Shown here: positions 1 to 64,000 of the stretch, piece after piece
Layout: each line of letters begins with the position of its first letter
Position numbering within the stretch: the first letter of the stretch is position 1
NCBI GenBank assembly: GCA_965112735.1
Contig: OZ218962.1
Span: 620,001-684,000 of the forward strand
DNA length: 64,000 nucleotides
Direction of reading: 5' to 3'
Source: Phaeosaccion multiseriatum
Lineage: Eukaryota > Protista > Ochrophyta, other classes
The notes under the pieces: generated by a model
Told to the model about the DNA's origin: nothing
Databases searched by the model: none
Seen by the model: the letters and a program-made list of their open reading frames with translations, nothing else
Program-made: the position numbers and the translations under genes

Positions 1-301
1 AAGTAAAGCCCCGAATAGCCCCACCGTCCCCCAAACCACTTGTGATCGATCGAACAAGCGCTCCACGAAGGACATAACACCCCCCCCTCCCGTCATCTGT
101 GGAGCACCAACACACCACGACCAGAGCAGCACAGCCTGTGTCCACCCACCAACCCACCTCGGTATCTTGTCTTCCCTCCATGGGGTGCCATCGCCACTCC
201 AGAGGTTGCCATATACTGCGGCCTCTTGTCCTCCCTCCATAGGGTGCCATCGTCCCTCCAGTGGTTGCCATCTAGTGCTGTCATCGACTGCCATCTACCT
301 C

Positions 302-605
302 CTACTTGAGGTGGAATACGGCGCTGCGGTCGTTGGAGCCCCTTCCGTGAGGTTCAGTGAGGCCCAAGTCATCCACAGTGGGGGCAATGGGGATGATGCC
401 TGATAGGGAGGGGATGGCAGTGGATGGGAGGGGATGGGAGGGGACGGCAGTGGATGGGAGGGGATGTAATTGGTGGGGGGGGATGGGAGGGACATAAAAG
501 GTGAGAAGGGAATGGAGGGAGAGGGGAGGGGGGGGCGTTGGTCGCCTGCTCCTCGCCTGTCCCACTGCTTGGACAGACAGGTACGGTCAAGTGCACTGTC
601 CTCCT

Positions 606-651
<46 letters not shown>

Positions 652-1931
652 TTCTCTCGATCTCTCGCATTCCCTCTTTGTCCACCGCTCTTTCTCTCTC
701 TCTCTCTTGCTCTTGCTCCCTTCTTCCATCTCTTTCTCTCTCTCGCTCTCCACCTGCTTCACTCACCTCCCGGGTTGAGTGGGAAGAGCTGCTTAAAGTA
801 GCTCCGACGGCAATCCTCCAGGTCGACGGTTTCAGCCATACCAGGAAGCTGATACACGTCCCTCAGCCAGGCCGAGAGGTGTGGGTAAGAGGAGAGAGGC
901 CGCTTGGTGCACTTGAACAGGGAGGCGTACACCGCGTCGAAGCGGACGGCTGTGGGATGGCAGTGGATGGGTAGGAGGCGTTGTAAGACACAAGAGAAAG
1001 GGAGAGGACGAGAGGGAGAGAGAGGGGAGGACAGAGGGAGAGAGAGAAAGAGCGAGAGAGGGAGAGGGAGGGAGAGAGAGAACGAGAGAAAGAGAGAGGA
1101 GGGGAGAGAGAGAGGGGGGGAGGGAGAGAGTGGGTGCCCACGTATGCACCTGTGGGGAAGAGCCTTAGGTCCGCCTCTGTGAGCTTGTCACCGCAGAGGA
1201 AGCGCGTCCCCTCCAGCAGGGCCTCGCAGCGGGCCCAGCCCGTGAACACGTCACTTACGGCCGCCTCGTAGGCACTCTTGGGGGAGGGGAGGGGAGAGGT
1301 GTAATGAGAGGGGAAGTGATGGAGAGGGGAGAGAGACGAATGTGCAGATCAGACGTTGGTCAGCACTTGGTGGTGCTTGATTGCTGGGGAGTGGAGAGGC
1401 TCGCATTGAATGAGGTCTGAGGAATTGAAACTGAGGACGGCAGTGGACGGGCAACGGGCCACCCCATTCACCTGCGAGGTGGAAAAGCCCGAGCGGTACA
1501 CTCCATTGTTGAGCAGCTCGTACACCCACGCATTGGTGTCGTCCACAGAAGTCTCGAGAGCCGGGGGGCAGAGGTCCACCTCTTGCTGCTTGTCCTCCTT
1601 GTTGCTAGACTCTGGTGCCTTCTCCGTCTTCGTCCTCGAGGGGGGTTCGAAGGCGTTGAGGGCGCGCATGATGTCGCTGCTCTCGTTGCTGACGAGGCGG
1701 CGCAGCTTCTTGTCCACCACGAGGGGGGCGGTGCATCTTCCCTCGTAGCCGGGGCTGCACAGCTCGTACACCTGTTGGTGATAAAATGCAGGGTAGGCGA
1801 GTGTTCGTCGAGAAGCGGTGTTGTGAGGGGACGCTTGTGTTAAGGGGAGGCATATGAACACACACAGACACAGAGACAGAGAGAGACGCACGTAAACACT
1901 CACACGCACACGCACACGCGCACACACACCC

Positions 1932-1966
<35 letters not shown>

Positions 1967-1986
1967 AAACACGTGCACACACACCC

Positions 1987-2027
<41 letters not shown>

Positions 2028-2873
2028 AAACACGCGCACACACACCCAATTCTCTCTCTCTCTCTCTCTCTCTCTGTCAAACACGCACACACACACACCT
2101 CTCTGAGGTCCTTGCATCCGAAGGCAGGGTCCGGCCTCTCCTCCGAGAAGGCCCAGCCCCCTCGGGACGCCTTCTCGGGGTCGTCGAGCAGCACACTGTA
2201 GCTAATGTCGTCCGTCAAGCCGCGGGCCTTGAGCGCCAGCAGTACTCGATGGCACCAGGGGCAAGCATTGCCGACGTACACGTGGTACCTCCCGCTCTCC
2301 GAGGGGAAGTCCTCCTTGCTTGAGATGCTGGTGCTGAAGGCGTTCGTGGGTCTGGCGTAGGCCCCGCTCTTGGTTTGAGGAGCCAGTTCCTGCATCATGA
2401 GGAGCCAGATCTGCGGGAAGTGTTGGGGGGACAAGAAGGGATGTGGGTGGGGTGGGATCAAAGATCAAGAGGGAAAACGCAAAGACAGAGACAGAAGAGT
2501 GCAGGTTGGGCTGGTTGTTGGTTGGCTGGCTCATTATCTTACCCACCTGCTTCCACGCGAACCTGGCGACCTTGACAAGCCCGCCCTGAGGCACCACCCC
2601 GGCCAGCTCTAAGATGCGGAAGCCCTTGTTGAGCTTCTGCTTGCTGTCCTTCTCTCGCTTCTCAGACTCGCTCAGCGCCATGTGCAGAGCAGTGGGGGAG
2701 ACTTTCTTCTCAAGCCCTCTCCGCAGTGCTGTACCACTTCTTGCTGTTCTTCCTATCCTTGGGGCGCTGCTGCTGGAGAGAGTAAGAGTAAAAGTATCCG
2801 CTGTCTCAAATACTATGCACACCAGCAGCAGCACCGGCAGTAGCACAGCGCGTTGGGCCACAGAAAGAACCAT
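302..2873 (-). CDS. Glutathionyl-hydroquinone reductase (Xi/omega-like GST, YqjG/ECM4 family), probably plastid-targeted; 6 exons
   Basis: Exons ~2873-2547, 2410-2099, 1772-1473, ~1278-1150, ~950-767, ~400-302. Motifs GRYHVYVGNACPWCHR, VSNESSDI, NNGVYRSGF, FLCGDKLTEADLRLFPT, LFPLNPGGIIP. N-terminus has a hydrophobic signal peptide, then ADT-F and a Ser/Arg-rich transit-like segment. Confidence 0.9.
1921..2098. repeat. Intronic compound minisatellite, ~3 x 60 bp [CACACCCAATT(CT)nGTCAAACACG...]
   Basis: Three directly repeated units visible inside GST intron 2. Confidence 0.8.
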
Positions 2874-2896
2874 CGCGTCAGGAGGGAGATAAAGAG

Positions 2897-2946
<50 letters not shown>

Positions 2947-3929
2947 AGAAAAGAGGACACATTGCTTAGGTGTGGGCCATTGACATGAAGCCGGTGGCCC
3001 CCCTGGTTCTTTCCTTCCTTCTCGATCACCTCACCAAGTCATCACAGTGTAAAGGCCTTCCTGCTGCAACTCGTGTAAAGAGCAGGGCTTCGCTTGCCAA
3101 GACAGCTATCTTCTAGTGAGAAGGAGCTTACCAGCATGCTGCGGCATGCCGTTGGATCGTTGGTGAAGGTAAGCGGATCTCTGGAAAGGGGACTGTCTGT
3201 GGCCGCAGATGGCGTTTTGGCTCCAGCCGACGAGCAATACGCCAGCGGAGCAGGGCGCCGTCACTATTGATGTTGTGGCTACTGCAAGTAGGCCCCGTGG
3301 GAGGAGGGCCGAGGCTTTGAAGTGGATTGTGTCCGGAGAAATTGGGCGGGAAGATGCGCAAGGATCTTTTCCTTGGGTGGGAGCGGGGCCTTGCGGGACC
3401 CATCCTCCGCTGCTGTGGCGCACGCGCCGGTCGCAGGAGAGGAAAAGGGCGTGGAAATTATGCGATCCGCAGCTTCCATTGTGGCACCGGGGGGTTTGGA
3501 TGCAGACAGAGCTAACCAAGAGGTGGCGGAGCTGCTGAGGTGGAGCGGAGGACTGGGAGCAGAGCAACCGCTGCAGCAGCAGAAGTAGTGGCATGAGACC
3601 AGTCTCAGCCTGGCTACATAGAAGGGGAATTTTTTTCTCTGCCCCTCCGAGAGCACGGCGCGTTCGACGCTGAGGCTGCGGGGCACCGCCTCTTCCCCAA
3701 CGAAGCCGGCAAGGAGGGGCAACAGCAGGAGAGCACCGCAGCTGGTGATACAGCAGCAGCAGCAGCAGCAGCAGCACAGCACTGGGGATCGCATCTTCCC
3801 GCCCCTCCCCCTTCTCTCCCTACTCTGTTCACTTTCCCACAAAGCCGCGGACCACCCCAATCTCTAATCCCCCCCCTCTCTTTTTAAAATACCCCGCCAC
3901 ACCCCCGCACCCACCTCCGCCCACCGCAG

Positions 3930-6900
3930 GGTTCGTCCCTCCGTGCCGCGCAGCATGGCGCCGTGTGCCGAAAGTCCGTGCTCCCCGCGGCCTTCTCTCC
4001 CGCGGCAGGGCTGGCTCGATCCATGAGCAGCTCTCCGACGACGGGCGGTGCGGCAGGGGACATCATTGGCATTGACCTGGGCACCACCAATAGCTGCGTT
4101 GCCATTATGGAGGGGAGGACGGCAAGAGTCATCGAGAACACAGAGGTATAGGGTAGGGTAGGGTAGGGAGGTTGGCGTGCGATGGGACGGATGTGACTTT
4201 GTGAAGGCCGAGAGGGGGAGGAGGGGGGAATGGTTGACAGTGCAATCAATTCAATTCGGTGGAGGTGTTCGCATCTCACGACTGGCGCAAGGGAGGGAGG
4301 GGGGTCCTTCGCGAGTGGCTCTTGCTCCTTGGTCGAAAGCCTCGACATTCACCGTCCGTTCGACCGCCGTCCGCCTTCCTCTTGTCTCATTTCACCCTCT
4401 TGCTCCTGTGCTGGCTTACCACACCAACCCCACCCCAACCCAACCTACCCAGGGAGCGCGCACTACCCCCTCCATGGTAGCTTTTCAGGCCGACGGTACC
4501 CGCCTCGTCGGACTGGCGGCCAAGCGACAGGCAGTGACCAACCCCGCCAACACGCTGTACGCCACGAAGCGGCTCATTGGCAGACGCTTCAAGGATAAGG
4601 AGGTGCAGAGTGTGCAAAAACTCGTGCCGTACGAGATTGTGGGCGGCGGGGCCGATAGCGGGGACGCTTGGCTCTCGGCAGGGGGCAACAAAATGAGCCC
4701 TAGTCAGGTGCGTGTGTGTGTGCGTGTGTGTGTGCGTGTGTGTGTGTGTGTGAGTGTGGGTGAGAGATATTGGGGGGGGGGGGGGTTGCGCGTGTCTGCG
4801 TTTGTGCGTGTGTGTGCGTATGTGCGCGTGTGTGTGTGCGCGTGCGTGTGCGTGAGAGACGCAAGGTGCTACTGACACGGACACTCGATGGAGGCCGACG
4901 TGTTGTGAGCACATGTATCAGCATAGCCTGCCTTGAGTTGCATTGCGGACTCGAAACCCTTCTCACATGCTACTACTTCCACCACACCGCATGACAACCA
5001 ACCAACACAACCTACAGGTGGGGAGCATGGTGCTGGTGAAGATGAAGGAGACGGCAGAGAACTTCCTTGGCAGACCGGTAGGTAAGGCCGTGGTGACGGT
5101 GCCTGCCTACTTTAACGATTCGCAGAGGCAGGCCACCAAGGACGCCGGGAGGATCGCAGGCCTCGACGTGCAGCGTATCATCAACGAGCCCACAGCAGCG
5201 GCCCTCGCCTACGGGCTTGATAAGGCAGACGGAAAGCTCATTGCGGTGTTTGATCTCGGAGGAGGCACGTTTGATATTTCGATTTTGGAGATTAGCGGCG
5301 GTGTGTTTGAGGTCAAGGCGACGAATGGAGATACTATGCTCGGGGGGGAGGACTTCGATGAGCACTTGCTCAAGCACCTGGTCGGGGAGTTTAAGAAGGA
5401 CAGCGGCATTGACCTCAGCGGGGATACATTGGCAATGCAGGTGAGTGAGCGAGTGAGCGAGTGGATGGGAGGGAGGGGAGGGAAGGAGAGGAGGGAAGGA
5501 GAGGAGAGGGAGGGGGGTTGGTTAGGGGCACATGGATGGGGAGGGCGAAGGAGAGGCATATGGGGAGGGCGAAGGAGAGGCATATGGGGAGGGCGAGGGG
5601 GAGAGAGAAAGGAGAGAGAGCTTTGAGCGAAGATAGGGCACAGAGAGAAGGAGGGGGACTGGAGAGGATGGACGGTGAAGACTGATACTATGTTGCGAAA
5701 GAAAGTCTCCCTGAAGCGAGACAGCAGAACGAGGAGAGGGGTGAGATGAGAGACGTGAACACTGAGGATGAGTTTTAGAGGGCACAGCTCAGGTTTTCAA
5801 CGCGAAGATGAGTGCAGTTGAAGAACTGCAGAGTGGAACGGGGGGTTGGGGGGAGTGGGGAGAGGGGAGAGCAGAGAGAGGGGAGTCTGATGAGAAGCAA
5901 GTGCCACACACACTACAGACCGTTCAGCAGAGAGAGAAGAGAGGGAGACGGGCCTCAGTGCAGTGTCTCGCGCAACGGACGGCTTGGCAAGACCTCCTTC
6001 ACGCCACCCCAAATGGTCCAGGGGAGGACCGAAGGGGTCTGTCTGATATGGAGGTGGATGTATGGCCACCTTGTCTTGCCTCCTGCCCCGCTCCGCCCTG
6101 CTGCCTCACTGGCGGACTTGCTGACCTGCTGTGACAACCGCTCATCCCTTTGTCTCTCTCTCTGCTCTCCTCTTTCCCTATCCATCTCTCTGTCCCCCCT
6201 CTCTCGCCCCTCCCCGTCTATCTCTCTCTGTGTATCTCTATCTCAATACATTTTTGTATGTATGTGTGCGAATATACACGCATTCGCTTCCTTCTCCTCA
6301 GCGCCTCCGAGAGGGTGCGGAGAAGGCCAAGCGCGAGCTCGATGGCCTCGCACAGACCGACGTGTCCCTTCCCTTCATCACGGCAGACGCCACGGGTCCC
6401 AAGCACATGAACGTGAAGGTCACTCGAGCGGGCTTCGAGAAGCTGGTGGACGACCTGGTGAACCGCGCCATTGAACCCTGCAAGAGTTGTATCAGGGATG
6501 CGGGGATTGAGAAGAAGGAGCTGCATGAGGTGTTGTTGGTGGGGGGTATGACGAGGATGCCCATGGTACAGACCAAGGTGGAGGAGTTCTTTGCACGAGT
6601 GCCCAGCAAGGGTGAGTCGAAGGGAGGGGAGGGAGGGAGGGAGGGAGGGGAGGGAGGGAGGGAGGGAGGGGAGGGAGGGAGGGGAGGGAGCGAGGCAAGA
6701 GAAGGAGAGGAGAGGGCCAGGGGAGGGAAGCAGGGGAGGGAGGCATACACAACACACTCAGACACTCACACACACAGACACGCTCACACTCGCTCCCTCC
6801 CTCTCCCTCACGCACGTGAAGGTGTGAACCCCGACGAGGTGGTGGCCATGGGCGCCGCCATTCAAGGAGGCGTATTGAGGGGAGATGTAAAGGACATCCT

Positions 6901-8191
6901 CCTGCTCGACGTCACGCCGCTGTCGCTGGGCATTGAGACGCTGGGCGGTGTGTTCACCAAGCTCATCAACCGCAACACCACCATCCCCACCAAGAAGGAG
7001 CAGACCTTCTCCACAGCGGCGGACAATCAGTCGCAGGTGCAGATTAAGGTGCTGCAGGGAGAGCGAGACATGGCAGCAGACAACAAGGTATGTGTGTGTG
7101 TGTGTGTATGTGCCTATGTGTGTTGACTACAATGTATGGAAGAACGCTGGGTTGGGATTGGCGTGTTTGTTTTGCTCTTCCAGAGCCCACTTCTCACGTG
7201 CCCCCCCCCCCCCCCCGCCCCACTCCCCCAACCCGTACCACCAACCGGTACACCACAATCCTGACGAACAGTCACTGGGAGAGTTTGACCTTACCAGCAT
7301 TCCTCCGGCGCCACGAGGCGTGCCCCAGATCGAAGTCACCTTCGACATCGACGCCGACGGCATCCTGCACGTGTCTGCCAAGGACAAGCAGACCGGCAAG
7401 GAGCAGAGCATTGTGATTCAGAGCAGCGGGGGTCTGTCGGAAGATGACATTGCCAAGATGGTGAGGGACGCAGAGGCGCACGCAGGCGAGGACGGCAAGA
7501 AGAAGGCCCTGATTGAGGCCAAGAACGACGCCGACTCGGCCATTTACGGCGTGGAGAAGAACATGCTCGAGCACAAGGAGAAGATCTCCGAGGAGACCAA
7601 GGAGAAGGTGAGTGGACTTGGGTGTTGGGTGGGTGGGCTTGGGTGTCGGGTGGGTGGGCTTGAGCGTGGGGTTTGGGCCCGTGTGGGTGTGGATGTGTGC
7701 AAGTAAGTAGGCTTGGTGGGTAGGTGGGGGGCTGCACACCCCATACATTCATCTGCTCTCTGCCGTGCGTTTCTCTTACCACGTATATTGACATTTTCCC
7801 TCCTTCGCTTCCTTCCTTCCTTCCTTCCTTCCTTCCTTCCTTCCTTCCTTCCTTCCTTCCTCGTGTTTGCAACCGTCCATCATACTCACCATGACACACA
7901 CGACACACCACACAGGTCACAGCGGCGGTGGCGGAGGTGCGCAGCGCGGTGGAGGGCGAAGACGCTGATGAGATTAAGACCAAGGTCGGGGCGTTGCAGC
8001 AGGTGGCACTCAAGATGGGGGAGGACATCTATGGCAAGACCTCTGGGGGAGGGGCAGCAGGAGGGGAGGGAGGGGCAGAGGGGGCCAAGGAGGGGGACGC
8101 GCAGGAGGCGGAGTTCACAGAGAAGAAGGAGGGGGAGGAGGCTGATGCGGGCAAGGAGGGAGAGGGAGACAAGGACAAGAAGCAACCATAG
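3930..8191 (+). CDS. HSPA9: Mitochondrial Hsp70 (DnaK-type); at least 7 exons, first coding exon not located
   Basis: [99 protein letters not shown]. Presequence-like Arg/Ser/Ala N-terminus, no EEVD. Exons ~3930-4145, 4453-4707, 5018-5440, 6302-6611, 6822-7087, 7272-7607, 7916-8191. Confidence 0.95.
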
Positions 8192-8978
8192 GACGATGGC
8201 AGCTGATGGATCTTATGGGGGTGAGGGGGGCTGGTTATGGCGATACCAAAGGCGTGAGGGAGTGGAGTAGGGTAGCAGCAGCAGCGGAACGCCAGCTGCT
8301 GATTTTGAACATGTGACAGAGAGGGAGAGAGAAACAACGGTGTGAAGTAGGTGGCAGAGAGAGCGAGAGAGAGCGAGAGAGAGCGAGAGAGGGGGGGGGG
8401 CAGCAGCAGCAGCAGCAACAGGTTTGGTGATACAGCACCAAGAAAACGATGTGGGCTTCATTCCCGGTCCCACTTCGTGATCATGAAAGGAAGGGCCACG
8501 TATTAATACAGGGTTTGTCTCATACTTTCTCACTCGGATGCTTTTGCGTCACTATCGAGACTGCGGGAGTGAAATCGTTTCACTCGGTCAAAGCGCCCTT
8601 CCCTCAAGCATTCCCCTTAGGATGCCTCGACAGAAGCTGAGCATGGTGATGGTGAGACACAACCCCACACCACCCCCTCACTCCGTGTGACATTCAGGTG
8701 ACGTTGGTCGACTCAGTATGTCCTGTGTGTGTGTGTGTCTAAACAGGGTGTATCCTAAGGCACCACAAAGGAGGTTGCTTGATTCGTTCGGTATCCAGCA
8801 GCGCGTTTGGACTCCATGTTCGATACTACTACGCAGCGAATATGGCACCAGAGGGTGCATTAAAGAGGTTTTAACCGTCGCTTGATCATCAGATTTGTTT
8901 TCTGTTTTGTACGGCTTCATTTGAAAACCACTTGGATGTTGGCTGGTCTATGGCAAGTGCATCACACGCGATCAATCG

Positions 8979-11900
8979 TCACAGAGGCACGGGACTGAGG
9001 CTCTCTCGAGAGGAGCACACAGAACGCGGCCCTACCGTATCACCAACTGCTGCTGCTGCTGCTGCTGCTGCTGCCTGCCGAGATGGCGAAGGTGGTAGTG
9101 GCGGCTGTGCCTTGGCTGTCCCTGTCCCGCTGCCGAAGTAGTCTCCCAGCAGCGGCGAAGAGTGGGACGTGTCTCGCTCCGCCACGGGCTCCGGCGACGG
9201 CGAGCGAAACCGATTGTTGCCTGCCGATGTGTCTCCTCCGGGAGAGGAAAAGGGAGAGAAGCCCAGGGGGGACGAGGTTGATGCTGCCGAGCCAGAGCTT
9301 AGCTCGTACGCCTCCACCCCAAATCGAGAGCGTGGAGAGCGCGGTGAAATGCCGCCCCCTGGGGATCTGTGGCCCGTGCTGCCCACGCTGCTTGCTCCGT
9401 CTTCGTCATGGGCCCCGCCGCCGCCCCCGCCCCCGCCGTTGCCACGGTCTCTTCTTCTCGTTCGGTGGCAGCGGCTGCTACTGTTGCTGTCTGTGGAGAG
9501 AGGAGATGAGAGTCGCGCCGTGGGAATGGCGAAACAGCCCCTTCCTCCTCCTCTTCCCCCTCCCCCTACCTCGCCTGGACTCCCCCCCGGGGTCCCGCCC
9601 CCCCAACTCGCGGCACTTGTTGGTCCGTACAGCACCCGCGGGCTGAAGTTGAGGGCCTCCTCGTCGTATTTGTGGCGTCTGCTGCTGCCGATACGACTGC
9701 TGCTGCTGCCCCCGGCCCCCCTCCTTGTCGCCCATCCTGTCCGTCCCTTTGTTGGCGAAGTCTCCACAGTCAACGCAGTGATGGAGCTCTTCTCCGCCGC
9801 ACCGCTGCCCAGATGACTGCCGTTGCTGCTGCCGCTGCTGCTTTGCTGCCGCTTGTGAGAATCTGCCCCGCCTTTGCCCCTCCCTATTCCTCCTCCTCTT
9901 CCTCCTCCTCCTCTTGCCGCTGCCGCCGCTCCCACTGCTGCCGCTGCTGCCTTGGCCCCTCGTCTCAATGGCCCCTCCAGCTCTTTGGTGCTGCCATGCC
10001 TGCCTATCCCTGGCCCCTTCCCTCGCCCATCCACTGCCTTCGCACCCCCCTTGGCCGTTACGCCCCTCTTCTGACTGTCTCGCTCCAACCCAACCGTCGG
10101 CTCATACCCGTGCCCACGGGACCGTCCTCCGCTCCTCGCCCCCCCCCCCCGCTCTTCCTCCTCCTCCCCGCACCTCGGTGTGGGAGGGTAGCTATCGCCA
10201 TCTGTGCTATCCTCCCTGTGAGGGTCGAGCTTGCTATACATACCACCGCCTGCTCCTCCTCCTCCTCCTATCTTCCTCTTGGTCTTTCCTCCACCGCAAA
10301 GGCAAAGGCAAAGCACCGCAGCGGCAGAGTGTCGAACAACTCTGGCAATGAGCTGTCCGAGCGAAGGCATGTACAGTAGTAGCTTCTCTTCCTCATCCTC
10401 CTCCTCCCCCTCCTCTCCCCACCCCTTCCTTGTTTGGCTCTTGTGCCCCACGGGAGCCGCAGCCATCTTCGCGTGTTGTAGTGCAGTCTGTCTCTCCCTT
10501 CGAAGCGCCAGTTGGAACGCCAAGCCCAGAATTGCCACCACCACCCACACCAACACCAGTATCTGATAGGAGTGAGGCGAGCAGAGGCCAGCAGCGAAAG
10601 GCGAGGGGAGAGAGGAGACAGGAGAGAGGAGCGAGAGGAGGTTAGACCAGTACATTGACACGTTGGGTATGTCAAGAAGTTGGGTATGTGAGAGAAGGCG
10701 CGGAGGGACAGAGGCGGGGGTGAAAAGGGAGGACCCTTCTCGCAAACAAAAGGAGGGGGGAGGAGGAACGGTCTGCAAGGGAGGAAGGATGGTGAGCTTG
10801 CTCGCTGTGATGCAAGCAGAGAGAAGCTCAGGGGGGGAGGGTTCTGAGTGAGTGATTTGACCGAAATGCAAGGCGTATTGCTGTGGATAAGTGACTGCTT
10901 GGGTGAGTGACTGACTGACTGACGACGTTCGCTACCTTCGTCATTTGGACTCATTGACTTACTTACCTTGCACGTTCTCTGCTCCGCGCAGCCGTCGTTC
11001 TGTGGATCATCAAGCAGCTTGAACACCTCAGCGGGTGTGTCGAGGAACCGGCCCAGTCCAAGCTTCAACACCCCAGCACCGAAGGCCGCAGTGGCCACCA
11101 GGAAGGCGTTCGGGTGCAGCTCCTGTATGTAGGTGGTAGGCAGGTTAAGAGAAGGTGGGTAGGTGAGTGGGTGTGTAGGGTAGGTGGGTAGGTGGGTGGG
11201 TGGGTGAGTCGGTACGTATTGTTCGAAGTACGCGTATGACCCGAGGAGGAGGAAGAGGAGGAGGAGGAGGAGCAGGAGGAGGAGGAGGAGGAGGAGGAGG
11301 AGGAGGAGGAGAAGGAGGGGGAGGAAGAGGAGGAGGAGGAGGAGGAGGAGGAGGAGGAGGAGGAGGAGGAGGAGGAGGAGGAGGAGGAGGAGGAGGAGGA
11401 GGAGGAGGAGGAGGAGGAGGAGGAGCAGGAGCAGGAGGCTCATAGGAAAGCGCTTTCTCACCTGTGGGAAGGCCATGATGGTGCATGCGAAGGAGAGGAT
11501 TGTGAAGAGCGTCCAGTTGGCCACGGTGGAGCCGAGGGCCCGTGCCAGACCAACGTCCACAGCGAGGCAGAACATGACCATAGCCAGGGCAGCGACGGTC
11601 TTGTACCTGGCCAAGAGGCACAATGAGGGGGGACGAAGGGGCACAATGAGAGGAACGAAGGGGCACAAGAAGAGGGGCCAAGAGGCACGAGAAGAGGGGC
11701 CAAGCTAGAGCCCCTCGCGTACCTGGCCATGGGGCTGTGGTGCGAGGAGAGGTACCCGATGAGCATTCCGGCGGCGGTGGCGCAGGTGATGACGAGAGGG
11801 TCCGAGCAGAGGAGGTAGTGGGCCACCGCGGCCGCTTTGAAGGCGCCAACCTAGGGGAGGGAGGGAGGGAGGGGGGGTGGGAGGGAGGGAGGGAGGGAGT

Positions 11901-13656
11901 GAGGGAGTGAGGGAGGGAGAGAGAGGGGGAGTGAGGGAGTGAGGGAGGGAGAGAGAGGGGGAGGGAGGGAGGGAGGGAGACATATGGGCGAGTGATGTAT
12001 CCGGAATGTGAGGGAGGAGCGGGATAGACACACGGGCAGTGGCTCAAAACGCCGCCCCACCCCTCCCTTCCCCCCTCCCTTCCTCCCTCCCTCCCTCCCT
12101 CCCTCCATCACCTCACCTCAAATCCGAGAACGAAGGTGTGAAACCCCGCGTGTTGCTCCCCGAGAAAGGCCATGTAGGGCCCCATAAGCACGGCCGAGAA
12201 GGCGAGGAAGGAATCGAACACGCGAATAGACTTGACGTGCGGTGTCCACCACACACCCGTATCATCTTGGTAGAGGCGGATGTAGTCGATCTTCATCCTC
12301 TGTCCTGTCTGATCTGCCCGCCCTCCCTGTCCTGCCTGGTCAGGGGAGGCGTAATCGACCCTCTCGAGGCCAGTGTCGGTCTCGTCTTGATCTTGAGGCA
12401 CAAGCCCCATTACCCCTCCACTGCTTGTGCTGCGGCCGTTACCGTCTCTGCCCCCACTACTTTCTTCATCGCTTGGGCCACTGCCATTGTCCCCTTTGCT
12501 CTTGTCATTGTCATTGTTCTTGTTCTTGTTCTTGTTCTTCTTCAATCCCCTCCTCCCCGCCCCGGCCCCTCCGTCATCTCCTTCCTCTTCCTCTTCCTCC
12601 TCCTCCTCCATTTGCCCCCCAGAAGCCCCCCCCTCTCCTCCTCCTCCTCCTCCTCCTCCTCCCAGGCTGAGGAGGATGTGGAAGGGCTGATCGAAGGGCG
12701 CCTTCGACAAGCTGCCCTCCCCGCCCGTTGCCTCACTGTACCACTGCGTCTTAGTGCAATAGTGCCAACCGTCCACGAGCCAGCGAAAACCCTTCTGGGT
12801 CCACTCGACGGAGTAAATGTGGTAGCCTCCAGACAAAAGACTGCCGCTACTCCCTCCTGCCCCTCCCCCTTCCTCCCCCTCCCCCAGAGTACTTGGAGAG
12901 TACTCACACCTCCCTGCCGGGTCGGGCCATTCCTGAGAGGACACCGTCTCTACAGATGCCTCGTCCGCACCACCGAAGAGCAGCGAGCCGCTGACGGTGT
13001 TGGTTTCTGCGACGGGGTTGTCAGCCTGGTGGGACGAGAGGCCCATACGCCGGAGATAAGGGGGGGTCATTGGTGGGAGGAATGAGGCGTGGTGACTTCC
13101 TGGGTTGGGGGTTAGTTCGTATGGCATGTTTGTCTCTCTTGGTATGGCCCTGCTGGCTTTTCTCTCTCTCCCCCCCCCCCCGTCCTGCGTTCCACAGCTC
13201 CAAGCATGACTGATGCTTTGTCTCTCACCTCCTCGACTACGATGACTTGTCCCCACTTGATGGTGCTGACGGTTGGGGCGAGCCAAAGCTTGGGCCACAG
13301 CCCTTGCCCCTGTGGCAGCCAGATTCTCGCCTCCACCCGACCGTATATGAAGCCTCCCTCGCTCCTGAGGAGGATGAAACTCGCATCATTATCCTCGCCA
13401 TTGGGTCCTGGGCCGGTGCTGCTGCTACTGCTGCTAGAGTTCCTGCCCTCGTCGTCTCCAACTCCGAGCAGCAGCTCTCCGTCTGAAGTGAGCTCGACGC
13501 TCCCTCCTCCCTGGATCGTCCATTGGCCTTGGTTCAGTGCCTGGAGAGAAATGTTGCGGCGCGGGGAAGGAAGCAAAGACGGGCAAGGATGGGCAAGGAG
13601 AGATATGCCAGAGAGGGCGGGAGAGGGAGGGGGAGGGGAGAGAGAAAGAGAAACAG

Positions 13657-13692
<36 letters not shown>

Positions 13693-14144
13693 GAGACGCC
13701 GGTGTGAGATAGATAGAGAGAGAGAGAGACAGGGAGCGAAAGAAAAGAGACGGGAGGGAGGGGTGAGATAATGAAGAGGGAGAGAGAGGTGTGTGCAGGG
13801 AGAGAGGAAGATGTGAGTAATAAAAAAACTAGGGAGAGAAATAATCTGTGAGAGAGACACGAAGGTGGGAGTGATGGAGGGAGAGAAAGGGGAGAGAGAG
13901 AGGGAGAGGAAGAGAGAGAAGCAGTGTGCGTGAGAAGAGAAGAAGGGAGAGAGAGAGATTTGTGTGAGAGGGGGAGGTGTGTGTGAGAGAGAGACGAAGG
14001 TGTGAGAGAGATGGAGAAACAAGCGAAGCGACTTGCCTCGTTGAACTCGTCTGCCCACACCAGTCGCTCCTGCCCCTCCGACAGCACTACCCTCCCACGC
14101 TCTGCAACCCCCAAAGCCCAGAGGAGGACGGCAAAGCGCCGCAT
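8979..14144 (-). CDS. Signal peptide + GH16 (laminarinase-like, catalytic motif degenerate) + 7-TM TMEM198/TM7SF3 (DUF4203)-like domain + ~500 aa disordered tail; 7 exons
   Basis: Exons ~14144-14037, 13540-13229, 13025-12117, 11850-11723, 11606-11462, 11122-10967, 10562-8979. GH16 motifs LVWADEFN, YGRVEARIWLPQGQGLWP, YHIYSVEW, APFDQPFHILLSL, MKIDYIRLYQ. Seven hydrophobic segments ending ATAAFGAG...GRF and WVVVAILGLAFQ. Confidence 0.85.
11243..11435. repeat. Long (GGA)n/(TCC)n trinucleotide tract in an intron
   Basis: Directly visible; explains the spurious poly-L, poly-P and poly-G ORFs here. Confidence 0.95.
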
Positions 14145-14178
14145 GGCTTTTTTCTAAAAATTATCCAGCACTTAACCG

Positions 14179-14227
14179 CCTTGTATGTCAATTAACCGCG
14201 GGGTGGCCGTTTAATTGACATACAAGG
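14179..14227. promoter_or_regulatory. Perfect 17-bp inverted repeat (CCTTGTATGTCAATTAA-N15-TTAATTGACATACAAGG) in the divergent GH16/ankyrin intergenic region
   Basis: Arms 14179-14195 and 14211-14227 are exact reverse complements. A regulatory role is inferred only from position. Confidence 0.6.
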
Positions 14228-14448
14228 GTCTCCCCACAATCTCCTCCCCCCCCCCCCCCGTTTTTTCATTTTTTCCTCCCACACCACCCTCAATAAACCT
14301 GCCTCAAGACGAGATACGGGACAACGGCTGCCTCTTGCCCTGCTGCTCTCTATAGCGCGGACATCTTTCCTCTTTTTTACACTTATCCCCCCACAGGGCG
14401 GCTCGTGGATCTTCCCCCGCCCGGCCTCGGGGCGGCTGGTGCCTACAT

Positions 14449-16317
14449 CATGCAGAGCCCAACCTTCAGCAGAGAGGTAAGCCCCTTTGTATGGCCATGC
14501 CTTCTGTTCCGGGGCCGAATTGGTCCGACGCTGAACGGCGTGGCCTTCCCTCGGCGAATGTTTTATTTTTCCCCCCTTCCCCTCCCTTTCCACTTGCTTT
14601 TACTTCTCACTCTGCCATCCTCCCTTCGTCTCCCCTTATTTTCGCGGGAGGGCAAAGATCTCTACTACAAGCGGGTCGCCTCCCAAGAGCAGTGACTCAC
14701 CACCCCTCTTGTTTTCCGCCTTTTTCGCCCCCCGGCGCTCTCTCCTCCCTCGGGCGACACAAGGCCACGCGCCTCGACGACGCCATCAGCGGGATGAAGA
14801 CTCTGAAGGACGTCAAACTGGCCATCAGCGCCCTTGTTGCCAAAGAGGGGGGAAGGAAGGCTTGCCTTGACGCCGCGATTTGTGCTGAGGGGCACACTCC
14901 AATGACAGCAGCGGCGTTGGGGGGTAGAGCAGACATCGTGGAGCTTCTACTGGGGGAAGGGGCATCTCCAAACCACGAAGCGATGACTCTTCACATCGTC
15001 ACACCATTGATAGGGGCTTGCGTACGTGGCCATCTGAATGTCGTGCAGATACTGATCGAGGCCGGTGCGGATTTGGACCAAACACTTGACATGGGGACGG
15101 CCTTGTGTGCAGCTTCAGACGGTGGGCACGCAGAAGTCGTCAGAGCTTTGATCGCGGGGGGCGCCGATGTGAATCGAGCCGCGAACAACGGAACTACACC
15201 TCTGAGCTTAGCTTCATGGGGCAATTGTGAGGGGGTTGTGAGGCTGCTCCTTGCGGTCAATGCGAATGTGAACGATGCCGCCAACAACGGAAGTACCCCA
15301 CTGGTAATGGCGTCACTGGACGGTCATGAGGAGATGGTGGAACTGCTCCTCGCGGCCAATGCCAATGTGAACCAGGCCACCAACGACGGAAGTACACCAC
15401 TGATATTGGCGTCGAAGTACGGTCATGAGGAGGTGGCGAAGTTGCTTCTTGCCAGCAACGCAGATGTGAACCAACTGAGAAACAACGGAGCTTCGCCACT
15501 TATTGTGGCTAGCGACAAAGGGCATACAGGGATAGCGAGGCGGCTACTTGCAGCTGGTGCCGAAGTGGATCCTGTGAGTGCTACGGGAGCAACACCTCTC
15601 ATGGCGGCCGCGCTGCAGGGACACACTGAGATGTTACGTGAGCTCATCTCAGCAGGGGCAGACGTGGATCGACATGCCGCGGAGGGGAGTACTGCTCTCG
15701 TATTGGCAGCCGCTAGCGGACACGCTGAGGTGCTGCGTGAGCTCATCTCAGCAGGGGCAGACGTGGATCGACATGGCGCAGAGGAAAGGACTGCTGTCAT
15801 GGCGGCAGCGCACCGTGGATACGCTGAGGCTCTGCGTGAGCTCGTATCGGCAGGGGCAGACGTTGATCGACATGACGAGGAGGGGAGGACTGCTCTGCAC
15901 TTTGCGGCGAGCGAAGGACATGGGCATGTCCTGCACATCCTGCTCAAGGCGGGGGCTGAGGTGGATATCAAGGATGACAGCGGAAGAACTCCCCTCCTCT
16001 TCGCAGCATACCACAATCATGAAGGGGCGATGCACGAGCTTCTCTGCGCAGGGGCGTCTGTGGGCAAGGCTCTGACTGCTGCTCGAGAGCTTGGTCTCCT
16101 GCAAGAGGTCCGTGGCCATCTTCTGATGGCAGACAAGCGGTACTTCGACTCCCAAAGCCCGGCGGACATTATGCGGACGTGCGACTCGACCTTCGGCAAG
16201 GAGAGGGGCCTACCGCCGCAGGAGAGGGGCGTGTCTTCCGACAACGTGCTGGAAGTGGCTGCAGGCATGCGCGGAGCCGACGACGCTTCCAGGTGGAAGA
16301 AACTTGACACGCATTGA
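14449..16317 (+). CDS. Ankyrin-repeat protein, array copy 1 (12 ANK repeats)
   Basis: Exon 1 MQSPTFSRE|GTAAGC (ends 14476), phase-0 intron to CACAAG| (14763), exon 2 to 16317 with 12 G-x-T/S-P/A-L repeats. Start codon uncertain. Confidence 0.88.
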   Translation, partial: HAEPNLQQRGKPLCMAMPSVPGPNWSDAERRGLPSANVLFFPPSPPFPLAFTSHSAILPSSPLIFAGGQRSLLQAGRLPRAVTHHPSCFPPFSPPGALSSLGRHKATRLDDAISGMKTLKDVKLAISALVAKEGGRKACLDAAICAEGHTPMTAAALGGRADIVELLLGEGASPNHEAMTLHIVTPLIGACVRGHLNVVQILIEAGADLDQTLDMGTALCAASDGGHAEVVRALIAGGADVNRAANNGTTPLSLASWGNCEGVVRLLLAVNANVNDAANNGSTPLVMASLDGHEEMVELLLAANANVNQATNDGSTPLILASKYGHEEVAKLLLASNADVNQLRNNGASPLIVASDKGHTGIARRLLAAGAEVDPVSATGATPLMAAALQGHTEMLRELISAGADVDRHAAEGSTALVLAAASGHAEVLRELISAGADVDRHGAEERTAVMAAAHRGYAEALRELVSAGADVDRHDEEGRTALHFAASEGHGHVLHILLKAGAEVDIKDDSGRTPLLFAAYHNHEGAMHELLCAGASVGKALTAARELGLLQEVRGHLLMADKRYFDSQSPADIMRTCDSTFGKERGLPPQERGVSSDNVLEVAAGMRGADDASRWKKLDTH

Positions 16318-17015
16318 AACGGGGAGAGCAATCATGGACTCGAAGCAAGCGAGGAGGGGGGTGTGGGGGGGGGGGGCTATTTCCGGTGGCAGGAGGATGC
16401 GGGGGGGTGCCGCAGCCAGGGATGAAGCCGCAGCAGCAGCAACGACTGCACCAACAACAACAGCAGCAACTACATCAACACGAGCACCAGCAGCACGAAC
16501 AACATGGGCAGGGGCAGAATGCGTCATATCATGCCATGAAGAGCGGTATAGCGGCGACAGGGGCAGGGACAGGGAGCGAGTTTTCGCTTGGGATGGGCGG
16601 CAGCAGCTTTGCAGGAGGAGGAGGGGGAGGAGGGGGAGGAAGAGCATCAATAGGGGAGGGGGAGGGAGCCTCTTTATTGTTGGAGAGGCCCGGAGGCATG
16701 CAGAGCGAGACATGGGAGGGCGTGGGTGAGGAAATGCGCTGAAGCAGAGGGCTGTATCTGAGAGAGGTGCGAGGGCAGAAGCACGGGTAGCGAGGACGAA
16801 ACACCATGAGCAAGCGGATTGAGGGGCGTGAGTGTGGTGGCGGGAGAGCACCCAGCGTCGCGAGCTGTGAGAAGAAGGCGGTGCGTGCTCCTTTTAGGGC
16901 ACGGTGCGATCGGACCGGAGCCTAGAAGTGCAGCGCCGTGAGCCACACTGAGGAGGGAGAGGGGGGGGGGTGTATATTGGAGCTTATTAGCTCGGAGTAA
17001 GATGAGTGTAGTTGA

Positions 17016-17310
17016 GGGGGGCGGATTCAAATACGGGGGGTGAAGCTCGACTGCTTTGAGGCGCACGCGCACACACACGTAAGGTAGTTAGGTCAGGGAC
17101 GTAACGTTGCTCTCGCGCATCGATAATACAGAATAGCAGCGTGTCATTATCATGAGAGTGCGTGTTGTGCTCTGTATTGATGCTACAAGCGCTCCGTACT
17201 CAGCGTTGTTGAGGGTGGGGGGAGACATAAGGGCGCCGTATAGATCGGAGTGTGAGTATAAGTTTATTGGCACCCCCCCGGGGGAATCTCTAGCTGCCAG
17301 AGGAGAGAGA
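17016..17310. repeat. Conserved ~300 bp non-coding spacer module M, copy 1 (others at ~20016-20327, 22706-23063, 25786-26100)
   Basis: Shared sequence GGATCCAAAGACGGGGGGTGAAGCTCGACTGCTTTGAGG...GGGGAATCTCTAGCTGCC with minor variants in all four copies. Confidence 0.9.
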
Positions 17311-17412
17311 AGGTTGTTTCAGTATAGCGGCGGTGCAGCGTGAATACCGTCCCTGAGGGCCTCCTGCTGCTAGCCTTGCTACAGGCTGTCTTTCGTCTCT
17401 CGCCGCGCCAGC

Positions 17413-19238
17413 ATGGTGGCCCAGAGCAGCGGAGGACCCCCCCCTCGACTAGAGAGGGGGCAGCTACTATTGGAAGCCATTGGTATCGCCGCACTGTTTG
17501 TTGAGCCGGACTGCATTCGACTTTGGCAATTCGCGCTATCTTCCCTCTGCCGCTTCTTCTCTACTCCATCCCTTTTGGCTGGCAAAGGACTCGCCCTTCT
17601 GCGGTTCGCCCCCCGAGAGCAGTGACTCACCGCCCCTCTGGTTTTACGGTCTTTTTGCCCTCTCTCGATCTCTCCTCTCTCGGCCGACACAAGGCCACGC
17701 GCCTCAACAACGCCATCCGCGGGAGGAAGTCTATCAAGAACGTCAAACTGGCCATCAGCGCCCTTGTCGCCAAAGAGGGGGGAAGGAAGGCTTGCCTTGA
17801 CGCCGCGATTTCTGCTGACGGGCACACCCCAATGACAGCGGCGGCGATGAAGGGTAGAGCAGACATCGTGGGGCTTCTATTGGGGGAAGGGGCATCTCCA
17901 AACCTCAAAGCGATGATTGCTAACATCGTCACGCCATTGATGTTCGCTTGTGTAACGGGCAATCTGAACGTCGTGCAGACGCTGATGGAGGCCGGTGCTG
18001 ATTAGATCAAGAAGTTAACATGCCGTAGTGCAGCTTCAGAGTGTGGACACACAGAAGTCGTCAGAACTTTAATCGCGGGGGGCGCCAATGTGAATCGAGC
18101 CACCAACGACGGAGGTACACCTCTGTTCGCGGCGTCAAGTGGTCAAGAGGAGGTGGTGGAGTTGCTTCTTGCCAGCAACGCAGATGTGAACCATCTGAGC
18201 AACGACGGAACTTCGCCACTTCTTGTGGTCAGCAACCTTGGGCATGCAGAGATAGCGAGGCGGCTACTCGCAGCAGGTGCCAAGGTGCATGCAGCTGATA
18301 ATGACGGAATGACACCTCTCATGGTGGCCGCGGGGCAGGCAGGGACACAGTGGAGTATTACGTGAGCTCATCTCAGCAGGGGCAGACGTTGATCGACATG
18401 ACCCAAAGGGTAATACTGCTCTCATGGTGGCAGCGGGAAATGGACACGCTGAGGTGCTGCGTGAGTGTGTGTCGGCAGGGGCAGACGTGGATCGACATGA
18501 CGCGCAGGGGAGTACTGCTCTCATGGTGGCCGCAGTTCACGGACACGCTGAGGTGCTGCGTGGGCTCGTGTCGGCAGGGGCAGACGCGGATCGACATGAC
18601 GCGCAGGGGAGTACTGCTCTCATGGTGGCCGCCGTTCACGGACACGCTGAGGCTCTGCGTGAGCTCGTATCGGCAGGGGCTGACGTTGCTCGACACGGCC
18701 GAGAGGGGTTCACTGCTCTCATGATGGCCACAGAGAGGGGACACGCTGAGGTGCTGCGTGAGCTCGTATCGGCAAGGGCAGACGTGGATCGACGTTACAA
18801 GGAGGGGCCGACTGCTCTGCACCTCGCTGCTCAAGCCGGACATGGGCATCTCCTGCACATCCTGCTCAAGGCCGGGGCTGCGGTGGATAGCGAGGATGGC
18901 AGAGGAAGCCTCCCCTCCTCTTCGCAGCATACGAAAATCGTAAACAGGCGATGCACGAGCTTCTCTGCGCAGGGGCGTCTGTAGGCAAGGCTCTGACTGC
19001 TGCTCGAGAGCTTGGTGTCCTGCAAGAGGTCCGTGATCGTCTTCTGATGGCAGACAAGCGATACTTCGACTCGCAAAGCCCGGCGGACATTATGCGGACG
19101 TGCGACTTGATCTTCGGCGAGGAGAGGGGCCTACCGCCGCAGGAGAGGGGCGTCTGTTCCGAGACCATGCTGGAGGTGGCTGCAGGCATGCGCGGAGCCG
19201 ACGACGATTCCAGGTGGGCGAAGCAAGACACGCATTGA
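17413..19238 (+). pseudogene. Ankyrin-repeat pseudogene, array copy 2 (~12 repeats)
   Basis: Splice donor after exon 1 is deleted, TTG>TAG stop at 18003-18005, frameshifts near 18030, 18340 and 18905. Paralogous to copies 1, 3 and 4 throughout. Confidence 0.85.
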
Positions 19239-20441
19239 AACGACGACAGCAATCATGGACTCGAAGCGAGCGAGGAGGGGGGTGTGTGGGGGGGGGGTTA
19301 CTTCCGGTGGCAGGAGGGTATGGGGGGGTGCCGCAGCCAGGGATGCAGCAGCAGCATCAGCAACAACAACACCAACAACAACACCAGCAACTACATCAAC
19401 ACGAGCACCAGCAGCACGAACAACATGGGCCGGGGCAGAATGCGTCGAATCATGCCATGGAGAGCGGTATAGCGGCGACAGGGGCAGGGACAGGGATCGA
19501 GGTTTCGCTTGGGATGGGCGGCAGCAGCTTTGCAGAGGAGGAGGGGGAGGAGGGGGAGGAAGAGCATCAATAGGGGGAGGGGGAGGGGGAGGGAGCCTCT
19601 ATAGTGGGGTGCCACCGCTGGAGAGGCCCGGAGGCATGCAGAGCGAGACGTGGGAGGGCGTGGGTGAGGAAATGCGCTGAAGCAGAGGGCTGTGTCTGAG
19701 AGGTGCGAGGGCAGAAGCACGGGTAGCAAGGACCTTCCGCTCATTGTCCAAGATTCCTCACTGCTGGCCCCTTACACGAAACGTAATGAGGAAGCTGATT
19801 GAGGGGCTTGAGTGTGGTGACGGGAGAGCACCCAGCGTCGCGAGCGGTGAGAAGAAGATCGAAAGAAGACGGTGCTTCTCTTCGGGCGCGGTGCCATCGG
19901 AACGGAGCCTTGCAGTGGAGTGCCGTGAGGCATCCTCCAGGAGGGAGGAGGGAGGACGGAGAGGGGAGGGGGTGTATATTGGAGCTTATTAGCTCGGAGT
20001 AAGATGAGGAGAGGAGGGGGGCGGATCCAAAGACGGGGGGTGAAGCTCGACTGCTTTGAGGCGCACGCGCACACACACGTAAAAGGTAGTTAGGTTAGGG
20101 ACGTGACGTTGCTCTTGCGCACGGGTACAATGGATAATACAGAAAAGCAGCGTGTCATTATCATGAGAGTGCGGGTTGCGCTCTGCATTGAGCCTACAAG
20201 CGCTCCGTACTCCGTGTTGTTGAGGGTGCTGTGAGCCACAAGGGCGCCCTATAGATCGGAGTGTGAGTACAAGATTGTTGGCACCAGCCCCCCCCCGGGG
20301 AATCTCTAGCTGCCAGGAGGGAGAAGGTTGAGTTGTTTCAAGAAGAAGCGCGATGGTGGCGGTGCAGCGTGAATACCGTCCGTGAGGGCCTCCTGCGGCG
20401 AGCCCTGCTACAGGCTTTCTTTCGTCTCTCGGCGCGCCAGC

Positions 20442-22009
20442 ATGGCCCAGAGCAGCGGAGGACCCCCCCCTCGAGTGAGCGGAGAGGTACGTTTGTAGAA
20501 GAGAGGGCGGAGCGGGTGCAGCTACTATTGGAAGCACTTGGTATCGCCGCACTGTTTGTTGAACCGGAGTGCATTCGAAGACTTTGGCAATCGGCGTTAT
20601 CTTCCCGCTGCCGCTTCTTCTCTACTCCATCCCTTTGGCTGGCAAAGGGCTCGTTCTTGAGCGGCTCGCCTCCCGAGAGCAGTGACTCACCGCTCCTCGG
20701 GTTTCCCACCCTTTTCGCCCCCCTTACTCTCTTCTCTCTCGGCCGACACAAGGCCAAGCGCCTCTACAGCGCTATCCGCGGGAGGAAGACTATCAAGAAT
20801 GTCAAACTGGCCATCAGCGCCCTTGTCGCCAAAGAGGGGGGACGGAAGGCTTGCCTTGACGCCGCGATTTGTGCTGGCGGGTACAACCCAATGACTGTAG
20901 CGGCGTTGGGGGGTAGAGCAGACATTGTGGGGCTTCTATTGGGGGAAGGGGCATCTCCAAACCACGAAGTGATGACTTCTCACATCGTCACACCATTGAT
21001 AGGGGCTTGCGTACGTGGCCATCTGAATGTCGTGCAGATACTGATCGAAGCCGGTGCGGATTTGGATCAACCAATTGGCGCAGGGACGGCCATGGTTGCA
21101 GCTTCAGTCGAAGGGCACACAGAAGTCGTCAGAGCTTTGATCGCGGGGGGCGCCGATGTGAATCGAGCCACGAACAACGGAACTACACCTCTGAGCTTAG
21201 CTTCACAAGGCAATAATGAGGGGATTGTGAGGCTCCTTCTTGCGGCCAATGCGAATGTGAACAACGCCACCCCCCACGGATATACACCACTGCTATTGGC
21301 GTCGAAGTACGGTCATGAGGAGGTGGCGATGTTGCTTCTTGCCAGCAACGCAGATGTGAACCAACTGAGCAACGACGGCACTTCGCCACTTTCTGTGGCC
21401 AGCATTGAAGGGCATACAGGGATAGCGAGGCGGCTACTCGCAGCTGGTGCCGAGGTGGATGCAGCTGATGATGACGGAAGGACACCTCTCATCGCGGCCG
21501 CGGGGCTGGGACACGGTGGGGTACTACGCGAGCTCATCTCAGCAGGGGCAGACGTGGATCGACATGACGCGAAGGGGGTTACTGCTCTGCGCTACGCTGC
21601 TGAAGGCGGACATGGGCATGTCCTGCACATCCTGCTCAAGGCCGGGGCTGAGGTGGATATCAAGGATGACATCGGAAGAACTCCCCTCCTCTTCGCAGCA
21701 TACCAAAATCGTGGAGGGGCGATGCACGAGCTTCTCTGCGCAGGGGCGTCTGTGGGCAAGGCTCTGACTGGTGCTCGAGAGCTTGGTCTCCTGCAAGAGG
21801 TCCGTGATCGTCTTCTGATGGCAGACAAGCGGTGCTTCGACTCCCAAAGCCCTGCAGACATTATGCGGACGTGCGACTCGACCTTCGGCAAGGAGAGGGG
21901 CCTACCGCCGCAGGAGAGGGGTGTGTCTTCCGAAACCATGCTGGAAGTGGCCGCAGGCATGCGCGGAGCCGACGACGCTTCCAGGTGGGCAAAGCAAGAC
22001 ACGCAGTGA
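20442..22009 (+). CDS. Ankyrin-repeat protein, array copy 3 (9 ANK repeats)
   Basis: Exon 1 MAQSSGGPPPRVSGE (20442-20486)|GTACGT, acceptor at 20752, exon 2 20753-22009 in frame. Confidence 0.88.
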
Positions 22010-23178
22010 AAAGGGGAGAGAGGTCACGGCCTCGAAGCGAGCGAGGAGGGGGGATGTGGGGGGGGGGGGGGGTTGGAGTGCACACTCGCCAGTGGGACTG
22101 TGGATACAAGCGTCGGATGGAATATATTTGTTGGAGCACCGTCACGGACAGGCAAGCAGGGGCACAGACAGACGGAAGTGTGGAGAGGGTGGCGGAATGA
22201 GAACGAGGCCAGTGATGGATAGCAGCACGGCACGGCGGGGGGAGGTGGGATGGCACTGTGTGGCTAAGGAAAGGGGAGCGCAGGGCCAGGAGGGGCGAGC
22301 GCATCGAACGCCTTCGAACTCACCGCAGCCGACGGGGGGGGCAGCGGCTCTCTTCCCTGCAGCTGGTGGTACTTGGTGTGGCCAAAGGGTACGGAGGATA
22401 GCATGGTGTGGGGTACACGGGAAAGGGAGAAAGAAGCCAACGCGTTTGATGAGAGAGTGGCTTAGATGTGGTAGGGCGTACTCATGTCAGGGTACTTTGC
22501 TGGCAATTTAGCCCCCACCTCCATACTCGCAGCGCGTCCGCTATGAAAGAAGGAACCAACTCCCTTGGCAACTCATCCACCCTCTTTCTCGACTCTGTGT
22601 GCCTTCGTAGCCTGCATCCTCCACCCAAGGGCTCGTCATCCACAAGAGAGACAAGGCCGGAGTTTGAGTATACATCTCTTGGCATATGAAACTGCCGCGC
22701 TCTGGGGGGGTGGATCCAAAGAAGGGGGGTGCAGCTCGACTGCTTTGAGGCTCACGCGCACACACACATAAAAGGTAATTAGTTAGGAACGTGACGTTGC
22801 TCTCTCGCACGGGTACAATGGATAACACAGAAAAGCAGCGTGTCATTATCATGAGAGTGTGGGTTGCGCTCTGCATTGAGGCTACAAGCGCTCCGTACTC
22901 CGTGTTGTTGAGGGTGCTGTGAGCCACAAGGGCGCCCTGCAGATCGGAGTGTGAGTACAAGTTTGTTGGCACCAGCCCCCCCCCCCCCGGGGGAATCTCT
23001 AGCTGCAAGGGTGAAAGGACGAATAGCTACCAGTAATATCATATAGCTGCCAGGGGAGAGAAGGTGGAGTTGTTTCAGTAGCAAGCGCGATGGTGGCGGT
23101 GCAGCGTGAATACCGTCCGTGAGGGCCTCCTGCGGCGAGCCCTGCTACAGGCTTTCTTTCGTCTCTCGGCGCGCCAGC

Positions 23179-25044
23179 ATGGCCCAGAGTAGCGGAGGAC
23201 CCCCCCCTCGAGTGAGCGGAGAGGTACGTTTATAGAAGAGAGGGCGGAGCGGAGGCAGCTACTATTGGAAGCCATTGGTATCGCCGCACTGTTTGTTGAA
23301 CCGGAGTGCATTCGAAGACTTTGGCAATCGGCGCTATTTCCCCTCTGCCGCTTCTTCTCCACTCCATCCCATTGGCTTGCAAAGGGCTCGCCCTTAAGCG
23401 GGTCGCCTCCCGAGAGCAGTGACTCACCGCCCCTCTGGTTTTACGGTCTTTTTGCCTTCCCTCGCTCTCTCCTTCCTCGGCCGACACAAGGCCACGCGCC
23501 TCTACAGGGCCATCACTGGGGGGGAAAGCATCAAGAATGTCAAGCGAGCCATCAGCGCCCTTGTCGCTGAAGAGGGGGGAAGGAAGGCTTGCCTTGATGC
23601 CGCGATTTGTGCGGACGGGTACAACCTAATGACTGTAGCGGCGTTGGGGGGTAGAGCAGACATTGTGGGGCTTCTACTGGGGGAAGGGGCATCTCCAAAC
23701 CACGAAGCGATGACTCTTCACATCGTCACACCATTGATAGGGGCTTGCGTACGTGGCCATCTGAATGTCGTGCAGATACTGATCGAGGCCGGTGCGGATT
23801 TGGACCAAACACTTGACATGGGGACGGCCTTGTGTGCAGCTTCAGACTGTGGGCACGCAGAAGTCGTCAGAGCTTTGATCGCGGGGGGCGCCAATGTGAA
23901 TCGAGCCACGAACAACGGAGCTACACCTCTGAGCTTCGCTTCACAGGGCAATTGTGAGGGGGTTGTGAGGCTGCTCCTTGCGGCCAATGCGAATGTGAAC
24001 GAGGCCGCCAACAACGGAAGTACCCCACTGGTAATGGCGTCACTGGACGGTCATGAGGAGATGGTGGAACTGCTCCTCGCGGCCAATGCCAATGTGAACC
24101 AGGCCACCAACGACGGAAGTACACCACTGATATTGGCGTCGAAGTACGGTCATGAGGAGGTGGCGAAGTTGCTTCTTGCCAGCAACGCAGATGTGAACCA
24201 ACTGAGAAACAACGGAGCTTCGCCACTTATTGTGGCTAGCGACAAAGGGCATACAGGGATAGCGAGGCGGCTACTCGCAGCTGGTGCCGAAGTGGATCCT
24301 GTGAGTGCTACGGGAGTAACACCTCTCATGGCGGCCGCGCTGCAGGGACACGCTGAGATGTTACGTGAGCTCATCTCAGCAGGGGCAGACGTGGATCGAC
24401 ATGCCGCGGATGGGAGTACTGCTCTCGTATTGGCAGCCGCTAGCGGACACGCTGAGGTGCTGCGTGAGCTCATCTCAGCAGGGGCAGACGTGGATCGACA
24501 TGGCGCAGAGGAAAGGACTGCTGTCATGGCGGCAGCGCACCGTGGATACGCTGAGGCTCTGCGTGAGCTCGTATCGGCAGGGGCTGACGTTGATCGACAT
24601 GACGAGGAGGGGACTACTGCTCTGCAGTATGCTGCGAGCGAAGGACATGGGCATGCCCTGCGCATCCTGCTCGGCGCGGGGGCTGAGGTGGATATCAAGG
24701 ATGACAGCGGAAGAACTCCCCTCCTCTTCGCAGCATACCACAATCATGAAGGGGCGATGCACGAGCTTCTCTGCGCAGGGGCGTCTGTGGGCAAGGCTCT
24801 GACTGCTGCTCGAGAGCTTGGTCTCCTGCAAGAGGTCCGTGGCCATCTTCTTATGGCAGACAAGCGATACTTCGACTCGCAAAGCCCTGCGGACATTATG
24901 CGGACGTGCGACTTGATCTTCGGCAAGGAGAGGGGCCTACCGCCGCAGGAGAGGGGAGTGTCTTCCGGCAACGTGCTGGAAGTGGCTGCAGGCATGCGCG
25001 GAGCCGACGACGATTCCAGGTGGAAGAAACTAGACACGCATTGA
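23179..25044 (+). CDS. Ankyrin-repeat protein, array copy 4 (12 ANK repeats)
   Basis: Exon 1 23179-23223|GTACGT, exon 2 23491-25044; the core is nearly identical to copy 1. Confidence 0.88.
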
Positions 25045-26637
25045 AACGGCAAGAGCAATCATGGACTCGAAATGAGCGAAAAACAGGGGAGGGTTACCTC
25101 CAGTGGCAGGAGGGTATGGGGCGGTGCCGCAGCCACAGATGCAGCAGCAGCCGCAACAGTGGTAAGGGATGCAGCAGCAGCGGCAGCAACAACTACACCA
25201 ACAACGACAGCAGGAGCTACATCAGCGTGAGCACCAGCAGCACGAACAACATGGGCAGGGGCAGGATGCGTCATATCAGGCCATGAAGAGCGGTATAGCG
25301 GCGACAGGAGCAGGGACAGGGAGCGAGTTCTCGCTTTGGACGGGCGGTAGCAGCTTTGCAGGAGGAGAAGGGGGAAGGGGGGGGGGAGGGCATCAATAGG
25401 GGGAGGGGGAGGGAGCCTCTATATGGGATGCCACCGCTGGAGAGGCCCGGAGGCATGCAGGCATGCAGAGCGAGACGGAAGGCGTGGCCGAGGAAATCGG
25501 CTGAAGCAGAGGGCTGTGTCTGAGAGAGATGCGAGGGCAGAAGCACGGGTAGCGAGGACGAACCATCATGAGCAAGCGGATTGAGGGGCGTGAGGGTGGT
25601 GACGGGAGAGCACCCAGCGTCGCGAGCTGTGAGAAGAAGGCGGTGCTCCATTTAGGGCACGGTGCCGTCGGAACGGAGTCTAGCGTGGAGCGCCGTGAGG
25701 CATCCTCCAGGAGGGAGGAGGGAGGACGAAGAGGGGGGAGGTGTATATTGGAGCTTATGAGCTCGGAGTTTGATGAGTGTAGTTGAGGGGGGCGGATCCA
25801 AAGACGGGGGGTGAAGCTCGACTGCTTTGAGGCGCACGCGCACACACACATAAGGTAGTTAGGTCAGGGACGTGACGTTGCTCTTGCGCACGGGTACAAT
25901 AGATAACACAGAATAGCAGTGTGTCATTATCATGAGAGTGCGGGTTGCGCTCTGCATTGAGCCTACAAGCGCTCCGTACTCCGTGTTGTTGAGGGTGCTG
26001 TGAGCCACCAGGGCGCCGTATAGATCGGAGTGTGAGTAGAAGTTTATTGGCACCCCCCCCCCCCCCCCCCGGGGGAATCTCTAGCTGCCAGGAGAGAAGG
26101 TAATGGTCAGAGCGAGAAAAAAAAAAAAAAAAACCCTTTTCCTCCTCCCTGTTTAAATTATAATAGACTGTGAGGCTTCCCAGTCTAGTCGTTGAGCTAC
26201 TTGCGCCACCCCCCCTCTCCATCCTCCCACTACTCCCTGTGGCCGGCTTGTTGCTGCTGGGCTTGGCGCCGCTCCCCTCCTGAAGCGCCCTTCTCACGTA
26301 AGCAAACGCCTATCGTTGGCGCCTACCGTAGTGTTTGTTTGTTGATGGAGTACTCGTGCGGGGCCTGTTGATCTGCCTTCCCCCCTACTCACCACTCGAA
26401 CGGGCCCGGGCCTCCGCCCCCACCCGCTTCAAGCAACGAGGTCACAACCTTTAACTCTATATACATAATGCAGCACGCCCCACCCCCCCTATCTTTTTCT
26501 CCTCCTTCCGTTCTCTCATCTCCCCTGTCTTTCCATTGCCTCTTGGTGGCTGCCCCTTATGTCGGCCCAGGTGTTACTACCAAAGAGCTCAATTGCGTTC
26601 CATCTTACGCTGAGGAGAAAGTCAAGACTGCAGTACC

Positions 26638-27568
26638 ATGCCGCACCTTGTTGAGAATGCCTCAAGCGACAGGTCCAAGTGCAGCAGGTGCAAGGGGAAT
26701 GTAAGTAGAGGCGGATAAAGAGGGGGGGGAGAGAGAGCAGCGTAGAGGGATGGGAGAGGAAAGTGCCCTTGCTTCAACTTTCCGTTCTTCCTTCCCCCTC
26801 CCCTGTTCTCCCTTCGCCCCTCAACCGCTCAATCGCTCTTCGCCTCCGCCACCCCCTTTGCCTGCCTCGCCTCCGGCCCAGGCCGCCCCAGGCTCCTTAC
26901 CGCTCTGAAACATGACGAACTAATCCCCCCACCCCTGATCTCTCTCTCTCACTATTTGCTGCACAACAATTCTCTTTGCCTCCTTCGTATATATAGATCG
27001 CCAAGGGGGAACTCCGCTTCACTTCCCACAAGGACGCAGATACCGGCGGGACCTCCATCTCCTCCTCCCGCCACCTCCCCTGTGTGACGTCTACTCAAAT
27101 CTCCGGGCACCGTGTAGCGGATGACCTGGATGGATTCGGTACGCCCCACAGCAGGGAAGGAGGGGACATTCTTCCTTTGATTGCCCCCCCAGATGATGAG
27201 ACTCTCCTGTTGCTTCGCTTCTTCCTAAGCTTTTGTTTCTTCCTCGCTCTCTTGCCTCTTGTAGGAGCTTGGTGTTCGCTTCTTTTTGGCCTTGTTACCT
27301 TGCTTGCTTTGCTCATGTGCCCGAATCCGTCCGACTCCTCCCTCCCTCCCTCCCTCCCTCCCTCCCTCCCTCCCTCCCTCCCTCCACCCCCCCAAGCCGA
27401 GCTGACGTCCGACGACCAGGCCATTGTGACCGCTACTTTCAACTGCATCAAGCAAGGGGGCACAAACCTTGATGAGCTCGTCCAAGCCGCAAACATTCAC
27501 CGAGTGGAGCTCTCTGCTAGCTGTGTGAGTGTGTCTGTGTGTGAGTGTGTGTGAGTGTGTGTGAGTGT

Positions 27569-27615
<47 letters not shown>

Positions 27616-28157
27616 CGTGTATGAGTGTGCGTCTATGCGCGTGTGTGTGTGCAAGAGTGTGGGTGCGTGAGAGCCATCTCCAGCGAGAGGGGTGTCCGAT
27701 CAGACAAACAGTCAGTCTATCCCTCCATCCCCCAACATGCTCCCATCAATACATCTACGGCCATCCTCCCATCCACTGCCATCCTCCAACCAGGTGGAGT
27801 ACAAGATCGAGCCCTCCCCCCGGTCCAGGAAGTGCGCCAGGAAGGACTGTGATGAGCTCATCCCCATGAACGTGCGTTGTGCTTTCTTGACGGTGGTTTC
27901 GGAGTCGTCAGTCAGCCTCTGACGTGACGTCAGTGCCCTTCATTTCCTACCGCCTGACCTTCTGCGTGCCGTGCTTCGCCTCCTCTTTTTCCCTCCACTC
28001 GCTCGTCACACAAACGGCTGCCCCTCCCCCCCTGGGCCGAGCAGTTTCCGAGTCTGGGTGTGGCCAGCAAGAGCAACAAGTCGCTGGCCTTCAAGTGGTT
28101 CCACCTCACTTGCCTCACGCCAGACATGGCCCGCATTGTGCAGGTGTGTGTGTGTGT

Positions 28158-28253
<96 letters not shown>

Positions 28254-29392
28254 GTGTATGTATGTGTGCGTGCGCGTATGGCTGCACGCATCTCACCGCC
28301 CTCCCCTGATCCACGGCCATCAACTTCCTTATCAGACGAAGCTCTTCGGACCTAGGCAAGTCACCGCCTCCTCTGCTGCCGCCGCTTCCGAGCCTGTCGT
28401 TGCTGCCGCCGCTTCCGAGCCTGTCGTTGCTGCCGCCGCTTCCGAGCCTGTCGCTGCTGCCGCTGCGACGGCATCCGAGCCTGCCGCTGCTTCCGAGCCT
28501 GCTGCTGAGCCTGCCGCTGGCTCCCCTACTCAGCCTGCCGCCGGTGCTGAGCCCACAGTCTCTGAGTCTGCCCAGGCTGTCGAGCCCGCCGCTGTCGAGC
28601 TTGTCGCTACAGAGGCTGTCGCTGCAGAGGCTGCCGCTGCCCAGCCTGCCACTCTCGAGTCTGGCGCCGCCGCTCAGCCTGCCGAGTCTCAGCCAGCTGA
28701 GGCTCCTGCTGCTCAGCCTGCAACCCAGCCTGCTGCACAGCCTGCTATCCAGCCTGCTACCCAGCCTGGTGCCCTTGCTCCAGTCGCACTCGACGACAAC
28801 GTGGTGACGAAGGGGGTGGTGCATGGAGCGCCTCCGGGCTCTGACATGCGGGGCTTGCTCGAGGAGGTGGTGGGGGTGGTGTTGGCGGAGGGGGAGGACG
28901 AGGAGGGCACGACGGCTGCGTTGGATGCACTCAAGAACAAGTGGCTCAAGACCGCCAAGGAGGAGGTGAGAGGGGAGAGAGAGTGTGTTTCGGTGCTTGC
29001 TTTCTCGCTTGCTTGATTGAAAGCAGGATTGAGACTGTGTTGTAAAGGCTCTCCAACTCACGCAGTCCCTCTCTGTCGGCGTGTGCCTCATCAATGGCGC
29101 TGCCTTACACCCTCTTCCATCACCAAATAAGGAGCAAGCGCAGGCCAGAGCGATGCAGGGGGCGGCCGCAGCGGCGGCAGCGGCAGCGGAGACAGTGACT
29201 GGGGGGGGGGAGGACACTGACACAGGCAAGGGCAAGAGCCAGAGGAAGAGAAAGAGCACGGCCAAGGCTGAGGAGCTAGCCGCGGCCAGCCCCGAGAAGA
29301 GGAAGAAGAGGAGCCCCGTTGCCAAGAAGGCCGCAGCAGAGGGGGAGGAGGTGGCTTCGGTGGCTCAGCAGGAGGACGCCCCCAAGGCCTGA
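26638..29392 (+). CDS. Protein with two PARP-type zinc fingers, an Ala/Glu/Pro-rich linker and a basic NLS-like tail
   Basis: Spliced MPHLVENASSDRSKCSRCKGN|IAKGELRF...RHLPC...DLDGF|AELTSDDQ matches the zf-PARP pattern. Second finger VEYKIEPSPRSRKCARKDC...KWFHLTC. Tail has RKRK and KRKKR. Confidence 0.75.
28375..28455 (+). repeat. Coding 27-bp tandem repeat (AAAASEPVV x3)
   Basis: GCTGCCGCCGCTTCCGAGCCTGTCGTT repeated about three times. Confidence 0.85.
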
Positions 29393-30047
29393 GCGCACTT
29401 GGCTTCAGGCTGTACATAGCGCACTTCAGGGGAGTATCGAGTAGCGGCAGCAGCGGCAGCAGCAGCAGCAGCAACAGCCCCACAAGTCGATCAAAGTTTC
29501 TATCACACAGGGTGGAAGTCAAGAGGAGAGAGAGACAAGAGTAGAATGTAGACAGAGAGAGAGTAGTTGTGTCTGAGGGGGGGAGGGGAAGGAGGAAAAC
29601 AAATTATTTCCATATACATGTATGTACGTACGAGTATCGTTCAATGACCTCCTTTCAAATAGCCCACATAGGTTTATGCTCTACCCTTAGGATCTGTCAT
29701 GCTTTATTTACCCTTTTAGGACTCCCCAGACATGCTTTGCGAGCAGGGGAATTATAGCCTCCCTCTGCCATCCCCCACTTTGCTCTCCGCCCCTGTTTGT
29801 TGCTATCTTCTGATGGGGTATCGCTACCGACGGGCCCCAAGAGGGCATGATCTTCTAAGAAGCCCCTTCGTAACCTTATTCTCACTCGTTTACTGTTTCC
29901 ATTGCTTCACATGCAGCGAGCTGTTGATGCGCTGTTGATGCTCACCTTGCCACTACAATCACTTGCACCACTCCCCATATGCTGACAAATGGCTATTACT
30001 CCGTCCATCGCTTCCTCCTCCTCGTCCCCACTCACTCCTTCTCGTCC

Positions 30048-30531
30048 TCACTCTTCTTCTTCTTCGTCCTCCTCAAGCCCCCCCTTCTCCTCCTCTGCGT
30101 CCTCCTCCCTGGTCTCGCCCTCCCCTTCCTCGTGCCCCCCTCTCCTCCTCTCCAGAGCCTTCCTCCTCCCCCACCCCCTCCTCCTGCCGCCTCGTCCCGC
30201 CACCCCATCTTCCAATACCGCTACCATCATCTCCTCCCCCATCTCCTCCTTCTCCTCTTCGTCCTCCTTCTCCTCTTCGTCCTCCTCCTCGTTCTCGCCC
30301 TCCCCTTCCTCCTGCCCTCCTTTCCTCCTCCCCAACGCCTTCCTCCCCCACCTCCTCCTCCTGCCTCCTCGTTCCCCCATCCCACCTTCCAATACCGCCA
30401 CCACCATCTCCTCCTCGATCTCGATCTCCTCCTCCTCCTCCTCCTCTTCGTCTTTCTCGTCCTCCTCCACCTCCTCGTCCTCCTCCTTACTCCTCCTCAA
30501 CCTCAGTGGTTCGTATCTCTCTTCCTCGAGC

Positions 30532-30586
<55 letters not shown>

Positions 30587-32650
30587 CCACCACCTCCTCC
30601 TCCTCATCCCTCTCTTCCTCCTCATCCACCACCTCTTCCTCCTCCTCGTCGTCGTCGTCGTCCTCCTCTTTCTGTGGCGCTACTGCTAAAGCTCCTGGCG
30701 CTGCCTGCGCCACCCTCGTGAGCGTGCCGTCATCATCGACAACGATAGAGCTTCCAATCAAGCTGCTCCCGCTGCTGCTACCCCTGCTGCTAAAACTGCT
30801 ACATATGCTGCTACCTATGCTGCTGAACACCCCCCTTTCGCTGCTGCTGCCCCTACTGGCCCTGTTGCTGCCGAGGTCCTCGCTGCTGCTGCTGTTGCTG
30901 CTGTTGCTGCTGCTGCTGCTGCTGTACACGCTGTTGCTGCGGCTTTCCCTCCTCGCTCTGCTGGTCCTCCTACTGCTGCTTCCCCTCCTGCCCCTGCTGC
31001 CATAGCCGTTGTGCCTCTTTCCGCCCCGAACCTGTCCCTTTCCCGGACCCTGATCCTGACTCTGACCCTGACCCTGACCCTGACTCGGACTCTGACCCTG
31101 GCCCTGACCCTGACCCCGACCCTGACCCTGGCATTGAGCCTGAGCCTGACCCTGAGCCTGTCTCCGCCCCTGTCCCTGACTCTGAATGGCATCTCGGTGT
31201 CCCTGCTGCTTCTCCTGCTGCTTGTTGTTCTCCTGCTGCTCCTCCTTGTTTCCATTCCCAGAAAGCAAATTCAGGAAGAACTCTTGCGGCCCTCCCACAG
31301 AGAGGCCCAGGCCCTCCAGGTGCGGTTGGAGCACCTGCAGCAGACGGATCCGAAGCTCTGCCCGCAGAGGTTGCAAGTAGGCCGCCAGCAGCTTCTCTCT
31401 CCTCCCCTTCTGGGCAGCCTTGAAGTCGTCGAAGCTGCCGTACACATCACCAGTCAGGTTGAGAGCACATGATGCCACGTGTGTGTGAGCGTCGTTACCG
31501 CAGTCCGCGAGGCAGTAGGCGCAGAAACCCGCAGCGCAGCGGCCGCACTGGAGAGCGAAGCAGTCTTCAAAGCTTACGAAGGCATACTTGCAGCGTGGGC
31601 AGGCCAGGTTGATGACCGTTTCGATGACACGGAGCGAGTGTTGACGAGCCTCTTCCTCTATGGCATCGGCCGCCGATCGTTTGGCAAAGTCTCTGTGCAT
31701 CGCCTCCAGCCTCTCCTGCACAACGAGGGGGGTCGCACGGCGAAGGAAGAGATGGCACGGGGGAGAGGGTGGGAGATAAAGCCACAAACAGGCGCCACAC
31801 AGTCCACACGAATGGCCGGCAAGAACGGCATCAATCAGACTTCGGCCCTCTCATGGACTTCTCTTATCAAACAAGCATCCTCCCCCCCTTTCCTCCTCAC
31901 CTCGTGAACAGCCTCCATGTCTTGCTCAGCCTTGCTCTTCACCCCCTCGCTCAGCGCCGTGGCGTACCCTTCTAGGCACTCGTCGCAGATGAAGTGCTCC
32001 GCGTCGCGTTGCACCCCCTCCGCTGCGAGGAAGGTCTCCCAGCAGGTGCCGCACTGGAGCTTGCGCTGCTTCACCCTGTCCTCGCCCTCCGCGGTCCTTC
32101 TGCCGAGCTCCACCAAGAGAGGGTGGGCCAGCGCCTCCGAGCAGCTCATTCTCTCCGCCGGGTCAAAGGCCAGCAGTGCAGCGAGGAAGCCAGTGAGCAA
32201 GTCCCCTCTCCTGCTGTGCGCTGCCGCCTTGTCTCTTCTCCCCCTCTCTCGCCAGCTGAGCTGCACCCCTTCTTGCAACAGCTCTTCCGCAAGCCTCCCA
32301 AAAGCGAACATGTCGACGCTTGGAGTGAGGGGGCTTCCTCGTCGTTGCCGCAGCTCTGGAGGGGCGTAGCGCAAGGTCATGTCCGTTCCCTGGATGCCCC
32401 CTAGAAACGTGGTCGAACCCACTCCCCCAGACAAGTCGTCCTCCTTGCGTAGCCCGTCAAAGTCGGACAGCACGGCGGTGCCTCGCGAGGTGAGCAGCAC
32501 GTTGGAGGGCTTGAGGTCGCAGTGCACGAGGCCGCTGGCGTGAAGGTGGTGCAGCCCGGCCAACACGTCGCTCAGTATCTGCGAGAGGCGGACGGCGAAA
32601 GGAAGCGGAGAACAGCTCAGTAGACACACACACACACGTGCGCGCGCACA

Positions 32651-32731
<81 letters not shown>

Positions 32732-35700
32732 ACACCTGCCCGCAGAAGGCCGCATTTCTGGTCGAGGCAGAGTTGGCGTCCATCCAGGCTCGGAGATCTC
32801 CTCCCTCATAGTGTGGCATCTGCAGGTAGCAGCAGCCCGCCGTGACGTCCTGGAACACAGCGCACACGCCCACGAGATTGGGGTGCCTCAGCTGGTGCAG
32901 CAGGGCAACCTGTTGGGCACGGAGTGAACGGAAGATGAGGAGGAGAGGAGAGCAGGTTCGACGTGAGTGCGTGGGGGCTCACTTCTTAGTTAAGCCTACG
33001 TCAAAGCGGTGCGTGAGAGAGAGAAAGGGAGGAGAGGGAGCGAGCGACAGGACGCACCTGTCTGTAGAAGCGGCGCATGTCCCGTTCCAGCTTCAACCTG
33101 AACCCTTTCACTACCGTCCTGCGTTGGAGAGGCACATCGTCCTGCCGCTGCTCCGTGGTGGACTCCCCTGCCTCCTCCACGAGGTAGACATGCCTTCCCA
33201 CTTGGGTGGAGAGCAGCGTCTGCTTGGCAAAGCTCTGGAGGGTCTGGCCCTCAGCCAGCAGTCCCAGGCGCCTCACCTCCATCCCGAGGGAGGAGGCGTC
33301 AATGCGCACCTCCTTGCCCCACTCGTTGCCCTCCAGCAGCAGCTCAGGGTGGTGCTCCTGCGCCAGGCGGTACAGCTTGCTCTCCTCCGCCATGATGCGC
33401 TGGCGTAGCTCCTACTTGGGGAAGGGAGCACAGCCACACAGCCGCACAGTCACACAACCAACGGGAGAGGGACAGGGATGCAGCTCAGTCATTCGCTCCT
33501 CTGCGTTCGCGGGAGGGCAGGGTCGAGCGTTTGTCGACGATGAGCCAACCCCACACGGCATAAGACGTACCTTCTGATTGATACCGGAGATGACAAGCCT
33601 CAGCCCTGCCTGCAGGCCGTCAGTGGACTCTCCCCAGCGCTTCTTCTGAGCGATGGTGAGCTTCAGCGTCTCCACCTCGTCCTGAAGGTCGTGCAGCTCC
33701 CCGCGGAGGACCTTCAGCCCGCTGTTGTCGGGAGGGTAGCACGCGCTGGACACCACCTGGAGGGCACAGGACGAGTCATCAGAGCATATCGGCACGGGGA
33801 GAGAGAGAGAGAGAGAGAAAGTTGAAACAAAAGAAAAAGTGGTAGTCACAGGACGAGAGTGAAGAAACGCCTTCTGGAAGGCGATGCTTACCTCCTGCTG
33901 CTGACCGAGCAACTCAAGGAAGGTCAGTGCCTCCATCGTCGCCAGTCTCTGGCGGTAGTGAGCGAGCAGGCCGTCCCCAGCCTCCAAGACGACTTTCAGT
34001 GGAAGGTCTTTCATCACTTCGGTGCCGCTCTCCTCGTCGTTGACCGCCGCCTGCGCCTCCGCCGCCAGTCGAATGCACCGTCGTGTGCCGCCGTCGTCCT
34101 CCTCGCTCTCTCCCACAGCTCCTGCTCCCTCCTCGACTCCGGTGCTTGTGCCTCCCAGCGACCCGAGTGCCTTCGCCAGCGCGTGCCCCAGCTCTTTACA
34201 GCGCCCGTCAGTGCTCTGCGCGAGGACAGCAAGGTCGTGCGCTGCCTCCCACTGCCTCACGGCTCGCAGCGCCTCTGTGCACAACGCCCCAAGGCCTCGA
34301 CTTCCGCCCACGCCCTCCCCCTGCCCTCCGTTCTCTTCAATCGGGATTTCGACGGCTCCTTGGAATTCCCTCAGTGATGTCACCAGACGCTCCACTTTCT
34401 CGACCTCTCTCTTCTCGGCTTCGACCTTGTCGGGCAGCCCCTCCCTGGCATTCGTCACCAGGACCTGACTCATTGCGCTGACAAAGCTCCTCCTCTCCCC
34501 GTCTCGAGCAGCGACGATCTCCTGTAAACTCTTGCCCGTGAGCCCTTTGCTGTCCACCAACACAGCCTGGGTCAGCATTGACCCCGTCCGAGCCTCCCCC
34601 GACACAGGCGGGCTCCACTTCCTCAGTACCCGCTGGTGCATCTTGAGAGAGTCCCAGTGCCCACGGGCCCGCTTTGCACCATTCACCATCCCTGCCAGAG
34701 CCTCTGTCCCGATTGTGACCCTGCCCCGCGTCCCTTCGCCTGTGGACATGGACTCAATCACCTTGAGTAGACCCCTCCAGGAGGTCGGCAGGCCGAACTG
34801 CTCTTGCACCTCTGCGCTGTGCTTGTGCTGCGAACGCTCCCTGGCGCTCGCTACCCCCGCTGTGACCGCCAGCAGTGTGCACACCCCGGAGGACAGCGAC
34901 GCTCTTTGTGCCTCCCCCAGCTGCGCCTTTAGAGACCTCACTTGAGCTCTCAGGGAGATGGAAGATGCCCTCTCCCGCTCCAGCTCGTACCAGACCTCCT
35001 CTCTCTCGCTCGGCAGCGGAAGCTCCTTTTGCCAAAGCTGTACTTTGTTTCGACGTTCCAACCTACCGGGATTGCCTGAGGAGGCCGGGCAGCACAGAGA
35101 AAACACACAGATGGCGCAGAGAAAGTGAGTCACATCACATCACACAACAGCTGCTGCGCGGACCAGGCAAGCGGGGCCTCCTCTCCCCTCTTAAGCAGCA
35201 GGGGGTTGGACTGTACGCACCCAGATATGCTCTCTCGTGTCAACTTCCACAAGACTAATCGTAAGAGAATCGTCGCTCGAGCAAGGATTTGCGGCAGCTG
35301 CTGAGGAGGCTTTATGGCCCATCTTGGGAGGGCTTACCGAGGAGGTCAGGGTTCCCGGGAGCGAAATAGGCATACGCCAATTGGGGAAGAGACCCAAGCT
35401 GCGCAGGAATGGCGCCTGTGAGCTCGTTGCCTTCCAGATTGAGAAGGAGAAGGCTCTTGAGCTCACCGAGCTCATCCGGAATGCTCCCTGAGGGGTGAGG
35501 GGGGGAGGGGGGGCGAAACCTGAGACGGGAAAGTGGGCCAAGAATCTATGCAAGCAAACTGAGCGAAATACACGGGTAAGCTCTGGATGACGCGCCGACA
35601 AGAGCGGTTACTCAAGAGCGGCTCTGGCGCGGCATGAGTGAAAGCTTCTCGTGCCCTGACCCCCTTCCTTTGGCTCGAAAAAACATACATCGTCCGTTCT

Positions 35701-36395
35701 TGCTAGCTCACCTTGCAGCTTGTTGTCCTGCAGGTAGAGATATTTCAGACCTCGCAGTTGGCCCAATGAGGCAGGTATCGAGCCTGCGGGGAAGGGTGGC
35801 ACCAATCGCGTTAGGAGCCCCTCGAGACATGCAAACTACGGCATACAGGAAGGTGGTATGACATGATGCTTATGACCCACCTGTCAACATGTTGTTATTC
35901 AGGGCGAGTCTCACCAGCGCCTGCGAATGGGCCAGCTGGGCCGGTATCGTGCCTGTGGACATGGGCAGGCCAGCACCACATGGTTAGTAGCCCCTCACGA
36001 CAGTGCAAAAAGGAGAGGTGATGCCTGTAACTGTAACGCACCTTTCAAGTTGTTGCCATCAAGCCTTAGGACTTCAAGTGCCTGCAATCGACCAAGCGAC
36101 GCCGGAATCGTGCCTGAGGACAAGCGTAAGCACCAGCAGTCGCGTTGTTAGAAGCCCCTTCGGACGAGTGCAAGCCAAAAGGGAGAGAGTCGCTAGGTGG
36201 TAGGTGCGCGATGATGCATCTCTCACCGATGAGCCCGTTTGTACAGAGGTCGAGCCATTGGACACGTCCATCCGCGCTCACATCGACGCCGTGCCACCTC
36301 GAGAAGGGGGCTCCAGTGTTCCAGTTTTCCTTGTTGGTCCATTGATACCCTCCTGTGACGTCAAAGAGAGAGACGAGCACGGCATGATTCGCCAT
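30048..36395 (-). CDS. LRR N-cap + 5 plant-type LRRs + coiled coil + Ser/Thr kinase + degenerate RING + IBR/RING2 (RBR-like) + GQ/Ser/acidic tail; multi-exon
   Basis: MANHAVLVSLFDVTGGYQWTNKENW...WHGV; LRR exons of the GxIPxxLGxLxxLxxLxLxxNxL type; kinase HPNLV, HCDLKPSNVLL, DFD, YAPPE, DMFAFG; CGTC...HFICDEC; CPRC...DCFALQCGRC...FCAYC...H. The join between LRR and coiled-coil exons (35338-35080) is not fully resolved. Confidence 0.78.
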
Positions 36396-37904
36396 TACCC
36401 CCCTTGTTGCCAACCCGAGCAGCTCTATCCTCCGTCCGGATCCGGTGGGTCCCTTCTGCAGAGGCAAGAAGGCCTGCTGGTGCACCTGCGCCGCCCTTCT
36501 GAAGATCTGTCTCCCCAGAGTGACGAGGGGTAGATGATGGGCCTTCTTTTGTGAAGGTGCCGCTGCAGCATATGCTGGAAGTGATATCGGGGGGAGGACG
36601 TACAGCCACGGAGAGGGATGGGAAAGGCAGCACGGACGCGAGACATTGTGGGATAGAAGCTCAATAGGGGGGGGGGGGATGGAAGGGGGGGAAATACAGT
36701 GCAGCAGACGTGCTCGACATGCCCAGCAGCGCCGGGACGGAGCGAGACCAGGTCAGCGGCCACAAAACGAGAGACGAGCGGGGTCTGCGAATAGATGCAA
36801 CAGCCTTGTCATCCTCGGCGCGTTGCTTACGTGAGAATGGCGGGGGCTCCAGGGAGAGAGGCGTTGACCCGGTCCAGCCGCAACAACAGACCTGGCTGGA
36901 AGGAGAGAGGTAGCTGGCCCAGTAAGGGTGAAGGCGAACGAAGTAGTGGCCATAGCGCGCTCTTGCGAGAGGATATTGACGTAACGCCGCGGAGATCCCA
37001 AATCTACAATCATGCACAAGTTGGTGTTTCGTTTGGGTCACAGTTGTTGGTGGAAAATTTCCTCCCCTTCTCACTTCATTAAGTCAATAAAGTTTCCCCT
37101 TCTCACTTCACAACTGGCCATCATTCGTTCTTAAGGAGGCAGGCGTGCACGTCTACTTCATCCCAAACACACAGGGTGCTTCTTCCTCTTCCCTCGTGCC
37201 CACTGTGCGAGTCGACCCACACCGTACCGGCGGCTGGATTGGCTGACTGAGGCTTCAGGCGAAAGCTGACACCCCCGGCGCCGCCTGCTTGGGCACCAAG
37301 CGGCCATGTATCATCGTCGCTCACACACCTTCCCACCGCCTCTCGCCCACCCCCCTCCCCCCCGCGTCTGCTGACAGGTCTCCTGCTCCTCGCTCCCCTC
37401 CGTCGGCGTCCACAGCAAAAGCCTGAGAGGGAGCTCACCCTCCCCCCCCTCCTCTCCCGCTCCGTTCCATCTCCATGAATCGCTCCATGCTTCCCAACTC
37501 GTACCAACACCCGCCCACCTACCCAACCACCCAACAAACCAACCACCCATCCCCTCCACCCACCTACCCACCCACCCACCCACTCACCGATTCTCTACAC
37601 CTACTCCCTCTTGTATGCCGTCGTAAGTCAATGTCTTGCTATCACAGTTTTTTTTCTCTCCCTCCCCACCCCCTTCGTTTGCCTCTCATACTTTCCTAGC
37701 GAGACCTCAGGCTCAATCCACTCGGCTCCACTGCTCGCTTGTGCGCCGCTCGTGCCTCGGTGAGTCGAGATGAATGTGTCGCTATGGCCGGCTCGTTCGA
37801 CGCAAGTGCACAGCTATCGTCATCTCTGTGTCTGAGCCCCACCTCCCTCTCTCGGCTGGCTACCTTGCACTTGCTCATCCCGGATCCGAGGCCCCCGTCC
37901 CCGC

Positions 37905-40290
37905 CTATCCTCGTCCTCGACTCGACGATCTTGACGCGATTCTTTTGCTACGCTTCCTCGCGGAGGAGGAGGACGACGAGGAGGAGGAGCAGGAGGAGGG
38001 GGATGTCTCTCTGCTGCGACCAACCCAGGGGTCTATGCCCTCCTCTCCTTGGTCCTCTTGCTCGCTTTCAACCTCTTGGTCGTCCTCGCCACGGTGGTGG
38101 GGGCGACGACTGACCCGACGGTAGTCGCCATCCTTACCGCGTTTGGAGGAGGAGGAGGCGGGCGTGGATTTGGTGCTACTCCTGCCCCTAACGGTGGTCT
38201 GAGTGGTCGCCGGAGAAGGGGGAGGAGGCGAAAGAAGAGACATAGAAGAAGGGGCCCTCTCCTTGCCAGTGGCGCACTGCCTCTGGGGGCGATGGCCACC
38301 GTAGCCGTCCTGGTAGCTGCGCTGCGCCTCCTGCTCCTGGGGGTGGCCGCCAAAGAAGGGCGACGAAGACGAGGACGCTGCGGAAGTTGAACTTGAGGCT
38401 CCTCCTCCATCCGCCACGAGTGCGTTGTCGCGGAGGAGCGAAGACAGATCTCTCTCCGAGCCCTCTTTCCTGTGCCTCATTCCTGACCCGCCCCTGCCCC
38501 CTCCGCTCTCCTTCTTTCTGGAGCTACCGCCCCCCGTCGGCTGCTCTTCTTCTGCTGAGCCTGCCCGACTTTCGGTCTCATCCTCGTCGCCCCCGCCCTC
38601 CTCAGCATCCAGTGCCATCGCTTCTCGACGCTCTATGCCCCCCCCCCGTGGAGTGACGCCTGACGAGGGCCCTTCAAGCTCCTGGTCTTCGTCGCCATCG
38701 TCCACCATGGCTCCTGCCGCAGTGGCTCGAGGAGGAATGTTCTCAGCACCCCTCTCGGATCGGGGCTCGCCACGGTGGCCCTCCTCGTCCTCCCCCTCCT
38801 CCTCTTGTTCCCCGTTGTCGTCCCCTTCCTCATCCTCGTCTTCTCCATCCTCCTCTTGGTCGTCGTCCTGCTCCTCCCCCTCCTCCTCCTCGTCCTCCTC
38901 TTCCTGCTCCTGCTCCATCGGAGCCTCCCTATTCGCCCCCTCTTGGTCCCTGTGCTCGCCACGGTCGCACTCCTCCGACTCTTCCTCATCATGGACTCTT
39001 GTGTTGGAGGCCAAGGACAGAGCTGTTGCCCCTGCCCCTGCCCCTGTCCCTGGCCCACTGGTGTTGGCAGTGGCACCACCTTGGTCCGCGAGCCTGGCAA
39101 GATCTCCACCGCCCCGGGTGCTGTTGTTGTCGTCGTTCTGAGCCTCAAAGCCTTGCGGATCGTTCCCACACTCCGTCGGCGCCGCACCAGAGTCGACGCT
39201 GGCGCTGGCGTGTCCCACTGAGCTGGCCTGACGACGGCGATCGCCTCCTTCCTTCTCCTCCTCGCCTCGGATGCTCCCCCTCTCCGAGGAATCTCCGTTG
39301 TTCCAAGACCGGTACACGGCGTTGGTGGAGCCGTCGTCGTACTTATCCTGCTCCAGACCCTGAGCCTCGTACTCTTCAGCATCTTCTCGTCCGAGCCCGC
39401 TCCAGCCGGAGACGGAAGTGTCTTTGGACGACGGGGCGGCTATGCCGGTGCAGGAGCCTGCCGCTGCCTGATCACGCCACTCGTTGCTATCCGCGCCCCG
39501 ATGAGCCCGACCACCTTGACCCTCCTCCAATACCCAAGCTTGCTGGTGAGCGCGGCTCTGACTAGGGTGAACAGGCGTAGAGTTAGGTCGGGCACCGCTG
39601 CGCTGCGAAGGCCCTTGCCCTTGGGATGAGCCGCCGAGTGGTAGGGCCCTTCGCGCAGTGGGGGTTAAGTGGGCGTTTTCTGCCGCCGCGGGGAGTGGCG
39701 TGTGCTGCTTTCCAGACGTAGTCGGTCGCGTCGGCTCGGAGTCCACCGCGGTGAACACGTGCTCTACGCTCGCCTGCGTCTGGCAGAGGGCTTGATGGGA
39801 CGCGTCCGCCTCCGTCTGTGGCGACGTAGCGATGAGTGAGGCAGCGCGAATCGGAGAAGGAGAAGCGGGTGGCCACGGGGCGGCGGAGAGGGTCATTCAG
39901 TGAGTCAAAGCATTGGCCAGAAGTTGCGTACTGCCAGGTAGGAAAGGGAAGGTAATGAGGACCACTTTGACGCACGAGGCAAATCTTTGCTCTCGGACCT
40001 CTTTCCCGCCGGGCCCTGAGACGCGCGCCTTTTCTCCCAGGCCTGAGCCCACAACGCACCTGCTTCGTCGCCAAGATTTGGCATCCTTCGTTGAGCTTCT
40101 CCATCGCTTCGACAGCGGCAGACAGTGCACTGGTTAGCGCAGGGAGAACCTCGGGGGGGAGCAGGTGCGACGCCGGGATCGAGAGCGACCGTTGCTCGCC
40201 TGCTGTGACGGAAGAAGCAGCGCCACCCGCCGCAGCAGCAGTAGCCCCCGCGGCACGAGGAGCAAGCTGGAAGTGGCTTTGACTCATCAT
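37905..40290 (-). CDS. Hypothetical intrinsically disordered, acidic/Ser-rich protein
   Basis: 663-codon ORF 39896-37905 plus a probable upstream exon (MMSQSHF...ILATKQ|GTGCGT). No recognisable domain; exon join uncertain. Confidence 0.4.
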
Positions 40291-40648
40291 ATTTTCCCGA
40301 TAGCTCTGGTCTGGTCTTTGCAGGCTGCCGTTCTTTCTCTTTTTCTCTCTCCTTTGCCTCAAGCTTTTATGTCGATCCGAAATATTACTTCGCCCCCCCT
40401 GGGGTGGTTGGGAGCCTTCCGGTGCCTTCCAGAAACGGATGGCTCAGCCTTCCAAACGCAACAAAATCAATTAGCGACAGCGCTGCTCTCTCTTTGCTCC
40501 TTACAAGTGTAGTACCGCACGAGGAACAGACTTAGGTGGGCGAGCGACAACTCAGCGACAAGCATCCTCGCTCTCGCTTCGTTCGTAGTGCTGCCGCACG
40601 CCTGCGGAACGTGGGGCGCTGTCTCCGATCGAGGAAGTTGCTGCTGCG

Positions 40649-42236
40649 ATGCTCCCACCCTCGCCGCCCCCGCTGCCCCCGACGCCACCGCCCTCGCCGG
40701 TGGACTGGGGGTCGAGGTGGGTGGAGGAGGTTCCCTCTCCGCTCCTACCGCAGCTGCGGCAACTCATCACCACTCCCCCCTCTCAGCGGGTTATATCGCC
40801 TGAGGTAAGATGGCGAAGCGTGAGGAAAGAAGCGGTGCAAAAGAGAGCAATACACTACTCACGAGCACATTCTACTTAACTTGGCTTTTGCCGATGTGGA
40901 AGGCCTCAAACTTCAGCAATTTCACTCCCACTCTAACCTCTCCGCTCCGGGACCGTCCCACTCCACGCAGGGGCGGTGGCTCTACCAGGCCATCAAGACG
41001 GGTGAGAATATCCTGGCAGTGAGGACGACGATTCGAACGTGCATCTTATCGCACGGCAGAGAAAGTTTGGAGCAGCCTCTCCACAAACAAGGCTATACCG
41101 CGCTGTTCGTCGCTGCGATGTACGGCAGGGTGGATGTCCTCCGCCTCTTGGTGCAGGAAGGCTCCGATTTCAGCACCGGACAAGGTCCGGCAGGGGACAC
41201 GCCCTTGATTGTAGCTAGTGGGAGAGGACACGATCCATGTGTGAGGCTGATGTTGGACTTCGGAGCCGAAGTCGACCAAGCCAATCTCTCCGGTGCAACG
41301 GCCTTGCTCGCGGCTTCTCAGGAAGGGCATTCTGGAGTAGTGCAGCAGCTCGTGGCGGCGAAAGCAAATGTTGACGCACCCGACAGTCACGGCTACAGTC
41401 CGATTTGGCTGGCTTCTCAGAACGGGCACACATCGGTTGTAGAGCAGCTCCTTTCAGCCCGAGCAGATGTGGATCACGCGGACAAAGGAGGAGCCACTCC
41501 GCTCCTCGTCGCGTCCAAATTCGGGCATGAGAGCGTGGTGCGACAGCTCATAAGAGCTCACGCCAGCATCGACAAGGCTGGAGCTAAAGGTGTGACTCCG
41601 CTTTGGGCAGCCTCTCAAGAGGGGCAGGCTTCTGTCGTGCGGCAGCTTCTTAAGAAGCATGCCCGCGTGGATGCGAGGGGGGGCAGTTGCGGTGATACTC
41701 CCCTCCTCATCGCTGCTCAAAATGGGCATTTGGCTGTGGTGGACAAGCTCTTGTGGGCAGGAGCAGACGTGATCGCGTCTGACGCCAATGGTTTCTCTCC
41801 TCTTCACTGTGCCGCTCAAGAAGGTCATGACGTCGTGGTGGCGCGCCTTCTCTCTGAGGGAGCGATGGCGGGAGCCGGGACCAACGACGGTACCATACCC
41901 CTCCACCTCGCTGCGCTGAAAGGGCGCGAGGCAGTGGTCGCTCATCTCATCTCCGCGGGATCTCCGATCGATGCCCAGCGAGCGGACGGCTTCACTCCGC
42001 TCCTTGTCGCTCTGTCTCACGACCAGCATGGTACTGCGCGACAGCTCCTCTCGGCCGGTGCGTCGGTGGACAAGACGATGGCTGCGGCACGGCGGAAGAA
42101 GCTCGGCCCAGAGATTGAGCAGCGACTCAGAGACATGGGCGCGGTCTTCTCCAGATCCCAAACTACACAGGATCCATCAAATGCGGGGAATCGATCCTAC
42201 GTTCGGCAAGGAGCGTGGGGTATCGCCGCAGGATAG
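40649..42236 (+). CDS. Ankyrin-repeat protein (~10 repeats), diverged paralogue of the array; C-terminal tail frameshifted
   Basis: Exon 1 ends SPE|GTAAGA (40804), exon 2 from 40971. Repeats GDTPLIVAS, GATALLAAS and others. The family tail TFGKERGVSPQ appears in another frame after ~42170. Confidence 0.85.
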
Positions 42237-42771
42237 GTCCGGAGGCGTACAGAGCGAGACGACGTGAGAGGGCGTGGCGGAGGACATGCGCTGAAGAGCG
42301 AGCGTCAGCGGCTTGAGCCAGAGGAGTGGACGCGAGTGGACCCCGAGGGAGCATCACGAGTTCGCCGATTGAGCAGCGCGTGCATGGCGACGGACGAGGG
42401 GCGGTGCTGGAGGGAAGCGTTGCGAGTCATCCTTCAAGGGGAGGAGCGAGGAAGGAGAGGCGGGGAGGTGGATGCATGCACCGGCAGACTCTGCAGAATG
42501 GGGGCGTGTAAGGCTGGCACGTGAGGTAGAAGGCGCCACGTACACACGCGCAGCTATGTAAGTGAAGGGCAATGACATCCGATAGCTTGATGAAATATAT
42601 AAGAAGCTTTGGGCTGCGCTATTCATAAGATGCATCCTCAAAAAACGGTCCGCGTCTCGAGTAGTGCATTCAATGGAGGCTAGTGCGAGCCTTGATGCAC
42701 CGCCTCTGCTCATCACACAAACGCCCTTTTCGAGCTCCATCTCATTGGCTGCCGGAGGCTGGGGAAGGGTA

Positions 42772-44123
42772 TCAAGACGTGCCGAGTCCTCTGAAGGCCA
42801 CGAGCAGCACGACGAAAGCTGCGGCCAGCGCTGAGCCCAAGGAGAGCCCGAGGGGCCGTGGGGCGCCAGACCGCTCCTCGATGAGAGGCGGCATGGTGGG
42901 ATTGGTCTGTGAGTCGCTGAAGCCCGCAGCATTGGAAGTGGAGTCCGACCCATCCCCGCTGCCGAAGCAGGACGATATGTCCATGTCGCACTCGGCCTGC
43001 CACACGCACGTCAAGTAGGCGTGCAGCTCGGGTCCGTCACAGTTGGCGGCGACGGCGCTGTTGTAGCTCTCGCAGATGTCCTCCCTTGGGGTGTGGAGCG
43101 CAGGGCAAGGTCGGGCTGGGATGTGAGAATGGGACTACTATAACGGCTCGCCGCCGCTGAACTTGACGTTCTTACACCTCGCCTCGTCTCATCTCCGACT
43201 CGCCCCCTCTCCTACCCACCCTCTTCCGGTCCTGACTTCTGAGCAAGCGACTTCAGCTGAGCTGCACACACTTACAGGGTGAGCCCTCCGACGAACTCTC
43301 CCTCCCGCCCCCCACCGGGGCAGAAGGACGATCTGGAGGAAGCCTGGAGGCTATCCCACGCAACGGAGGCCAGTCCTTCAGTCGAGAAGCACTCGGGCCC
43401 CGAGCAGCTGGCAGCCTCCTCGCAGGCGCTGGACTCGGCCACACACTGCTCGTCCTCTTCCCCATCAGTGGTGCCTGTAGTGCTACTCGGCTCATCAGTG
43501 GGGATGGTCGGGGAGGGTGTCGTTTCACCAACAGGGGTGGTGGTTGGTGGTGGTGAGGGAGGAGGTGTCGATCCACCACCAGGGGGGAAGAAGAGAGTCG
43601 TTTCAGTGGAGGGGAACGTTCCCGTTCCTGTGCTTGTCGTCCCAACACCAGGGAGGGAGGTGGACGTGTCCGGTACCGTGCCTGTGTCCGTACTCGGCGT
43701 CCCACCACCAGGGCCAGAGAAGAAGCTCTCGTCGAAGCAGGAGGTGACGTCCACGCCGTCACAGGCCCCTGCCCACGAGCAGATGAAGTAGTCCCGCAGG
43801 CCCTCTGGGTACACGCACGACGAGAGGCGGTAAACTTGGCGGATGAAGGCGCAGACCTCATCGCTGGGGAGGAGGAGGAGGAGGAGGAGGAGGAGGAAGC
43901 GGGGGCGTGTGAGAGAGAAAGCACGTCGCGCTAGACATACATATCATATGAGAGCGAGAAATTCAAGGCGGCAGAGAGGTGACCAGTGAAATGCTTACAT
44001 GTTTGCCCGCGCTCGAGTCGGGCAAGGATCCTGGGCAGTAAGTGGGAACGTCGTTATATTTTCTTGAGTGCATGTTGGCTCACACGCCCCGCAAACGCTC
44101 AGGGCCAATGTGCAATCGCTCAT
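42772..44123 (-). CDS. Cys-rich two-module, Thr/Pro-linker, probably GPI-anchored surface protein; 5' end uncertain
   Basis: Modules end PEGLRDYFICSWAGACDGVDVTSCF and PELHAYLTCVWQAECDMDISSCF. Mucin-like linker; C-terminal SGA followed by the hydrophobic LGSALAAAFVVLLVAF. Confidence 0.65.
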
Positions 44124-44443
44124 CTTTAGCTGCGATAGTGGTTTTGGTTTTGCTGCTGCTGTGCTCTGCTGCTCTGCTCTGAAGATAGTGTGTTGCTGTT
44201 GGGCACAGGGCGCTACACAAAGAGGGATATCAAAGAGGAACAAAAGGCGGGAATTTGAGCAGCTTTGGCTGTTGGTTCTTCATATCAGTTCCTCCCCATG
44301 GCTCTCTCAGATCTACTGTCCTTGAAGAAAGGTAGGGTGTGGTTAGGTGGGCCCTGGTGAGAGCCTCTTCGTGCCTGGCGCCGAAGGGAAGGGAAGAGGG
44401 GCTCGTCTCGAGGGTGGACGGAGAGGAAAAGTGCGCTGCTGGA

Positions 44444-46014
44444 ATGTCCCAGCGTTCGCCGAGGAGGAATCATCGGGCAGGCAGGCCGCCCCTCGTCCTG
44501 CCGCGCTCATTGTCCCCCGAGGTAAGAGCGGATTTCGTGTATGATATGGGTGCTACTTGTCATCGGTTTGTATGCGCTGATGGTAGTGAGTACAACAGGA
44601 ACGCAGCGGTGCAGATAAGAGCCGCGCCTCCGTTCTGGAAAGACTAAAAAAAGCCCTTCTCGCTCGTCTTCCGAACCCTTCCGCTCCACAGAAGGGGCAG
44701 GGATTCTTCCAGGCCATTGAGAGTAACGAGAGTTTCTCTACAGTGAGCGCGGTGGTTCGGAAGCGCATCGCCAAGCACGGCAGAGCAAGCCTGGATGAGC
44801 CTATTGACGATCAAGGGTGCACGCTGCTAATTGGAGCTGCGGCGTACGGTCGGCTGGATGTCGTGGACTTTCTCCTGGAGGAAGGAGCCTCTTTCAACAC
44901 GGGTGAGGGCTCGATGGGGGATACGCCCTTGATAACGGCAAGCGTGAATGGATGCGACGAGGTGGTGAAGCGGCTGCTGGACTGCGGAGCTTCTGTGAAT
45001 CAGGCCAATCTCGGTGGATTCACGCCTTTAATCGCCGCCGCCGAGAAGGGGTACTCGACAATAGTGCAGCAACTCCTCACGGCACGTGCCAGCGTCGATG
45101 CTGCCGGGAGTCAAGGCTTAACTTCGATTTGGCTAGCTTCTCAGAATGGGCACACCTCCGTTGTTCGGCAGCTCATTTCAGCCGAAGCGCATGTGGAGCA
45201 AGCAGGCAAGCTCGGGAGGACTCCGCTCTTTATGGCTTGTAAGAGCGGACATGGGGGGGTGGTTAAGGAGCTCATCAGAGCCAACGCTTCCATAGACAAG
45301 GCTGACGGCGATGGCAAGACTCCGCTTTGGGCAGCCTCGCAAGAGGGCCATGTTTGCGTCGTGCAGCAGCTTCTCGATGAGCATGCCAGCGTTGATGCAA
45401 GGGGGCATAGCTTCGGCACCACTCCGCTCATCATCGCTGCTCAGAATGGACGTTTGGCTGTGGTGGAGAAGCTCTTGACGGGCGGAGCGGACGTTTGCGC
45501 GTCTACAATCAAAGGCCTCACTGCTCTCCACTGGGCCGCTCAACAAGGTCACGAGGACGTGGTGGAGAGCCTCCTCTCTGCGGGAGCAAGGGTGTGGAGA
45601 GGGACCAACGATGGCACGACCCCTCTCTACGTCGCCGCTCGAAATGGCCATGACGCCGTCGTCTCCCGTCTTCTTGTTGCGGGATCTCCCATTGATGCAC
45701 AGCGGTCGAACGGGTTTACCCCTCTACTTGCCGCCATCTTTCATAACCAGCACGGCATTGCGCTGCAGCTTCTTGCGGCCGATGCCTCTGTGGACAAGGC
45801 CTTGGCTGGGGCGCGGCTGAATCGACTGAGGCCCGAGATTGAGCAGCGACTCGGAGAGGCAGCAGCAGCCTTCTTCGGAACTGAGAGCGCTCTGGAGATG
45901 ATGAGCAGGACGGATTCGGTGCTCGGTAAGGAGAGTGGGATACCGCCGCTGGAGAGCCGCCCCTGGGACGTGCAGAGCGAGACGTCGGAAGGCGAGGAGG
46001 AGGAAATGCGCTGA
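44444..46014 (+). CDS. Ankyrin-repeat protein (~10 repeats), paralogue of the 40649 gene
   Basis: Exon 1 MSQRSP...LSPE|GTAAGA (ends 44521), exon 2 from ~44690 (GQGFFQAI...) to GKESGIPPLE...EEMR*. Confidence 0.87.
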
Positions 46015-46304
46015 GCGAAGGGCTGCACGTGAGTGAGCGAGGGTACCGCGGGGAGTCCATCCGACGTTCGGCAAGAAGCGTTGGGTATCGCCGCCGGAGA
46101 GGGCCTGGGGCCGTGCACAGCGAGACGTGGGAGGGCATGGCCGAGGAAATGTTCTGACGCAACGAGGAGGGGAGGGAAGGGGCTACGAGGTAATCGCGTG
46201 TATGCAAGAATGTATTTCTTTCGTATTATCGGTTAGTGTATGCCCTCTCTCATTCGGGGAGTGCCCCTCCACAAGCCATCGCTCAGCCCCTCCGCCCTTA
46301 GGGC

Positions 46305-47490
46305 TCAGCCGAGCGTCGTATCAAATACATAGAGCTCTGCAATGTGGCACTCAAAGGGCTCGGCAGACCCTGCTGCTGCTGCTCTCGTCTCTCTACAGTC
46401 GTACGCGTCGCCGAGAGAGGTAGAGAAGACACGCAGGGACGGCGCAGAGCAGCCCTCAGACACGCTGCCACTACCTGTGGGTATGCCACTTCCTTCGCCC
46501 CTCGGGCCTTTGTACCATGACACCAAGTGCACCTGGGCGACAGCGGGGTCGACAAGAGGGCTCAGTGCTGTGGAGAAGTCAAAGTCCGGTGCAGCGAATC
46601 TCGCGCAGGACCCATCGAAGGGGAAGGCGGTGTCGCCGTCGGTGCCGTCGTCGGTAGAGGTTTTAATGCTGCCGCGGATGCTCACAGCGCCTCCGTTCGT
46701 CTGCATCCCTGAGACGCTCTCTTGCACCAGGAAGTGGAACGCCTTGTAGGAACAATGGTGTGGCGGGAGTATGACATAGTTTGAGGTTGAGCAGTGCGTC
46801 ATTAGCAAGTCAATTTCTTTCAGCCCCACAGGCGATGTCATACCTGCGCGTCGGGCGAGGCCGAGACGTCCTGAGGCGTGCAGAAAGAGGCGGAGGGCGG
46901 CGCCCCAGCCTGGGGCTCTCTGCGGGCAGCGCACTCCTCGGGGTTGTTGAAGATGGTCATCCAAATCTGATCGGGCGACGACCGATGAAGCGAGGGAGGT
47001 TGCAAGTCGTTGGGTTAGAAGAATGTACAAGCCGCCGACTGGTCGTGACGAGTGTGGTGGTCAGAGTCGAGGACAAGGGGCGTGCGTTGGTCGGCCTTCA
47101 GTCACGAGGAGTGGAAAAGAACGACAAGACGGGCAAGACCAATTCAATCTAGCAGATAGGAGGCTGGGGGGGGGGGTTGGAGACAGAAGCCGGCGAGACT
47201 GCGAGGCACAGCGAAAGCGACTCACGACTTGACCTGGTATAAGCCATCCACGGCCCCTGAAGGCCGCTGGTAGTTGAACGTGATGCTCTCATCCCCTCTC
47301 GTTATCGTGATGACGCGGCTGGTCGAGCAGGCGCTTGCTCTGGGAGGCGTCAAGCTGAGGAGAGACAACAAGGCGCACAGAAGGACAGAGGGAGTCGAAG
47401 TGGGTATGGGCGGGCGCGAGCTGTGATAACAGTCGTGCTCTAACAGCTAATTAGGGAAGAACGAACAATTCTCGCCGCCATGTTTAGCAT
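46305..47490 (-). CDS. Hypothetical protein
   Basis: Complex-sequence terminal exon ~46843-46305 after a CAG acceptor, with putative upstream exons at 47150-46900 and 47355-47225. No domain recognised. Confidence 0.35.
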
Positions 47491-47906
47491 CGACAGAGAG
47501 AATGGGGTACCACCGCGTAGAGAGGCCCTCGGGCGTGCATCCTGACACAAAGGACGATATGGACTACGGAAGTAGAGAGGCTGTTGGGACGGAAGCGCCA
47601 CCCAGTCATCCATCACGGCAGGAGAGAGGAGGGAAGAGAGAGGGACAGAGGGGGGGGAGGGTACAGTGGGGCGATTCTTTTGCCCAGGGGTGTGCCGCCT
47701 CTGCACAGTGCGAGCGGGGCGGTGGGAGCAGCATGGAGACCGGTATGCTCGGTATAGGGTGGGGGGGGGAGGGACGAAGGGACGGGTAGGTCACCCTCAT
47801 TCAAGAGGGGGGGTGTTCTGCTGCTAGTGGACACACGCGCACACTCACCCAGTTCGCAAGAGACGGGCATTGGCCTCGCACATATATATTCACACATTGG
47901 TTTACA

Positions 47907-50900
47907 TCAAAAACTCTCTCCCCGTCCCCTCCTCCTCCTCTCCTCGTCCTCCTCCGTATTATCATGGACGGGGAAGCCCTCCTCCTCCGGTCCTACTGGC
48001 TCCTCCGCTTCCTCCCCTTCCTCACAAGAAGCGGCCGCCACGCCCTGCCCAGGCTCGGCGCCGATCCAATCAGCATCAGTCTGAGCCTCCTCCGTTGCCC
48101 CCGTGGCCGTCAGCGCCCTCTGCCGCACGCCCCAAAAGATGTACTCACTGGTGCCGCCGATGCGCAGCAACTCCTTCTCCTCCTCCTCCTGGGAAACTGC
48201 CACCGAAGAGAAACAAACACAAGAGAGAGCGGGACACAAAGCATCAGTGGGTGGAATGGGCGTTGGTGTGGCAGTCACGGGAAAGAGGAGGGGGTATTTG
48301 GTCTTTTGTCCAGTCGCGCCTGACTGACTCACGCACGCACTCACATCTGCATGCACCAGCAGTGTCTTATAACCTTGTCCAACATGTACATCCCCCCCAC
48401 TTTAGCGATCACTAGACAAACAACTTGTGCACCAGTGTCCGGCACGCCCTCGTTTACACTCACCTCCCGACCTCAAGAGAGGATGCTTCACAATGCGATT
48501 CTTCTCTCTCGCAAAACTCACAGGGGCCGTGTTGCTATCAAGGCTACCGAGCCCCTTGCGGTATGGCTGACGGGGCTCAGTGCGATGGTACCGCAGCCGG
48601 TGCTTCTCTTCCCTCTCCGCCTCCTCGTTCTCCCGTTTTTCTTCTTCCTGTTCCAGCCCATAAGATGGACAAATGCCTTGACTCTGACTTCTTTCCCCCT
48701 CCTCCCTCCTCCTTCTTCCTCCCTTTCCTCCTCCTCCTCTTCCTCCTGCTCCTCCTCCTCCTTCTCCTCCTCCTCCTCCTCCTCCTCCTCCTCCTCCTCC
48801 TCCTCCTCCTTTTCTTCCTCCTCGTCCAGCTCCTTCTCCTCCTCCACCCCCTTCTCCAGACACCTCTGACTCAGCAGGCGGGGCCGTAGAGGCCCTTCTT
48901 CTTTCCCGGGGTGGAGAAGGCCAAAGACGGTTCCGAATCGGAAACCTCGCCCCGGCCAGCACCGGCTGGGGTTCTGATTCTGATACCTCCGACAAGGAGA
49001 CCCTCGGCAAGGGTGAGGTGAGAGGTGAGACGCTCTGCGCCTCTGCCGTAGACTCGGACTCTCCCGACCCTAACCGAGCCCGCACCCAGCCTCGACCATC
49101 GATCGTGGAGTTGGTGCTGCTGTAGCCGCCGGAGCTGGGCCTGTCTCGTCCTGTCCCCCCTCCCCCTCCCCATCCCCCCCTTGGCTTGCTGTTACTTCTG
49201 CTGCTACTGGCACTACCAGTCCCGCTCACCACCAGCCCCCCCCCTCCTCCTCCTCCTCCTCCTCCTCCTCCTCTATACGAGGTCAAAGCTCTCCGGTGGC
49301 GGGGGCTGCCCCTCTGGAGCGTAGCTGGCAGCGAAGCCCTTCTGTGCTCGCCCTCGTCGCTGCTCTGCTCCGCGCCCCCCCGGGAGCTGTTGCTGAAGGG
49401 GCCCTGCGAGGAGTGGGATGGTGGCGTAGCGATATCACTGCTCGCTCTTTCCCTTTCTCCTCCTCCTCCTCGCGTGACACGTTCACGCTCACTCGCTGTA
49501 CTCAAGCTCCTCCTCAGCACAACGCGTTCACTTCCTCCTCGAATGGCTCCTCCTCCTCCTCCTCTTGCTGCTGCTGTTGCTGTTGCTGGTGCTGTATCAC
49601 CAACTGGTGCTGCCGCCGTTCCTCTCCAGCTCCCCCTTCGCGCCGATGTGCCTGCTGCTCAGGACAGACAATTGGGCAATCAAATCAATCAGTCAGTCGG
49701 AGGGGCGGGAATGAAACCCCTGAAGCAGACATCTTCCGATCAGTGAGACGGCAGTCGACAGTCCCAACAACCCCTTCCCGACAAAGCAAAGAGAGGCCTA
49801 ACCCTAACCCTAACCCTAACCCAAAGCCAGCAAATGATAGAGAGCCCCAATAGAGAGGCCCAACAAAACAGAATCCCCACTGGAGAGAGCACAACTTACA
49901 GAAGGGCAAATCGCGCTTTCATTTGTAAATTCCAATTTCACCTCTTCTCACTTACGTGACTGTGGAGCGCGGCGTCCGTTGCTGCGTCGCGTACCGCCCG
50001 TTAGCAAAATGTCATTCTCCGTTAGCGACCGTTCGCGGGCCGATCCTCCCCCCCCTCCTCCTCCTCCTCCTCCTCCTCCTCCTCCTCTTCCTGCTCCTCC
50101 TCCGCCCCTCCCCGCCCCTCCCCCGCGTACTTCTCCTTCGCTTTCTCTTCGCCGTCGTCGCCTCCCGTGGTGCGAAACGTCAACCGCCCCCCCCCCGGGG
50201 AGCATGGGCATTGGTCCTCCAACGCCGAAGGAGTTGAGCATGCCCGCCATACGAGGGGCGTGGGCATTGACCAGACCCGATTGTAAGGCAGGCACCTGAG
50301 GGAAGGGAAGGGAAGAGGGAGGGAGAGAGGGAGGGACGGACGGAAGGACGGGGGGAGGGAGGGAGGGACGGACGGACGGACGGACGGAGGGACGGACAAA
50401 GGGAGGAAGGGAGGAAGGAAAGGAGAAGGAGAGGGGCAGGAAAGCGAGTCAGTGGGCCAATCGGGCACCCGGAACTTGAGGGAGGGAGTCGAGCGACCTG
50501 AAGGAGTCGCCGCCTGCCTCCCCACCTGTCCTTATTACCCTCCTCCTCCTCCTCCTCCTCCTCAGCATCATTATCACCTCGAGCGAGAGACCCTCGCCCC
50601 CGAACCCACCCTCCCCTCCCCTCCGCACGCACGCACCCACGCGGTCTTACTCCGACACTGTGTACACTATTACCTCGAATCTGTTCCAAAAGAAGCACAT
50701 TGCGTACTGCAGCCACAGGACGGTGGTGAGCAGGGCGACATACGAGAAGCCGAAGGGGAAGGAGAAGCAGTACACATGGAACAGCATGAACAAGAGGAAG
50801 AAGATGCGCGGAAAGAAGCGCACGCTTGTAACCGTCCGCAGCACGATGACGCTGTACACTTCGCACAGCCACACCACCGACAGTACCTAAGGGAGCGTGA

Positions 50901-53285
50901 GTGCGTGCGTGCGTGCGTGTGCGGGTGGGTGGTTGGGGTCAGGGCGATCAAGGCGAGGCGAGAGGCATTGTTCGGGTCGAGGTGCGGACTAGGCCCAAGA
51001 CGGAGGATGAGAAGGAAGGAAGGAAGGAAGGAAGGAAGGAAGGAAGGAAGGAAGGAAGGAAGAAAGGACGGAATAATAAAGGAGGAAACGACGGACGGAA
51101 GGAAGGTGGGAAGGAAGGACGGAAAGAAGGAAGGAAGGAAGGAAGGAAGGAAGGAAGGAAGGAAGGAAGGAAGGAAGGAAGAAAGAAAGGAAGGAAGGAA
51201 GGAAATAAGGAGGGAAGGAAGGAAGGAAGGAAGGAAGAAAGAAAGGAAGGAAGGAAGGAAGGAAGGAAGGAAGGAAGGAAGGAAGAAAGAAAGGAAGGAA
51301 GGACGGGAGGAAGGAAGGAAGGGAAGGAAGCTATACACGTCAGTGTATGACTAGACTTCAGCCCCATCCTCTGATATCCCCTCCTAACTCCGGTAGAACA
51401 CGTAACGGAATGTAACCTTACATACCAGCATGGCCAGCATATGGTCGGAGAAGACGTCGAAGAGGAAGAACATCATGCCCACCATGATGGGCACGAACAC
51501 GAGGGACTCCACCACGTGAGTCAGCACCAGGGGCGCGTAGGGGCGGCGGTGGCGAATGTTGTGCTGGGGAGGAGGAGGAGGAGGAGGAGGAGGAGGAGGA
51601 GGAGGAGGAGGGGGTAAGAAAGGATACCATTAAGGATACTTACTGCATGACGCTGCAGACTACACACACAGAGAGACACACACAAACATAAATAACACAC
51701 ACAGAGAGACACACACTCTGACCTGCAGGAGGAAAGTGAACTTGAGCATCCTCTCCTGCGTCTCTCTCAGCGTGAAGCCGACGAGCGATGTGGTGGTGAA
51801 GAAGAGGAAGAGCGAGGTGGTCAGCACGCCGAGCTTGAAGAAGATCACGTCCTGTAGCGTTCTCTCCTGGACAAGGAGGAGGGAGAGGAAGACGAAGACG
51901 CGAAACACGTGAGCAAGTGCCCTCGACCGGTGCTGGGATACCTATCTCTCCCTCGCCTCCCTCCCATCCCTCTCACACGCACGTAGCCACACTCCTTGCT
52001 CCTGCTCCGTGCATTGCCCCGCCCTACACAACACCCCGGTCCTTGCCCCCTGCCCTTGCCCCCTCCCCCCTCCCCCCTCCCCCTTCCGCCCACCCGTCCA
52101 CCCGTCCACCCACCTGTCCCTCCTGTGGGAAGTGCATGTGAGTGTGTGCTCTCTCCTCCACCGTGTCCGTGTTCAGGTTACGAAGGTCCTTCGTCTGCAC
52201 ATTGTACAAGAAGCCCCTCCCTCCGTACACACCCACGAGCCAATTGGCGACGACTGTATCATAACCCACAAAGTCCGCCAGAAGGAAGCGCCTCAGGGGC
52301 CCTCCGAAGCAGTCGTCGTGCACGTCGATGGTCACATTGGTCACCACGATGTTATGCATCTCTCGCAGGTCCTAGCGTGTGGAAGAGAGGAAGAGGGGAA
52401 GACGGGAGAGGGGTGGACGTGTGTGTGCGTGTTTGTGTATGTGTATGTGAGGAGGGGTAGGTGGGTGGTGGGTGGGTGGGTAAGGAGCATTCATGCAATT
52501 CTGTCAGAGAAAAATACAGATGCAATGAGAGGGCAAGTACGGGAAACAGCCCTAATCCGCCGCCAGTGAGCAAGCATGCGGCGCTCCTCGTTTCCCCCGG
52601 TGGGGGGGGGGGGAGCGTGTCAGTCAGTGTCCAGCAGATGTCAAACAACAGCGACCCTGTTCAATGCCAAGCAGTCTGTCATGTGCCTGCGTGTCCACTG
52701 TAGCTCAACGCACCTGTCTCAGCATGAGGAAGCCCTTCTCCAGCGAGTACAGGTAGACCCGATCCGGCACCAGCAGATCAAGCAGCTCCGAGCCAGTACC
52801 GCTCGCACTGCTGCTGCTACGGGCCTCCTCGGGACTCGCACCTCCGCCCCTCTCCTCCTCCCTCCCCTCCCCCTTCCAACGCCTCCAACTCCCTCTACTA
52901 CCGCTTCCCTCCGGCGAGAGGCTTGCTCCCCCGTCGTAGCCTGGCATGTGTGCGTGCGACTGCGATTGTCCCGCACGGTGATGCTTTCTGTGCGCCCTTC
53001 TCTCCAGCTCGTGCCATATCCCTTTCCAATTGAAGCTTGTTACCCACCCCCCATTCACCGCCGCTGCTGCTGCCTCCGAAGAATAAGGAGAGCTTTCATC
53101 GGCGTCTGTTGCGCTCTGAGACTGTGCCTGCCGCCAAGCCGCTGCCCCTGCTCCCCCCTCTCCCCCCCGCTGACACGTTTGCTGCTGCTGGAGCCTCCCG
53201 CCGTCGGACAGAAGCCCACATTCCCCTCCTCCTCCTCCGGGGGCGAGGGTGTGGTTATCCGCCGTGTCTACACTGCCCTTCCTCC

Positions 53286-53323
<38 letters not shown>

Positions 53324-54145
53324 ATCACCAACTGCTGCTGCTCAAAGTCGAGGTCGAGGGTGGCTGGCCCAGAGGCAGTGCCCACCGCTTTCCTGCCGGT
53401 GCCCGCCTCGACGCTGTAGTACCAAACGGGCTGCTCCATCTTGGCCTGGTATGCCTCGTAGAGGTCATCTAATCGAATATCCTGGAGTGGTGGGTGGGAT
53501 GGGGGAGACATGGAGGAGAGAGCAGCATAGAGAGAGGAAGGGAGAGAGATACAACAAAGAGGGGAAGAGAGAGAGGTGGAGAGAGAGACAGGGAGTGAGG
53601 GAGAGGTGGAGGGACATTGAAGAGGTGAGTTTGAAGGGGAGGGGATGCTCGTTGAGTCAATGAGGGAGGGAAGGGGAGGTGAGGCAAGAGATTCACAGCT
53701 CAGCGTGAGCTGTGTAAGCCTCCGAGGAGCACAAGTCTAGGCTGGAGAGTCGACCTCGAGACCGGAAAGTCGACCTCGCATCCCCTTTCCTTTGTCTTGC
53801 TCTGACGGAAGGAGGCCACAAGTCCCTGGACCCTCACGCACCTGAGCCACCTTCTCGCCCTTGAAGAGGTGTCCGAGGTACCGGTGGGCCGGTGAGTGTA
53901 AGTGGATCTGAAGCACGTGTGTCTTTCCGGCGTCGGTCCCTGCTCGGCTCAAGGCCTCAGGTAGACAACCCTGCTGCTGCTGCACCGCCAACTGTTGCTG
54001 GTGCAGTGCCTCCTCATCCCTCCGCGTGCCGTCTTCGTCCCCTCCGCCTTTTCGTCGTTGTCCTTCTCTTCTGTGACGGGAGAAATACTCTGAGGGGAAA
54101 GCGCCCTTTAGCCACGCGAAGCTGCTGGTCGACCAGTTATCACCA

Positions 54146-54178
<33 letters not shown>

Positions 54179-54734
54179 TCAGCTGCTGCCGCTGCCTCTG
54201 GGCTAATGCCACTTGTGCTTAGACCTGGGCCATGCTCATTCAAGCTCCACAGGGCGAGCGCCCCCCCGCCCCCTCCCCCTCCTGGCCCGAGATTGGGGTG
54301 CACGAAGGAGGTGTGCAGCAGGACAAGAGCGGCAAGCAGCCCCACTGCGCTGGCGAGCGAGAGGTACTCGTAGGCATAGCGCACCTGCAAGAGGAGGAGG
54401 AGGAGGAGGGTGGAGGCGTGCCGTGAATGGATGATAAGTACACAGAGCAACAATGGAGAGAATTCAGGCCTTCGGTAACATGAAAAGCGCCACATGAAGT
54501 CTATGTTAGGGTGTTAATGAGGGGAGACATGCAACTAGGTGCTGATGATAGGCAGTAACAACGTCTTTCTGCACGTGTTCACTGAGACAACAGAGAGATG
54601 GGGAGGGCAGAGGGTGATAGGAGATTCCGGACAAGGAGGGAGGCTGGCTTACGAAATGGACTCACCCGAGGCGGCAGCAGACGAGTGAAGGTGCTGACTG
54701 TGTGGGTGTGCAGCCTCAGAAACACCTGCTCCAT
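47907..54734 (-). CDS. TMEM259: Membralin (ER membrane, ERAD-associated); multi-exon, with long low-complexity insertions; 3' end approximate
   Basis: MEQVFLRLH..., VYLYSLEKGFLML, DCFG...FVGYDTVVAN, KLGVLTTSLFLFFTTTSLVGFTLRETQERM, HVVESLVFVPIMVG, FFPRIFFL, FFWNRFEVPAL. Confidence 0.88.
49797..49822. repeat. Short (CCCTAA)4 telomere-like tract in a membralin intron
   Basis: CCTAACCCTAACCCTAACCCTAACCC is directly visible. Confidence 0.7.
51011..51330. repeat. (GAAG)n/(CTTC)n intronic microsatellite
   Basis: Directly visible; explains the RKEG and PSFL ORFs. Confidence 0.95.
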
Positions 54735-55050
54735 GGCCGGTCTCCGTCTCTGTGCGCTCGGCAACTCAAGGGAAAGCCCTGTCCCATTCTCCCTGAGATC
54801 TCTACCTTAAGACTCACAGACGGCCAGCCGAAGACTGATACGGTTTGTTTGGCCTTACCAGCCGAAGACAGCTATACCTGGATCCCCGTGGACCGCCAGT
54901 GGAGCAGCGCGGAGCAGGGCGGAGCACTCTATACGGATATCCTATCCTATACGTGCAAGAGGCGGGGTTTTCGCCCCATACGCCTCCAAGTATCTTAGAA
55001 GCATACAGGCCAATAACATCTCTTTCACTGAAAAAGAAGAGAAGGAAGAG

Positions 55051-57349
55051 ATGCTTCAAGCCCATCTCAAGAAGGTGTGGCTCGAACAGGAGAAGCTCGG
55101 GCTGCAGTCCTTTCTTCCGCATGACGACGACGGAGAGACCATCGCCCGGGAAGCAGACGAGCACCAGAGCGAAGAGGGGAATGGCCACAGCACCGCTGCT
55201 CTGAAGAGAAGTCGGCGACCTGTCATCGCGCACGCCAACAGTGCGCTGTCCACGCTGCTCTCGTGCTCCTTCGAGGTCTTTGCAAGCCACATAGTGTGCG
55301 ACCCTTCCCTTCCTCTCTTCCTGCAGTCGTTCCTGCGCTTCCGTCGGCGGAGGTACGAGCGCGTTCCCGCTTCGTCCTCCGGTGGCAATGGCGACCAGCA
55401 CCACCAGGAAGAGGTGGAGCTCCTGAGTAGGAGGGTCTTCCTCACTATGCTTCGACTCGTTGTAGATGACCCGGTGGGGCTGTGCAGCAAGGCGGGCGGG
55501 GTGGAGGCGACGGAGAAGAACGAGTCTGCTGCTCATCGATGGGGTCACGCAGTCGCTTCTACAAAGCTCCTGACACTACCTGTGCTCCTCGACATGTGCA
55601 GCTTGTACAGCAGAGAAGGCCTCCCGCCGCAGCAGCAGCAGGGGCAGGGGCAGAACTTGCTCGGCAACTTCCTGGCGGGGGCGTTTACAGCTCGCCCGGA
55701 GCTGCGCACTGAGGTTGAGCAAGGAGGGGCCGTGGTCGCCAACCTTTTGAGGGAAGTCAATGGCAAGGTGCTGGGTGGGCGGGAGGACCACAGGGCTCTC
55801 AGAGACATGCTCGCCTACACGGTGGATATCGCGCAGGTGAGTGTACGGGGAAGGCTGGGTATGGGCTCCCTCTCGCGCTCTCTTCTCTGTCCCTCTCGCG
55901 CTCTCTCTTCTCTCTTCTCTCGTCTCTCGCTCTCTCTCGATCACATGCACAGACACATACGACGCTAAAATTTCCCCTTGCCTCACTCCTCGGCCTCCCT
56001 CCCCCCTGCCAGAGTCTGGCAGCGCTCGCCACTTGTCCTTCCAGCAGTCCCTCCGCGCAAGTACTGCCTCTTCTCTCGCCCCCCTCGGGCGCAGTGCCTC
56101 CGGACGGCTTGACCACCGCCCTCGTCCTCACATACCAATCTACGCTCCCATCGCTCTCGGCCCAGCTACAGCAGCAGCAGCAGCAGCAGGAAGAGCAGCA
56201 GCAGCAGCAGCATCAGCATCACCTCGAATCCACTAGTAGCACGAGTCGCCAGCTGGCAGCGGCCAGGGCGGGCATCCTGCGCCTCGTAGACGGAATAGTC
56301 ACCCTGCTGGCCGAAGGAAGCGATGACACCAGCACCAACGACGCCGAGCAGGAGGGAGGGGGGCTCGCGGGCTTCGTTATGGCCTTGGCTGACCAAGACC
56401 TCGGTGGGGGTGGGGGTGGGGCGTTGCTGGCCGCCTACGACCGTCACTTCGGCCTGTCGGACAGGCTCTCTCTGCTGGGCGAGGTGGGGGCACTGCCGGG
56501 GGAGGCGGTGGCGCATCTGACGGGGCTGCTGCGAGGGCTGAGGGCAGAGGCGGATCGCTCGAGAGGGCGGTCAAAGCGGCAGCGACCGACTGGCGGGGGA
56601 GGAGGAGAAAGAGCAGGAGGAGCCGTCGTGGAAAGGGGGGGCAGGAGTAAAGCGGCTCCCAGCGAGGCCGAGATGCAGGAGATGGTTCAAGCCGTTATGG
56701 CCGTCTTCGGAGACTCCGGGGGGGCAGCAGGAGGGACTGCTTCTTCTCCTCCCCTGGGGGAGGGCTTTGTGGCGGCCTGTCTGGCGGTGCTTGACTTCTC
56801 TGTAGAGGCGGTGATAAGTGCCATTTTGGAGGACAACATCCCTCCTCGACTCGCGCACCTGGACAGGGGGCTTACGGCGGCTTGGAAGGGCGGGGACGGG
56901 CGGGGCAATGACTCGGGTTATAAGACCGATGCCGCCTTCAACAGCCTCAAGCAGAGAGAATTGATGGAAAGAGAAAGGAAGGAGGAGCAAGATGCTTTCC
57001 TCATGATGCGCGAGTACGGAGATGATTACGATGACAGTTACGATGATAATGACGGGGGGGCGGGGGCTGCAGGGGGCGTGGCGGACTATGAGGGTATCCG
57101 GAGGCTCAACAAGGTGAGTGGGTGGGCGTGAGGGGGGGGGGGGGAGGTGCGTGTGTCTCAGTGTTTCTGGCGCGCGCGCAGAGTGAGCGAGCGAGAGAGA
57201 GCGAGAGATGTGGAGAGTCAGATGCAGTTGAGCGAACAAGTTGACGCCAAAGCACCACCTCACCACCGCACGCTTCGGCTTTTGCCTTTGTCGCTTGTCT
57301 CTCGGTGCCGTTGTTTTGCTCCCCAAGCCTGACTCTCACCCAAAGCGTC

Positions 57350-57420
<71 letters not shown>

Positions 57421-58013
57421 TCTCTCTCTCTTTCTGTCGCTCTCTCTCTCTCTCTTGACAGCTCATGCGGGAGGAGGAAGGAGAAAATGAGTATTGGGAG
57501 GGTATGAAGAATACAAATAAAGCGAGACCACGCGGCGGAGGAGGCGGCGGTGGTGGTGGTGCTGGTGACGACAAGGAGGGTGAAGACCGCGATAGTGCTG
57601 CGGACGGAGGAGGGAGAGGAGGGGGAGACGGCCAATGGAGAAGTGCTGATCGAGGGAGAGGGGGGAGGATAAGGGGCGGGGGACGGGGGGGGAGGGGAGG
57701 AGAAACAGGAGGAGCAGGGAGAGGAGGAGCACCAGCAGGAGGAGGAGGGGGGAGAGGAGGGAGAGGAGGGGGTGGGGGAGGGAGAGGAGGAGGAGGGGGA
57801 GGAGGAGGAGGAGGAGGAAGGGGCGGAGGAGGAGGGAGAGGAGGTGGAGGAGGAGGAGGAGGAGGGACCGGCATGGGAGGCGGTGCCAGCGCGGAAGAAA
57901 TGTCAAAGCTGGACAAGAGACGGAAGGATGCAAACAAGGCCAAGTCTGCCAATCATGACCGCAAGAATGCGCAGCGGAAGAAGGCTGCCAAGGGCGGCCT
58001 GGGCGGCTTCTGA
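55051..58013 (+). CDS. ASCC2: Activating signal cointegrator 1 complex subunit 2 homologue (CUE domain); 3 exons
   Basis: FLQSFLRFRRR region, CUE-like LGEGFVAACL...VISAILEDNIPPRL, EYGDDYDDSYDD, RGG tract, C-terminal NKAKSANHDRK. Exons ~55051-55836, 56013-57113, 57461-58013. Confidence 0.85.
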
Positions 58014-58327
58014 GACTCTGATGATGACTGATGGACTGATGATGAGGATGTTTGCCCTTGCTTGGTGAGGCGCTGCTCGTCAGGCGAAATGGTTCAAAAA
58101 GCAGACTACTTAACATGCACAACACGATTCTGAAGGCCTCAGAGATGGCTGACGGGGATGTTGAAAGTCAGTATTATGGCAATGGCCCAGGCCCAGGCAA
58201 ATACGGTGAGAAACTGTGTGCGTGGCCCGTTTCTCACTCACCTTCCAGCAGGTTGGTCGTTTAGGATGGCTCAGGGATAAAGCTAATAGAGACAAGGCTG
58301 GCTGCCAGGCTGGCTTTGGGGCTGCTA

Positions 58328-61239
58328 TTACTTTGTCCACCATGCATACGTAAGACCCTCTCCTCTGGAAGTACGGTTTTCCCAATTCCGTCTTGCCTGC
58401 TGGGGCTGCGATTCTCCCACAACAACAGCAAGACGTGGCGGTGCAGAAGGCGTAGGCTTAGCGCCAGCGGGCCCCTGCGTCCGCCTCTTGTACCTCCTCC
58501 AGTGCCACACGCAGAACACGCAGCAGAGGCAAGCAGCCGCCACAGAGGTGACGACGATACCGGCAATGGCTGCTCCAGAGAGCGCACTCGTCGTCGCGAA
58601 GCACGTGGGCTCTTGCAGGCTGGCGTCAGCTTCGGAGCCAGTATCGCAGCACGCCCGCTCCACGTACGACCAGTCAGCGGCGTCCGTGTTGGTCCATAGC
58701 GTTCTTGGGTACTCCCCGGCCGGCATGCAGTCCTCGGGAGTGAGCTCCTGCCGCGGGCGAGGAGGGGGGCAGGCAGAGGGAAGGGACAGGAATCAGCGCT
58801 TGCTTCGTGCAGTGGGAGGGAGGACGACGGAGCGACGAGCTCGCCCCGCCACCCCGTTGACTCGCTCCCTGAGCGGCAAAGACCAACCTGAGTAGACTCG
58901 CACTGGTTCGCGCACACGCTGGCGTCAGAGATGGAGGCTCTGTAGGCCTGCTTGTCGCACTCGGACAGCTCGAAGACCGGGCACGTGCTTGACTCTGCGA
59001 TGAGCCGGTCAAGGACGAAGTTGTACTCCACGTTGAGGTCTGTGAAGGTCGACAGCGTAAAGTCCACTGCCACCACCCCCAGGAAGGTGGAGGGGCTGCG
59101 GAGAGGAGAGAGGCGACGCGCAGAGCGAGAGAGGGGGAGGATGAAGGCCAGACTAAGCGAGGGAACAGGCCTGGCTACTTTCTGGGTTCCAAACACGATC
59201 CGCCATAGCAACGTCTTGCTTGTAAGCCGCCTACCTGGTGCTGTGGTCGTAGGCAGACGCCGCGCAAGTAGTGCCCAACTGGCCGCCCGTGTCGAAGATG
59301 TAGGGCTCTGTCCAGGTTGTGACGTTTTGTGAGCTGCTGTTTCCGCTCCCGATGGCGTAGAGCTGGTAATACGATGCCATCGCCCCTGTGAGATCGTCGG
59401 TGCTGCTGACGTGACGATAAACTCCGTCCGTCTCACAGGCTATCGCCTGTGTGGTGTCTTGGTCTGCGTCCTCGCCGAAGGAGAAGGTGAAGATTTCTGC
59501 ACCAATGTCCGCGTTTCTGGTCTCTATGAGGCCTGTCGTCTCCAGCGGATCCAGCGGTCCGGCACTGATCTCTCCTGGAGTCAGTAGCGAGAGAAGAGAG
59601 CAGAGGAGAAGGAAGCGTCAGTCATCCGCGTGGATGGCCCTGAGTCCCGTTTCTAATGCGTCTTGTTGCTTGTGCAGTGCAGCGACGCTTCCGTAGGTGT
59701 TCGGCTTGAGCTTGCTTACCATCAGTGAGGAAAAGAATCGTAGTGTGGCATCCCGCCGTGTTGCCGCTAGCGACGGAGCTGTGGAAGGCGCATAGAACCA
59801 ACAATTCAAGCGAAGCAAACAGAACAAGTACGTAAGTAAGGTGGCGTAAGTGAGGTGAGGTGCCCAATCAGGGGATTGCTGCAGCCAGAGAGTATGTGAT
59901 GCTCTCCACTTGACTGGGCTGGGCTCACCTCTCGATGAGATCGAACGCCAAGTCGAAGGCTGCCGCAGAGGGTTGGAGGACATGATGGATGGGACGACAA
60001 GGAGAGACGTATGTAAGTACAGAAGCAGCTGCTCGACAGATTTCAGAGAGCGCCTCTCGCTCACCTTCGTAGAAGTTCGTCCCGCCATTGGGAGACAATT
60101 GGCCGACCAGCCCAGAGAGAGCAAGCAGGTTTTCTTCCGTGGCCTGGTGGGAAGCAGTAGAGCGCAATTTGTCAGTACAAACGATGCAAAGGGAGCGAGA
60201 GGAGCGAGGAGCCGTCCAGGCAGACAGACTACCGCAATACCTGCAATAGCGAATCCGTACTGCGGCTGAGCACCTCTGCCGAGGAGTCGAAAGAGATGAC
60301 GTTGACGTAATGGTCGAAGGTCATGCCGGTAAGCACCGTCTGTACCGCTTCGATGGCGAGCTCCATCTTGCCGTCTGCTCCCATGCTTCCCGACGTGTCG
60401 AGGATGATAATGACATCCTTGGGCCCGCTGCTCGCTCCAACGAACCAGGGCCTGCGTACAGAGATTAGCGGGGACGGGAGCGGGGGGGCTGAGACTGAGC
60501 CCATCGACGGCACGCAAGAGAGGTCGGACACGCGTACCTTAAGCGCGGGTCGAAGTTACCGCATTCCTCCTCAGCAATGCCAGGAAAGTACCGAAAGACA
60601 CCGCTCCAGCTTCCGAAGAAGGCTGCTTCAAGTCCGTACCTCTCGTTGTTGTCATCATAGGCAGACTTGAGAGAGTCTGTCACATATCACGCGGGGAAGA
60701 GAGAGAGAGAGTGCTAACGGTATAAAAGATGTGCTCCACTCCTGTTTTGGGGCTGCCCCTACACTTTCTGCTGCCTTTCGCTCACCTTCAACCAGTCCCG
60801 AGAAGCACGCAGCTTCAATAAGACTTGCCTCCGTGGGGTTTCCGCTCTCTCCATCAGCTAGAGCCGCGGGGATCCTCACCACACTCAGCGTTTTGTCGAC
60901 AAGGTATCTGAGCAGGGGGGCGAGGGAGAAAATGAAGAGTGAGCGACGAGGAAGGACAGGAGCCAGGCTTTCGCTGGGAAACTCTGTGTGGTGCTTACTT
61001 CCCACTCACCCGCAAGACTCCTCCTCGCACTCGTCGAGCACCCCGTCCGTCTCGCAGGTGGCCCCACTCCTGACGCTGCTGCAAGCGTTATTGTGGGAGG
61101 CCGTGCAGTCGCTCGACGTGATGGCACACCTCGACGGGAAGGCATCCTCAATCTCCTGCTTGAGCTGCAGCACAACGGCCTCTGCGGCAGTGATGGCATC
61201 ATTAAGGGACATTCTGGCTGCTGCTTCTGCGTGTCTCAC
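58328..61239 (-). CDS. vWA + Cache-like type-I membrane protein (calcium-channel alpha2delta/CACHD1-like); 5' end not resolved
   Basis: FGSWSGVFRYFPG...FDPRLR|PWFVGASSGPKDVIIILDTSGSM (MIDAS), GGTNF, ILFLTDG, IFTFSFG, WTEPY, FLGVVAVD; single TM SGAAIAGIVV...WHWRR. Confidence 0.85.
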
Positions 61240-61912
61240 TGCGGCTACTTCACTGTCCGAAAACGATCCTCTGCTCCTGCTGCTCTCTTTTGACTGGTGA
61301 CAACCTGCTGAAGGCTGACAGGCGTAGCAGCACGGACTCTTGGCGGCGATGAGATAAGCGCGGCGGTCTCTCTCTTCTTTGTAGCTTCCTGTAGACTGTG
61401 GGATATGAGGAAGGAAATGAGGAAGGGGAAGGAGAGGGAGGATCCAAAGAACGTTCCCAATTCTTACGTAACGGTTTCTGTGCTTGACGAATCGCTTGAC
61501 CCCTAAAACCCCGTTTGCGCCAGCCGTACGATGTTAGTGTGAAAACCGTCGCCGAATGAAAGATGGGGAGATAGGAAGCACAGCCTCTTGATCGGCCCTG
61601 GACAGGATTATTACCTGATACAAGGTGGTCCTTCGGGCTGCGCATATAATCAGGATAACTAATATAGAAAGGAGGAGGGGAAGGAGCGAGGAGGGAGTGT
61701 CTTCCGCCTCGCTGGCCCTACGAGGAGTGCAGACCTATAGTGGCCGGGCGGCACCACGCACGCGCCCACGGTGACTGGGAGGCTGCCTAGAGGCGGGCTA
61801 TACAGGCCGCCTAGGACTGAAAAGTGAGCGGCCTAGAGCCTAGAGCAAAACCGCTAGCTTTTATACATGTATAGCTTTTAACTATCACCACCAGCAGCAG
61901 CAGGGCCAATGG

Positions 61913-63288
61913 ATGGATCAGTCTCGGCGTGGGAGGCAGCGTGTCTCTAGCCTGATCAGGAGGGCCCAGAGCAAGAGAGGCCGGACCGGAGGCACCGACC
62001 CAGGCAAGCAACCGCTGCTGCTGCTTGCTCGGGGCGGATCTTCGTCGTCCCCTGCTGTGGTATTGAGTAGTGTAGCCTCCATAGAAGTAACACCAGGAGG
62101 TGGAGAGGCGAGTGCGGAGGGCAAGTCTCTCCCATGGTGGAGAAGCATTCACGACAGAGACATTGCCCTCCTGGCGCTCCCCTCCCTTCTAAGTCTTCTT
62201 GTGGACCCAATGCTGAGCTTGGTAGACACATACTTTGTGGGGCGGCTGGGCGCCATCCAACTCGCATCCCTGGGGCCGTGCACAAGGTGTGTACAGGTTG
62301 AAACAGTTGAAACTGTGTGATGAGTGCAAGCCAACAACGCAAGGAGTGGAGGGACCCCGAAGAGAGCAGGCGGTGCAGCCCAAGCAAGTGTAAAGACTGG
62401 AGAGGGCAGCACAACCCCCCACATCCACATGTTCCCTACAGGAGCGTGTATGAATGGCCCTCTTTCTGTTCCCTCTGCCTCATGTCTGTCTCATGTCTGC
62501 TGCCTCACCCTCGTGTCTATCTCTCGCCCCCCCACCCTTTGTGTCCTCGCTCAGCACGTTCCACATGGTGTTCAATAGCTTCAGAGCAATGACACAGTCC
62601 ACCACCAGTTTGGTGAGTGCTTGCGTGCATGAGTGAGTGCGTGCATGAGTGCTTTCGTGCGTGGGTGCGTGTGCCAGAGAGAGAGTGAGGGACTGGAGGA
62701 AGGTACCACTGCCGTTGGTGCTCCTCATCGTAACCTGTGGACCCTTCTGTCTCTGTGATGCCTCATCCGCGGATCCATATGCCTCTATGATGCCTCACAC
62801 GCCAACCCATACGCCTCTATGCTGCCGCATAGGTGTCCAGCAGCTTGGCAGTGGGGGACAAGGAGCGAGCAGGTGGGTGGTGCATGTGAGTCACACGATG
62901 TGCTCTAATGTACACATGCTCTATGGGCTTACGTTACAATACACATGGTGTCCCTCTCGTCATGGGGGAGGGGGTGGTGACGCTGCCACTTCTGTCACTG
63001 AGATCGGAGGCCTCTAGGCAGTGTGCATCAATGCCTTTTCTGAGACCCGTGGCTGGAGGGAATCAGACCGCCCCCAACACCTCTCTCTCTCCCTCTCTCC
63101 GTCCCTCCCTCTCCCTCCTCCCCCCCCCCTTCCCTGAGTAGGCGAGATCAGCCAAGCATCCCTCCTCCTGGCCTCCATGCTCGGACTCGTCCTTATGGGG
63201 CTGCTGCTGACCACAGGCCCGGCCATCCTCTCCCTCATGGGGGCACCCAACAGAGGCGCCACAGCACTGCTCCACGGCCACGGATTGA
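61913..63288 (+). CDS. MATE-family (DinF/DTX-like) transporter, 5' portion only
   Basis: DIALLALPSLLSLLVDPMLSLVDTYFVGRLGAIQLASLG, STTSLVS, ILSLMGA. Exons ~61913-62286, 62555-62612, 62832-62872, 63141-63288. Confidence 0.8.
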
Positions 63289-63331
63289 GGTGAGGCAGTG
63301 AGGCAATGAGGCCGTGAGGAGAGGGTCCTGA

Positions 63332-63391
<60 letters not shown>

Positions 63392-63439
63392 TGTGTGTGT
63401 GCGTGCGTGCATGTGCGTGTTCCTACGTGCGCATGTCCT

Positions 63440-64000
63440 GGTCGGCCCATTTGCTAAAGAGGGGCAGTGCGAGTCCCTGGATGGAGGCACCGCTGCACAC
63501 GCGGAGTGCGGAGAGCTTTCAGTGAAGAGCGCAGTCCAAAGCATCTCATAAGGTGCCCTTTATTTATTTACCAACACCCAATAAAGTCTCAACTTGCCCC
63601 CCTCGCCCCTTCAAAAGAGTCGAGCAAGCACTCTCCAGCACTCGCCTTGTAAGCATCAGGTACGAATCATCGGGGGCGATGCCATTCACTCGACTGAGCC
63701 GCGTTGGGCTTCGGTCTGCTGCCTCCGCCCTCTTCCTGAGAGAGAGAGAGAGCGCCCAATCGCTGCATCAGTGACCACACGCTCACCTCTCGTGAGAGAC
63801 TGCCTGGCGCGGCGCTGCAGCAGCTCGAAGGACACAGTGATGCCGATGGACTGTAGCTGGACTGTAGCCAGTGGGGCCAACACGTCCTCTCCTGCCGCTG
63901 TAGCACCAACTGCTCCCCTTGCCGCACCACACATGACTCTGCAGGGCCGTGCGGAGGGAAACAAAGACGGATACGTGGTGTGTGCTCGGCAGCAGTAGGG
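63440..64000 (-). CDS. Possible 3' exons of an unidentified gene entering from beyond the window
   Basis: Minus-strand coding-like segments (...EDVLAPLATVQLQSIGITVSFELLQRRARQSLTR|GTGAGC) bounded by GT/AG sites. Confidence 0.3.

Follow-up and report, generated by a model that had tools for sequence, protein, structure and literature searches.

A laminarinase-type domain with a degenerate active site joined to a seven-helix membrane domain in a predicted protein of Phaeosaccion multiseriatum

The gene and its exons

The window analyzed here is a 64,000-nucleotide stretch of the Phaeosaccion multiseriatum genome (GCA_965112735.1 OZ218962.1:620001-684000), in which a gene on the minus strand extends from 14144 to 8979. 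When its seven exons are spliced (Table 1), they form a single clean ORF of 1113 amino acids with no frame breaks. Intron 1 has a GC donor and the remaining introns are GT-AG, with consensus splice sites at every junction. The LVWADEFN of exon 1 falls on the canonical LVWxDEFxG motif in alignment with glycoside hydrolase family 16 (GH16) domains, and the joining of exons 1 and 2 yields the canonical DEF-x3-L-x3-W spacing. Each of the eight tandem-repeat arrays in this region falls inside an inferred intron; one also overlaps the last three bases of exon 3. A genomic contig of run X8 crosses intron 2 unspliced, and the run is therefore DNA. No transcript evidence was found for the gene or for any junction, and neither of the two protein libraries searched contains the protein. 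The low-complexity insert at amino acids 262-383 is open in the coding frame only, and the 507-codon open frame of exon 7 has a chance probability of ∼4e-7 at the local composition. The seven-exon model represents a single genuine gene whose product is a seven-pass membrane protein.

Table 1. Features of the gene, positions counted from the first letter of the window. P0010, intronless ORF on a metagenome contig; TM, transmembrane segment.
Feature	Coordinates	Strand	Description
Exon 1	14037..14144	-	Start codon; signal-peptide-like N-terminus MRRFAVLLWALGVA; first GH16 strand LVWADEFNE; donor GCAAGT (GC-AG intron)
Intron 1	13541..14036	-	496 nt, packed with GA-type tandem repeats
Exon 2	13229..13540	-	GH16 strands as far as the degenerate catalytic strand; PF00722 15.1 bits (cut-off 22); laminarinase 4crq E 1.3e-7
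Catalytic-strand remnant	13229..13252	-	G133-Q-V-I-V-V-E-E140, by alignment to canonical GH16 domains
Intron 2	13026..13228	-	203 nt, GTGAGA...CAG; separates the active-site strand from ADN...
Exon 3	12117..13025	-	Second GH16 half, low-complexity insert, last GH16 strand MKIDYIRLYQ, TM1 and TM2; PF00722 20.8 bits (cut-off 22); laminarinase 3iln E 2.5e-9; P0010 residues 193-240 and 256-315 (tblastn)
Leu156	12978..12980	-	Position of the conserved His in GT(I/L)HyG
Low-complexity insert	12297..12662	-	aa 262-383; poly-G, poly-E and NK repeats; follows the NLAVGG-equivalent strand and precedes the last strand
Exon 4	11723..11850	-	End of TM2 (GAFKAA motif) and TM3; P0010 residues 319-361 (tblastn); phmmer alignment
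Exon 5	11462..11606	-	RYKTV motif, TM4 and TM5; P0010 residues 358-408 (tblastn)
Exon 6	10967..11122	-	TM6, outward loop with KLLDDP and conserved Cys-x5-Cys pair; P0010 residues 404-460 (tblastn)
Exon 7	8979..10562	-	TM7 (10503-10562), then cytosolic tail; stop codon 8979-8981
Acidic cluster and di-leucine	10377..10421	-	GEEGEEEDEEEKLL; aa 634-648; aligns with DEGGEEEGLL of P0010
Low-complexity C-terminal extension	8982..10319	-	aa 668-1113; no P0010 counterpart; coding status from the open frame only

A laminarinase fold with a degenerate active site

The ectodomain is a laminarinase-type (GH16_3-like) beta-jelly-roll in which a large part of the fold and several tryptophans of the cleft are preserved. 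The PF00722 scores of exons 2 and 3 are each under the 22-bit cut-off and their sum is above it, and both exon pieces match laminarinases in the PDB (Table 1). The environmental relative P0010, an intronless ORF of 571 amino acids with the same domain order of GH16 followed by seven TM, scores 36 bits against the same profile; the AlphaFold model of its ectodomain has a pLDDT above 90 and target TM-scores of 0.86-0.88 to the laminarinases 4crq and 6jh5. The flanking aromatic motifs that a sequence-only reading of the region had described are present: alignment recovers LWPxxW, W-before-G, EW, W and PFD in the window GH16, with W at all five cleft/core Trp columns, an intact EW strand and, against GH16_3 laminarinases, the VDYVRVY-type motif of the last strand. 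No Pfam domain other than GH16 was detected ahead of the TM region in the window pieces or P0010; PF03935 matches neither, whereas ordinary GH16_3 relatives do match it.

The active-site strand is interrupted by intron 2. Exon 2 closes with ...STIKWGQVIVVEE at 13229, and exon 3 opens with ADNPVAETNTVSGSLLFG at 13025, giving a spliced WGQVIVVEE/ADN; the KWGQVIVVEE/ADN of the sequence-only reading is thus recovered at these exon ends. Alignment with canonical GH16 domains likewise bears out the substitutions that it had listed. Gln134 occupies the nucleophile column and Ile136 the helper Asp column, where Glu and Asp, respectively, are 100% conserved in the canonical domains, and Leu156 stands in column 253, which holds His in 98% of them and Trp in P0010. 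The acid/base Glu is retained as Glu139, while further losses comprise the WGNNELQxY segment and the NLAVGG Asn. The canonical GE[IL]D[IV]ME is present in more than 100 of 117 related GH16 domains; in place of the catalytic ExDxxE, the window protein has QVIVVE and P0010 has QIDFMD. Alternative splicing, raised earlier as a means of restoring the motif, does not do so: E.D..E occurs in no frame of the minus strand across 12100-14200, nor would any of the 29 alternative in-frame donor/acceptor pairs tested around intron 2 produce it. Having lost its nucleophile (Glu to Gln), its helper Asp and the His of the cleft, the domain cannot carry out hydrolysis by the retaining GH16 mechanism, and it is, as judged from its residues, a non-catalytic member of the family fold. 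With the GNNELQxY segment and the NLAVGG Asn missing as well, the cleft may have lost the ability to hold beta-1,3-glucan.

GH16_3 laminarinases, such as Zobellia ZgLamC (4crq), the marine 6jh5 and the Rhodothermus 3iln, have the beta-jelly-roll in common with the window protein and P0010, but they are soluble or CBM-linked, whereas the window protein is a seven-TM fusion with a degenerate site and no GNNELQxY. Among the closest relatives of the window GH16 are the tandem GH16 proteins P0005 and P0008 of microbial eukaryotes (45% and 39% identity), each of which carries a degenerate version of the active-site strand in its second domain (GDITVVQ and GQIDVFA). Unlike the window protein, these are soluble, lack a TM region and still have one catalytic domain intact. 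Loss of catalytic residues from a GH16 fold is also found in the insect GNBP/betaGRP proteins and in the Mycobacterium tuberculosis pseudo-glucanase Rv0315 (4wzf), an entry that appears at ranks 46 and 48 among the structural matches of P0010. These proteins are soluble and secreted, without a multi-pass membrane domain, in contrast with the membrane-embedded window protein. In GNBP/betaGRP proteins, glucan binding falls mainly to a separate CBM39 at the N-terminus, which the window protein lacks; the non-catalytic GH16 is the sole feature in common.

The membrane domain, the tail and the fusion

Hydropathy places seven TM segments at amino acids 409-606, and the AlphaFold models of P0010 contain seven long helices, although at low confidence (TM pLDDT 40-77, and 45 when folded alone). 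The TM half aligns gap-free with P0010 across all TM exon junctions (166.5 bits, 43% identity in phmmer and pairwise alignment), a conservation that indicates more than an anchor. Residues 265-500 of P0010 match PF13886 TM7S3_TM198 (formerly DUF4203) over profile positions 2-199 of 199 with an E-value of 2.2e-6, at 27.9 bits, which is 1.3 bits below the gathering score of 29.2. The TM exons of the window are individually too short to score, and the family assignment is made by proxy through the P0010 match, not through the window's own split sequence. The language-model neighbors of P0010 are TMEM198/TM7S3 clusters at 0.82-0.84, and Atlas features in common with TMEM198/TM7S3 (score 0.84, 210 of 256) serve as a lead only. 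The likeness to TMEM198/TM7SF3 proposed earlier is in line with this sub-threshold match, and the TM half is, by way of P0010, a probable TM7S3/TM198-like seven-helix domain. No 7tm_1/2/3-type Pfam match was obtained on P0010 at E up to 10, which sets the protein apart from GPCRs, and Pfam revealed no recognizable signaling domain in the window protein or P0010. Topology features comprise the signal peptide, the seven helices, RRER after TM7 and the conserved Cys pair in outward loop 6; given the signal peptide, the N-terminal domain is on the luminal or extracellular side.

In TM7SF3, as in the window protein, a large N-terminal ectodomain precedes the seven TM. The known TM7SF3/TMEM198 members have a seven-helix domain in common with P0010 and the window protein but carry no glycoside-hydrolase-like ectodomain. 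Their reported roles in animals are those of a Wnt/LRP6 scaffold, stress attenuation and candidate cation antiport, with no link to glucan, and TM7S3/TM198 is not an established receptor family.

The cytosolic tail contains one [DE]xxxL[LI] motif (shuffle P 0.15), and the 89-aa tail of P0010 contains two (P 0.005). Short sorting motifs easily arise by chance, as the value for the window tail illustrates. Past the di-leucine block the tail is not conserved in P0010, whose protein ends there, and Pfam found no match in the ∼450-aa extension at amino acids 668-1113, which has no homology support; the low-complexity insert of the ectodomain is likewise absent from P0010. The tail motifs are of a trafficking type, and the conserved acidic di-leucine hints at endosomal or vacuolar trafficking.

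The two proteins are 39% identical in the GH16 domain and 43% in the TM half, and P0010 is collinear with window exons 3-6 in tblastn. The last GH16 strand and TM1-2 lie together in exon 3, so that the fusion is encoded in one exon; this junction and its recurrence in an intronless ORF rule out a gene-model artefact as the source of the fusion. The single chain of GH16 and seven TM that had been proposed therefore stands, and a split into two genes is rejected. In P0010 the active-site strand reads GQIDFMD, with Q148 at the nucleophile, D153 at the acid/base position and W166 in the His column, and further cleft Trp are lost (R128, M132, L207). As to whether E>Q is conserved or orthologs are catalytic, the only relative found has the same E>Q; with the 39% and 43% identity, this argues that the loss is old and has been kept under constraint. 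No family member besides these two was found, and the family appears rare. No paper in the library searched pairs GH16 with DUF4203 or TMEM198, in agreement with the earlier statement that no described protein of this architecture was known. The GH16-7TM layout is real, common to one environmental sequence and apparently undescribed, and is rated a new domain architecture assembled from known parts.

Proposed function and its rivals

The best explanation as a whole, given about even odds, is a membrane-bound glucan-binding or glucan-sensing protein rather than an enzyme. The data point to a non-hydrolytic, probably beta-glucan-binding ectodomain on an orphan 7-TM module. The ectodomain would most likely act as a lectin that holds beta-1,3-glucan of the laminarin or chrysolaminarin type uncut, and the 7-TM module with its tail would most likely link glucan binding with partners in the membrane and with adaptor-dependent trafficking that connects the surface or Golgi with the endosomal/vacuolar system. 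A parallel for the tail is the GH16_2 TGS of stramenopiles and haptophytes, which join a luminal GH16 and a TM helix to a tail bearing Tyr or di-Leu sorting motifs and have been placed in the vacuole (PMC10543733). The case for glucan binding comes solely from the retained cleft aromatics.

A signaling receptor, in which glucan on the non-catalytic GH16 alters the 7-TM bundle and a signal passes through the long cytosolic tail, is the sequence-only reading in its strong form and has a small but appreciable chance of being correct; as ligand it would have either wall glucan of foreign origin at the cell surface or laminarin stored in the vacuole. The topology of an N-out ligand domain, seven TM and a C-in tail fits this reading, as do the conserved TM domain, the pseudoenzyme state common to both members and the insect GNBP/betaGRP proteins, in which non-catalytic GH16 folds can work in glucan recognition. 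It is weakened by the lack of any signaling domain or 7tm-GPCR family match in the protein, by a TM7S3/TM198 family whose members are not established ligand-gated transducers and by a tail that is low-complexity and unconserved past the di-leucine block. Rather unlikely is a non-catalytic accessory of the alga's own beta-glucan synthesis or remodeling, seated in the tonoplast or another endomembrane beside GT48 glucan synthase or GH16_2 branching enzymes, where it would hold nascent chains and the TM7S3-like module would be a docking element. The conserved di-leucine motif suits it, and there is precedent in Kre6 and TGS, luminal GH16 proteins anchored in the membrane on which beta-glucan synthesis depends in yeast, diatoms and haptophytes (PMC10543733, PMC7965971). 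Kre6/Skn1 and the algal TGS (GH16_2, beta-1,6 branching; PMC10543733), which are linked to the beta-glucan metabolism of stramenopiles and haptophytes, resemble the window protein in tethering a luminal GH16-type domain to the membrane and in the sorting motifs of the cytosolic tail, but they have one TM helix, a SKN1 (PF03935) domain and an intact glucan-binding/catalytic site, whereas the window protein has seven TM and a degenerate site. The domain is GH16_3-like and not SKN1/KRE6-like, with no PF03935 match in P0010, which counts against an accessory; GH16_3 distribution in stramenopiles does not track GT48 (PMC7965971), and the apparent rarity of the family is odd for a core pathway component.

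It is improbable that the GH16 origin is incidental, with a generic beta-sandwich or another ligand and a TM7SF3-type role such as transport, the ectodomain serving as a lid or capture domain. Heavy erosion of the cleft (nucleophile, Asp, His, GNNELQ and NLAVGG Asn lost), the additional cleft Trp losses of P0010 and the implication of TM7SF3 in proton-coupled organic cation antiport (PMC9413594) speak for it, against the five cleft/core Trp and EW strand of the window protein and a laminarinase fold recognizable in both members despite long divergence. A protein that is still an enzyme, whether a transglycosylase or a hydrolase using non-canonical residues such as Glu139/Glu140 with another nucleophile, is very improbable. 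The acid/base Glu is retained with a second Glu adjacent (VVEE), but P0010 has Asp at that position and no second Glu, and there is therefore no alternative catalytic pair common to both proteins. Nucleophile-substituted laminarinases are, moreover, a crystallographers' means of trapping substrate complexes, and laminarinase E-to-S and E-to-A mutant entries are among the structural matches of P0010. A pseudogene in decay, or an artefact of the gene model, is scarcely credible: the lack of RNA evidence, the absence from both libraries and the long low-complexity stretches would suit it, but it is opposed by 1113 codons without a frame break, consensus splice sites throughout, the low chance probability of the tail frame and the gap-free 43% identity to an independent intronless ORF.

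The boldest reading is a single-chain beta-1,3-glucan receptor, in which the non-catalytic laminarinase would capture laminarin-type glucan and the TM7S3/TM198-type module would relay its occupancy to the cytosol; it is a doubtful proposal with the odds well against it. If true, it would supply the orphan TM7SF3/TMEM198 family with its first ligand and its first receptor logic, and would be the first dedicated algal sensor of the main storage glucan of the ocean.

Gene model and single-chain architecture

The span 8979-14144 holds an intron-containing eukaryotic gene of seven minus-strand exons, delineated by six-frame translation and exact mapping of splice sites. The joined exons form a single unbroken open reading frame of 1113 codons, and the span runs exactly from stop codon to start codon. 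Intron 1 carries a GC-AG pair (donor GAG/GCAAGT at 14031-14036, minus strand), and the other five introns are GT-AG. Microsatellite or minisatellite arrays sit in four of the six introns (1, 3, 4, and 5). The eight tandem-repeat arrays of the region, such as (GAG)65, (GGGA)31, and (GA)46, all lie within inferred introns, with one of them reaching 3 bases into the end of exon 3.

Exons and intronic repeat arrays of the GH16-7TM gene
Feature	Coordinates	Strand	Basis or location
Exon 1	14144-14037	-	six-frame translation and splice sites
Exon 2	13540-13229	-	six-frame translation and splice sites
Exon 3	13025-12117	-	six-frame translation and splice sites
Exon 4	11850-11723	-	six-frame translation and splice sites
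Exon 5	11606-11462	-	six-frame translation and splice sites
Exon 6	11122-10967	-	six-frame translation and splice sites
Exon 7	10562-8979	-	six-frame translation and splice sites
Repeat arrays	11154-11206, 11243-11438, 11609-11704, 11855-11979, 12061-12119, 13638-13729, 13877-13919, 13947-14011		introns of the GH16-7TM gene

Within exon 3 alone, the GH16 core leads to the final GH16 strand (MKIDYIRLYQ) and on to TM1 and TM2, and the GH16 and TM parts are therefore one protein regardless of any splice call. The GH16 part of this exon includes an insert at 12297-12662 that is predicted to be translated. A reading as two genes is rejected because the boundary between the two parts falls inside this exon. 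When exon 3 was searched exhaustively against 1.84 billion representatives, one protein of the same layout came back: P0010, a metagenomic relative of 571 aa in which a signal peptide is followed by a GH16-like domain, seven TM helices, and a short tail. The sequence-only reading had proposed a GH16 domain and seven TM segments in a single chain, an architecture borne out by the continuity of exon 3 and the layout of P0010. From the last GH16 strand to past TM7, P0010 aligns with the window model at 166.5 bits with zero gaps; pairwise identity is 43% over 215 columns, and ∼39% between the GH16 parts. Database queries consisted of exon pieces or P0010, and the short pieces from exons 6 and 7, which MAFFT placed wrongly, were aligned pairwise by script. 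P0010 is encoded without introns on a JGI metagenome contig of 4.8 kb that is also present in a Logan assembly. This contig (L001, 1-4836) has a GC content of 52-56% and tightly packed ORFs on both strands, including a convergent 393-aa ORF at 3308-4489, and looks like that of a compact-genome eukaryote.

Junctions 3/4, 4/5, 5/6, and 6/7 are validated by the gap-free alignment with P0010 and by its tblastn matches to the window, which are collinear on exons 3, 4, 5, and 6 at the coordinates of the model; the same search found no paralogue elsewhere in the window. Junction 1/2 yields the canonical DEF-x3-L-x3-W spacing in alignment with canonical relatives. No RNA run with exon 3 was found, so the junctions rest on homology and splice consensus. 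Metatranscriptome matches are confined to low-complexity C/T-rich and GA-rich stretches at 12850-12885 and 13954-14010. The intron repeats and the C/T-rich coding stretch draw unrelated metatranscriptome contigs, and the 5-6% RNA matches at the locus are false matches of this origin. The runs that cover the locus, sequencing run X8 included, are genomic DNA, their contigs crossing intron borders unspliced. One X8 contig runs from 12882 directly to 13417, leaving out the 534 nt between, and its ends at this joint read CC..GG and are not splice-like. With 20 letters on the short side, the joint was set aside as a repeat artefact, probably one of assembly at the C/T-rich tract, though it may instead be a structural variant.

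The gene shares a short divergent spacer with an ankyrin gene that starts near 14491. Within the spacer, 35 nt upstream of the ATG, a 20-nt inverted repeat (CCTTGTATGTCAATTAACCG / CGTTTAATTGACATACAAGG, 14179-14227) is 95% complementary around a 9-nt loop and single-copy within the window, where chance predicts 0 matches; it may be a promoter element common to both genes or form a small hairpin. An ORF fragment at 7928-8191 (+), which converges on the 3' end of the gene, resembles, by eye from its translation, the C-terminus of an Hsp70/DnaK-type chaperone.

Loss of the GH16 catalytic set

The ectodomain (about aa 16-395) is recognizable as GH16 from both exon pieces, which match PF00722 at 15.1 and 20.8 bits, each below the cut-off of 22 bits alone and above it in sum. 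The best PDB matches of the pieces are laminarinases (4crq, E 1.3e-7; 3iln, E 2.5e-9). Exon 2 ends in ...LWPKLWLAPTVSTIKWGQVIVVEE and exon 3 starts with ADNPVAETNTVSGSLLFG, in agreement with the active-site strand as originally read. The spliced domain was aligned with canonical relatives, and conservation was counted by column in 61 canonical GH16 domains.

Active-site columns of the GH16 domain
Column	Canonical domains	Window protein	P0010
Nucleophile Glu	100%	Gln134	Gln148
Helper Asp	100%	Ile136	Asp150
Acid/base Glu	100%	Glu139 (kept)	Asp153
His of GTxH	98%	Leu156	Trp166

Against these near-invariant columns, Gln134, Ile136, and Leu156 uphold the earlier claim of a pseudo-enzyme: the catalytic set is lost in the window protein. 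The change in the strand is a real departure from the norm, since GE[IL]D[IV]ME occurs in more than 100 of the 117 full GH16 domain segments among the 150 best matches of the exhaustive search. The WGNNELQxY segment is also missing. The domain retains the LWPxxW tryptophans, the Trp before the catalytic Gly, the EW strand, another Trp, PFD, and the final (I/V)DY(I/V)R strand. Alternative splicing that restores the catalytic motif is rejected: around intron 2, 29 other donor/acceptor pairs keep the reading frame, and E.D..E arises from none of them, nor does any minus-strand frame contain this motif between 12100 and 14200.

The catalytic strand of P0010 reads GQIDFMD, and the only relative found thus likewise has Gln at the nucleophile column (E>Q). 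Given the ∼39% identity of the GH16 parts, the shared substitution would most simply be an old loss kept under constraint; with two sequences compared, it may also reflect convergence. The AlphaFold model of P0010, built from a 70-row alignment, has an ectodomain with pLDDT mostly above 90 that superimposes on laminarinases in Foldseek with target TM-scores of 0.86-0.88, and an Atlas fold search with the whole model returned GH16 clusters only. Two tandem-GH16 proteins, P0005 (469 aa) and P0008 (506 aa), rank among the nearest relatives, by sequence, of the GH16 part of the window protein; each pairs a canonical first domain (GEIDIME, GEIDVFE) with a second one whose catalytic strand is degenerate (GDITVVQ, GQIDVFA). 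These second domains suggest recurrent pseudo-GH16 modules within this eukaryotic group.

Membrane module and cytosolic tail

Hydropathy places seven hydrophobic segments at aa 409-606, and the 7-TM module is conserved between the window protein and P0010. The TM exons of the window are too short for Pfam scoring, so the assignment to a TM family passes through P0010. Residues 265-500 of P0010 match TM7S3/TM198 (PF13886, formerly DUF4203) over profile positions 2-199 of 199 (E 2.2e-6, 27.9 bits), 1.3 bits under the gathering score; the membrane half is accepted as TM7S3/TM198-like, a putative member of the family. A language-model search with P0010 placed TMEM198/TM7S3 clusters on top (0.82-0.84, 202-210 shared features), a level that serves as a lead only. 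Seven long helices appear in both AlphaFold runs on P0010 at low confidence (pLDDT 40-77 for the TM part of the whole-protein model, 45 for the TM domain folded alone). The signal peptide and an RRER after TM7 are consistent with an N-terminus out and a C-terminus in, which places outside the long TM6-TM7 loop with KLLDDP and a conserved Cys-x5-Cys pair.

About 35 residues past TM7, both proteins carry an acidic cluster that closes with Leu-Leu (GEEGEEEDEEEKLL in the window protein, DEGGEEEGLL in P0010), followed by a similar L(Y/H)xPxLxQxI stretch at which P0010 terminates. The window frame stays open for ∼450 further low-complexity codons (8982-10319), an extension predicted to be translated from its open frame; at the same composition, a tail frame of 507 codons (aa 607-1113) would remain uninterrupted by chance with a probability of ∼4e-7. 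The pattern [DE]xxxL[LI] is an adaptor-binding sorting signal, and a single occurrence in a tail as long as the window's is not unusual (P 0.15). The motif may hint at endosomal or vacuolar traffic. Comparable sorting motifs occur in the algal TGS proteins, which carry GH16_2 on one TM helix rather than seven and have a vacuolar assignment (PMC10543733).

Candidate function and significance

The domain order and topology logic of the window protein are clear, and we give an about even chance to a non-hydrolytic membrane protein that binds or senses glucan. The ectodomain would still bind beta-1,3-glucan, as the cleft tryptophans retained in the window copy suggest, and the 7-TM module and tail would couple this binding to partners or trafficking. 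From the original proposal of a one-chain beta-1,3-glucan sensor, the architecture and the pseudo-enzyme state stand; its strong form, a signalling receptor, is a doubtful sub-case of this reading. The sequence carries no mark of signalling output, and the reports on TM7S3/TM198 proteins are varied, comprising an LRP6/Wnt scaffold, a stress factor, a candidate organic-cation antiporter, and a reported sPLA2 receptor. In a second sub-case, modelled on Kre6 and TGS, the protein would assist the cell in making its own laminarin, as an accessory without catalytic activity. Residual enzyme activity is unlikely, as the window protein and P0010 share no alternative catalytic pair. The clean 1113-codon frame and its gap-free match to an independent ORF make a pseudogene or artefact unlikely as well.

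The GH16-7TM architecture is rare and undescribed, a new arrangement built from known parts. Two members were found, the window protein and P0010. Word-indexed searches with the exon 3 frame, P0010, and the P0010 TM part returned nothing beyond P0010 and ordinary GH16 proteins; metagenome scans added no relatives; and no Atlas cluster combining GH16 and TM7S3 was found with whole P0010 among clusters of at least 50 members. The window's own protein is in neither protein library searched. As these searches are bounded by length windows, word seeds, and Atlas cluster size, "rare and undescribed" is the appropriate wording, not "unique". Full-text searches found no literature that pairs GH16 with DUF4203, PF13886, or TMEM198.

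Laminarin and chrysolaminarin rank among the most abundant marine carbohydrates, and we know of no protein that senses or escorts a laminarin-type polymer inside an algal cell. In the stramenopile metabolism of these glucans, only GT48 and GH16_2 are firmly linked (PMC7965971). A membrane-held, non-cutting laminarinase fold that faces the lumen or the outside is a candidate for such a glucan sensor or escort. The biochemical function of the TM7SF3/TMEM198 domain is unsettled in animals, and domain fusions have often disclosed the roles of orphan domains. With the GH16 ectodomain, this domain gains a fusion partner with a predictable ligand, which may offer a way into an orphan 7-TM family.

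Follow-up and report, generated by a model that had tools for sequence, protein, structure and literature searches.

A multi-copy gene family of Phaeosaccion multiseriatum with LRRs, a kinase and a predicted RING1-Rcat cassette in one chain, and a copy with a damaged RING1

In known pathways, LRR sensors, kinases and RBR ubiquitin ligases reside on different polypeptides (LRRK2 or PINK1 and parkin, for instance), and plant receptor kinases work with recruited E3 ligases. The bacterial NEL effectors IpaH, SspH and SlrP carry an LRR domain and a Cys-dependent E3 ligase in one chain. RING1 is the RBR element that docks E2~Ub, and an Rcat domain needs eight zinc ligands and one free cysteine. Brown-algal ROCO genes are reported to undergo exon shuffling and to have 72-nt LRR exons with the repeat encoded by nucleotides 3-71 (PMC11378527). 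The gene we investigated lies in a 64,000-nucleotide stretch of P. multiseriatum DNA (the window, from whose first letter all positions are counted) and is predicted to join LRRs, a kinase and an RBR-like ligase cassette. The initial annotation knew no characterised example of such a protein; our literature search for architectures combining LRR, kinase and RBR/IBR likewise found no paper describing one, only reviews that were general or concerned Parkinson's disease.

Our preferred explanation, to which we assign a probability of about 60%, is that the locus is one protein-coding gene from a cytosolic family of at least nine copies with LRRs, a helical region, a 'DFD' kinase, RING1 and a helix-Rcat module, and that this copy is most likely derived, with its ligase weakened or altered. 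The span first assigned to the gene proved exact, with an ATG at 36395-36393 and a TGA stop at 30050-30048 on the minus strand. In the splice model all ten introns are GT-AG, the phases are compatible, and 1592 codons are read without a stop or frameshift. Pfam and other searches were run exon by exon, and the exons were joined only to count length, phases and stops. The encoded order is LRR N-cap, LRRs, helical region, protein kinase, RING1 remnant, helix-Rcat-helix module and low-complexity tail, distributed as follows.

36395-30048, minus strand: gene span, 11 exons, spliced model
36227-36395, minus strand: exon 1, ATG and LRR N-cap MANHAVLVSLFDVTGGYQWTNKENW..WHGVDV..GRVQWLDLCTNGLI, ending in phase 1 at a GTGAGA donor
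36042-36113, minus strand: exon 2, 72 nt, phase 1, one 24-residue plant-type LRR TIPASLGRLQALEVLRLDGNNLK, weak Pfam LRR_1 match
35881-35952, minus strand: exon 3, 72 nt, phase 1, LRR TIPAQLAHSQALVRLALNNNMLT
35712-35783, minus strand: exon 4, 72 nt, phase 1, LRR SIPASLGQLRGLKYLYLQDNKLQ, weak LRR_8 and LRR_1 matches
35338-35487, minus strand: exon 5, last full LRR and a partial LRR or C-terminal cap SIPDELGELKSLLLLNLEGNELTGAIPAQLGSLPQLAYAYFAPGNPDLL, LRR_8, LRR_14 and LRR_1 matches below threshold
33892-35075, minus strand: exon 6, helical region of 394 residues without a family match, starting NPGRLERRNKVQLWQ
33571-33756, minus strand: exon 7, 62 further residues of the helical region
33058-33411, minus strand: exon 8, linker and kinase N-lobe
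32736-32909, minus strand: exon 9, kinase N-lobe to hinge, VALLHQLRHPNLVGVCAVFQDV..YLQMPHYEGGDLRAWM, weak Pkinase match
32066-32578, minus strand: exon 10, first part, kinase C-lobe with HCD, LKPSN, DFD and PPE
31901-32065, minus strand: exon 10, last part, RING1 remnant
31251-31715, minus strand: exon 11, first 155 codons, helix-Rcat-helix module
30048-31250, minus strand: exon 11, remainder, low-complexity tail of 405 residues, then TGA

Judged from the reading frame, the LRR, helical, kinase and Cys-module exons are one gene that would encode one chain, in the order that had been proposed for it; splicing and expression of the 11-exon gene are predicted from the same sequence. This order is also found in seven paralogs, in Euglena transcripts and in Balamuthia gene models. 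One could assume an artefactual fusion of separate genes or transcripts, one with the LRR exons and the other with the helical-kinase-ligase exons; retention of the intron after exon 5 would bring a stop after 8 codons, which makes an LRR-only isoform conceivable. This explanation is very unlikely, as the intervening intron is only 262 nt long, the order is kept in the seven paralogs, LRRs, kinase and cassette share one ORF in the Euglena transcripts, and no start codon lies near the 5' end of exon 6. Exon 6 instead codes from a conserved phase-1 acceptor onward, which fits the phase-1 LRR exons, and its beginning (NPGRL..KVQIWQR) stands directly at the acceptor in all paralogs. The boundaries of exon 7 are conserved across six paralogs, with diverged introns. 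An in-frame TAG at 33414-33412 was considered as a nonsense mutation and rejected; it is the 3' end of an intron (gtAG) in every copy. DNA reads (four runs from one sample) show no joints between exons, and their depth is 10-15 times higher over the kinase and module exons because the family is present in multiple copies.

Plant-type LRRs with an N-cap had been recognised correctly: the cap, which resembles that of paralogs L016 and L018, is in exon 1, and the repeats are in exons 2-5. The array comprises four full repeats and a partial one of the plant-type 24-residue consensus LxxLxLxxNxLxGxIPxxLGxLxx. Three of them occupy the 72-nt phase-1 exons 2-4, and the others are in exon 5, which is 67% identical to the corresponding piece of the paralogs. 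The single-exon matches to Pfam LRR_1, LRR_8 and LRR_14 are all below threshold because each exon was searched alone. Across the family we counted 58 LRR exons of the form AG, 72 nt, GT, with 3-19 per copy in the six loci that have any; no such exon was found in the stretch fetched for L019. The copy studied here has only three, compared with up to 19 in its paralogs. The entropy of the repeats is at most 0.3 bits at scaffold positions and 2.9-3.0 bits at positions 14, 16 and 18, and the hypervariability lies at three alternating positions of the LxxLxLxxN segment.

Exons 6 and 7 together encode about 455 residues of helical sequence. The exon 6 part matched no Pfam family, had no look-alike in the Atlas and no BLAST similarity to the Euglena protein, and in exons 6-7 we found neither a Roc or COR match in Pfam nor a P-loop (GxxxxGK[ST]). 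The plant-type LRRs with their N-cap, and a weakly hydrophobic stretch after the LRR region (ASLSSGVCTLLAVTAGVAS), might be taken to indicate a membrane receptor kinase with extracellular LRRs, similar to plant LRR receptor kinases. We regard this as scarcely credible: no signal peptide is apparent, the protein N-terminus lies inside the N-cap, and the cap has none of the paired cysteines of secreted LRRNT domains. A transmembrane reading of ASLSSGVCTLLAVTAGVAS was rejected, as the highest 19-residue Kyte-Doolittle mean is 1.49, below the usual transmembrane threshold, and this most hydrophobic segment carries an Asp mid-stretch in all paralogs. Hydropathy, the N-terminus and the Pfam and P-loop checks agree with the initial annotation that the protein has no signal peptide, transmembrane segment or ROC GTPase.

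The kinase fold is well supported. Exon 10 matches Pfam Pkinase with 67 bits (cut-off 31.7; E = 2e-18), which bears out the kinase domain assigned from the sequence, and it matches PDB kinases at about 1e-10 and the Euglena transcript protein P0065 at 1e-15; exon 9 fits the family consensus QMP.Y..G.L..W. This copy has kept the beta3 Lys (VVKGF, 33108-33106), the Asp of HCD (32524-32516, which marks a non-RD kinase), the Asn, and the first Asp of DFD (32464-32456), the form in which the DFG motif is read here. DFD is a hallmark of the family. The Gly loop in exon 8 is degenerate (LLSTQVGRHVY), and the alpha-C position is Gln rather than Glu (CAG, 33060-33058). Every copy in the genome has this Gln, and the Euglena and Balamuthia relatives keep the Glu. 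Of the phosphorylation that had been proposed, the kinase fold stands; with the alpha-C Gln, the degenerate Gly loop and DFD, the activity of this copy is uncertain.

Paralogs and homologs carry an RBR-type RING1 ahead of the Cys module. In the paralogs it reads C-x2-C-x13-C-x3-H-x2-C-x2-C-x21-CPQPGC, a C3HC4 pattern, and in 102 of 153 representative proteins RING1 stands immediately before the module. A model of the Euglena homolog's cassette (pLDDT 94), on which the fold comparison was made and not on the gene studied here, resembles the RBR of RNF216 (Z 9.8) and the RING1 of RNF144A (Z 9.0), parkin (Z 8-8.6), ARIH2 (Z 8.2) and HOIP (Z 7.8). In our copy the motif is CGTC (32053-32042)..R..H..CDEC (31987-31976), with Arg as the third Cys, and an in-frame deletion of 141 nt (47 codons; junction near 31963/31962) removes C7, C8 and the following helix. 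Only the ligands C1, C2, H4, C5 and C6 are retained; three of eight are gone. Neither this copy nor the paralogs have a Cys/His cluster that could represent an IBR in the stretch from RING1 to the module, which consists of about 60-80 Cys-free helical residues. Ubiquitin transfer by this protein, as initially proposed, is doubtful because its RING1 has lost three zinc ligands and the family has no IBR.

The module itself (CPRC..DCFALQC..C..FCAYC; zinc-binding core 31601-31467, minus strand) is Rcat-like as judged by profile, predicted fold and an invariant Cys at the candidate catalytic position, and the domain had been described as such. The spacing of its cysteines, C-x2-C-x9-C-x4-C-x2-C-x4-C-x2-C, corresponds to that in Rcat domains, and this copy retains every Cys and His of the module. 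The module profile matches the Rcat of CUL9 in register (E = 1.8e-4), followed by those of parkin, ARIH2 and ARIH1. The candidate catalytic Cys, that of 'DC' (codon 31562-31560), aligns with CUL9 C2249, which we take to be the catalytic Rcat Cys; it is one of nine Cys/Pro/His positions that are invariant over 60 diverse sequences. In a model of the module (pLDDT 92) the top Foldseek matches are almost all RBR Rcat domains, with probabilities up to 0.99, and in the Atlas the closest clusters with a name are IBR_1, IBR and Rcat_RNF216. An exhaustive fold search of the module gave mostly unspecific helical matches, RNF216 reaching only Z 5.0-5.4.

Alternatively, the module might have an Rcat-like fold but serve only as a structural zinc-binding domain for interactions, which would make the protein an LRR-kinase scaffold without ligase activity. 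There are 11 conserved Cys/His, not the eight ligands and one free Cys of an Rcat, and because the extra residues include C72 and H77 and the family has no His at +2 from the candidate catalytic Cys, the 'DC' Cys may bind zinc instead of acting as a nucleophile. The lack of an IBR points the same way, and at the sequence level the likeness to known Rcat domains is weak: the module scores 16 bits with Pfam IBR_1, whose cut-off is 27, and profile searches give ribosomal zinc ribbons and the RNF4 RING scores similar to those of known Rcat domains. We nevertheless consider a purely structural module improbable, as all diverse sequences compared, 60/60 and 77/77, have the Cys at the catalytic position, the RBR-type RING1 nearly always precedes the module, the relative P0002 joins a full RING1-IBR to the same module, and the Foldseek matches are almost exclusively catalytic Rcat domains.

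The LRR-kinase-RING1-Rcat design is not unique to this locus: the proteins predicted from related sequences place it in multiple copies in the 67-Mb genome of P. multiseriatum and in other eukaryotes, among them many protists. In seven paralogous loci LRR(n) is followed by the helical region, kinase, RING1 and module, with conserved exons and diverged introns. LRR, Pkinase, RING1 and module occur in one protein in the Euglena gracilis transcripts P0065 and P0151 and in the Balamuthia gene model P0006, and the Euglena homologs carry precomputed Pfam PF27087 and PF27089. A word-index homolog search with region 1-150 of exon 11 as query gave no match; the Euglena module as query gave five. The initial annotation is borne out, with a helical-looking region where it named a coiled coil, but it had missed the RING1-like motif and its damage, the tail of 405 residues and the membership in a set of at least nine paralogs.

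The damage raises the question of whether this copy has a function of its own. It could be a decaying paralog, a near-pseudogene whose frame is open only because the damage is recent. The 47-codon deletion and the Cys-to-Arg replacement destroy the second RING1 zinc site; the stop that directly follows the module in the paralogs has been lost, so that 405 residues of low complexity, rich in E, G, S, R and D, are read instead; the LRR exons are reduced in number; and at least two other copies are pseudogenes with in-frame stops (within HCDL*PSN in L002/L018, a TGA in L008). We consider decay unlikely, though it deserves to be taken seriously. All splice sites of the 11 exons are intact and the 1592 codons uninterrupted, the RING1 deletion is exactly in frame, and the catalytic Asp, Asn and Lys of the kinase have been kept along with every Cys and His of the module. 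Moreover, dN/dS against a paralog is 0.30-0.55 in the kinase and module exons, which indicates constraint along at least part of the divergence. The RING1 loss, the alpha-C Gln, the Gly loop and the read-on into the tail, taken by themselves, fit decay and new function equally well.

If this copy is a derived but functional member of the family, as we prefer, then it may be, for example, a regulator, a decoy or a ligase that requires a partner copy; that it acts as a full sensor-kinase-ligase is less likely. For the family we infer a sensor-effector function, which could proceed as follows. The LRR array would bind a variable ligand or substrate, and the helical region may mediate autoinhibition or oligomerisation. 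The kinase would signal, or would activate the ligase in cis, comparable to the phosphorylation of parkin and RNF216. RING1 would dock E2~ubiquitin, and the ubiquitin would pass to the Rcat Cys and from there to a target. More speculative, and a shade less probable in our view than decay of this copy, is the notion that the family is a not yet described class of cytosolic receptors of eukaryotes, serving immunity or surveillance, in which an exon-shuffled, hypervariable LRR domain captures a ligand, the DFD kinase releases an IBR-less RING1-Rcat ligase, and the bound target or the receptor itself is ubiquitylated; the copy with the lost RING1 would then be a regulator or decoy. Such a receptor would combine something like the LRRK2 sensor and the parkin ligase in a single polypeptide.

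The one-chain combination of LRR, kinase and predicted ligase recurs in three distant eukaryotic groups, represented by P. multiseriatum, Euglena and Balamuthia. The cassette of RING1 and Rcat does without the IBR, the domain that gives the RBR family its name; if the cassette is active, then the IBR is dispensable, and the family would provide a compact model of kinase-gated RBR activation. The 72-nt LRR exons, which vary in number and at three alternating positions of the repeat, connect the family with the brown-algal receptor candidates that undergo exon shuffling and point to a role in recognition. For annotation it matters that the module, found in about 2800 representative clusters, is barely detected by the available Pfam models.

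Among described systems, the RBR E3 ligases are closest to the cassette, with RNF216/TRIAD3 (Pfam Rcat_RNF216, IBR_1) as the nearest. The module shares the Rcat spacing and the Cys at the catalytic position with these ligases, it is preceded and followed by helices as in RNF216, and the RING1 of the paralogs and homologs is of the RBR type (Z 7.8-9.0 to RNF144A, parkin, ARIH2 and HOIP). In contrast to RBR ligases, RING1 and Rcat are separated not by an IBR but by about 80 helical residues without Cys, additional conserved Cys/His follow the second CxxC, the +2 His is absent, and the cassette forms one protein with a kinase and LRRs. The likeness to the bacterial NEL effectors is an analogy in working logic only, LRR recognition coupled to a ligase that would act through a catalytic-Cys thioester; we found no homology to them, their ligase fold (NEL) is unrelated to RING1-Rcat, and they are secreted bacterial proteins without a kinase. 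Plant LRR receptor kinases and NLRs share the 24-residue LRR consensus, the non-RD kinase (HCD) and the hypervariable alternating positions of LxxLxLxxN, whereas the family described here lacks a signal peptide, a transmembrane segment and any NTPase such as NB-ARC, and has its ligase built in rather than recruited.

The ROCO proteins, LRRK2 and the brown-algal LRR-ROCO candidate immune receptors, resemble the family in that an N-terminal cytosolic LRR array is followed by signalling domains, which in LRRK2 also include a kinase. As in the brown-algal ROCO genes, the LRR exons here are 72 nt long with the repeat in nucleotides 3-71, and the number of repeats varies among paralogs. The separation from both ROCOs and receptor kinases that had been proposed for this protein is upheld: a helical region takes the place of the ROC GTPase, COR and P-loop, and an RBR-like ligase cassette is present in addition to the LRRs and kinase.

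The focal gene is encoded by the minus strand. From stop-to-stop frames and inspection of the DNA we derived an 11-exon model in which all introns are GT-AG with compatible phases. Its frame of 1592 codons starts with the ATG at 36395-36393 and stays open as far as the TGA at 30050-30048, an exact match to the limits (30048-36395) that the initial annotation had proposed for a fusion of LRRs, a helical region, a kinase and a Cys domain. These parts lie in one frame and their order is kept in the paralogs; the architecture is real. The exons are as follows.

Exon 1, minus strand: LRR N-cap
Exons 2-4, minus strand: 72 nt each, phase 1, one 24-residue plant-type LRR apiece
Exon 5, minus strand: one further LRR and cap
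Exons 6-7, minus strand: 456 aa (helical 1 and helical 2), no known family
Exons 8-10, minus strand: protein kinase
End of exon 10, minus strand: RING-like CxxC..H..CxxC motif (RING1)
Exon 11, minus strand: the annotated Cys domain (the module), then 405 aa rich in E, G, S, R and D

The N-cap and the repeats of exons 2-5 agree with the annotated plant-type LRRs, and the kinase is recovered by exon 10 (E = 2e-18 against Pfam Pkinase, about 1e-10 against PDB kinases). As had also been noted, neither a transmembrane segment nor a signal peptide is seen in the focal protein. Exons 6-7 gave no Pfam family and no ESM Atlas look-alike and contain no P-loop. Long (GT)n/(CA)n microsatellites occur in intron 9 (window 32620-32743) and at about 28100-28250, and the short-read contigs of the DNA runs are broken at the one in intron 9. 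Upstream on the same strand, a 663-aa open frame (window 37908-39896, minus strand), acidic and of Ser-rich low complexity, is probably a separate gene.

Because the four runs covering the stretch are DNA contigs from a single sample, the argument for a single gene comes from comparison with other loci and organisms. At least nine close copies of the module are present in the genome, which comprises 67 Mb in 22 contigs. Upstream DNA fetched at seven paralogous loci and compared by tblastn is colinear at all seven, in the order LRR(n), last LRR and cap, helical 1, helical 2, kinase N-lobe, kinase C-lobe with RING1, and module. When the paralogs are aligned as DNA, the introns have diverged and the exons are conserved up to the splice sites. 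An in-frame TAG at 33414-33412 was considered as a stop and rejected; in this alignment every copy has an intron ending there in 'gtAG'. An alternative explanation is that the LRR exons and the kinase exons belong to separate transcripts. However, exon 6 lacks its own start codon, and its coding sequence opens directly at the phase-1 acceptor with the conserved residues 'NPGRL..KVQIWQR', which, with the colinear order at seven loci, argues against separate transcripts on sequence grounds. LRRs, kinase, RING1 and module are also found in one protein in two Euglena gracilis transcripts (P0065, P0151) and a Balamuthia mandrillaris gene model (P0006), and the colinearity of exon 10 with P0065 extends over the kinase and the 'HF(I/V)CDECLEG' motif. 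The conserved order and the shared chain in these relatives suggest that the annotated single-chain fusion is correct. Between the focal copy and one paralog, dN/dS is 0.30-0.55 (kinase and module exons). In databases the relatives are annotated either as 'IBR domain-containing protein' or just as a kinase; the Pfam lists of P0065 and P0151 include PF27087 and PF27089, and part of the protein family may already be modelled in a newer Pfam release.

A module profile built from nine copies and searched against 1.84 billion proteins matched 2801 representative clusters at E <= 0.001; almost every match lies C-terminally, in eukaryotic proteins that differ in length. In a set of 60 diverse members, C39, P40, C42, C52, C57, C65, C68, H79 and C83 are invariant and C60, C72 and H77 nearly so. 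The Cys spacing, C-x2-C-x9-C-x4-C-x2-C-x4-C-x2-C, is that of the Rcat in HHARI and parkin. The best single-domain match of the profile among PDB sequences is the CUL9 Rcat (E = 1.8e-4, in register), where C52, the 'DC' Cys whose codon in the focal gene is 31562-31560, aligns to residue 2249, which we take to be the catalytic Cys of CUL9; the Rcat domains of parkin, ARIH2 and ARIH1 follow, with similar scores also reached by ribosomal zinc ribbons and the RNF4 RING. The AlphaFold2 model is a confident helix / zinc-domain / three-helix fold (pLDDT 92). With few exceptions, its highest-ranking Foldseek matches are Rcat domains of RBR ligases (HOIP, RNF216, parkin, HOIL-1, HHARI; probability up to 0.99), with weak E-values because the domain is small. 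The module's ESM Atlas look-alikes carry IBR_1, IBR and Rcat_RNF216; Pfam IBR_1 alone scores 16 bits, below the threshold of 27. By profile, predicted fold and Atlas look-alikes the module is thus Rcat-like, as first annotated. In contrast to RBR Rcat domains, the module family conserves two additional residues of ligand type and lacks a His at +2 after C52; therefore, C52 may either be free to act as a nucleophile or bind zinc at an additional site.

In the paralogs, RING1 reads C-x2-C-x13-C-x3-H-x2-C-x2-C-x21-CPQPGC, and about 80 Cys-free residues separate it from the module. RING1 immediately precedes the module in 102 of 153 representative proteins, forming a cassette of about 250 aa, which a kinase precedes in about 20 of the 153. 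The structure of RING1 was modelled from the cassette of a Euglena homolog only (pLDDT 94), and Foldseek with this model returned RBR ligases almost exclusively (RNF216 E = 1.6e-3).

Matches of the Euglena cassette model in the structural aligner
RNF216 RBR: Z 9.8, 192 residues
RNF144A RING1: Z 9.0, 92/94 residues, rmsd 3.1 Å
Parkin RING1: Z 8.0-8.6, about 95 residues
ARIH2 RING1: Z 8.2, 91 residues
HOIP RING1: Z 7.8, 80 residues
RNF216 652-772 (Rcat part): Z 6.2-6.7, 102 residues

The paralog motifs, the Cys-free linker and the structural matches together indicate that the family carries an RBR-type RING1 and an Rcat with no IBR. Its tie to canonical RBRs is illustrated by a relative, P0002, which combines RING1, IBR and two modules in one protein.

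The focal copy itself is altered, whereas other paralogs are intact, such as the one at C1:986000-999031. A TGC-to-CGC change puts Arg in place of its third RING1 ligand, and a clean 141-nt in-frame deletion has removed ligands 7 and 8 and the following helix. Paralogs end directly after the module ('..GGPGN*'), whereas the focal copy continues for 405 low-complexity residues, and it has only three 72-nt LRR exons versus up to 19. Apart from the RING1 changes, the lost stop and the short LRR array, its frame is intact. Two other loci are likely pseudogenes of the family: L002/L018 (G000:C13:296000-306724), where the catalytic loop of the kinase has an in-frame stop (HCDL*PSN) and the module a TGA, and L008 (C13:140003-143440), with an in-frame TGA in the module.

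Catalytic residues present in the focal kinase are the beta3 Lys, the Asp of HCD (which makes it non-RD), the Asn and the leading Asp of 'DFD'. The Gly loop is degenerate, and every copy in this genome has Gln in place of the alpha-C Glu. In 21 kinase-cassette proteins of other organisms the alpha-C Glu is conserved along with 'GDFD', H.D, K and N, so this kinase forms a distinct lineage tied to the cassette. Judged from the residues present, kinase activity of the P. multiseriatum copies is uncertain.

Among 58 AG|72 nt|GT LRR exons collected from the seven loci (period about 179 nt), the scaffold I2, P3, L6, L9, L12, L15, L17, N20 and L22 has an entropy of <= 0.3 bits, and positions 14, 16 and 18 reach 2.9-3.0 bits. 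In LxxLxLxxN the latter correspond to the alternating x residues, which face the concave LRR surface. Family members form tandem pairs or clusters, 7-14 kb apart (G000:C1:986000-1012997, C16:2246500-2265622, C13:280000-306724), and neighbouring copies are strongly unequal in LRR exon number (e.g., 17 vs 7 on C1).

Divergent module copies (33-37% identity; L010 and L011, G000:C13:287644-297668; L022, C7:1984000-1993999) show no kinase or LRR similarity to the focal gene within the DNA fetched, which suggests that the genome uses the module in other gene contexts. A truncated module copy (pieces at L012:1425-1662; L012 = C16:2386131-2389301) has a ubiquitin-like domain match (G000:C16:2386155-2386340, 62 bits) about 1.2 kb upstream; this could be a parkin-like Ubl and Rcat arrangement or a chance neighbour. 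Elsewhere, the module ends a DEAD/DEAH-box helicase also bearing a RING (P0010, Pythium insidiosum) and a UPF1-like (AAA_11/AAA_12) helicase (P0049, a Paulinella transcript), so it is joined to several classes of enzyme.

The initial annotation had proposed that recognition, phosphorylation and ubiquitin transfer are combined in one protein. The architectural part stands, an Rcat-like domain on one chain with LRRs and kinase; the combined function is one that the family may have, and it is weakened for the focal copy because RING1 is broken. The annotation knew of no characterised example, and our literature search likewise found no paper describing an LRR, kinase and RBR/IBR architecture.

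LRR exons of 72 nt in which the repeat is encoded by nucleotides 3-71 have been described for exon-shuffling brown-algal LRR-ROCO genes (PMC11378527), and the family has the same exon structure. In contrast to ROCO proteins, the focal gene has neither a P-loop nor a family match in exons 6-7, in line with the annotated lack of a ROC GTPase. Although it is without the IBR of canonical RBR ligases, the family shares with them the RBR-type RING1 and the Rcat.
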